A stretch of DNA of 25,495 nt from Patescibacteria group bacterium (GTDB lineage Bacteria > Patescibacteriota > Saccharimonadia > Saccharimonadales > JAGQMS01). Positions 1 through 25,495 of the stretch are shown here, one piece after another. The position numbers were made by a program, and so were the translations under genes. Within the stretch, counting starts at the first letter, position 1. Each line of letters opens with the position of its first letter. The stretch covers positions 1-25,495 of the forward strand of contig JBBTYV010000089.1 in NCBI GenBank assembly GCA_038061635.1. Direction: 5' to 3'. The notes below the pieces were generated by a model. That model made no database searches. It worked only from the letters and a program-made list of their open reading frames with translations, and was not told where the DNA came from.

Positions 1-1
1 T

Positions 2-754
2 GGACCGCAAGGCTCAGGTAAGAAGAGCTTGCTTAACGCTGTTGCGGGAAAGTTAGGAGCGGTAAGACCGGAACAGCGGGTCTATGTCAGCGACGACGGG
101 CCGTCCATTAGCATTAATCAGGCTAGAAACATAAAATCTATATTGAGTCTACGACCTCTGGAAGGTAGTGTTTTGACGGTGATAATACCAGAATGTGAAA
201 AACTCACTACAGAGGCGCAAAACGCACTATTAAAACAACTTGAGGAACCCCCAGAAAATATTTACTTTTTGCTCAGCACACACGACAAAAGCGCCTTGCT
301 ACCTACCGTATTATCAAGAGTTAATGTAGTTTCTCTAAACCGAGTGTCGACTAAAGAAATTTCCGATTATTTTGAGGTGCAAGGGCACGAGTCATCGAAG
401 ATAAGGGCCTCTATTGGTTTGTCGGGCGGCAACATCGGTCTCGCACAGAGAATTCTAAACGGAGAGGCAGATGACTATAAGTCGGTAATTACAGAGGCCA
501 AACAAATACTCTCCGCTAGTATGTCCGATCGATTGCAATTAATCGATGGTTTAGCAAAGGACAAGTTAAAACTTAGAGCTACCCTAGATGCTCTAGAACG
601 CATACTTTATGCCGGCTTTAACAGTGCTAGAGAAAAGCGTACAAATGTAGAGATCTGGGCAAAAAAACTACAAGCTGTAGAAGAATCACTGGAAGCACTA
701 AGCAACAACGTCACCACTAGGCTAGTAACTTTACGCTTAATGTTACAATTATAA
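2..754 (+). CDS. holB: DNA polymerase III subunit delta' (clamp loader), 5'-truncated by the window
   Basis: Frame is open from nt 2 and reads GPQGSGKKSLL (Walker A) upstream of the ORF-track TTG. Has 'CEKLTTEAQNALLKQLEEPP' and 'LLPTVLSRV', typical of delta'. Confidence 0.88.
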   Translation, partial: GPQGSGKKSLLNAVAGKLGAVRPEQRVYVSDDGPSISINQARNIKSILSLRPLEGSVLTVIIPECEKLTTEAQNALLKQLEEPPENIYFLLSTHDKSALLPTVLSRVNVVSLNRVSTKEISDYFEVQGHESSKIRASIGLSGGNIGLAQRILNGEADDYKSVITEAKQILSASMSDRLQLIDGLAKDKLKLRATLDALERILYAGFNSAREKRTNVEIWAKKLQAVEESLEALSNNVTTRLVTLRLMLQL

Positions 755-757
755 GAT

Positions 758-1411
758 ATGTATGCCTTGATATTGGTGGTCTTACTTGCGGTTTTGGCTA
801 TTCGTGCCAGTCGAATTAATAGTGAGAGCCCGGATGACATTCCACATCTATTAGGCGACAAGCTTGGTCGACTTTGGAGTATTGCCCATGTTGGCTTAAA
901 AGAAAACAAGTTTTTGCGAGCCGAAAAGGCACTTTTAACAATTCTTCGAATAGATGAGAAGAACACTGCGGCCTATAACCGTTTAGGCATTCTTTATGCT
1001 AAGCAACGAGAGTATAAGGATGCGATTGATTGTTTTGAGATTGCTTCAAGTATAGAACCTAGCGCCTCAAGTCTGCATAACCTCGGTCTGATCTATTACG
1101 AGACTGGCAGTTACGAGAAGGCGATGAGTGCCTTCGAGATGGCTTTGGGGCTCGAGGATAGTCTGGCAGCTAGGCACATTGCCTACGCCAAAGTGCTTGA
1201 AAAGGTCGGTAACGACAAGAAGATGATCGAAGAACTAGAAAGGGCGGCCGAACTTGAACCAAACCGCGAGACATATGGGCTACTTCTTAGAGCTTTTGAA
1301 TCCCGAGACATGCCTGAGGAGGCTAAGGTCATTCAGAAGAAGCTGAATAACGTGATTGTACCGTCAGGTAAGACGCACCGTGTGCTACGTCCAAAACGCG
1401 TCATAATGTAG
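758..1411 (+). CDS. Membrane-anchored tetratricopeptide-repeat protein
   Basis: Hydrophobic N-terminal helix, then TPR-like units (AYNRLGILY...AIDCFEIA; LHNLGLIYY...AMSAFEMAL). Confidence 0.85.
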   Translation: MYALILVVLLAVLAIRASRINSESPDDIPHLLGDKLGRLWSIAHVGLKENKFLRAEKALLTILRIDEKNTAAYNRLGILYAKQREYKDAIDCFEIASSIEPSASSLHNLGLIYYETGSYEKAMSAFEMALGLEDSLAARHIAYAKVLEKVGNDKKMIEELERAAELEPNRETYGLLLRAFESRDMPEEAKVIQKKLNNVIVPSGKTHRVLRPKRVIM

Positions 1412-1500
1412 CCACGCATCCCACAGAATATTGATAAAGACCCCTGTTTTTGATACACTCACACTCGCATTAATCAGAACTTTTACAGTATAATTTAGTT

Positions 1501-1911
1501 ATGCTAACGTGTAAAAACTGCAGCTCAGCCGTCAAACCAAGCGGAAAACTGTATTGCTCCAATCAGTGTCAATTAGAAAATCAATATAGAGCGTATGTTG
1601 CTAGCTGGAAACAAGGAAAATCTAGAGGAGACAGAGGTGTAAGAACAAAAAACATCTCCAAGCACATACGAAAGTATCTTTTCGAGAAGTTTCACAAATC
1701 TTGTTCCTTGTGTGGTTGGAGTGAAGTAAATGCATTTACAGGTAATGTACCCCTAGAGGTAGATCATATTGACGGGAACTCGGAGAATAATCTTGAATCA
1801 AATCTTAGGTTAATTTGCCCAAATTGCCATTCACTTACTAATAGCTTCAGAAACCTAAACAAGGGTAAGGGTAGGGAGTGGAGACGAGCAAGATATATTA
1901 AATCTTTGTAG
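1501..1911 (+). CDS. HNH endonuclease with N-terminal Zn-binding motif
   Basis: CxxC...CxxxC at the N-terminus; CSLCG; LEVDHIDGNSENNLESNLRLICPNCH (HNH core). TATAAT at 1489-1494 lies 6 nt before the ATG. Confidence 0.88.
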   Translation: MLTCKNCSSAVKPSGKLYCSNQCQLENQYRAYVASWKQGKSRGDRGVRTKNISKHIRKYLFEKFHKSCSLCGWSEVNAFTGNVPLEVDHIDGNSENNLESNLRLICPNCHSLTNSFRNLNKGKGREWRRARYIKSL

Positions 1912-1915
1912 GCAT

Positions 1916-1992
1916 GCCGACTTAGCTCAGCTGGTTAGAGCGTCAGTTTTGTAAACTGAATGTCCGGGGTTCGAATCCCCGAGTCGGCTCCA
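1916..1992 (+). tRNA. tRNA-Thr(TGT)
   Basis: Acceptor GCCGACT/AGTCGGC, anticodon arm TCAGT-TTTGTAA-ACTGA, GGTTCGAATCC T-loop, encoded CCA. Confidence 0.97.
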
Positions 1993-2126
1993 TTAAACTT
2001 CGTTCTTCGAACTTCGCTTAACAAGTCAAACTAGTAAAGCTACGGAGGACAAGTATAAAATCAGCGTATTGCGAGATAACTGATTTTCAAGCAACATCGC
2101 TCGTGAGGTGGTGATTGTGAGGAACT

Positions 2127-2158
2127 AAAAAGAACCGTCAGAGATGGCGGTTCTTTTT
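2127..2158. terminator. Bidirectional intrinsic terminator between the convergent tRNAs
   Basis: AAAAAGAACCGTCA-gaga-TGGCGGTTCTTTTT, with a U-tract on both strands. One G-U wobble on + (a C/A mismatch on -). Abuts the tRNA-Tyr CCA end. Confidence 0.85.
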
Positions 2159-2243
2159 GGTGCAGGGTGTAGGATTCGAACCTACGAAGGCGTAAGCCAA
2201 TTGATTTACAGTCAATCGTGTTTGACCACTTCACTAACCCTGC
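2158..2243 (-). tRNA. tRNA-Tyr(GTA)
   Basis: Reverse complement: GCAGGGT/ACCCTGC acceptor, A73, ATTGA-CTGTAAA-TCAAT anticodon arm, long variable arm (GGC-TTAC-GCC), GGTTCGAATCC, CCA. No intron. Confidence 0.97.
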
Positions 2244-2625
2244 ATGCCGTCACATTATAGCGTTGATACTTCGGATGCTCAATCCAAATGTCATTTCTTG
2301 CTTTTACGTCTTTCCAGGGGATGAGGTAAGACTCGCCACGACCAGTGTAAATAAAAAGTAGGTCAAAGGCATCATCCAAGTACTTTTTAGCAGTAGAGTA
2401 ACTCTGATTTCCACCAGTGATACGCAATCCTACGTGGCACTGATCCTTCTTACTAGGGTAAATACCAGCGTACTTAACTTGCACTGTCTGCAATTTGTAA
2501 TTTTTTTCAACTACTAAATCGTAGTTTCGTTTATCTCCTATGGGCAAACACACCTCATACCTATTAATAGTGAAGAAATGTATTGCGTCAGCGACCGCAA
2601 TATCTCCCTTCTCTTTAGTAAGCAT
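2212..2625 (-). CDS. PD-(D/E)XK endonuclease of the group-I-intron-associated I-Ssp6803I type (PDDEXK_5-like), free-standing
   Basis: TKEKGDIA...LPIGDKRNYDLVV...TVQVK...FDLL..Y...YLIP follows the I-Ssp6803I pattern (recalled: TKLKGDIA, PLGDRLSYDLV, KVQVK). Start chosen at ATG 2625 because TGcTATAAT (2632-2640, -) ends 6 nt upstream. Confidence 0.82.
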   Translation of the reverse strand: MLTKEKGDIAVADAIHFFTINRYEVCLPIGDKRNYDLVVEKNYKLQTVQVKYAGIYPSKKDQCHVGLRITGGNQSYSTAKKYLDDAFDLLFIYTGRGESYLIPWKDVKARNDIWIEHPKYQRYNVTACRVSEVVKHD

Positions 2626-2709
2626 GAGCATATTATAGCAGAGTAGTATGCTGTTTGATAAATAACAGAAGATTTTGGTATTATGAGGTTCGGGCTGGCC
2701 AAAGGTTGG

Positions 2710-2731
2710 TCGAATCCTACACCCTACACCA
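2710..2731 (+). repeat. Inverted 22-nt copy of the tRNA-Tyr 3' end (T-loop to CCA)
   Basis: TCGAATCCTACACCCTACACCA versus tRNA-Tyr TCGAATCCTACACCCTGCACCA (reverse complement of 2158-2179): 21 of 22 identical, opposite strand. Confidence 0.9.
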
Positions 2732-2762
2732 AGCATAATCATTTTAGTGATAGTATAAATCC

Positions 2763-3455
2763 ATGAAAAAGGATCAAAAAGGTTTCGAAATACTGGCAGT
2801 GCTTTTATCTATATTAATTTTGGGAGTAGTTATTGGTGCCTGCTGGTATGTTGTAAGAGCAAGGACTAGAGATGCTTCCTCCCAAAGCACAGAGCAGCCG
2901 TCTTCAGAGACCGGTCAAATGACAGATCGGGAAGATTCAGCCTATGTTACTTACGACAAAAATCCAAACTTCACAATTTCATATCCGAAAGGTTGGAATA
3001 TAGAAACAGATAATGTAGATACTAACAACCAGTATATTTTCTTTAGTACAGCTAACTTCACTTCTAACGACAAAGTCTATGAGGATTCCTATGCTATCAG
3101 TCAAGGTTCACGGTTTTATGTTTACATTACAAACGATGGGCTTCCCGCGACGGTCAGTGGGTTGCTAGCCAATTTAAAGGACAGTATTAACAATCTGGCC
3201 AGTCTTTACGCAGCTGAGGGGCTGTACTTTCAAGAACCCAAGATCCTTGAAACTGCTAACGGAGTTAGCTATGTGAGCTTTGTTGGACATTCGTCTTTTA
3301 TAACGCCCATCAATAACTCGTCGAATGCTCTGTTTCTAACTAAAAAACACGGTGTAACACTGGGCTATACCTACCCTGACCGAACAGATACAATAGCAGA
3401 TCCAACTTATGCTAATGAATTCACACACTTTATTGAGTCTTTAAATCTTAAGTAG
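2763..3455 (+). CDS. Membrane-anchored/exported hypothetical protein, possible PsbP-like domain
   Basis: Basic N-terminus 'KKDQKG|FEILAVLL' plus TM helix, S/T/Q-rich linker, 'NFTISYPKGWNIE' motif. Confidence 0.7.
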   Translation: MKKDQKGFEILAVLLSILILGVVIGACWYVVRARTRDASSQSTEQPSSETGQMTDREDSAYVTYDKNPNFTISYPKGWNIETDNVDTNNQYIFFSTANFTSNDKVYEDSYAISQGSRFYVYITNDGLPATVSGLLANLKDSINNLASLYAAEGLYFQEPKILETANGVSYVSFVGHSSFITPINNSSNALFLTKKHGVTLGYTYPDRTDTIADPTYANEFTHFIESLNLK

Positions 3456-3560
3456 TTGCCCTCACGCCAAACAACAAATTAATTCTAACCACGCCTATGA
3501 TGCTGCACCAAAAGCCTTATGCTTGCAAGACCTCCTTTATGCGAAGATAATTAATCTATA

Positions 3561-4379
3561 GTGTCTAGTTTAGAATTCTCATATCGCCCTGTTCTTCAGG
3601 AGCTGACCGAAACGGTTAATGATTTCGAGTTAGATCCGTATGAAGCTTATTATTGGCTCTACGCTCGTCAGACAAGATTGAGTTTAGTACCAGATGCATA
3701 TTTGAGTTCCTCCATTACAAGTGGTGGGCATGCTCGTAATAATAGTTTGGAAATGCGGGAAGTTATAGCTCGTAACACAGAATCCGCACGCTTGCTCGCA
3801 GAACAACTAGCTGTAGACCAACAGATACGACCTGAGTCAGCCATAGAGCCTGTATTTATCTGTAAGACTCATTGGAACCAAGCAGAATTCATGGAGTTCT
3901 GGCTGAGCGTAATAAGTGGCTTTCAGTTCACCCATGGTTTTGTGGCGAGAGATGTTGATAATGTAAGAAATGCAGCCCATGAAGCGTTCGAAGAAGTGCG
4001 TCTCGACATTGGTCTTATGACTAGTCGAGCGACTGCAGAGGCCAGAGCCAGGGAGTACTTCAAGATGTCTAGCGCTTTTGCCGGTCTTATCAAAAAAGGT
4101 GTGAATGCTACACCGATTGCCAATATTATTAGAATGATTGATACGGACATGTCGCTAGGTTCGCAAACTGAGCGTGCCTTTGCACGTCAGATCGGCAGTA
4201 AAGTTATGAATATTTGCGTAGTTCAGCCAGCTAACCCAAGCCAACTTGAAAAAGTGAACCGTGTGCTAGCAGTGGATACAGAACAGTTAATTAGTTTTGG
4301 TGCCGTAATTTTTGATACTAGTAATAACAATGTTAGATTGATGCTTAGAGAAGAAGACTCTCAGCCAGCTGAAACATAA
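3561..4379 (+). CDS. Hypothetical protein, probable nucleoside 2-deoxyribosyltransferase/DNPH1-like fold
   Basis: YLSSSITSGG and SLGSQTERAFARQIG resemble the NDT/DNPH1 motifs (YFCGSIRGG; SLGVGYELGRA). GTG start uncertain. Confidence 0.55.
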   Translation: MSSLEFSYRPVLQELTETVNDFELDPYEAYYWLYARQTRLSLVPDAYLSSSITSGGHARNNSLEMREVIARNTESARLLAEQLAVDQQIRPESAIEPVFICKTHWNQAEFMEFWLSVISGFQFTHGFVARDVDNVRNAAHEAFEEVRLDIGLMTSRATAEARAREYFKMSSAFAGLIKKGVNATPIANIIRMIDTDMSLGSQTERAFARQIGSKVMNICVVQPANPSQLEKVNRVLAVDTEQLISFGAVIFDTSNNNVRLMLREEDSQPAET

Positions 4380-4398
4380 TTGATAGTTTCGTATCTTC

Positions 4399-4815
4399 TT
4401 AACCGTCCGTCCTAGTTAGTGCATCGGCCTCCTTAAGGGCGTCAACGGCGCTTACCAGATCATGCAAATACGCTAATCTGGTTTCTGAATCTAAAGGCTG
4501 TATTGCTGGAGGGAAAATAACAACTTCTCCCCCCAAAAAAGCCAATGAGCTTTTGTCTGCATCAACTTGCCCTGAAAAGATTTCATAACTGTAGCGAATA
4601 CTATCTGTATATCTAGCTTGTACAGCTCGCTCGACAAACACAGGTAAGCCATCAATACTCGTGTCTAAACGGCTTCTGCCAAATTCAAGCCAAAAGTCAT
4701 CACCAAACTCTTCCAATGTACTCTTAAGCTCTAGTCCTCTTAACTCTAACAAAGTCTTTGTTTCGTTATGAGCGTTCTTTATCTCGCCTAGCCTTCTAGT
4801 ATTAATTAAACTCAT
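4399..4815 (-). CDS. Hypothetical protein
   Basis: 138-aa ORF filling the gap between convergent genes; GGAG/GAGG upstream; no recognised motif. Confidence 0.7.
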   Translation of the reverse strand: MSLINTRRLGEIKNAHNETKTLLELRGLELKSTLEEFGDDFWLEFGRSRLDTSIDGLPVFVERAVQARYTDSIRYSYEIFSGQVDADKSSLAFLGGEVVIFPPAIQPLDSETRLAYLHDLVSAVDALKEADALTRTDG

Positions 4816-4928
4816 TCCTCACATCTCCTAGTCGAAGTTTATTACAGATACTATAGTCGTATTTCACTATTTCACAAGGTTATTTGATTTTGAGCGAATG
4901 TTTAGGGTTGGAAAGTCCAAATAACTCA

Positions 4929-5528
4929 TTATGACTTAAGGTAAAAAGGTACAGGATAGCGCGAGAAGCTCTTCAGTAGTCCTTTGCCGCGAATTAGTCG
5001 GCTGAGGCTTTCGGCCTCCCATTTAGCGCCATTTAGAGCGTGATGTGGGCGCGGTTCTTTTGGCAAACCACAAAACGGGTGAATAAAGTCGGTGTCCATA
5101 ACGCTCCAGCCATCTGTTAACGGCACAACTTTACGAAGTTCCTGCATTTTTGCATAAGCAATTGAGTGCAAGTCGATAGAGCGTTTATGTAGACGCATTC
5201 GAACACCGCACTGCAAAGCCTTCTTGTTTAAAAATGGCACATCAAAAGCAGCGATGTGCAACCCACCGATCATTTTTATAGATCGTGAATCGAGCCAGTC
5301 ATTAAAGGCAATTATTAAGTCGCGAGCACTTTGTTTGGTTTTGTCCTTAACTTCGTCATAAGAAAAGCCGTTTAGTTCAAGTGCCTCTGAGTCGACCTTT
5401 TCGCCCTCGCGGATATGGCATTCACCGTAAAATGTCTCCGAAGGATGTAAAAAATCAATAGCACCGATCGACAAAAGGCCGTGCTGTTCAGGGTCTAAGC
5501 CAGTCGTTTCAATATCCAGAACTATCAT
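4929..5528 (-). CDS. DEDDh-family 3'-5' exonuclease (DnaQ/RNase T-like)
   Basis: ExoI LDIETTGLD, ExoII AAFDVPFL, ExoIII variant HHALNGA. Confidence 0.85.
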   Translation of the reverse strand: MIVLDIETTGLDPEQHGLLSIGAIDFLHPSETFYGECHIREGEKVDSEALELNGFSYDEVKDKTKQSARDLIIAFNDWLDSRSIKMIGGLHIAAFDVPFLNKKALQCGVRMRLHKRSIDLHSIAYAKMQELRKVVPLTDGWSVMDTDFIHPFCGLPKEPRPHHALNGAKWEAESLSRLIRGKGLLKSFSRYPVPFYLKS

Positions 5529-5575
5529 GTAGTCATGTTAGCACGGCAACATAATGTTATAATTCTGGTTAGTAT

Positions 5576-7078
5576 ATGATGCTAAACAGGCAAAGTTCAC
5601 TGCTACTTCTTGGTTCATCTTTAGCCATCGGAATATCTACGGATGTTCTCTTTCAGCAAGATATATTTGGACTTAACTTTCTTCTTTGGACAGTGCTTTG
5701 GTCTGGCATACTTTCGGTTAGTTTATTTCGACGTAATAAACTAAATACACTAACAATTTCATACATTTTATTTGCAGTCGCAAACGCAATAATGGTTTAT
5801 GTGCGTGCTGAGCCCGTAGTGCAAGTCTGGTCTGTTCTATCCACACTTACGTTTATCGCACTGCTTTTTGCCACGTCTTATCTTGATAATTTTTTCGAAC
5901 TATCGTTTGTAAGGCGAGTTGTCGAATACATTGGTGGTTCAATCATTAGCTTTATTCAAATACTAGCTGCGATTGTCAAATCACTAAGCAGTAAGGTTGA
6001 GGGTAAGCAACGTAAGACATTGGCCATACCTGGAATAGTAGTTGGAACGGCACTGGTAGCTATTTTTATAGGTTTATTCTCGAGTTCAGACCAGGTATTT
6101 CGACAAAATTTTACTTGGCTTGGAGATGCTCTAGCACCTTTGGGCGACTGGTTCAACAATTTCAACCCCGGTCGACTATTTACTACAATGTTTTGGTCGT
6201 TCGTTGCGCTTGGCTGGTTAGGTATGGTTATTTCTCGCAATCGCGTGAATGACACCAGTGAAGTTAAGCTTCCTAGGTTACTGTCAGCAAGAGATACAAA
6301 AGTTATATTAGGGTCAGTTTGTGCAGTGTTCGCTGTTTTTGTGTTTGTACAGCTACGCTTCCTCTTCGGAGGTGCTACTCTGCCAGATGGAATTACCTAC
6401 GCCGACTATGCGCGTAGTGGCTATGGTCAGTTACTTTTGGCCACAGTTCTAGCTAGCGGAGTTGTGTATGTAACTAAAAACGCCACAAAAGACGGTGTGT
6501 CGAGGCAGTATAACTGGCTGCCTATCTTACTGCTAGTACTCAATGCAATGGTCGTTGTATCGGCCTGGAAGCGCTTGAGTCTGTACGAATCTGCCTACGG
6601 CTGGACAATGACAAGGTTTGTTGCGCGTATGGGGCTCGTTTGCATCATGGCCGGAATCTTCTACCTTAGAATTTGGATTAGCGGCAGTTTTACCAATAAG
6701 CGACTTTTTGCAATCAGCTGGTACACACTTGCCGTAGTTTTGCTCGGCGTAGCAATACTTAACCCAATCGGACTCATTACAAGGCGAAACATCGTCGACT
6801 TGCCAAGTCGCGAAACAGCACTTGATCTCACTTATATCTCTGAACTATCTGCTGATAGCTACGGTTCGGTTTGTAAATATGCACCATCACTCAAGACAAC
6901 CTATTCCGAAAATTATAAGAGTCTAGTTACAATTAGCCAGTTTTTTGATCGGACTAAGTTTTTAGATCAACAAAGTGTCCCTCTTAACGAGCAGTCGCTC
7001 TATAGGAACCATGGTCTTTCTGCTCACTATACTAGCTCCGAGTCCTTTGGCGACAAGTACTATAACTGTCTAAAATAA
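5576..7078 (+). CDS. DUF4153/DUF4173-like polytopic membrane protein
   Basis: About 12 hydrophobic segments; motifs FVQLRFLFGG, YADYARSGYGQL, RLSLYESAYGWTMTR. Confidence 0.8.
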   Translation: MMLNRQSSLLLLGSSLAIGISTDVLFQQDIFGLNFLLWTVLWSGILSVSLFRRNKLNTLTISYILFAVANAIMVYVRAEPVVQVWSVLSTLTFIALLFATSYLDNFFELSFVRRVVEYIGGSIISFIQILAAIVKSLSSKVEGKQRKTLAIPGIVVGTALVAIFIGLFSSSDQVFRQNFTWLGDALAPLGDWFNNFNPGRLFTTMFWSFVALGWLGMVISRNRVNDTSEVKLPRLLSARDTKVILGSVCAVFAVFVFVQLRFLFGGATLPDGITYADYARSGYGQLLLATVLASGVVYVTKNATKDGVSRQYNWLPILLLVLNAMVVVSAWKRLSLYESAYGWTMTRFVARMGLVCIMAGIFYLRIWISGSFTNKRLFAISWYTLAVVLLGVAILNPIGLITRRNIVDLPSRETALDLTYISELSADSYGSVCKYAPSLKTTYSENYKSLVTISQFFDRTKFLDQQSVPLNEQSLYRNHGLSAHYTSSESFGDKYYNCLK

Positions 7079-7108
7079 CCTTATGCGTGCTAGAATTGGC
7101 GTGCATAT

Positions 7109-7183
7109 GCCGACGTAGCTCAGTGGTAGAGCACCTCCATGGTAAGGAGGGGGTCACGAGTTCAACTCTCGTCGTCGGCTCCA
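7109..7183 (+). tRNA. tRNA-Thr(GGT)
   Basis: GCCGACG/CGTCGGC acceptor, CCTCC-ATGGTAA-GGAGG anticodon arm, GTTCAACTC T-loop, CCA. TGcTAGAAT promoter at 7088-7096. Confidence 0.96.
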
Positions 7184-7228
7184 TAATCTGTTGTAATTAT
7201 AATCTTAATCTGTTAAAATCGAGTGACT

Positions 7229-7435
7229 ATGGGACGAAAAAGCGAAAAACGAAAAATAGTAGCACTTGTCAGTTCGGCAAGTGGGCAACGCACGTATGTC
7301 ACTACTAAAAATCTTCAAAACACCCCTGATAAACTACGTCTTCGAAAGTATGATAAAACTACTCGAAAACATGAATGGTTCGAAGAAACCAAAAAAAGTC
7401 TAGGACGAAACGAAGTCAAAGACCGAAAAGGTTAA
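7229..7435 (+). CDS. rpmG: 50S ribosomal protein L33 (Zn-free type, C-terminal extension)
   Basis: RKIVALV...YVTTKN..NTPDKLRLRKYD....KHEWFEE; no Cys. Confidence 0.92.
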   Translation: MGRKSEKRKIVALVSSASGQRTYVTTKNLQNTPDKLRLRKYDKTTRKHEWFEETKKSLGRNEVKDRKG

Positions 7436-7451
7436 GTAGTAAAGGTTTAAG

Positions 7452-9272
7452 ATGAATTCTGTAGAAAAAATACGCAATATTGCGATTATTGCTCATGTCG
7501 ATCACGGCAAGACGACCATCGTTGATGGTCTTTTGAAGCAATCTAACACTTTTCGCTCGAACCAGGCTGAAATGACTCAAGACCTAATTATGGATAGCGG
7601 CGATCAAGAGCGTGAACGCGGCATTACCATCACTGCAAAAATTACTGCTGTCGACTGGCAAGACTATCGTATTAACATTATCGACACTCCTGGACACGCC
7701 GACTTTAGTGGCGAGGTTGAGCGGACTCTACGAATGGCGAATGGTTGTCTGCTAGTAGTAGATGCTCAGGAAGGTCCGATGCCTCAGACTAAGTTTGTGC
7801 TTAGTAAGGCTCTCCAACTTGGTTTGAAGCCAATAGTTGTTATCAATAAAATCGACAAATCTGCCTCTCGTATTAAGCAAGTGGAAGATGAGCTAGCTGA
7901 TCTGTTCTTGGAGCTGGCGATTCACGAAGATCAGCTGCACTATCCTGTTTATTACGCTATTGGGCGCGAAGCTAAGGCCTGGAATGAAGTTCCGGCAGAC
8001 ATTAGCGCCCCGGGTGACCTAGGCACAATCTTTGAAGCGATCGTCGAACACGTCCCGTCACCATCTGTTGATGAAAATGGTAGTTTACAGTTTCTGGTGT
8101 CGGCTCTTCGAAAGGACTCTTTTCAGGGCAAATACGCCGTTGGGCGCATCGAGCGCGGCAAAATCGTCAAAGGTCAGTCAGTAACACTTTGCGGTGATAA
8201 TTCTCAAACTCAAGCCAAGATAGACAGAATCTATCGCTCGGTTGGCTTAACTTATGTCGAAATCGACAGCGCAGTCGCCGGCGATATTGTAGGCGTTACC
8301 GGTATTGCCGACGCCAAAATTGGAAATACTATTGCTGATATCGATAACCCAGAAGCTTTGCCGCCAATTGAAGTTGAAGCTCCAACACTACGCATTTATC
8401 TAGGACCGAACACTAGCCCGCTAAAGGGCAAGGAAGGCGAGTTTACTACCTCTCGGCAGATTGGCGATCGTCTTAAGCAGGAACTCGAAACCAACGTTGG
8501 GTTACTAGTTGAAGAAGAGGGAATTGGTTTTAAGGTCAGTGGTCGAGGTGAGTTACACCTTTCAGTTCTTATAGAAAGCTTACGCCGTGAAGGTTTCGAG
8601 ATGGAAGTTGGTCGCCCGCAAGTCGTTACGCACGAGGAAAACGGCAAAACAGTGGAGCCGATTGAAGAAGCTCTCATTGAAGTCCCTGCCGAATACGTCG
8701 GTGCAATTCAAATGGAGATGGGTCGTCGCAAAGCCGAACTGGTTGATCAGTTTAGCTCACCAAAAGGTGTTACTAAGCTTGTATATAAGCTACCAACAAG
8801 AAGCCTACTTGGTGCGCGCAACCTTCTTATGACCGCCACCAAGGGAACTTTGATCATGAATAGCTTGCTCGATGGCTACGCTCCGCAGGGCCCCGCGCTT
8901 AATCAGTTACGAAATGGAGCACTAATTGCTTACGAAGCCGGTGTAACTACCCCATATGCCCTTCAAAACGTCGAGGAACGTGGTGTTTGCTTCGTTGGCC
9001 CAGCCGTTCAAGTCTATGCAGGGCAGATTGTTGGCTTAAATACCCGCCAGGAAGACATGGAGATTAACGTTTGCCGAGCTAAACAGCTTACTAATATGCG
9101 TAGCAAATCTAGCGACGGAACAGTTCAACTAACTCCTGCAACTATTTTTAGCCTCGAGCAATGCCTCGACTTTATAGAAAACGACGAAATGCTCGAAGTT
9201 ACACCAAAAAGTCTCCGACTGCGCAAAAAGGAACTTGATCCGAACAAGCGAAAAAGAGCGCCTAAAGTATAA
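7452..9272 (+). CDS. typA: Translational GTPase TypA/BipA
   Basis: [54 protein letters not shown]. Confidence 0.97.
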
Positions 9273-9280
9273 TCAGCTGT

Positions 9281-9679
9281 ATGACTGGATACTCTGATAA
9301 ATCTTTAAAAGATAAGCTTGGGCTCAAGGAGGGAATGAGCTCACATTTTTCGCATGCTCCAGTGGAGTACTTTGAGGAGCTAGGGCTTCGCGCCGCTCCG
9401 AACCGTGGAGCCGACGAAGATGGAGTTTACGATTTTATTCACGCATTTTTTAAGGAAAAAGCTCAGCTCGAGGCTTCTAGCCATATTCTTGTGAGCAAAC
9501 TAGCCGAAGGTGGGTTTCTATGGGTTTCGTGGCCCAAGCAAACGTCCGGTGTCAAAACAGATATAACTGAGCAAGATTTAAGAGATGTGTTACTACCGCT
9601 TGGAGTCGTCGACAACAAGGTTTGCGCCGTTTCCGATATTTGGTCCGGTCTGAAGTTCGTCTGGCGTCGCGGTTTTTGA
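9281..9679 (+). CDS. DUF3052-family protein
   Basis: GYSDKSLKDKLGLK..., LWVSWPK...KTDITE..LR, GVVDNKVCAVSDIWSGLKFV. Confidence 0.82.
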   Translation: MTGYSDKSLKDKLGLKEGMSSHFSHAPVEYFEELGLRAAPNRGADEDGVYDFIHAFFKEKAQLEASSHILVSKLAEGGFLWVSWPKQTSGVKTDITEQDLRDVLLPLGVVDNKVCAVSDIWSGLKFVWRRGF

Positions 9680-9955
9680 AACTTCTGCACTTGATTTTAG
9701 AGTTGAGGAGTCCTGCTCACACGAACTGCTTCCGCAATCAACAATCATGTCAGACTTGCCTCTTAAGTAGTCAGTGTTAGTAACCTTTACACAAACTAAT
9801 TCGCACACACCTGTTCCACAAGTCCGCACAGTTGCGTCATACAGTCCGGACCCTTTCTCGTAAACTCCATCACCAGTAAAGCGCACTCCTTCAGCAAGCA
9901 TTGTTGTCTTTACGCCTGGAGCTAACATATTAAGAAAATTTTCGCATAAGCCCAA
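9593..9955 (-). CDS. Possible small hypothetical protein with two CGxxxC motifs
   Basis: Only sizeable ORF in the ~300-bp gap downstream of the vanY-like gene. Overlaps the DUF3052 end by 87 nt; start uncertain (9955, 9928 or 9901). Confidence 0.35.
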   Translation of the reverse strand: MGLCENFLNMLAPGVKTTMLAEGVRFTGDGVYEKGSGLYDATVRTCGTGVCELVCVKVTNTDYLRGKSDMIVDCGSSSCEQDSSTLKSSAEVSKTATPDELQTGPNIGNGANLVVDDSKR

Positions 9956-9982
9956 AAAGTATGCAAGCGGTAGCCTTGTTAA

Positions 9983-10735
9983 TTAATAGTCGCCGGCCAC
10001 AACGCCGAAATATTGGTCCAAGGTCTTTCCAGAAGCGACGACCGCTTTGGCAGTATCAACACCTAAGAATCTTAGATGCCAAGGCTCGTACTGATAGCCC
10101 GTATCTGCCTCCTTACCTTGAGGATAACGGACTATGAAACCATAATCTGCGGCATTTGCTGCTAACCACAATCCGCCAGCAGTGTCGCCAAAGCAGATTT
10201 CAAGAGCACATGAGTTATTACTATTGCCTAGATCGACAGCCAGACCAGTCTGATGTTCGCTATGTCCTGGACGAGCGCTAAAAGTGTCAGCCTGCGCTTG
10301 ACCATATTGGCTTACATATCCGTTATATGTACTAACTTGAGTCATATATGAACGATAAGAACTAATGATAATAAGTGGCGCACCGGAGGTTTCGGCCGCA
10401 TTTAATAGCTTAGTTAGTTCCGTAGCCGCTTCTTGTCTTAACTTACCTCCGGCAACTGAAACGGTGGTAGGTACGTAATTATCTGGTAGTTTATGCTTCT
10501 TGTTGACTACCACGTTTATAGCGGTAGCTTGCTCGATTGTTAACTGCACTGGATAAACAATTTCTTCTTCCACGACATTAATCTGGGTGTCGGTAGTGTC
10601 GACTGTGTTTGTTGTATCTGCTATAACCGTATCGTCGACTGATACTTTTGCGACATTTCTAGAAGCTAAGAACACCACAACCCCAATAGAGGCAAGAATG
10701 ATCGGTATTCCTATGAAGAGCAGTTTCTTATGCAT
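9983..10735 (-). CDS. Membrane-anchored D-Ala-D-Ala carboxypeptidase (VanY/M15B family)
   Basis: N-terminal TM, SSYRSY, SARPGHSEHQTGLAVD, EPWHLRFLG. Confidence 0.92.
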   Translation of the reverse strand: MHKKLLFIGIPIILASIGVVVFLASRNVAKVSVDDTVIADTTNTVDTTDTQINVVEEEIVYPVQLTIEQATAINVVVNKKHKLPDNYVPTTVSVAGGKLRQEAATELTKLLNAAETSGAPLIIISSYRSYMTQVSTYNGYVSQYGQAQADTFSARPGHSEHQTGLAVDLGNSNNSCALEICFGDTAGGLWLAANAADYGFIVRYPQGKEADTGYQYEPWHLRFLGVDTAKAVVASGKTLDQYFGVVAGDY

Positions 10736-10744
10736 GTTGCTATT

Positions 10745-12244
10745 TTACACCTCGTGCCCGCTTGGAGTATTACCAAAAGCTACTCTATCGAGAATTGTAC
10801 CTTTCATATCCATCATTGTTCCTGGTGCAATCGCAAATTCGCCGTAACGGTCGTTAATACCGTCCAAGGCATCTGAGAGGTGTTTATTAACCCTGTACTC
10901 CTTAAATTCCTTGTTGAAATCTAATTCATCACTTTCTACTTGGGTTTCAAAGATACTGCCTTGTTCGGGATTCCACGGCTCAAGCCCGAAGGTGGTAATA
11001 GCCATTAGTTTGACCCTGTCTATTATTTCGGCTTGGCTCAATAGATGCTTGGCAGCGTTATATATGTCAGTAGTGCTATATAACCGATAACCCAATTTGT
11101 GGCCTTTGTGCCAGGAGCGGTATTTATGTTGATTCTCAAACCCAATATGATCCGGATCATGTACCGAGCCAGTAAAATCGTCGGCAAAGCCACCGTTTTG
11201 CTGGCTCTTCTGGCGCATAGCGTCCGTTTCATCTGTGCTACTCACATCACCGTAACTTTGTTTACGCCTTGTTCCGTTGCTCGATGAGAACGAACGCTCT
11301 GCATCCATATACATGTCCCGGCGAGGCGGTACAAACGCCAGGTACAGATGAACGCCAGTGGCGTAATAGTTATCCGAACGAAGCTTACGACCAACCTTTT
11401 CACAGAGTTTCATGAGTAACTTAGCAAGTTCCTCCCGGTCAGCGGTTTTGTTACTCAAGGCATACTGATGGCCAATACTTTTTCGCTTGAATTCTCTATC
11501 ATCGACCTCCCAGCCACGCATTCGCATATGCCAATGCACGCCGACAACACTCTTAAATATCCGCTTTCGGAGATATTCTGGGTCGGCCTTGAACAGATCG
11601 AGTGGGTTAGAAACTCCCATTAACTGTAAACGTTTCTTATATCTAGTATTGATACCCGGCAGGTCGACTAAATCCATATTGGTAAAGCGTTCTTCGAGGT
11701 TAGTAGAGTCAATTTGAGTCAAACCATCGGGTTTGTCAAATCCAGCAGCATATTTAGCCAAAAAACGGTTCGGCGCTATACCGATATTAACAGTGACTGC
11801 CTCACCGAGCTTCTCATATATCTTCTGCTTAATCTCCATCCCAACGTCTGTCAGGGTACGTCCTTGACATATAGAAGGGGTGTCGGCGAAGTTGAGGACG
11901 AATTCATCGATAGATTTGGCTACAACATCAGGGGTGTAGTCTTTTAAAAGTTCTCCAAAGCGACTATGCGCCTCTCGGTATTTGGCCGGATCTGGGGTCA
12001 TTATGACGATTCCAGGGCACATCTGACGTGCTTCACGGACATTGACGCCCAATTTGACACCTGCGGCCTTAGCGATGTAACAAGACGCTAAAATCATGCC
12101 TCTGGGCGTGTCATAGGCCGCAACACCGACCGGACGACCCCTAAGCAGTCGGTTGGCCTGTTTCTCGATAGTAGCGAAACAGCTATTCAAATCAATATGC
12201 ATCGTTAAAGGTGCAGAGGTGTTTACGGGTAAAGAAGTTGTCAT
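10745..12244 (-). CDS. dinB: Y-family DNA polymerase (DinB/UmuC-like) with internal insertion
   Basis: HIDLNSCFATIE, SCYIAKAAGVKLG, KSIDE, IAPNRFLAKYA, DLPGI; C-terminal DGINDRYGEFAI typical of the UmuC-like tail. Confidence 0.9.
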   Translation of the reverse strand: MTTSLPVNTSAPLTMHIDLNSCFATIEKQANRLLRGRPVGVAAYDTPRGMILASCYIAKAAGVKLGVNVREARQMCPGIVIMTPDPAKYREAHSRFGELLKDYTPDVVAKSIDEFVLNFADTPSICQGRTLTDVGMEIKQKIYEKLGEAVTVNIGIAPNRFLAKYAAGFDKPDGLTQIDSTNLEERFTNMDLVDLPGINTRYKKRLQLMGVSNPLDLFKADPEYLRKRIFKSVVGVHWHMRMRGWEVDDREFKRKSIGHQYALSNKTADREELAKLLMKLCEKVGRKLRSDNYYATGVHLYLAFVPPRRDMYMDAERSFSSSNGTRRKQSYGDVSSTDETDAMRQKSQQNGGFADDFTGSVHDPDHIGFENQHKYRSWHKGHKLGYRLYSTTDIYNAAKHLLSQAEIIDRVKLMAITTFGLEPWNPEQGSIFETQVESDELDFNKEFKEYRVNKHLSDALDGINDRYGEFAIAPGTMMDMKGTILDRVAFGNTPSGHEV

Positions 12245-12537
12245 GCGCTGCTCTCTGAGCCGTAATGAGGGTTACCTTCGTTGCCGTACATGTATTCTTC
12301 GAGCTTCCAGTGTAGATTGTCGGTGTCGAGCGCTATCTTGAAATAGACTGTTCCGTCGACATCTGCCAGCGAGAAGTGGTGGGTTAGGGTCTTGCCAGCT
12401 CTGGTTTTATGGTGGAAGTCGACTTTTCCCAGATTAAAGTCCCGACCGTTCCAGTTAAGCCGATACGGTTGAATATGACGATTATTCGAATCATAGGAAA
12501 GAATTACAGATATGTCTTCATCTAAGCTTTCACGCAT
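12241..12537 (-). CDS. Small beta-rich DinB-associated protein (DUF6504-like)
   Basis: PYRLNWNGRDF...HHFSL...YFKIALD..NLHWKLEE. 4-nt overlap with the dinB start. GGAG 8 nt upstream of ATG 12537. Confidence 0.75.
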   Translation of the reverse strand: MRESLDEDISVILSYDSNNRHIQPYRLNWNGRDFNLGKVDFHHKTRAGKTLTHHFSLADVDGTVYFKIALDTDNLHWKLEEYMYGNEGNPHYGSESSA

Positions 12538-12697
12538 GCTAAACACTCCAAAGTAGGTTAATAAAAGAGGTTGTAGTTTGGTCGCACTACGAACGGTTTG
12601 GAGTAGGCAAGAGTGTTTCGTCTCGGCTACAAAAGCGTGAAAGTTTGTAGGGTGAGGCGTTTTACTGCGCTCCGCCTACATAACTATCTTCATTATA
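12538..12697 (-). promoter_or_regulatory. Promoter (TATAAT 12692-12697) and ~148-nt structured 5' leader of the DinB operon
   Basis: Perfect inverted repeats 12545-12552/12597-12604 (covers the RBS), 12573-12577/12586-12590, 12627-12633/12644-12650 and 12655-12659/12673-12677. Confidence 0.5.
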
Positions 12698-12811
12698 CAC
12701 CTCTCCACTCAGCAATTTGCTTATGATTTGAATAACCTGACTCGAGGTGTATATTTGCTTTCAGGACTACACCTTAACAACTACAACCTACGAACCTGGA
12801 GGTTCATCGTT

Positions 12812-13525
12812 ATGTCCCAGATCAGTCAGGAAACTGGTCAGCGCAGTTGGATAGCTCTGTTGCTTGTGGGCATCGGCGTGGCAGCAGCCATTGGCGGTGT
12901 CGGATGGTGGGGAAGTTTTCTAGCCGTTATTGGTTTGGGGCTCCTCGCAGAAGTTCAAATTCGTCAAATGGCGTGCCATGGAAAAAAGAAGGGTCGCTGG
13001 CTTCATAGTTTCTTGCTTGTTGCTAGCGGTCTGGTTGGTCTTTGGGTCATGTACGAACTCCGCCGGACTACAAAGGGGACGGCTTTGATCATCCTCTGTG
13101 CTGTCATGATCATCTCGTTTGACACGTTTTCATACTTCGGTGGGAAGCGAGTCAAGCGACTGGGCGGTGGTCACAAGATTGCACCAATCGAGTCTCCGAA
13201 CAAAACCGTGGAGGGAGCGGCTATTGGATACGTCTGCAGTCTGATTGCAGGAATGATCACACTGGGTATCATCCCGGTTTTCTCGGGGATGCATCTCGGC
13301 TGGTCCGTCGTGCTCATCGTTGTTGTTCCCGTATTCGCCTACCTGGGCGATATCAACGAAAGCATGGCGAAGCGCCGGTTGTGTGTCGGGTCATGGACGC
13401 ACGAGACTGTTTCAATCAAAGACTTTTCTAATGTCCTCGGTGCCCACGGTGGTGTCTGTGACAGGTTCGACTCGTGGTTTGCCGTCTTCTCGACGGTAGG
13501 CCTTGTGTGGAGGTTGTCCCTCTAG
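12812..13525 (+). CDS. cdsA: Phosphatidate cytidylyltransferase (CDP-diacylglycerol synthase)
   Basis: DTFSYFGGK, KIAPIESPNKTVEG, GDINESMAKRR, KDFSNVLGAHGGVCDRFDS; multiple TMs. GGAGG RBS supports ATG 12812 over TTG 12728. Confidence 0.9.
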   Translation: MSQISQETGQRSWIALLLVGIGVAAAIGGVGWWGSFLAVIGLGLLAEVQIRQMACHGKKKGRWLHSFLLVASGLVGLWVMYELRRTTKGTALIILCAVMIISFDTFSYFGGKRVKRLGGGHKIAPIESPNKTVEGAAIGYVCSLIAGMITLGIIPVFSGMHLGWSVVLIVVVPVFAYLGDINESMAKRRLCVGSWTHETVSIKDFSNVLGAHGGVCDRFDSWFAVFSTVGLVWRLSL

Positions 13526-13558
13526 TCCCGCCTCACCCCTGGTTGAGCTCAGCGCGAA
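13522..13558 (+). repeat. Degenerate copy (R0) of the gene-end hairpin element
   Basis: CTAGTCCCGC...TGGTTGAG..CAGCG shares start, central and end motifs with R1; begins at the cdsA stop codon. Confidence 0.4.
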
Positions 13559-13592
13559 AACGCTCCGCTCCCGAAAAGGGGTGGGGCGTTTT
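13557..13592 (+). terminator. Intrinsic terminator after cdsA
   Basis: AAAACGCTCCGCTCCC-gaaaa-GGGGTGGGGCGTTTT: 11-bp GC stem with three G-U pairs, which favours the + strand. Confidence 0.8.
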
Positions 13593-13702
13593 GCGTTGTA
13601 ATAGGAGTTCTGAAACCTGCTATTGACGGTTAATAACTCCTTATGATGTAATACGCAACAAGGATGGAGTAATTCATCTCGGAAGTCTAACCACACAACT
13701 AC

Positions 13703-14074
13703 ATGAGATCGGATTTGAAATCGATGAAAAGCCTTGAGGGGTACCTAAAAGAGGTAGAAGTGGGTAATCGGCGGAAGCCTGTTACTTATGTGGTCTTCAG
13801 CATTCTGGCGCTGATTGTGATGGTGATTTGCCTCATGATCGAAGGCGGATCTCTGTGGAAGAACGCCACACATGCATGGCAGGAGGCTGCGATGGGGATC
13901 GCAACCGTTGCTCTTTTCGTAGCTGTCGTGGTTGCCTTGATCGGCTTTCTCGCTCGTTATGGAGAGCGAGAAAGAGCAAAAGACGAAGTTCGGCGCAAAG
14001 AGTCAGCTCGCCAGCTGACGTTGCGCATAGTTGGCGCCGGTCTTCCTGAGCCCAACACAACACTGCCCGACTAG
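13703..14074 (+). CDS. Hypothetical two-TM membrane protein (GC-rich)
   Basis: Two hydrophobic helices; candidate promoter TTGACG-18-TGTAAT at 13623-13652. Confidence 0.72.
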   Translation: MRSDLKSMKSLEGYLKEVEVGNRRKPVTYVVFSILALIVMVICLMIEGGSLWKNATHAWQEAAMGIATVALFVAVVVALIGFLARYGERERAKDEVRRKESARQLTLRIVGAGLPEPNTTLPD

Positions 14075-14122
14075 CCCCGCAAGGAGAGACTCCTATTCAT
14101 GGTTGAGTCCCCAGCGGGGCTC
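14073..14122 (+). repeat. Gene-end nested hairpin element R1
   Basis: Outer stem AGCCCCGC/GCGGGGCT, inner stem GACTC/GAGTC, ATGGT in the loop; closely matches 15142-15196. Confidence 0.75.
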
Positions 14123-14191
14123 AATCATTTTATAGAAGTACAGATTGAAAAAGGCTCTTGTTATAAACATTCTAAATTCTACAATGCTTAT

Positions 14192-14602
14192 ATGAGGCAA
14201 TCGGTGACTCAAAAGGACGATATGGGCTGTGGCATAGCCTGTGTCGCGCATATTACTAATCAAAGCTATGCACAAGTAGTTGAACTATTTGGCAAAGTTA
14301 AGGCACAAACTTCCGGTTTTACACTTAAGGAGCTATCTGCTGTCCTAGAGCATTTGGGTGTCAACAATAATAGACGTTTCATTAGGCCCAAGACAAAACA
14401 TCTTATTTATAGAGAGGGCACGATAGTATTTATAAAACGCTCGAGACTTTACCCAGATGGCCACTATTTATTACGGCACGACGGTCTTTGGATGGACTCG
14501 TGGATAAACTCGCCTTTAGATCAGGATATACGGAACGCAAGTTCTGGGTTTAGGCGGCGCTTGCCTGGAAAACCACAGTACGCGATAATACCAAATTCCT
14601 AA
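14192..14602 (+). CDS. C39-like cysteine peptidase domain protein
   Basis: QKDDMGCGIACVA (Q/C), GHY (H), WMDS (D). Start at ATG 14192 with TACAAT 6 nt upstream, rather than 14099. Confidence 0.75.
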   Translation: MRQSVTQKDDMGCGIACVAHITNQSYAQVVELFGKVKAQTSGFTLKELSAVLEHLGVNNNRRFIRPKTKHLIYREGTIVFIKRSRLYPDGHYLLRHDGLWMDSWINSPLDQDIRNASSGFRRRLPGKPQYAIIPNS

Positions 14603-14711
14603 ACATGAAGTCCTTGTGTTATATTTTTTTAAATTCTAGAATGCCGCCCTGAAGAGATTTCTTACTCTTCAGTACTCCAAAAAACACACACAAACACAGG
14701 AGACGATAGCA

Positions 14712-15152
14712 TTGAAGAAAAGGATGAGTTTCTACTCAAAGATTCGAAAGGGTGCGATTGATGGCAGGTACAGCACGATCGCACTAGTCCTGGCCGTGCT
14801 CATATTCGCCCTTTCAATCACCGGACGCACAGCAGATATCCACTGGATGAAGATTGTTGGGTACTGCCTCGCTGGCCTCCTAGCCGTAAGCATTTGGTGG
14901 TTCGGACTTAGACCAGAGTCTATGGGGGCTTACTACAAGGAACTTCGTAGAAAGGCGATCGAGAGGAAATATGTGCATCGGGCCCCTGTTTTTGCGGCTG
15001 TGGCATTACTTCTTGCGGTTTCCTCTGCTGGGGATGTTCCAAGGCCCGGATGGGTGACCGCAGTACAGTGGTGTTTGTTCGCAATTTTTCTTGGGATCAG
15101 CTACTGGATCTCATACCAGCACGATCAAAAAGGCAAAAGCAAGCCCCGCTAG
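14712..15152 (+). CDS. Hypothetical four-TM membrane protein (GC-rich)
   Basis: Four hydrophobic segments; AGGAG upstream of the TTG start. Confidence 0.72.
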   Translation: MKKRMSFYSKIRKGAIDGRYSTIALVLAVLIFALSITGRTADIHWMKIVGYCLAGLLAVSIWWFGLRPESMGAYYKELRRKAIERKYVHRAPVFAAVALLLAVSSAGDVPRPGWVTAVQWCLFAIFLGISYWISYQHDQKGKSKPR

Positions 15153-15196
15153 TAGTGACTCCCAGAGATGGTCGAGTCACCGCGAAAGCGGGGCTC
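15142..15196 (+). repeat. Gene-end nested hairpin element R2
   Basis: Outer stem AGCCCCGCT/AGCGGGGCT, inner stem GTGACTC/GAGTCAC, ATGGT in the loop. Confidence 0.75.
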
Positions 15197-15237
15197 TTCC
15201 ATACTTTGCGGAAAAATGTCGTACAATAGCCGGAGCA

Positions 15238-17283
15238 ATGGCAAAAAATACTCTTATCCACCCTATAGACGAACTGCGTTTTGGAACTTATGACCCTAAA
15301 GACGCTTCTCAGGCATTAAAAATTACTGAAAAACTAGCCTGGGAGAGAATTGATAGAATCCTACATCTGGATCCGAAAGACCGGACTTTTGAAAACACAG
15401 TGTTGGCCTTAACGCGTTCAACAGACGAATTCGACGCCGTAGTTAGCATAATTGGGCATCTAGAGTCGGTCCTGGGCGAGCCATGGCGCAAAGCAGACAT
15501 ACTATCGTCAACCGTAGCAAGCAAATTTTATAACGAAATTAATCTACACACCGGGCTATATAAAGCTTTCAAGGAAGTTGACTCTAGATTAAAGATTAAG
15601 GAATTAACTAAAGCACAAAATAAACTTTTGACGGATATGATTCGTGAATATAAACGCGGTGGAGTTGACCTACCACCAGCAGAGAAGGAGCGACTCAAAG
15701 AGATAAATAAGGAATTAAGTCGCTCAAGTACTAAGTTTAGCCAGAACACTGTAAAAGCTAACGACAAGACGGGAATATGCGTCACGAATAAGGCAGATTT
15801 GGATGGACTTTCGGACGAATTCATAAAAGAAGCAGCAGAAAATGCAAAGATTAAAGGTAAAACCGCAGGGTACTGGGTTAGCTTTAATGAGCCGAACTTC
15901 ATGTCTGTAATGAGCCTTTGCACTGTAGCCTCTACTCGAAAGGCAATGTTTAAAGCTGTTAAGACTACTGGTTTAAGTCCAAACCTGCCGCTAGCTAAAA
16001 AAATACTTGAGCTACGTTACGAGAAGGCCAAACTACTTGGCTACAAAACTTATGCTGACTTTGTTTTGAAGTCACGAATGGCAAAGAACGGTAAGACCGC
16101 AAGAACTTTTATAGACAATTTGACAAAAACCTATAAACCAATTATTAAACGAGAGCTTCGTAACCTCGAGAATTTTGCTAGAAAATATGAGAACAATCCG
16201 AAGTATAAACTTGATGCCAGTGATATTGATTCGGGGTTAGATTGGTTTTACGCACACAAACAACGCGAAAAGCTATTTGACATTAACGAAAGTGTTGCAA
16301 AGGAATACTTTCCGATCGAGAAAGTTCTTTCGGGAATGTTCGAAACACTTTCGATTTTGTACGGAGTTAAATTTATCAAAAATTCATCCATAAAACGATG
16401 GCACAAAGACGTTGAAATTTACGAAATTCATGACGAACTAGGCAAACATATTGCAACTGTTTGGTGCGATTGGTTTGCCCGGAAGAACAAGCAGGGTAAT
16501 GCCTGGATGAATGCCTACTACGTAGCCGATCGAGCGGATGGCAAGGTCGACAAACCACACCTTGGGTACGTGATTGCTAACCTGCCGTTACCGACCAAAA
16601 CAGTGCCAAGCCTTTTAAAACCTAGAGACGTAGAAACCATCTGGCATGAGTTCGGTCATTTTATGCATCTTGCACTAGGCAGGACTGAACTTGTTGAGCA
16701 ATCGATGATGGATATCGAGTGGGACTTTGTGGAAGCCCCTTCGCAGATATTCGAAAACTGGATCTGGCAACCAGAGATACTAACAAAAATCACTTCTCAT
16801 TATAAAACTGAGAAAAAAATTCCTGATAGTTTAGTAAAGAAGCTAATTGCTGCTCGACAATTTAGAGCATCAAGCAAGAATGCTAGCCAGTTCATATACG
16901 CAAAAACCGACTTAATGCTTCATATGGATTACGCTAAGGATCCGTCTAAAGCTGACACGGTTGCTGTTAATCACAAGAACAAACTAGCAGTTCGTGGCTA
17001 TCCAGCAGAGGAGTGGGACAAAGGTGCCTTGAGCTTTAACCACATTTTTGCAGGGGGCTACGCCGCTGCATATTATTCATATAAGTGGGCGGAAGCTATT
17101 GAGGCCGATTTCTTTGAAAGGTTTCAGAAAGAAGGTGTCTTGAACTCGAAGCTAGGACGAGAATATAGAGATAAAGTTCTTGCTCGAGGTGCCGAGATAC
17201 CGGCCACGACACTTGTTAAAGACTTCTTGGGGCGTCAGAGCAACATAAAAGCTATGCTTCGTCGCGACGGTATTAAACCGTAA
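15238..17283 (+). CDS. M3-family oligopeptidase (oligopeptidase A/PrlC-like)
   Basis: HEFGH zinc motif, WDFVEAPSQIFENW, HIFAGGYAAAYYSYKWAE. ATG 15238 preferred; the 15091 extension overlaps the upstream gene and R2. Confidence 0.93.
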   Translation: MAKNTLIHPIDELRFGTYDPKDASQALKITEKLAWERIDRILHLDPKDRTFENTVLALTRSTDEFDAVVSIIGHLESVLGEPWRKADILSSTVASKFYNEINLHTGLYKAFKEVDSRLKIKELTKAQNKLLTDMIREYKRGGVDLPPAEKERLKEINKELSRSSTKFSQNTVKANDKTGICVTNKADLDGLSDEFIKEAAENAKIKGKTAGYWVSFNEPNFMSVMSLCTVASTRKAMFKAVKTTGLSPNLPLAKKILELRYEKAKLLGYKTYADFVLKSRMAKNGKTARTFIDNLTKTYKPIIKRELRNLENFARKYENNPKYKLDASDIDSGLDWFYAHKQREKLFDINESVAKEYFPIEKVLSGMFETLSILYGVKFIKNSSIKRWHKDVEIYEIHDELGKHIATVWCDWFARKNKQGNAWMNAYYVADRADGKVDKPHLGYVIANLPLPTKTVPSLLKPRDVETIWHEFGHFMHLALGRTELVEQSMMDIEWDFVEAPSQIFENWIWQPEILTKITSHYKTEKKIPDSLVKKLIAARQFRASSKNASQFIYAKTDLMLHMDYAKDPSKADTVAVNHKNKLAVRGYPAEEWDKGALSFNHIFAGGYAAAYYSYKWAEAIEADFFERFQKEGVLNSKLGREYRDKVLARGAEIPATTLVKDFLGRQSNIKAMLRRDGIKP

Positions 17284-17315
17284 CTTTTAAGGTATAATTC
17301 GAAAGTCGCTAATAT

Positions 17316-17391
17316 AGGGGTATAACTCAGTTGGTAGAGTGCTGGTCTCCAAAACCAGATGTCGTAGGTTCGAGTCCTGCTACCCCTGCCA
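17316..17391 (+). tRNA. tRNA-Trp(CCA)
   Basis: AGGGGTA/TACCCCT acceptor, CTGGT-CTCCAAA-ACCAG, GGTTCGAGTCC, G73, CCA. TATAAT at 17293-17298. Confidence 0.97.
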
Positions 17392-17486
17392 TAACTAGGA
17401 TAAAGACTACTAACAAATCGTGTTTGGGTGATAGTTGTTTTCAGCTTTGTCAATATTGTGAGACAATGCACTAAATAGGAGATGTT

Positions 17487-18488
17487 ATGGTAAACCGAAA
17501 CTTTAAACTCGTAACAACTGAAGTCGAAACACCTTTAGTAAACGCCGCAGGGTCAATCAACGGTACAAGCAGCGAACAAATATTACGACAAGTTGAAACC
17601 TTAGCTGCTACAGCAATAGGTGCAATAACAGTAGGTTCTTTTACAGTACCGCAACAGGCTGGTAACGAGGTAAAGTACGGTAGTCCAACCTATTATCACG
17701 ATCAAGAAACGGGTAGTACTTATAATTCAATGGGCTTACCAAACATTGGCTTGGAAGCTGCTATACAACTTATGCCAGACATTATAAATCGAGCGTGGGA
17801 TAAGGGAAAACCTGTAATCGCCAGTGTTTCTCCTACTCAAAGCTCGCCAGAAAATGGAGGCAACGCTTTTGGACAAGTGGAACGCTTAGTCGAAGGAATG
17901 CTTGAAGCAGAGGTTGACTTAATTGAAGTGAACACAAGTTGCCCTAATGTGGTTACTGAGAGTGGCGGTCGTAAACCAATACTTGGCTACGACCTTGAAG
18001 CTATGGAAGAACTGTTAAGCACCCTTTCAACATCAGCAGCAAGGACCGAAAGTTTTAGGATTGGCTTAAAACTACCACCTTATGTGAGCGACGAAGAAAA
18101 GCTAGTAGTCCCACAGCTGGCTGACCTTTTCAGACGTTATCGTGGTGCGTTTAACTTCTTAGTTACCTCAAATACTATACCTAATCAAGTTGCCCGCAAT
18201 GCTGCTGGCGAGCCAATTCTTACCGTTCCTGGCGGTGCTGGCGGTATGAGCGGACCTTCAACACGGGAAGTTGGGCGTGAGCAACTTCGTATGTGGCAAG
18301 ATTTAATGGGAGAGGATATTGAAATTATCAGCTCTCTTGGTGTGGATAGCGGCAAAGAACTGGCTGTTAGACGACAATTAGGTGCTGCTGCCGCTGGTGG
18401 TGTCACGTTCCTATGGGAAAGCAAAGATTGGGGTATAGCTGTAACAGATGTAATCAGCGACTGGGTTGCCGCCGAAGAACAAAGCTAA
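17487..18488 (+). CDS. pyrD: Dihydroorotate dehydrogenase-like FMN enzyme (class 1-type, divergent)
   Basis: VNAAG, YNSMGLPNIG, EVNTSCPN (catalytic Cys), LKLPP, TSNT, GGMSG. Confidence 0.8.
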   Translation: MVNRNFKLVTTEVETPLVNAAGSINGTSSEQILRQVETLAATAIGAITVGSFTVPQQAGNEVKYGSPTYYHDQETGSTYNSMGLPNIGLEAAIQLMPDIINRAWDKGKPVIASVSPTQSSPENGGNAFGQVERLVEGMLEAEVDLIEVNTSCPNVVTESGGRKPILGYDLEAMEELLSTLSTSAARTESFRIGLKLPPYVSDEEKLVVPQLADLFRRYRGAFNFLVTSNTIPNQVARNAAGEPILTVPGGAGGMSGPSTREVGREQLRMWQDLMGEDIEIISSLGVDSGKELAVRRQLGAAAAGGVTFLWESKDWGIAVTDVISDWVAAEEQS

Positions 18489-18552
18489 GTTACATTAAGT
18501 AATCAATCCGTGAACTGTCAAAATTACCTCTAGGGTTTGTTATAATCTCAGC

Positions 18553-19218
18553 ATGTCGAAGTCCAAAATGGCTCGGCCGACTCTGGTGATGCTAATGGGC
18601 TATCCAGGTAGCGGCAAATCTTATACTGCTAATAATCTAGCAAGCTTGCTTGGCATGGCACATATTAGTAGCGACAAAATCCGCGAGAAACTCTTCCCGA
18701 AACCAACTTATACCCCAGCCGAACATCGAACAGTCGTCCAAATGATGCTTTTAATGGCCGAACAGTTCTTGGAAATCGATGAATCTGTAGTTTTTGACGT
18801 CTCGCTAAACCGTCTAAGTGAAAGACGCGCTCTGCGCGAAATCTCCAAAAAGCGTGGGGCGACACCGTTTTTGCTTTGGCTTCAGATCGACCGCGAATCG
18901 GCTAAAGCCAGGGCGCAAACCAAAGACAAACGACGAGCTGAGGATAAATACACTGCCAAGCTATCAACTACTGTTTTCAACTCACTTGTCATGGCTTTTC
19001 AACCGCCTCAGAACGAAGATTATCTAGTTGTCAGCGGAAAGCACACTTTTAACGCTCAGAAAGGCTCTATTTTACGCAAAATGCGTGAGTTAGGACTTAT
19101 TGAAGACGAAACCCTTCGTCAACACGTCGCAAAGCCAGAACTTATGAATCTTGCAGCTAAAGCACGTGCTGAGGCCGGCTTAGCGGATTACACCAAGCGC
19201 AACATCACCGTCAGGTAA
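18553..19218 (+). CDS. P-loop kinase-like ATP-binding protein (AAA_33 type)
   Basis: LMGYPGSGKS Walker A, ISSDKIR, VVFD. Confidence 0.82.
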   Translation: MSKSKMARPTLVMLMGYPGSGKSYTANNLASLLGMAHISSDKIREKLFPKPTYTPAEHRTVVQMMLLMAEQFLEIDESVVFDVSLNRLSERRALREISKKRGATPFLLWLQIDRESAKARAQTKDKRRAEDKYTAKLSTTVFNSLVMAFQPPQNEDYLVVSGKHTFNAQKGSILRKMRELGLIEDETLRQHVAKPELMNLAAKARAEAGLADYTKRNITVR

Positions 19219-19222
19219 TATT

Positions 19223-19912
19223 TTGGCAATTAAATACATAGAGATACCTGGGATTGGTAGAGTCAAGCTTACTAAACGTCGTAGCACAAGGAGTTTACGC
19301 GTTCGGACAACATCTGGCGGAGGAATAGTTGTTAGTATCCCTACCTGGATTCCTTTCAAGGCTGGCGAGAAGTTTGCACTACAACACATTGAATGGATAA
19401 AAAAGCATCAAACCGAAATCAGCCTATTACTACCAAATCGCAAGATTGGCAGAAATCACGCTCTACTTTTCAAGGTTGGCGCCGGTGCAAAGCCAACTGT
19501 CAAAGTCGTCGACAGTACAGTCGTTGTATCCGTTCCAGTTGGCATGACGGTCAAGTCGCCACAAGTTCAAGTAGCAGCAGTTCGTGGAGCCAAGAATGCT
19601 CTAAAGAGTCAGGAAGACATTTTAGAAAAAAGGCTAGAATCAATATCTAAGATCACCAAGCTTAAATACAAATCTTCTCGCTATGGCTTTATGAAGACCA
19701 GATGGGGAAGTTGCAAGAGCGACATGACTATCACTCTGAACTATCATCTGTTAGACCTGCCAGACGAACATATTAACTATGTCATTATTCATGAGCTAGT
19801 ACACACTAAACATCTCAACCATCGTCCCGAGTTTTGGTCTTTAGTTGAAAGCTTCGAACCAAATTACAAGCAACTCCGTAAAGAAGTCAAAAAAGCTACC
19901 CTAGGCTGGTAG
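19223..19912 (+). CDS. M48/YgjP-like (DUF45) zinc metallopeptidase
   Basis: KRRSTRSLRVR, MKTRWGSC, YVIIHELVH...NHRPEFWSLV. Confidence 0.88.
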   Translation: MAIKYIEIPGIGRVKLTKRRSTRSLRVRTTSGGGIVVSIPTWIPFKAGEKFALQHIEWIKKHQTEISLLLPNRKIGRNHALLFKVGAGAKPTVKVVDSTVVVSVPVGMTVKSPQVQVAAVRGAKNALKSQEDILEKRLESISKITKLKYKSSRYGFMKTRWGSCKSDMTITLNYHLLDLPDEHINYVIIHELVHTKHLNHRPEFWSLVESFEPNYKQLRKEVKKATLGW

Positions 19913-19948
19913 TTTACTTTTAATAGTAATAATGATTTAATACTGCAA

Positions 19949-20332
19949 ATGACAAATCACAATACTGAAACTACCCCAGATGTAGCAACTGGTGCTGGAG
20001 TGGTTCTAGAGGACGCTCCTATGAATCTTTTTATACCAATACCAGAAAGCGATTTCGATGCAGCCAGACGTATAAGAGGAACTACTAGCATCATGCAGTC
20101 TCCATATGTAAAGCAAATAACTGCTTTAGAAGGGAATGGACAACTCAAGTACATAAACAAGGTAACGGGTAAGCCTGTTGTTCTACATATGCTTAGGGGT
20201 GACGAGTGGCAATTGGAAGCAGGTTCTATACACAGATATACTTCTGATGATGACGTTTTTACCGTACACGAACAACTGCTTGGAACTCCTATAGAACTTA
20301 ATCCTAATCCTTCAGGATTGGATCTGCTTTAG
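19949..20332 (+). CDS. Hypothetical protein
   Basis: 127-aa ORF with TGaTTTAAT 7 nt before the ATG; no recognised motif. Confidence 0.65.
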   Translation: MTNHNTETTPDVATGAGVVLEDAPMNLFIPIPESDFDAARRIRGTTSIMQSPYVKQITALEGNGQLKYINKVTGKPVVLHMLRGDEWQLEAGSIHRYTSDDDVFTVHEQLLGTPIELNPNPSGLDLL

Positions 20333-20360
20333 AAGAGAGCTTTTTCTATCTTCTTAACTG

Positions 20361-20389
20361 TTTACATCGGACATCCAGCGTGGTATATT
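20361..20389 (+). promoter_or_regulatory. Sigma70-type promoter of the secE-nusG operon
   Basis: TTTACA-17 nt-TATATT with TGn extension. Confidence 0.6.
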
Positions 20390-20407
20390 GACTTTGCAAA
20401 GAAGTAC

Positions 20408-20431
20408 CCTACCACTAATGGTAGGTTTTTT
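20408..20431 (+). terminator. Terminator-like hairpin upstream of secE
   Basis: CCTACCA-ctaa-TGGTAGG followed by TTTTTT. Confidence 0.6.
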
Positions 20432-20446
20432 AATTAGGAGAGCTAA

Positions 20447-20848
20447 GTGGCTGGATCACGAAAAATAGTAGCAAAACGCCGAGTTGAATCTGTTCGCGAG
20501 CGCGCCGACAAGCAACAGGCGAGAAGCGACCGACAACCAAGACACCGTAAGGTATCAACGGCAGCAGGACGACCTGTTCGAGGAGTTAGAAGCTTTCTTT
20601 CGAGAGAATACCATCTAATAAAGCTTCCCGAAACTAAAACAGGTCAACTATTAACAAAGAAGCGCTCAGCAACACCCTCATATTTTGTTAATAGTCTTCG
20701 TGAATTAAAGCTGGTGACTTGGCCAACTCGTCGTCAGGCACTAAGTTTAAGTATGGCTGTTGTTGTTTTCTCTGTGGCGATCGCTGGATTCGTTCAGCTC
20801 CTTGATTATGGATTAGGTAAATTATTTAAAGAGGTAATTCTAAAATGA
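20447..20848 (+). CDS. secE: Preprotein translocase subunit SecE (long basic N-terminus)
   Basis: ELKLVTWPTRRQ plus a single TM; directly upstream of nusG; GGAG RBS, GTG start. Confidence 0.92.
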   Translation: MAGSRKIVAKRRVESVRERADKQQARSDRQPRHRKVSTAAGRPVRGVRSFLSREYHLIKLPETKTGQLLTKKRSATPSYFVNSLRELKLVTWPTRRQALSLSMAVVVFSVAIAGFVQLLDYGLGKLFKEVILK

Positions 20849-21390
20849 CCAACAAACGTTATGACCCAAGCAAGCAGTGGTATGTAGTCCACACCTACAG
20901 TGGCTATGAAGAAAAGGTAGCCGAGGCTGTTCGCCAGCGAGCTGATTCTCTCGACATGGCCGATAAGATTTTTCAGGTTCTGGTACCAAAAGAAAAGCAA
21001 ATCGAAATCAAGAACGGAAAACGTAAAGTAGTCGAAAAACGTATTTTTCAGGGGTATGTCATAGTCCAGATGAAGCTCAGTGAAGATGCTTGGTATATCG
21101 TACGAAACACACCAAATGTTACAGGCTTCGTCGGTAGTGGAACAGAACCAACACCAATTAGCCAAGACGAAATGGACAAGATTATGAAGCGCATGGGCCG
21201 AGAAGAACCGAAACACAAATTCGACTACGTCGTTGGCGAGGTTGTAAATATTGTTGACGGACCTTTCAAAGGCTTTGATGGAGCAATCAACGAAATTGAC
21301 GCTCAGAAAGGCAAACTTAAGGTTCTGGTAAACATGTTCGGCCGTGAAACACCTGTCGAACTCGACGGCCTTCAGGTAAAAAGGGTTTAA
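20845..21390 (+). CDS. nusG: Transcription termination/antitermination factor NusG
   Basis: WYVVHTYSGYE, IFQGYV, VRNTPNVTGFVG, KOW GPFKGFDG, MFGRETPVEL. Confidence 0.97.
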   Translation: MTNKRYDPSKQWYVVHTYSGYEEKVAEAVRQRADSLDMADKIFQVLVPKEKQIEIKNGKRKVVEKRIFQGYVIVQMKLSEDAWYIVRNTPNVTGFVGSGTEPTPISQDEMDKIMKRMGREEPKHKFDYVVGEVVNIVDGPFKGFDGAINEIDAQKGKLKVLVNMFGRETPVELDGLQVKRV

Positions 21391-21396
21391 GAGACA

Positions 21397-21699
21397 ATGC
21401 GTAAACGCATGGAAGTTCCTTGTATTCAAGACGAAATTGAAGCTGGTCGAGTCTTATTACCCGAGAAAGGGCCCTCGGCATGCGCTATCGAGCCTTTTTC
21501 GCCCTCTAGCTCTTCGGTTAATATTGGCACACTCCCAACCATTGCCTGCATGACGTGTAGTTACAGAGCAAGTAGTGCAGGTGAGGGAGCAATAATAGTT
21601 GAAGAGGGCGGACCGCCCCACCAAATCATAGGCTCAAATCCTGTTTTCTATCAGGTCAGCCTGGAGAGGCAGTGCAGAATAGCTAGACAACAGAGGTGA
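21397..21699 (+). CDS. Possible hypothetical protein between nusG and rplK
   Basis: 100-aa ORF filling the interval; no motif recognised. Confidence 0.45.
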   Translation: MRKRMEVPCIQDEIEAGRVLLPEKGPSACAIEPFSPSSSSVNIGTLPTIACMTCSYRASSAGEGAIIVEEGGPPHQIIGSNPVFYQVSLERQCRIARQQR

Positions 21700-21733
21700 T
21701 TTGTAGTAAAATTACTAACCTTAGAGGAAAAAT

Positions 21734-22165
21734 ATGGCGGACAAAGTAGTAAAAGCTAATTTAAAGATGAAAATCCCAGCCGGGCACGCAACAGCGGCGC
21801 CACCAGTTGGTAGTATTCTTGGTCAGTACGGTGTGAATATGATGGATTTCATCAACCCGTTCAATGAACAGACTAAAGACATGGGCAATGTCACCGTCAC
21901 TGCGCACATCGCAATTTATGAAGACCGCTCGATGGACTTTCGTGTTATTGGCGCTCCAGCAGACGACCTTATCCGAGCTAAACTTGGTATCGAAAAGGGC
22001 TCAGGAAAGCCAAACACAGAGAAGGTTCCGAAGAAGCTAACAGATAAGATGTTAACCGAGATTGCTGAAGTTAAAATGAAAGATATGAACAGCGACGACA
22101 TCGACGCCGTTAAGAAAATCGTTACCGGCACAGCCCGCAGTATGGGCGTCGAGGTGGAGAAATAG
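21734..22165 (+). CDS. rplK: 50S ribosomal protein L11
   Basis: IPAGHATAAPPVGSILGQYGVNMMDF, IYEDRS, GTARSMGVEV. Confidence 0.97.
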   Translation: MADKVVKANLKMKIPAGHATAAPPVGSILGQYGVNMMDFINPFNEQTKDMGNVTVTAHIAIYEDRSMDFRVIGAPADDLIRAKLGIEKGSGKPNTEKVPKKLTDKMLTEIAEVKMKDMNSDDIDAVKKIVTGTARSMGVEVEK

Positions 22166-22171
22166 TATAAA

Positions 22172-22417
22172 ATGCCGACGGGTCGCGATCGCGTATATTT
22201 AACAGAAGCTATGGAGCGTGATAGTGATCCTATTGCTGTGGGGAGACAGACGGCTTCCGATGGGAATGTATACGGTCGGGGCGCACGCGCTGCTGCGAAG
22301 ATAGTCGACAGGGCATACACTAATGAAAGTTTAGCTATTGAAGCCGCGCAAGTCGCTAAGATAGACAGTGCGGGTACAACTAATGCAGACAACAGTGAGT
22401 TAAAGAACATTAATTAA
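22172..22417 (+). CDS. Possible hypothetical protein between rplK and rplA
   Basis: 81-aa ORF starting 6 nt after the rplK stop; no motif recognised. Confidence 0.5.
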   Translation: MPTGRDRVYLTEAMERDSDPIAVGRQTASDGNVYGRGARAAAKIVDRAYTNESLAIEAAQVAKIDSAGTTNADNSELKNIN

Positions 22418-22422
22418 TTTTT

Positions 22423-22452
22423 GTGGGAGGTCTAAAAGACCGCTTGCACCAC
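22423..22452 (+). promoter_or_regulatory. Putative L1-binding autoregulatory mRNA site
   Basis: GTGG-GAG-GTCT-aaa-AGAC-...-CCAC: GTGG/CCAC helix, internal loop with GGGAG and a capped stem, just before the rplA RBS, as in rplK-rplA intergenic L1 sites of Firmicutes-like bacteria. Confidence 0.65.
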
Positions 22453-22463
22453 GAAGGAGTAAT

Positions 22464-23420
22464 ATGAAAGAAGTTAAGAAAACAGCAACCAAAAAGATAA
22501 AAGAGGTAAAAACAGATGGGCCTATTCAAGAAGATAGTACAGATACGCTTCCAACAACTGAAGAAGTTGCCGCCGAAGAAGTAATTTCTAAACCGCTTGC
22601 AAAAAAAGGCAAACGTAGTGCTAAAGCAGTAGTTGAAGTAGAAGAAAAACTTGCCAAAGAGGAGCGAAAGAGCCAAGAGGCAGAAAAGCCTAAAAAGCCA
22701 AAAGCTCCGGTCAAACCTGCTCGCTCTCGCCTTGAACGAGCTAGTAAAAAGTACCGCGAGGTCGCTAAGCTTCTTGAGATTGGCAAGGAGTATAACCTAA
22801 AAGAAGCTGTTGAGTTGACCGTTAAAACATCGACAACAAAATTTGACTCGACAGTTGAGCTACACATCAACTTAAACGTTGACCCAAAACAAGCTGACCA
22901 AAACCTCCGCGACAACCTTGTATTGCCAGCAGGCACAGGCAAATTGGTCAGAGTTGCTGTCTTTGCCGAACCCGATGACGTTAAGACCGCCAAAACTGCC
23001 GGCGCAGACACAGCTGGTGGTGACGAGTTTTTGCAACAACTCGACAAAAACATTGTCGACTTTGATCTGTTAATTACAGCACCAACAATGATGCCAAAAC
23101 TGGCCAAATATGCCAAGCTACTAGGTCCAAAAGGTCTAATGCCGAACCCTAAGAGTGGCACAGTTACAACAAATATTGTTAAAGCAGTGGAACAAGCTAA
23201 GGCAGGACGATTAGAATACCGCGTCGACAGCACCGGAATCGTCCACTGCGGTATCGGTAAGGTCAGCTTTGGAGCCGACAAGGTATTTCAAAATGCCGAA
23301 GCAGTGCTCAATAGCATCAAGAACAACAAGCCTTCTAGTGTTAAAGTTGCACTAATTAAGTCTGTATACCTGACTACCAGCATGGGACCTTCGGTTAGGG
23401 TTGCCTTAAGCGAGTTGTAG
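22464..23420 (+). CDS. rplA: 50S ribosomal protein L1 with K/E-rich N-terminal extension
   Basis: KFDSTVELHINLNVDPK, LPAGTGK, LGPKGLMPNPKSGTVT, TTSMGPSV. Confidence 0.97.
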   Translation: MKEVKKTATKKIKEVKTDGPIQEDSTDTLPTTEEVAAEEVISKPLAKKGKRSAKAVVEVEEKLAKEERKSQEAEKPKKPKAPVKPARSRLERASKKYREVAKLLEIGKEYNLKEAVELTVKTSTTKFDSTVELHINLNVDPKQADQNLRDNLVLPAGTGKLVRVAVFAEPDDVKTAKTAGADTAGGDEFLQQLDKNIVDFDLLITAPTMMPKLAKYAKLLGPKGLMPNPKSGTVTTNIVKAVEQAKAGRLEYRVDSTGIVHCGIGKVSFGADKVFQNAEAVLNSIKNNKPSSVKVALIKSVYLTTSMGPSVRVALSEL

Positions 23421-23441
23421 GGATAGAATAGTAATAAGAGG

Positions 23442-23465
23442 TCGGTCATGAAAATGACCGATTTC
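23442..23465 (+). terminator. Probable terminator after rplA
   Basis: TCGGTCAT-GAAA-ATGACCGA perfect 8-bp stem with a GNRA loop and short TTTC tail. Confidence 0.55.
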
Positions 23466-23477
23466 ACTACTTCACAC

Positions 23478-23603
23478 ATGAAAAAAACATTACTCGTTGG
23501 TTTATCGGTTGCCTTACTTGGCGCTGGCGCTGCATTCTTCATCATCAGCAGTAGCGATAGCCCAACGGCACCAGATAACCTTTCACAAACCACTGCACAG
23601 TAA
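23478..23603 (+). CDS. Small single-TM/signal-peptide-like protein (41 aa), below the ORF-track cut-off
   Basis: MKKTLLVGLSVALLGAGAAFFIISSSDSPTAPDNLSQTTAQ*; alternative in-frame ATG at 23448. Confidence 0.5.
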   Translation: MKKTLLVGLSVALLGAGAAFFIISSSDSPTAPDNLSQTTAQ

Positions 23604-23673
23604 GCATTAACAAATATCGCAAAACTTGTTTTTGACAACAAGTTGATTTTGGTTTGTGTGATAAATTATTTGC

Positions 23674-24171
23674 ATGAGGAATTTGATAGTGGCTCATGCA
23701 GCCGAGGGAGTTATAGGGTACAAGGGTAGTATCCCTTGGCAGGGTCAGATGCGTGAAGATATGCGTCGTTTCCGAGAGCGCACCACAGGACATGCAGTGA
23801 TCATGGGACGTACAACATTTGAATCTTTAGTAAGACCTCTCAAAGACAGACAAAATATAGTTTTATCTAGAACTGTCACGAGATTAGCCGGTTGTGACGT
23901 CGTACCAAGTCTTGAGGCTGCTTACGAGGCTGCAGAGGGTCAACAAGAGACATTTATTATCGGTGGAGAGCAAGTCTATGTCGACGCACTGCCAACTGTT
24001 GAACGTATGTTTATAACCAAAATTGCTGCTGAGTTTGAAGGTGACACGTTTTTTAATGTAGACACTGAAAACGGAGACTGGAACGCCGCTACCAGAGAAA
24101 TTTGGTGCAAAGGTAGGGATAATCACTACCTTTGTATGTTTGAGATTTATGAAAGGGTCGTAAATGTCTAA
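23674..24171 (+). CDS. folA: Dihydrofolate reductase
   Basis: IGYKGSIPW, EDMRRFR..T.GHAVIMGRTTFESL.RPLKDRQNIVLSR, IIGGEQVY, FEGDTFF. Confidence 0.95.
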   Translation: MRNLIVAHAAEGVIGYKGSIPWQGQMREDMRRFRERTTGHAVIMGRTTFESLVRPLKDRQNIVLSRTVTRLAGCDVVPSLEAAYEAAEGQQETFIIGGEQVYVDALPTVERMFITKIAAEFEGDTFFNVDTENGDWNAATREIWCKGRDNHYLCMFEIYERVVNV

Positions 24172-24751
24172 AAAAGTTGTTAAAAAGCAGAAAAAAGCTA
24201 TGGTTAATCAGCGATTTATAAAGAACTTCAACGACCTAAACAAAATTGTCGGAAGTCTAAAAATTTTGGGTAATCGAATTATTCTGACCCAGGGAGTTTA
24301 TGATTTAATACATGAAGGACACGCCAAATATCTAGAAATAGCCAAGTCACACGGAGACATTTTAATTGTGGGTGTAGATTCTGACGCATTAACTAGACAA
24401 CGTAAAGGTCCAAGTCGCCCGATAGTTCCAGAAGCAGAAAGAATAGAAATGTTATTACATCTTCGACATGTCGATTATGTAGTTGTTAGAGATGTCGGTA
24501 AGGAAATTGGCGATCTAATAAGAACTGTTAAGCCAGATATTCTAATAACCTCATCTACAACTAAGGACTTCACCAGAGAGTTTATAAAGAAATACAAATC
24601 TCACTGCGGACAGATAATTACATTGCCGGCACAAAGCACAACTTCAACAACAGCTCGTATTCGTAAACTGTCGATTGATGGAGCCTCATCACTTGCAGAC
24701 GAGATAAACAAACTAACAAAAGAATTTATAGAGAAGATTAGGGGAATATAG
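24164..24751 (+). CDS. Cytidylyltransferase-family protein (RfaE domain II/TagD-like)
   Basis: GVYDLIHEGH (HxGH), LIVGVDSD, KGPSRPIVPEAERIEML, STTSTT. Confidence 0.88.
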   Translation: MSKKVVKKQKKAMVNQRFIKNFNDLNKIVGSLKILGNRIILTQGVYDLIHEGHAKYLEIAKSHGDILIVGVDSDALTRQRKGPSRPIVPEAERIEMLLHLRHVDYVVVRDVGKEIGDLIRTVKPDILITSSTTKDFTREFIKKYKSHCGQIITLPAQSTTSTTARIRKLSIDGASSLADEINKLTKEFIEKIRGI

Positions 24752-24752
24752 T

Positions 24753-25495
24753 ATGGGTAGGAATTCGGGGACAGATATTTTATATATGCCTGCTGTGCAC
24801 CAAGGATATGTTAATTATCTTGGCGAGCGAAACGGTGAAGTGGGCATTTTGGATGAGTCTTTGGTGGGTGAAGTTCCTAGGCTTGACCGTGACATAAGGG
24901 CTATGGGTTCTGAACTAGTCGTTCAATTAGTCAGAGTTGTCGTTCCTGAGCGCCACATTATACTTGTAACACTAGACAATTTGGACGAATTTTTGAGTTG
25001 CCAACACCTAGACCAAGCATTAAACCTGCCAAACGAAGATGTGTCGCATACTTTTGTCGAACATCACGTACCAACTGATTATGAGATTAGCTATCATCCA
25101 ACTTTCTTAAGATGGGACAAAAGAATTTCTACTGCTGAATCGCTTGTATTCGCCGATAGAGTAACATCTGATCCTTTTGATAGAGCATTGATGAGGATAG
25201 CTGAAGAAGAAGCTAGGTTAAGTCGGGATTGGTGGCGACAAGTGGGTGCAATTATTTACTCAGAAAAAAGAAAGCTTCTTTTGCAAGGACATAATCATCC
25301 TGTAGTTGCAGAAAACTATACTTTGGAGACATTAGGGGACCCGCGCAGTAATTTTGATGCCGGTCAAAACATTGATTTACAGAAGAACATTCATGCCGAA
25401 GTTGGAGTGATCGCAGAAGCTGCAAGGCGTGGAATCGCACTTAAAGGAGCGGATTTGTTTGTTACTACTTTTCCATGCCCAGTATGCGCCAAATC
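24753..25495 (+). CDS. dCMP-deaminase-family protein with a ~140-aa N-terminal domain; 3'-truncated and absent from the ORF track
   Basis: Hand translation from ATG 24753 is open to the window end: ...SRDWWRQVGA...IHAEVGVIAEAARRG...FVTTFPCPVCAK (HAE and PCxxC Zn motifs). N-terminus YMPAVHQGY. Confidence 0.9.
   Translation, partial: MGRNSGTDILYMPAVHQGYVNYLGERNGEVGILDESLVGEVPRLDRDIRAMGSELVVQLVRVVVPERHIILVTLDNLDEFLSCQHLDQALNLPNEDVSHTFVEHHVPTDYEISYHPTFLRWDKRISTAESLVFADRVTSDPFDRALMRIAEEEARLSRDWWRQVGAIIYSEKRKLLLQGHNHPVVAENYTLETLGDPRSNFDAGQNIDLQKNIHAEVGVIAEAARRGIALKGADLFVTTFPCPVCAK

What the first reader, a model, noticed from the sequence alone, without database searches (positions are those of the whole stretch)
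2158..2640. Intron-less I-Ssp6803I-like endonuclease whose CDS runs into tRNA-Tyr and contains the tRNA promoter
Seen: the CDS (2625 to 2212) reads through the first 32 nt of tRNA-Tyr (ACRVSEVVKHD*, stop in the anticodon stem), and its 'RYN' codons supply TATAAT (2254-2259) 10 nt before the tRNA. The tRNA has no intron. Established: I-Ssp6803I is a group I intron-encoded PD-(D/E)XK homing enzyme that targets a cyanobacterial tRNA gene. Inference: a free-standing tRNA-homing element that links itself to the 5' side of the tRNA instead of sitting in an intron. RNase P processing would remove its stop codon, coupling nuclease expression to tRNA maturation.
Basis: partly seen in the sequence, partly recalled or inferred. 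Interest (0 to 1): 0.72.

Follow-up and report, generated by a model that had tools for sequence, protein, structure and literature searches.

The report
Free-standing homing nuclease at tRNA-Tyr
A small selfish-type DNA-cutting enzyme gene, whose only studied relative lives inside a tRNA intron, sits on its own directly in front of the single tRNA-Tyr gene of this tiny groundwater bacterium, and comparison with many genomes suggests that it attacks the common version of that tRNA gene while riding next to a resistant version.

Summary
ORF 2625-2212 (-) is a PDDEXK_5 / I-Ssp6803I-type nuclease. Its last 32 nt are the first 32 nt of an intact, intron-less tRNA-Tyr(GTA), and TTGAGC-17-TATAAT lies inside its 3' end.

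The tRNA link is not chance. 37 of 41 close homologs from several CPR classes end -38 to +30 nt from tRNA-Tyr on the same strand. The element is rare and patchy: 7 of 201 genomes of the order, two of them with in-frame stops, and neither same-genus genome.

New here: nuclease-linked tRNA-Tyr genes essentially never carry the majority anticodon stem CAG...CTG. That is 0 of 7 nuclease-positive genomes against 108 of about 153 others, and 1 off-register case in 45 loci. The cassette also has a conserved CAG-N9-CTG dyad on its own leaderless promoter.

Best reading: a free-standing homing endonuclease that cuts the anticodon-arm DNA of the common allele and is inherited with a resistant allele. 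The stop-in-tRNA overlap occurs in only about 40% of homologs and looks incidental. The internal promoter is plausible here but not family-wide. In this window the cassette is inverted relative to relatives.

The scan noted the same element earlier on other genomes. I found no published description. New variant of a known kind.

The parts
2212..2625 (-). Nuclease CDS, 137 aa. An in-frame ATG at 2631 would give 139 aa. PD-(D/E)XK fold of the I-Ssp6803I type with D36 and Q49-V-K51.
   Evidence: Pfam PF11645 at 58.1 bits. A PDB profile search hits 2OST at E 7.8e-11 with identical D and QVK residues. The AF2 model has pLDDT 84.8, and the Foldseek top four hits are 2OST chains A-D with TM 0.73. Invariant residues are listed.
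2158..2243 (-). tRNA-Tyr(GTA), intact and without an intron. It is the only tRNA-Tyr found in this genome. Its anticodon stem is ATTGA/TCAAT, not the majority xCAGA/TCTGx.
   Evidence: ARAGORN, Rfam 65.5 bits, whole-genome ARAGORN finding 34 tRNAs and one Tyr, and the allele tables.
2212..2243 (-). 32-nt overlap of the CDS 3' end with the tRNA 5' part. The stop codon TGA (2212-2214) is formed by the variant anticodon stem.
   Evidence: Sequence. The overlap class varies among homologs: -6, -10, -31, -32 or -38 nt in 15 loci, and no overlap in 22.
2254..2282 (-). Sigma-70-like site TTGAGC-17-TATAAT inside the CDS (codons I-E-H ... R-Y-N). It is a candidate tRNA-Tyr promoter giving a leader of roughly 3-4 nt.
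   Evidence: Promoter scan, 10/12 match. Only 7 of 45 related loci pass the same rule, against 0 of 32 nuclease-free loci. Function is inferred.
2632..2661 (-). The nuclease's own promoter, TTATCA-18-(TG)TATAAT. The -10 element ends 6 nt before ATG 2625 and there is no Shine-Dalgarno, so the mRNA is probably leaderless.
   Evidence: Promoter scan, 10/12 match with TG. The same spacing of 6-8 nt between the -10 element and the ATG is seen in most homologous loci.
2638..2654 (-). Conserved dyad ACAG-N9-CTG(C/T) abutting the -10 element; operator-like. It has the same CAG-N9-CTG geometry as the majority tRNA-Tyr anticodon arm.
   Evidence: An exact CAG-N9-CTG lies 20-35 nt before the ATG in 29 of 45 loci, and most others have near variants. 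In L002 and L009 the core is reverse-complemented. Binding by the nuclease is inferred.
2127..2153 (.). GC-rich hairpin with T runs on both strands. It is a terminator shared by the convergent tRNA-Tyr and tRNA-Thr.
   Evidence: Sequence, terminator scan.
2123..2683 (-). Block [promoter - nuclease - tRNA-Tyr - terminator], inverted relative to the tRNA-Thr -> tRNA-Tyr order of relatives. It replaces their native tRNA-Tyr region.
   Evidence: Comparison with G001, G003 and G004. The flanks 2055-2122 and 2684-2731 are collinear with G001; the tRNA-Tyr lies in the opposite orientation.
2684..2731 (+). Stump: a copy of the tRNA-Tyr T-loop-to-acceptor 3' end (core 2710-2731), directly upstream of gene 2763. 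It predates the nuclease.
   Evidence: The same stump lies 130-150 nt after tRNA-Tyr in nuclease-free G001 and G004 and in G003, and it co-varies with each resident tRNA 3' end.
1501..1992 (+). Second unit of the same kind: an HNH nuclease gene (1501-1911) ending 4 nt before tRNA-Thr(TGT) (1916-1992).
   Evidence: Pfam HNH. Relatives occur in 34 of 201 genomes of the order, with subclades abutting tRNA-Thr(TGT), tRNA-Thr(CGT) or tRNA-Leu(TAA). The gene is absent from that site in G001, G003 and G004.

Best explanation
This is a roughly 430-bp single-gene selfish cassette: dyad operator, extended -10 promoter, leaderless PD-(D/E)XK nuclease gene. It encodes a free-standing homing endonuclease of the I-Ssp6803I family. 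Shown: family and fold; no intron; a fixed position immediately 5' of tRNA-Tyr(GTA) across CPR classes; sporadic presence, with decaying copies; and exclusive linkage to tRNA-Tyr alleles that lack the majority anticodon stem C28-A29-G30 / C40-T41-G42. Inferred: the enzyme, probably a symmetric oligomer like I-Ssp6803I, recognises the 17-bp anticodon stem-loop DNA of the common tRNA-Tyr allele and cuts it. Repair from a nuclease-bearing copy then brings in the cassette together with the adjacent resistant stem variant; this is 'intronless homing' with co-conversion. The conserved tRNA-Thr(TGT) upstream and tRNA-Tyr downstream serve as homology arms. The CAG-N9-CTG dyad on its own promoter may be a non-cleavable look-alike of the target that allows autorepression. 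Because the cassette ends at the tRNA 5' end, the reading frame often runs into the tRNA, by 32 nt here, as a by-product. In this locus the CDS 3' end also offers a good -10/-35 pair that can keep the only tRNA-Tyr expressed. That matters here, because the block is inverted and cannot be co-transcribed with tRNA-Thr.
For: Family and fold: PF11645 at 58.1 bits; 2OST at E 7.8e-11 with identical D36 and Q49-V-K51; Foldseek TM 0.73 to 2OST.

No group I intron in 1400-3000. Distant relatives of 30-38% identity do sit on RF00028 introns.

Position: 37 of 41 close loci lie -38 to +30 nt from tRNA-Tyr. The other four are contig ends or broken copies still in place.

Patchiness: 3 of 60 relatives and neither same-genus genome; 7 of 201 in the order, two with an in-frame stop; 2 of 400 in the phylum sample.

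Empty versus filled sites: G001 and G004 have Thr-spacer-hairpin-Tyr. G003 has the cassette between the hairpin and the tRNA 5' end.

Allele exclusion: the CAG..CTG stem is present in 108 of the 159 order genomes that match a general tRNA-Tyr pattern, but in 0 of the 7 nuclease-positive ones. For the six that match the general pattern, the hypergeometric p is about 9e-4. In the phylum sample it is 64 of 90. Among 45 nuclease-linked loci only one has CAG, and there it is out of register, as CCAGT. Within families f1, f4 and f208 the contrast goes the same way. The ATTGA stem occurs in 8 of 45 linked loci but in only 1 of about 146 unlinked genomes. D-loop T16 is likewise enriched, at 8 of 18 against 1 of 30.

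Operator.

Divergence is decoupled from host distance. The nuclease is 65% identical to the Berkelbacteria copy, while BipA is 55% and L1 is 42%. Within the order it is 52-66%, against 64-79% for those proteins.
Against: No cleavage, binding or transcript data exist; no RNA run holds the locus.

The nuclease tree largely clusters by host type and its backbone is unresolved. Vertical descent with many losses is therefore not excluded, and the roughly 65% identity plateau could be saturation.

The allele association is correlational. Loci are phylogenetically non-independent, and the association fits co-conversion, immunity or both.

The central 9 nt of the operator match the anticodon loop poorly: 2 of 9 in register, 5 of 8 with a 1-nt shift. 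CAG-N9-CTG arms are also found in the neighbouring tRNA-Thr(TGT), so the look-alike may be coincidence.

The inverted orientation in this window cannot arise from simple homing.
Confidence: 0.72

Rival explanations
1. The stop-in-tRNA overlap is a selected expression switch. The nuclease and tRNA are co-transcribed. RNase P cleavage at the tRNA 5' end removes the stop codon, so nuclease output is tied to tRNA maturation.
For: The geometry is real. The same tail, RVSEVVKHD, is kept in the six closest homologs. 15 of 37 homologs stop inside the tRNA.
Against: 22 of 37 homologs stop before the tRNA, and the overlap length varies from 6 to 38 nt. The tail is conserved only as far as the tRNA itself is. 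It is predicted to be disordered. An internal promoter could make the tRNA independent of the mRNA.
Confidence: 0.15
2. A vertically inherited, domesticated protein: a regulator or maintenance factor of the tRNA-Tyr locus that has been lost in most lineages, not a mobile element.
For: The nuclease tree groups by host tRNA type: 4 label changes, the minimum possible, never matched in 200 label shuffles. Identity between classes is very high at 60-68%. The operator suggests DNA-binding regulation.
Against: It is present in only 1-4% of genomes and absent from both same-genus genomes. Copies with in-frame stops exist. Catalytic residues are invariant. Divergence does not scale with host distance. 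Linked tRNA alleles are atypical.
Confidence: 0.1
3. An allele-specific exclusion nuclease, with restriction-like behaviour. It destroys incoming DNA (taken-up DNA or phage) that carries the common tRNA-Tyr allele and protects the resident variant. Spread of the gene is secondary.
For: The same data as for homing: linkage to a variant allele, and structural neighbours after 2OST that are restriction enzymes.
Against: The fixed insertion point next to the target, the single-gene cassette with no modification partner, and the decaying copies all fit the homing life cycle better.
Confidence: 0.12
4. Cargo or a scar of an integrase-type island that targets the tRNA-Tyr 3' end. The 22-nt copy at 2710-2731 would then be an att repeat.
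For: A copy of the tRNA 3' end flanks the block.
Against: The same stump exists in nuclease-free G001 and G004, in direct orientation. There is no integrase. In G003 the insert is the nuclease cassette alone, on the 5' side of the tRNA.
Confidence: 0.04

Closest known systems
I-Ssp6803I (PDB 2OST; Pfam PF11645), the group I intron endonuclease of the Synechocystis tRNA-fMet gene
   Same: Same family and fold, the same D...QxK catalytic motif, a predicted symmetric oligomer, and a tRNA gene as its home. The target is probably the 17-bp anticodon stem-loop DNA.
   Different: It is not in an intron: the gene lies 5' of an intact tRNA. The tRNA is Tyr, not fMet. About 26-30% identity. It is shorter, with a different C-terminus (the Pfam match stops at profile position 108 of 138). 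It carries its own promoter/operator. The host is CPR, not cyanobacteria.
Intronless homing by free-standing phage endonucleases, above all T4 SegB (GIY-YIG) in the T4 tRNA gene cluster (PMC2330249); also SegF, MobE and F-CphI
   Same: A free-standing nuclease gene between conserved genes, with sporadic presence among relatives. The target lies in a conserved tRNA-gene motif; SegB recognises the T-psi-C stem-loop motif. Flanking markers are expected to be co-converted.
   Different: The setting is a bacterial chromosome, not a phage. The fold is PD-(D/E)XK. It is specific for one tRNA species and apparently for one allele of its anticodon stem. Homing has not been shown by crosses.
I-TevI autorepression (my own knowledge: Edgell et al. 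2004; not checked in the held library)
   Same: A homing endonuclease that binds an operator overlapping its own promoter. The operator resembles its homing site but is not cut.
   Different: Here this is only inferred, from a conserved dyad with the arms and spacing of the target. The centre of the dyad differs, and no binding data exist.
LAGLIDADG endonucleases in rRNA-gene insertions of CPR bacteria (PMC11270868)
   Same: Homing-type nucleases that are common in CPR genomes and target conserved RNA genes.
   Different: Those sit inside rRNA genes as insertion sequences or introns. This one stays outside the RNA gene.

Membership tests
PDDEXK_5 / I-Ssp6803I-like PD-(D/E)XK endonucleases | Match to the family profile above the curated threshold | tested here: met
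   PF11645 at 58.1 bits against a cut-off of 26.1, residues 1-108 of the 137-aa protein. A single copy in the genome.
PDDEXK_5 / I-Ssp6803I-like PD-(D/E)XK endonucleases | Restriction-endonuclease-like fold with the D...(Q/E)xK catalytic residues | tested here: met
   AF2 model with pLDDT 84.8. Foldseek ranks 2OST chains A-D at 1-4, with E 4e-8 and TM 0.73. D36, Q49, V50 and K51 are invariant and aligned to the same residues of 2OST.
PDDEXK_5 / I-Ssp6803I-like PD-(D/E)XK endonucleases | Homo-oligomer that reads a pseudo-symmetric site | tested here: inconclusive
   The four-copy model scores ipSAE 0.88 against a best control of 0.05. The runs agree in at least 95% of contacts, and the partner pLDDT is at least 82. 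A like complex (2OST) is solved, so the pass may be from memory.
Intron-encoded homing endonucleases | The gene lies inside a self-splicing intron of its target gene | tested here: not met
   No Rfam group I intron in 1400-3000 at E<=1, and the tRNA is uninterrupted. Distant relatives do overlap RF00028.
Free-standing homing endonucleases (intronless homing) | A nuclease gene at one conserved intergenic site, present or absent among close relatives | tested here: met
   37 of 41 loci abut tRNA-Tyr. Present in 7 of 201 genomes of the order and absent from same-genus genomes. Empty and filled sites were compared.
Free-standing homing endonucleases (intronless homing) | The target site is in nuclease-free alleles near the insertion point, and the nuclease-bearing allele is resistant | tested here: inconclusive
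   Indirect: the majority CAG..CTG anticodon stem is found in 0 of 7 nuclease-positive genomes, and in 1 (off-register) of 45 nuclease-linked loci, against about 70% of other genomes. No cleavage assay was done.
Free-standing homing endonucleases (intronless homing) | Biased inheritance with co-conversion of flanking markers in crosses | not testable with these tools
   Only hints: the ATTGA stem and D-loop T16 travel with the nuclease across families.
Integrase-type tRNA-targeting islands | An integrase gene, and direct repeats of the tRNA 3' end bounding the element | tested here: not met
   The insert is a single gene without an integrase. The 3'-end copy is also present in nuclease-free relatives.

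The most novel reading that the evidence does not exclude
CPR bacteria may harbour a whole guild of free-standing nucleases that act as allele-specific 'gene drives' on single-copy tRNA genes. The members seen here are PD-(D/E)XK clades at tRNA-Tyr, tRNA-Ser(TGA) and tRNA-Thr, and HNH clades at tRNA-Thr(TGT), tRNA-Thr(CGT) and tRNA-Leu(TAA). Each would park at the tRNA 5' flank, use the tRNA genes as homology arms, cut the common stem variant and carry a resistant one. In that way they would drive compensatory turnover of tRNA stems across the phylum. The tRNA-Tyr clade would in addition regulate itself through a target look-alike in its leaderless promoter.
Probability: 0.35. Interest if true: 0.8.

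Novelty: new variant of a known kind. Interest (0 to 1): 0.62.

Why it matters
The PD-(D/E)XK homing endonuclease family is known from a single studied enzyme, which lives inside a tRNA intron. This element shows that the family can persist without an intron by parking beside its tRNA target.

It would also be a case of intronless homing on bacterial chromosomes rather than in phages.

The allele exclusion gives a concrete, cheap prediction: the 17-bp anticodon arm with the CAG/CTG stem is cut, and the ATTGA variant is not. If that holds, selfish nucleases are a force on tRNA stem evolution in reduced genomes that have only one copy of each tRNA. The enzymes would also be compact (about 125 aa) sequence-specific nucleases with natural target/resistant pairs.

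Tried and rejected
1. RNA evidence. No RNA run holds the locus; the holders are groundwater DNA metagenomes. Laying contigs of four runs gave only short pieces. One contig (X4 record 11) has the nuclease 3' part plus tRNA-Tyr followed by a different GC-rich flank after CCA. It may be a chimeric contig that passes through the conserved tRNA, so I draw no conclusion from it.

2. Inversion by recombination between the tRNA 3' end and the inverted 22-nt copy. This does not reproduce the arrangement of relatives, and the copy predates the nuclease. How the inversion arose stays unexplained.

3. DNA-level selection for the internal promoter. The I-E and Y codons give TTGA and TA at a spacing of 17, but codon choice (ATT, TAT) is what AT-rich genomes use anyway. 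Only 7 of 45 loci pass a strict rule.

4. D-arm and T-arm as look-alikes of the operator. No convincing match was found (inspection).

5. Rfam search for the structured region and stump downstream of tRNA-Tyr in G001 and G003. Nothing reached the gathering score.

6. The primary I-Ssp6803I papers (PMC3008403) are not held. What I say about the target of I-Ssp6803I rests on a review reference list and a superfamily table.

7. Cross-class transfer from the tree alone. The backbone is unresolved, so it cannot be shown that way.

Full report
**Observation**

The window comes from a 705-kb, 116-contig genome of a Saccharimonadia-type (CPR/Patescibacteria) bacterium. It is found in groundwater metagenomes.

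ARAGORN and Rfam place an intact, intron-less tRNA-Tyr(GTA) at 2158-2243 on the minus strand. The CDS and tRNA therefore share 32 nt.

Homolog N-termini (M-x-TKEKGD) and the promoter set the start at 2625, or possibly 2631, rather than at the longest-ORF start 2742. TATAAT at 2254-2259 is preceded by TTGAGC at 17 nt, a 10/12 match.

**What the protein is**

- It matches Pfam PF11645 (PDDEXK_5) at 58.1 bits against a cut-off of 26.1.
- A profile of 23 homologs finds one PDB sequence, I-Ssp6803I (2OST), at E 7.8e-11. The conserved D and Q-V-K residues are aligned and identical.
- An AlphaFold2 model has mean pLDDT 84.8. Its best structural matches are the four chains of 2OST (TM 0.73, E 4e-8). 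Restriction enzymes and Holliday-junction resolvases follow far behind.
- The last eight residues, which are encoded by the tRNA, have pLDDT below 50.
- A four-copy model scores ipSAE 0.88 against a best control of 0.05. The runs agree in at least 95% of contacts and the partner pLDDT is at least 82. Because the 2OST tetramer is solved, this pass may reflect likeness only.
- No group I intron is detectable around the gene. By contrast, relatives at 30-38% identity from Bacteroidota, Chloroflexota and others overlap Rfam group I introns.

**Position in other genomes**

The close homologs (45-87% identity) come from Saccharibacteria, Parcubacteria/Paceibacteria, Berkelbacteria and Microgenomates. 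In 41 close loci from species-representative genomes:

- 37 end between -38 and +30 nt from the 5' end of tRNA-Tyr(GTA) on the same strand.
- Two are cut by contig ends.
- Two are broken copies that still lie in front of tRNA-Tyr.
- Fifteen run into the tRNA, by 6, 10, 31, 32 or 38 nt. Twenty-two stop before it.

So the abutment is the conserved feature, not the overlap. The tail RVSEVVKHD is shared only by the six nearest homologs, whose tRNA is the same.

**Distribution**

- The tRNA-Tyr-type gene is present in 3 of 60 nearest relatives and in neither of the two same-genus genomes.
- It is present in 7 of 201 genomes of the order. Two of these carry an in-frame stop.
- It is present in 2 of 400 genomes sampled across the phylum.

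**Empty and filled sites**

- Same-genus G001 and same-family G004 have tRNA-Thr(TGT), a spacer, a hairpin and then tRNA-Tyr, all in one direction.
- G003 has the nuclease cassette inserted between that hairpin and the tRNA 5' end.
- In 28 of 30 further nuclease-free genomes tRNA-Tyr follows tRNA-Thr(TGT); in 27 of these it is on the same strand, at 1-446 nt.
- In several filled sites the cassette fills the Thr-Tyr spacer almost exactly.

The unit is thus about 430 bp with one gene, flanked by two conserved tRNA genes that could serve as homology arms.

**This window is rearranged**

The flanks 2055-2122 and 2684-2731 are collinear with G001. The block 2123-2683 (promoter, nuclease, tRNA-Tyr, terminator) lies in the opposite orientation, so tRNA-Tyr converges on tRNA-Thr.

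That stump also follows tRNA-Tyr in nuclease-free G001 and G004 and in G003, and it co-varies with each resident tRNA 3' end. It is therefore not a product of this nuclease. How the inversion arose is unexplained.

**Allele association**

In the order sample, 159 genomes match a general tRNA-Tyr pattern. Of these, 108 carry the anticodon arm CAGACTGTAAATCTG.

None of the seven nuclease-positive genomes does. For the six that match the general pattern, the hypergeometric probability is about 9e-4.

Across the phylum sample the CAG/CTG stem is in 64 of 90 matched genomes. One of these rows, G212, is an unpublished genome; without it the count is 63 of 89.

Among 45 nuclease-linked loci the stems are ATTGA (8), AGAGA (6), ATAGA (5), GTAGA (4) and others. 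Only one locus has CAG, and there the closing pair differs, giving CCAGT.

The contrast holds inside families:

- f1: G000 and G003 against G001 and G004.
- f4: G008 against five others.
- f208: G582 against G467 and G560.

The ATTGA stem is found in only 1 of about 146 unlinked genomes (my count). D-loop T16 is enriched too, at 8 of 18 Saccharibacteria-type linked loci against 1 of 30 unlinked, which points to hitch-hiking of the tRNA 5' part.

These loci are not phylogenetically independent, so the large-sample figures overstate significance. The direction, however, is uniform.

**Own promoter and dyad**

Upstream of almost every homolog lies a conserved string: AACAG, then a 9-nt core (CACTATACT in the consensus), then CTG(T/C)TATAAT, followed 6-8 nt later by the ATG. 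There is no ribosome-binding site. This amounts to an extended -10 promoter for a leaderless mRNA, overlapped by a dyad.

An exact CAG-N9-CTG occurs there in 29 of 45 loci. In two loci the asymmetric core is reverse-complemented, which suits a symmetric binding protein. In the Microgenomates copies the dyad is a perfect palindrome.

Its arms and spacing equal those of the majority anticodon arm, which spans 17 bp. [quoted passage not shown]

I therefore propose, as inference, that the dyad is a non-cleaved look-alike of the target used for autorepression, as described for I-TevI (my own knowledge). Two points count against this. The central nine bases match poorly. The neighbouring tRNA-Thr(TGT) arm is also CAG-N9-CTG.

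**Mobility**

The nuclease tree clusters largely by host tRNA type and has an unresolved, star-like backbone. Frequent cross-class transfer is therefore not shown.

Divergence is nonetheless decoupled from host distance. Percent identity to the window's protein:

| Genome | Kinship | Nuclease | BipA | L1 |
|---|---|---|---|---|
| G327 (Berkelbacteria) | same phylum | 65 | 55 | 42 |
| G003 | same family | 66 | 79 | 70 |
| G008 | same order | 65 | 74 | 65 |
| G034 | same order | 58 | 72-76 (two pieces) | 67 |
| G555 | same order | 52 | 72 | 64 |

Together with the patchiness and the decaying copies, this fits the gain-decay-loss cycle of homing endonuclease genes better than it fits a housekeeping role.

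The internal sigma-70-like site is real, and it is useful in this inverted locus, where tRNA-Tyr is the genome's only copy. By the same rule only 7 of 45 related loci have one, against 0 of 32 empty sites. It is plausible here but not a property of the family.

If the genes are co-transcribed, RNase P processing would indeed leave a non-stop mRNA. The variable and frequently absent overlap argues that this is a side effect, not a device.

**Wider pattern**

The HNH gene at 1501-1911, which ends 4 nt before tRNA-Thr(TGT), belongs to a family present in 34 of 201 genomes of the order. Its subclades abut tRNA-Thr(TGT), tRNA-Thr(CGT) or tRNA-Leu(TAA).

A second PDDEXK_5 clade (35-40% identity) sits beside tRNA-Ser(TGA), and one copy abuts tRNA-Thr(TGT). 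Parking of nuclease genes at tRNA 5' flanks thus seems general in these bacteria.

**Novelty**

Full-text searches found free-standing phage endonucleases, including T4 SegB in a tRNA cluster (PMC2330249), and LAGLIDADG enzymes in CPR rRNA genes (PMC11270868). They found nothing on tRNA-flank nucleases in CPR or on free-standing I-Ssp6803I relatives.

Earlier notes of this scan describe the same element on other genomes, including the anticodon-target and promoter look-alike idea. I reached these readings before reading those notes, but they are not independent evidence.

Verdict: a new variant of a known kind, with a sharp and testable prediction.

Noticed in passing
window 1501-1992 (+); loci L151-L174: The HNH nuclease gene ends 4 nt before tRNA-Thr(TGT). 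Its relatives, found in 34 of 201 genomes of the order, split into subclades that each abut one tRNA species. These are Thr(TGT) at -38 to +7 nt, Thr(CGT) at -27 to +48 and Leu(TAA) at -92 to +56. The gene is absent from this site in G001, G003 and G004.
   Followed up: partly
window 2684-2731 (+); L094:1040-1226, L095:1340-1500, L090:1290-1502: A stump that repeats the T-loop-to-CCA end of tRNA-Tyr lies 130-150 nt after tRNA-Tyr in this family, with hairpins in between. It occurs with or without the nuclease. Its last ~22 nt co-vary with the resident tRNA (the G003 version matches G003's own acceptor). There is no Rfam match. It could be an old att-type scar or an unknown tRNA-like RNA end.
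   Followed up: partly
window 2123-2683: The nuclease-tRNA-Tyr-terminator block is inverted compared with G001, G003 and G004, and it replaces their native tRNA-Tyr region. No repeat explains the breakpoints at 2122/2123 and 2683/2684.
   Followed up: partly
loci L083-L087, L101-L105, L143-L149, L108: A second PDDEXK_5 clade (35-40% identity) in Patescibacteria lies beside tRNA-Ser(TGA). It sits either directly upstream on the same strand (-31, -15 nt) or divergent from it at 57-120 nt. One copy (L108) abuts tRNA-Thr(TGT) at 0 nt.
   Followed up: partly
loci L043, L045, L048, L053, L061, L068, L072: More distant relatives (30-38% identity) from Bacteroidota, Chloroflexota, Eremiobacterota and some CPR overlap Rfam group I introns at their 3' ends, often with a tRNA-Met(CAT) gene 180-450 nt downstream. 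This is the classical intron-borne form of the family.
   Followed up: partly
window 2157-2446, run X4 (and X3) contigs: A metagenome contig has a near-identical nuclease 3' part plus tRNA-Tyr (2 differences in 290 nt), but a different, GC-rich sequence right after the CCA end. This is either a second genomic context or an assembly chimera through the conserved tRNA.
   Followed up: no
window 1916-1992 (+): The anticodon arm of tRNA-Thr(TGT) also has CAG-N9-CTG arms (CAG TTTTGTAAA CTG). Any nuclease that reads the tRNA-Tyr arm must therefore also read loop bases.
   Followed up: no

Follow-up and report, generated by a model that had tools for sequence, protein, structure and literature searches.

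The window (the whole stretch of DNA analysed, 25,495 nt) carries, downstream of a cdsA-like gene, a gene for a 123-aa two-TM protein (13703..14074, + strand), a gene of typical GC content for a C39-like cysteine peptidase domain (14192..14602, +; PF03412, E = 4.5e-5), a gene for a 146-aa four-TM protein (14712..15152, +) and then an M3 peptidase gene. The 123-aa protein belongs to a fast-evolving family (…EVxxGNRQ…), homologues of which precede the single element, described below, of L097 and of L098 (E = 3.5e-7 and 8e-6). The C39 gene is 61% identical to its counterpart in the relative G001. The 146-aa protein has a 48% identical orthologue in G001; when it was compared with 5.8 billion proteins, no homologue beyond itself was found. 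The 123-aa gene ends on a nested hairpin, R1 (14073..14121, +), and the 146-aa gene ends inside a paralogous copy, R2 (15142..15195, +), each element being about 50 nt in size; the corresponding covariance-model matches span 14068-14132 and 15137-15205. In R1, an outer stem formed by AGCCCCGC (14073-14080) and GCGGGGCT (14114-14121) encloses an inner stem formed by GACTC (14088-14092) and GAGTC (14105-14109), which has a bulged UU and is capped by CC/GG pairs. In R2, the same outer arms lie at 15142-15149 and 15188-15195 and the same inner arms at 15157-15161 and 15174-15178. The sequence-only reading had described a shared motif, AGCCCCGC..GACTCC..ATGGTyGAGTC..GCGGGGCTC, nested folding and an overlap with the TAG of the upstream gene, and each of these descriptions held. 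The two copies are in register between unrelated flanks, and both fold as proposed (R1, -25.1 kcal/mol, z = -2.8; R2, -33.4 kcal/mol, z = -5.8). The TAG at 14072-14074 runs into the first stem bases of R1, while the TAG at 15150-15152 belongs to the first internal loop of R2, just past its 5' arm, and this arm encodes the last three codons (K-P-R) of the upstream gene.

We then asked how many copies of the element there are. A covariance-model scan of the 705-kb groundwater Patescibacteria MAG returned R1 (63.9 bits) and R2 (80.8 bits) as the only copies at E <= 1, and further copies were found in related genomes. The E-values obtained with the model were 1e-14 to 1e-18 per genome; together with the covariation presented below, they exclude a chance similarity between R1 and R2. 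The arm octamer occurs 13 times in the genome, about the number estimated from base composition; regular expressions for the inner hairpin alone matched across the genome no more often than in shuffles; and the 17-base core alone had 68 matches in 596 Gb (185,579 species genomes), again about the estimated chance number, the outer stem being absent from all 68. The possibility that the upstream genes are paralogues that carried their 3' ends along was rejected, as their products give no BLASTP alignment and the flanks are unrelated. R1 and R2 are genuine homologous copies of one element. This element is uncatalogued, since no Rfam family fits it: in the window only four tRNAs reached their gathering score, and R1 and R2 had no match at E <= 10.

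A third hairpin, R0 (13550..13598, +; -38.8 kcal/mol), follows the cdsA-like gene and is formed by AAAACGCTCCGCTCCC and GGGGTGGGGCGTTTT. It had been taken for a degenerate copy, an assignment that did not survive: R0 scores 7.5 bits (E = 5.2 in the window) and forms a long hairpin of its own that ends in GGGGCGTTTTGCG. R0 does contain TGGTTGAGC. It is a canonical intrinsic-terminator-like hairpin with a U-tract, outside the R1/R2 family, and another U-tract terminator is present nearby at 20408-20425. The remaining observations on the surrounding genes proved accurate. The C39 gene is not followed by a hairpin of the R1/R2 family, and the cdsA-like, 123-aa and 146-aa genes are atypical in composition, their GC3 of 0.565-0.605 placing them at the 95th-98th percentile among 557 long ORFs; a high GC content is not a general property of hydrophobic ORFs.

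In related genomes the element usually occurs once or twice, with a maximum of two copies per genome, so that the 'dispersed repeat family' proposed from the letters alone finds no counterpart either here or in the relatives. About 500 genomes were sampled under strict filters. Weaker nested relatives are scattered over the class Saccharimonadia, several of them with a simple inner hairpin that does not have the conserved motif; in the rest of the phylum, of which about 143 genomes were scanned, we obtained only one weak match of 36 nt. The locus itself was recovered only in DNA runs from groundwater metagenomes, and a metagenome scan with the M3 N-terminus found no relatives. The element is a class-specific, conserved structured RNA of Saccharimonadia-type (TM7-type) Patescibacteria.

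The structure is strongly supported by covariation. In the alignment of the 13 confident members, 96.8% of cells are paired, and compensatory changes occur at 12 of 17 pairs; these values were not matched in any of 500 shuffles, and controls in which the pairing was slid were 32-48% paired. The same pattern was already visible in the first four copies. The outer helix is 8 bp long, G+C-rich, and encloses an internal loop, the outermost pairing of the element being GCCCCGC:GCGGGGC. In the inner hairpin, the lower stem (G/A)CUC:GAG(C/U) is nearly invariant and is followed on the 3' side by a 2-nt U-N bulge; CC:GG pairs come next, and then the terminal loop, whose length ranges from 4 to 41 nt in the 13 members. 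Across these members, three inner pairs and the GGU.GAG motif show no or almost no variation; fold energies across the members examined range from -21 to -48 kcal/mol. The pairs also reveal the strand. There are 13 G-U pairs versus 4 A-C pairs, and a strand scan gave 53.8 bits on the + strand versus 12.3 on the - strand for R1, and 69.9 versus 16.9 for R2. This excess of G-U over A-C and the higher sense-strand scores indicate that the element works as a sense-strand RNA, and as such its structure is under strong selection. The element is also better conserved than its neighbours: R1 of G001 and the element of L098 are 84% identical, the M3 proteins of G000 and L098 are 56% identical, and the proteins upstream of R1 in G000 and G001 cannot be aligned. 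The conservation of the inner hairpin hints at a partner protein or at termination that is assisted.

The position of the element relative to genes is equally constant. In each of the 21 members examined, the first paired base has the stop codon of a same-strand ORF close by, at -26 to +44 nt and in most cases at -18 to +13 nt. The copies studied often stand behind a gene that is small, evolves fast or is unique, and homologous copies are found at unrelated genes across orders. The next feature downstream is a gene with a -10 box of its own or, in G003 and G166, a convergent gene. In the window, a promoter-like site for the C39 gene (TTGTTA-16-TACAAT, 14158..14185, +) begins 36 nt past R1, and the AAATTCTACAAT block is kept in G001; as the ATG at 14192 is only 6 nt past the -10 box, the C39 mRNA may be leaderless. 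The putative start signals of the M3 gene (15222..15240, +), as read from the sequence, lie 26 nt past R2 and comprise a conserved -10 box, TACAAT (15222-15227), a Shine-Dalgarno GGAG (15232-15235) and the ATG at 15238; the block TGTCGTACAATAGCC is kept in G001, G002, L097 and L098. The tails contain 5-9 U per 12 nt in 21 of 21 members, well above the expectation for a genome of 46% GC. The R1 tail (14122..14135, +) is pyrimidine/U-rich, CAATCATTTTAT..., a form common to the family tails, whose consensus is approximately CUCUUCCAUUU; the R2 tail (15196..15209, +), likewise pyrimidine/U-rich, reads CTCTTCCATACTTT, is the same at R2 of G001 and is near-identical in G214, a member of another order. 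The initial statement that the elements have no U-tracts was thus correct in one respect, as no U run abuts the stems of R1 and R2 (their tails read CAAUCAUUUU and CUCUUCCAUACUUU), and too broad in another, as these tails hold 6 U per 12 nt and UUUU or UUUUU abuts the stem in G002, G003, G005, G167 and G256b.

Three readings of the element had been offered, a cassette, a dispersed repeat and a 3' RNA stability or processing element. The last fits best, because a sense-strand RNA is under selection that always lies at the 3' end of a gene, before a promoter or a convergent gene; the repeat fails on copy number, and the cassette has suggestive evidence. We consider it probable that the element is a terminator or a hairpin that protects 3' ends. 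It would be transcribed as the last part of the mRNA of the upstream gene, where it may end the transcript of this small gene, shield the 3' end from exonucleases, or both. An end of transcription at this point would insulate the promoter of the next gene, that of C39 after R1 and that of M3 after R2. R1 may be the ancestral terminator of the two-TM gene, and R2 a second copy that closes a segment, C39 plus the four-TM gene, either inserted or lost. The homology of the copies, their structure, strand, position and distribution were demonstrated; termination or stabilisation is what we infer. Counting against a terminator is the missing U run next to the stems of R1 and R2, in which they differ from the true terminators nearby. 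Moreover, plain terminators rarely keep a loop, a bulge and a tail across orders and at unrelated genes, which points to a further constraint such as a partner protein, mobility or a switch.

Mobility is the first of these to be considered. The hairpin could be the boundary of 'gene plus hairpin' units that are moved, duplicated and deleted by an enzyme recognising hairpins (attC-, REP/RAYT- or MITE/SPRITE-like), its terminator-like placement being a by-product or a co-option. The only indel seen at the locus concerns precisely the segment bracketed by R1 and R2: C39 plus the four-TM gene is present in G000 and G001, L097, G002 and L098 lack it and carry a single R1-type element each, and it is this bracketing that gives the locus its cassette-like look. 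The M3 protein of L097 is nearer to that of G000 (84% identity) than that of G002 is (80%), and in G003 and G005 the two-TM gene and the element are found on the other side of the 101-aa gene and on the opposite strand. The occurrence of homologous copies behind unrelated genes of different orders and the atypical GC3 of the upstream genes here also speak for movement, as does the finding that the upstream gene was unique or nearly so wherever homologues were sought, that of G068 being unique among 41 genera. In four members, the ORF enters the element and stops at its internal UAG. With its two stems, an unpaired spacer, bases that bulge from one strand and a terminal part that varies, the element loosely resembles a folded integron attC site. 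However, it occurs in one or two copies per genome and never in arrays, and vertical descent together with the two-TM gene could account for the copies within family f1. The expected recombinase or RAYT was not found near the elements: the window holds no recombinase, and the sole tyrosine recombinase (PF00589, C54) and the sole Y1/RAYT-like gene (C59) of the genome are on other contigs, the latter bordered by another palindrome, ACAAGGAGsCTCCTTGT. The search for Y1_Tnp was negative in three genomes that carry the element (G002, G003 and G068), and we saw neither terminal inverted repeats nor duplicated targets nor a clean empty site. Gene content between the copies does vary among relatives, as had been asked, yet four groundwater metagenome runs contained no deletion or joint variants, contigs merely breaking near R0, R1 and R2. 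Of the proposed cassette system, then, the bracketed segment missing in three relatives stands, and a nearby recombinase, an array and the core architecture of attC sites do not. The claim that attC cores (RYYYAAC/GTTRRRY) are lacking also needs some qualification: GTTGAGY occurs within GGUUGAGY in 7 of the 13 members, inside the inner stem, with a third base that is U, C or A, and with no RYYYAAC partner. Overall, we regard it as unlikely that the element is a mobile or recombinational DNA element.

A regulatory RNA module, as opposed to a passive terminator, could account for other features. The inner hairpin (CUCC...GGU-N-GAG with a bulged U) might be the site of an RNA-binding protein, a precedent being the FinO/ProQ-type proteins that recognise terminator hairpins plus flanks (PMC12001967); the near-invariance of the inner pairs and of GGU.GAG, while the terminal loop varies, favours such a site. 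In another version, the element might be a translation-coupled switch, in which a ribosome that stops at or next to the 5' arm releases the 3' arm for pairing with a nearer C-rich segment (helix a':c), altering termination or decay. In every case, the location of the stop codon is such that the 5' arm would be covered by a ribosome terminating there. The alternative helix is 84% paired with 3 compensatory pairs, values reached by 3-5 of 500 shuffles, and its pair 104-118 is CG in 7 members, UA in 3 and UG in 1. This support is modest, since the shuffled controls are themselves 80% paired, a baseline inflated by the C-rich and G-rich composition. Furthermore, the 3' arm stays paired beside the tail in both conformers, which leaves no clear on/off logic; several class-level relatives have simple inner hairpins from which the motif is missing, and no candidate partner protein was identified. 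A regulatory module strikes us as improbable.

A proposal that borrows from both of these views is that the element is a self-contained stop-and-terminate boundary module of Saccharimonadia accessory genes. Some protein, a folded-ssDNA recombinase or an RNA-binding factor, would recognise it on one strand, and it would travel and duplicate with small orphan genes and delimit them, giving each a stop codon and a terminator. We consider this a speculative and quite improbable idea; if true, ultra-small genomes would have a minimal cassette grammar that does not depend on integrons.

Finally, the element is extremely improbable as a recoding or initiation signal, in which read-through of the UAG would fuse the 123-aa protein to C39, or the loop ATG (14099, behind AAGGAG) would be a sequestered start. 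The 123-aa ORF and ORF 14099..14602 do share one frame, with TAG 14072-14074 as the sole break, and both loops read ATGGTyGAGTCnCC (MVESP), with three differences that all fall on third codon positions; but in G001 the frame past the TAA closes about 29 codons on and C39 starts at a conserved MxxSVTQK (ATG 14192 here), R2 is followed by in-frame TAG TAG TGA, and the loop ATG is missing in L098, G003, G005, G068, G187, G166 and G167, so that the relatives contradict, and largely refute, both versions. A PyrR-like loop (CCAGAGA in R2) was discarded because the loop varies across members and has no Rfam match, as was a double-stranded DNA operator for a dimeric regulator, given a spacing that varies up to about 45 nt, arms that covary and G-U pairs on one strand only. 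K-turn, T-arm/tRNA-like and SECIS-like motifs do not seem to fit the element sequences.

Hardly anything is known of transcript ends in the ultra-small Patescibacteria, whose compact genomes bring the stop codon, the terminator and the next promoter within a few dozen bases of one another. A class-wide, strongly covarying hairpin offers a handle on assisted or non-canonical termination, or on a terminator-binding protein, in cultivable Saccharibacteria. Adding it to RNA family libraries could stop its confusion with mobile repeats or cassettes. Were it a cassette boundary after all, a minority view on the present evidence, it would point to a route for the shuffling of accessory genes without integrons.

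Several known systems resemble the element in part. Like integron attC sites, it follows small, often orphan genes and, folded from a single strand, has two stems, a spacer without pairing, extrahelical bases and a variable terminal part; a GTTRRRY-like heptamer occurs in 7 of 13 members. Unlike in attC sites, this heptamer is internal rather than terminal and has no RYYYAAC partner, the strand-specific features are on the coding strand, and there is no adjacent IntI, attI or array. REP/BIME and REPIN sequences are also small G+C-rich extragenic palindromes at the 3' ends of genes, REP-type elements can stabilise the upstream mRNA, and this genome has a RAYT-like gene. However, REP sequences number tens to hundreds whereas the element has a copy number of 2, and, in contrast to REPIN-RAYT systems, the RAYT-like gene is flanked by another palindrome and the element is found in genomes with no detected Y1_Tnp. 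SPRITE, like the element, is a sequence family of terminator-like hairpins near the 3' ends of CDSs; its members consist of a duplex and a tract in which U makes up about 48%, show an enrichment where genes converge, have no known mobilising enzyme and are thought to be co-opted as terminators. SPRITEs are AT-rich, simple 18-bp duplexes with AAAA/TTTT ends, present at about 30 copies per genome in one species group, whereas the element is GC-rich, nested, class-wide and present at one or two copies per genome. Intrinsic (Rho-independent) terminators share with the element a G+C-rich sense-strand hairpin right after the stop codon, a U-rich tail and a location that either precedes the next promoter or separates convergent genes; several members of the family also have UUUU(U) next to the stem. 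They differ from R1 and R2 in that their U-tract of about 7-9 nt abuts the stem, where these two copies have no U's, and mycobacterial work (PMC3993855) argues that a U-tract is necessary for termination; the element is, in addition, nested, conserves the sequence of its inner hairpin, bulge and tail, and is homologous at unrelated genes across orders. Most likely, then, it is an elaborate relative of ordinary terminators rather than a gene-cassette system.

The two nested hairpins of the window, R1 and R2, lie exactly where the sequence-only reading had placed them. By sequence and folding, their outer arms occupy 14073-14080 and 14114-14121 (R1) and 15142-15149 and 15188-15195 (R2) on the plus strand. 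AGCCCCGC, GACTCC, ATGGTyGAGTC and GCGGGGCTC are common to both in register, and the likeness ends at the element borders. Both fold into the nested form, with energies of -25.1 kcal/mol (z -2.8) for R1 and -33.4 kcal/mol (z -5.8) for R2. No BLASTP alignment was obtained between the proteins encoded upstream of R1 (123 aa, 2 TM) and of R2 (146 aa, 4 TM). The window, contig C89, belongs to a 705-kb genome in 116 contigs (46% GC, 88% complete), and the runs containing the R1/R2 locus are groundwater metagenomes. The arm octamer occurs 13 times in this genome, approximately the number that we estimated from base composition.

A protein search with C39, the peptidase gene that follows R1, led to a genome of the same genus (G001), in which both elements stand at matching positions with compensatory changes in both stems. 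A first covariance model, built from these four copies, detected one copy in another genome of the genus (G002) and, more weakly, copies in G003 and G068. Contigs with homologues of the M3 peptidase gene gave two further copies (L096/L097, M3 85% identical overall; L098/L099, M3 64%), G187, G166 and G167 came from searching the family of G068, and G005 from a filter-free search. The pairing statistics are based on an alignment of 13 copies (A5): 96.8% of the cells are paired, with two-sided changes in 12 of 17 pairs and 13 G-U against 4 A-C pairs. None of 500 shuffles matched the alignment in any of five measures, and with the partners slid, pairing was 32-48%. Since the family model scores 69.9 and 53.8 bits on the plus strand versus 16.9 and 12.3 on the minus strand, the hairpin structure is read on the sense strand of the gene. 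The inner pairs U-A, C-G and C-G and the motif GGU-N-GAG, with its bulged U-N, are invariant or nearly so in the family; the length of the terminal loop varies between 4 nt and 41 nt, and this loop forms an extra hairpin in G003 and probably also in G005.

The covariance-model scan that the sequence-only reading had proposed thus returned homologous copies in relatives, and sequence and model searches of the window's own genome found R1 and R2 with no third. Other orders of the class Saccharimonadia contain weaker nested relatives, detected with a third model; among them are G214 and G288, which carry UGGUUGAGUC and have the CUCUUCCAU tail in common with R2. The third model also picked up simple hairpins that have the outer stem and tail alone in common. 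Outside the class, about 143 genomes of the phylum together yielded one match, weak and 36 nt long. Consequently, the family is bounded, and the model is not triggered by any GC-rich terminator. Rfam holds no family matching the element; the family is a well-supported structured RNA motif that had not been described, although its functional kind is familiar.

Each of the 21 members examined has a same-strand ORF stopping between -26 and +44 nt from the first paired base, mostly between -18 and +13. UAA or UAG stands directly 5' of the 5' arm in R1, its G001 counterpart, L098, G237 and both G256 copies; in R2, its G001 counterpart, G068 and G167, the stop is a UAG in the first internal loop and the arm codes for the last residues. 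The claim that U-tracts are missing is partly true: R1 and R2 have no adjacent U-run, but element tails are U/C-rich (5-9 U per 12 nt), and in several relatives UUUU or UUUUU follows the stem immediately. Some members precede a gene with its own predicted promoter, and others (G003, G166) a convergent gene. The promoter-like site of C39 is TTGTTA-16-TACAAT (14158-14185), with the ATG 6 nt past the -10 box; at M3, a putative -10 box, TACAAT (15222-15227), is followed by GGAG and the ATG at 15238, and a block at this promoter, TGTCGTACAATAGCC, is kept in five genomes.

Across 14072-14602 the 123-aa and C39-domain ORFs share a frame with only the TAG at 14072-14074 between them, and AAGGAG lies 12 nt upstream of an in-loop ATG at 14099; because the same-frame arrangement is absent from G001, it is probably a coincidence. 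The 146-aa gene has a hairpin, CTGAAGAG-N8-CTCTTCAG (14651-14674), in its likely 5' leader, preceded by a TAGAAT -10-like box (14633-14638); the G001 counterpart of this hairpin, CTGAAAAG...CTTTTCAG, has a compensatory G:C to A:U change. Upstream of C39-like genes of other genera (L074:1400-1480 in G016, L075:1400-1480 in G003), a conserved CATAAGCACTATG box is followed by a different simple hairpin with a U-run and then the same AAATTCTACAnT-type -10 region; the G016 hairpin, GACTCC-N6-GGAGTC, recalls the inner stem of R1.

The observation of R1 and R2 is thus real, with the exception of R0, the hairpin after the cdsA-like gene, which had been taken for a degenerate third copy. R0 is distinct: its long hairpin (AAAACGCTCCGCTCCC / GGGGTGGGGCGTTTT) leads straight into a U-run, and it scores 7.5 bits (E about 5) under the final family model. 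That the genes at the three hairpins are atypically GC-rich was borne out: GC3 of the cdsA-like, 123-aa and 146-aa genes is 0.565-0.605 (95th-98th percentile of 557 long ORFs), whereas C39 and M3 fall under the median, and hydrophobic ORFs are generally not GC-rich (mean GC 0.445). The region's highest GC3, 0.605, belongs to the cdsA-like (CTP_transf_1) gene at 12812-13525. With this query, it was not matched in G001 or G002 and had its sole match in G003 at 40% identity, which makes it an accessory or divergent copy, not core at this locus. Because relatives differ in the segment between R1 and the M3 promoter, the peptidase, the 2-TM gene and the cdsA-like gene, small genes of higher GC form a variable islet from the 101-aa/DinB operon to the peptidase gene. 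The untranslated leader of that operon (window 12550-12700; L073:2760-2880) is kept in sequence in G001, and its 101-aa gene and the start of the Y-family polymerase gene overlap by 4 nt. Genes upstream of members are mutually unrelated (a 2-TM '…EVxxGNRQ…' family, a 4-TM protein, a hexapeptide-repeat-like gene, a 444-aa ORF and others) and, where checked, fast-evolving or unique; the 146-aa protein matched only itself among 5.8 billion proteins, and the G068 upstream gene had no homologue among 41 genera.

R1 is the element that ancestrally accompanied the 2-TM gene, a short way before the M3 promoter, because the 123-aa gene is homologous to the genes before the single elements of L097 (E 3.5e-7) and L098 (8e-6), and G001 R1 shares 84% identity with the L098 element. 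The segment of C39, 4-TM gene and R2, between R1 and the M3-side promoter, is present in the window's genome and G001 and absent from L097, G002 and L098. Over its first 310 residues, M3 is 84% identical to the window's in L097 and 80% in G002, and G001 is placed by its same-genus label alone; the segment may thus have been gained or lost more than once. In G001, R2 and the TGTCGTACAATAGCCGGAG promoter/SD block are retained, but the gene behind them encodes an M13 peptidase (L104:1760-3733, minus strand) in place of M3 (window 15238-17283): one peptidase gene has been replaced by a non-orthologous one, with conserved control sequence before it. In both G003 and G005, the 101-aa gene and DinB flank the 2-TM gene plus element, which are on the opposite strand. 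The genuine gene there is the 140-aa ORF, with 51% conservation in G005; the antisense 392-aa ORF reaches 39% and is broken.

Because position, strand, stability and tail all agree, we consider it fairly probable that the element is a transcript-end hairpin of the preceding gene, serving as terminator and/or 3' exonuclease block. The hairpin could cause intrinsic termination, perhaps with the help of a factor, and/or stop 3' exonucleases, and would shield the promoter of the next gene. The sequence-only reading, which had offered a cassette, a dispersed repeat or a 3' RNA stability or processing element, was partly right: the 3' RNA element fits best. Two features do not fit a plain terminator, namely the missing adjacent U-run in the window's own genome and the conservation of inner hairpin, bulge and tail across orders at unrelated genes, and they leave room for two minority readings. 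That the element is mobile or bounds cassettes at the DNA level is doubtful. R1 and R2 do bracket the C39 and 4-TM indel, the 2-TM gene and element are relocated in G003/G005, the upstream genes are orphans and ORFs borrow the element's stop codon; however, there are 1-2 copies per genome and no arrays, neither terminal inverted repeats nor target duplications nor empty sites were observed, and four metagenome runs gave no joints. The suggested recombinase or RAYT was not found nearby, the sole tyrosine recombinase and the sole Y1/RAYT-like gene being on other contigs; the latter has a different flanking palindrome and does not co-occur with the element. This 207-aa Y1_Tnp/RAYT-like gene (C59:41344-41574; locus L103:1254-2023) is flanked by three REP-like palindromes, ACAAGGAGsCTCCTTGT, two of them on the same side (4-6 genome copies in all), and is a separate small REP/RAYT-like system unrelated to R1/R2. 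A protein-bound or translation-coupled regulatory RNA is likewise improbable; its one specific support is an alternative local helix of the 3' arm with a nearer C-rich segment, 84% paired with three compensatory pairs, which 3-5 of 500 shuffles equal. Stop-codon read-through and a loop start codon are both refuted by the relatives.

Among known systems, attC sites and REP/RAYT systems do not match, since the element lacks those of their defining features that were tested. In its action, the transcript-end hairpin would most resemble an intrinsic terminator. The sequence family that comes closest is SPRITE, a repeat of S. pneumoniae that is terminator-like, lies near the 3' ends of CDSs and has no known mobilising enzyme (PMC3049150). 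The two differ in G+C content, in architecture, which is nested in the element, in copy number (1-2 per genome versus about 30) and in breadth, SPRITE spanning a species group and the element a class.
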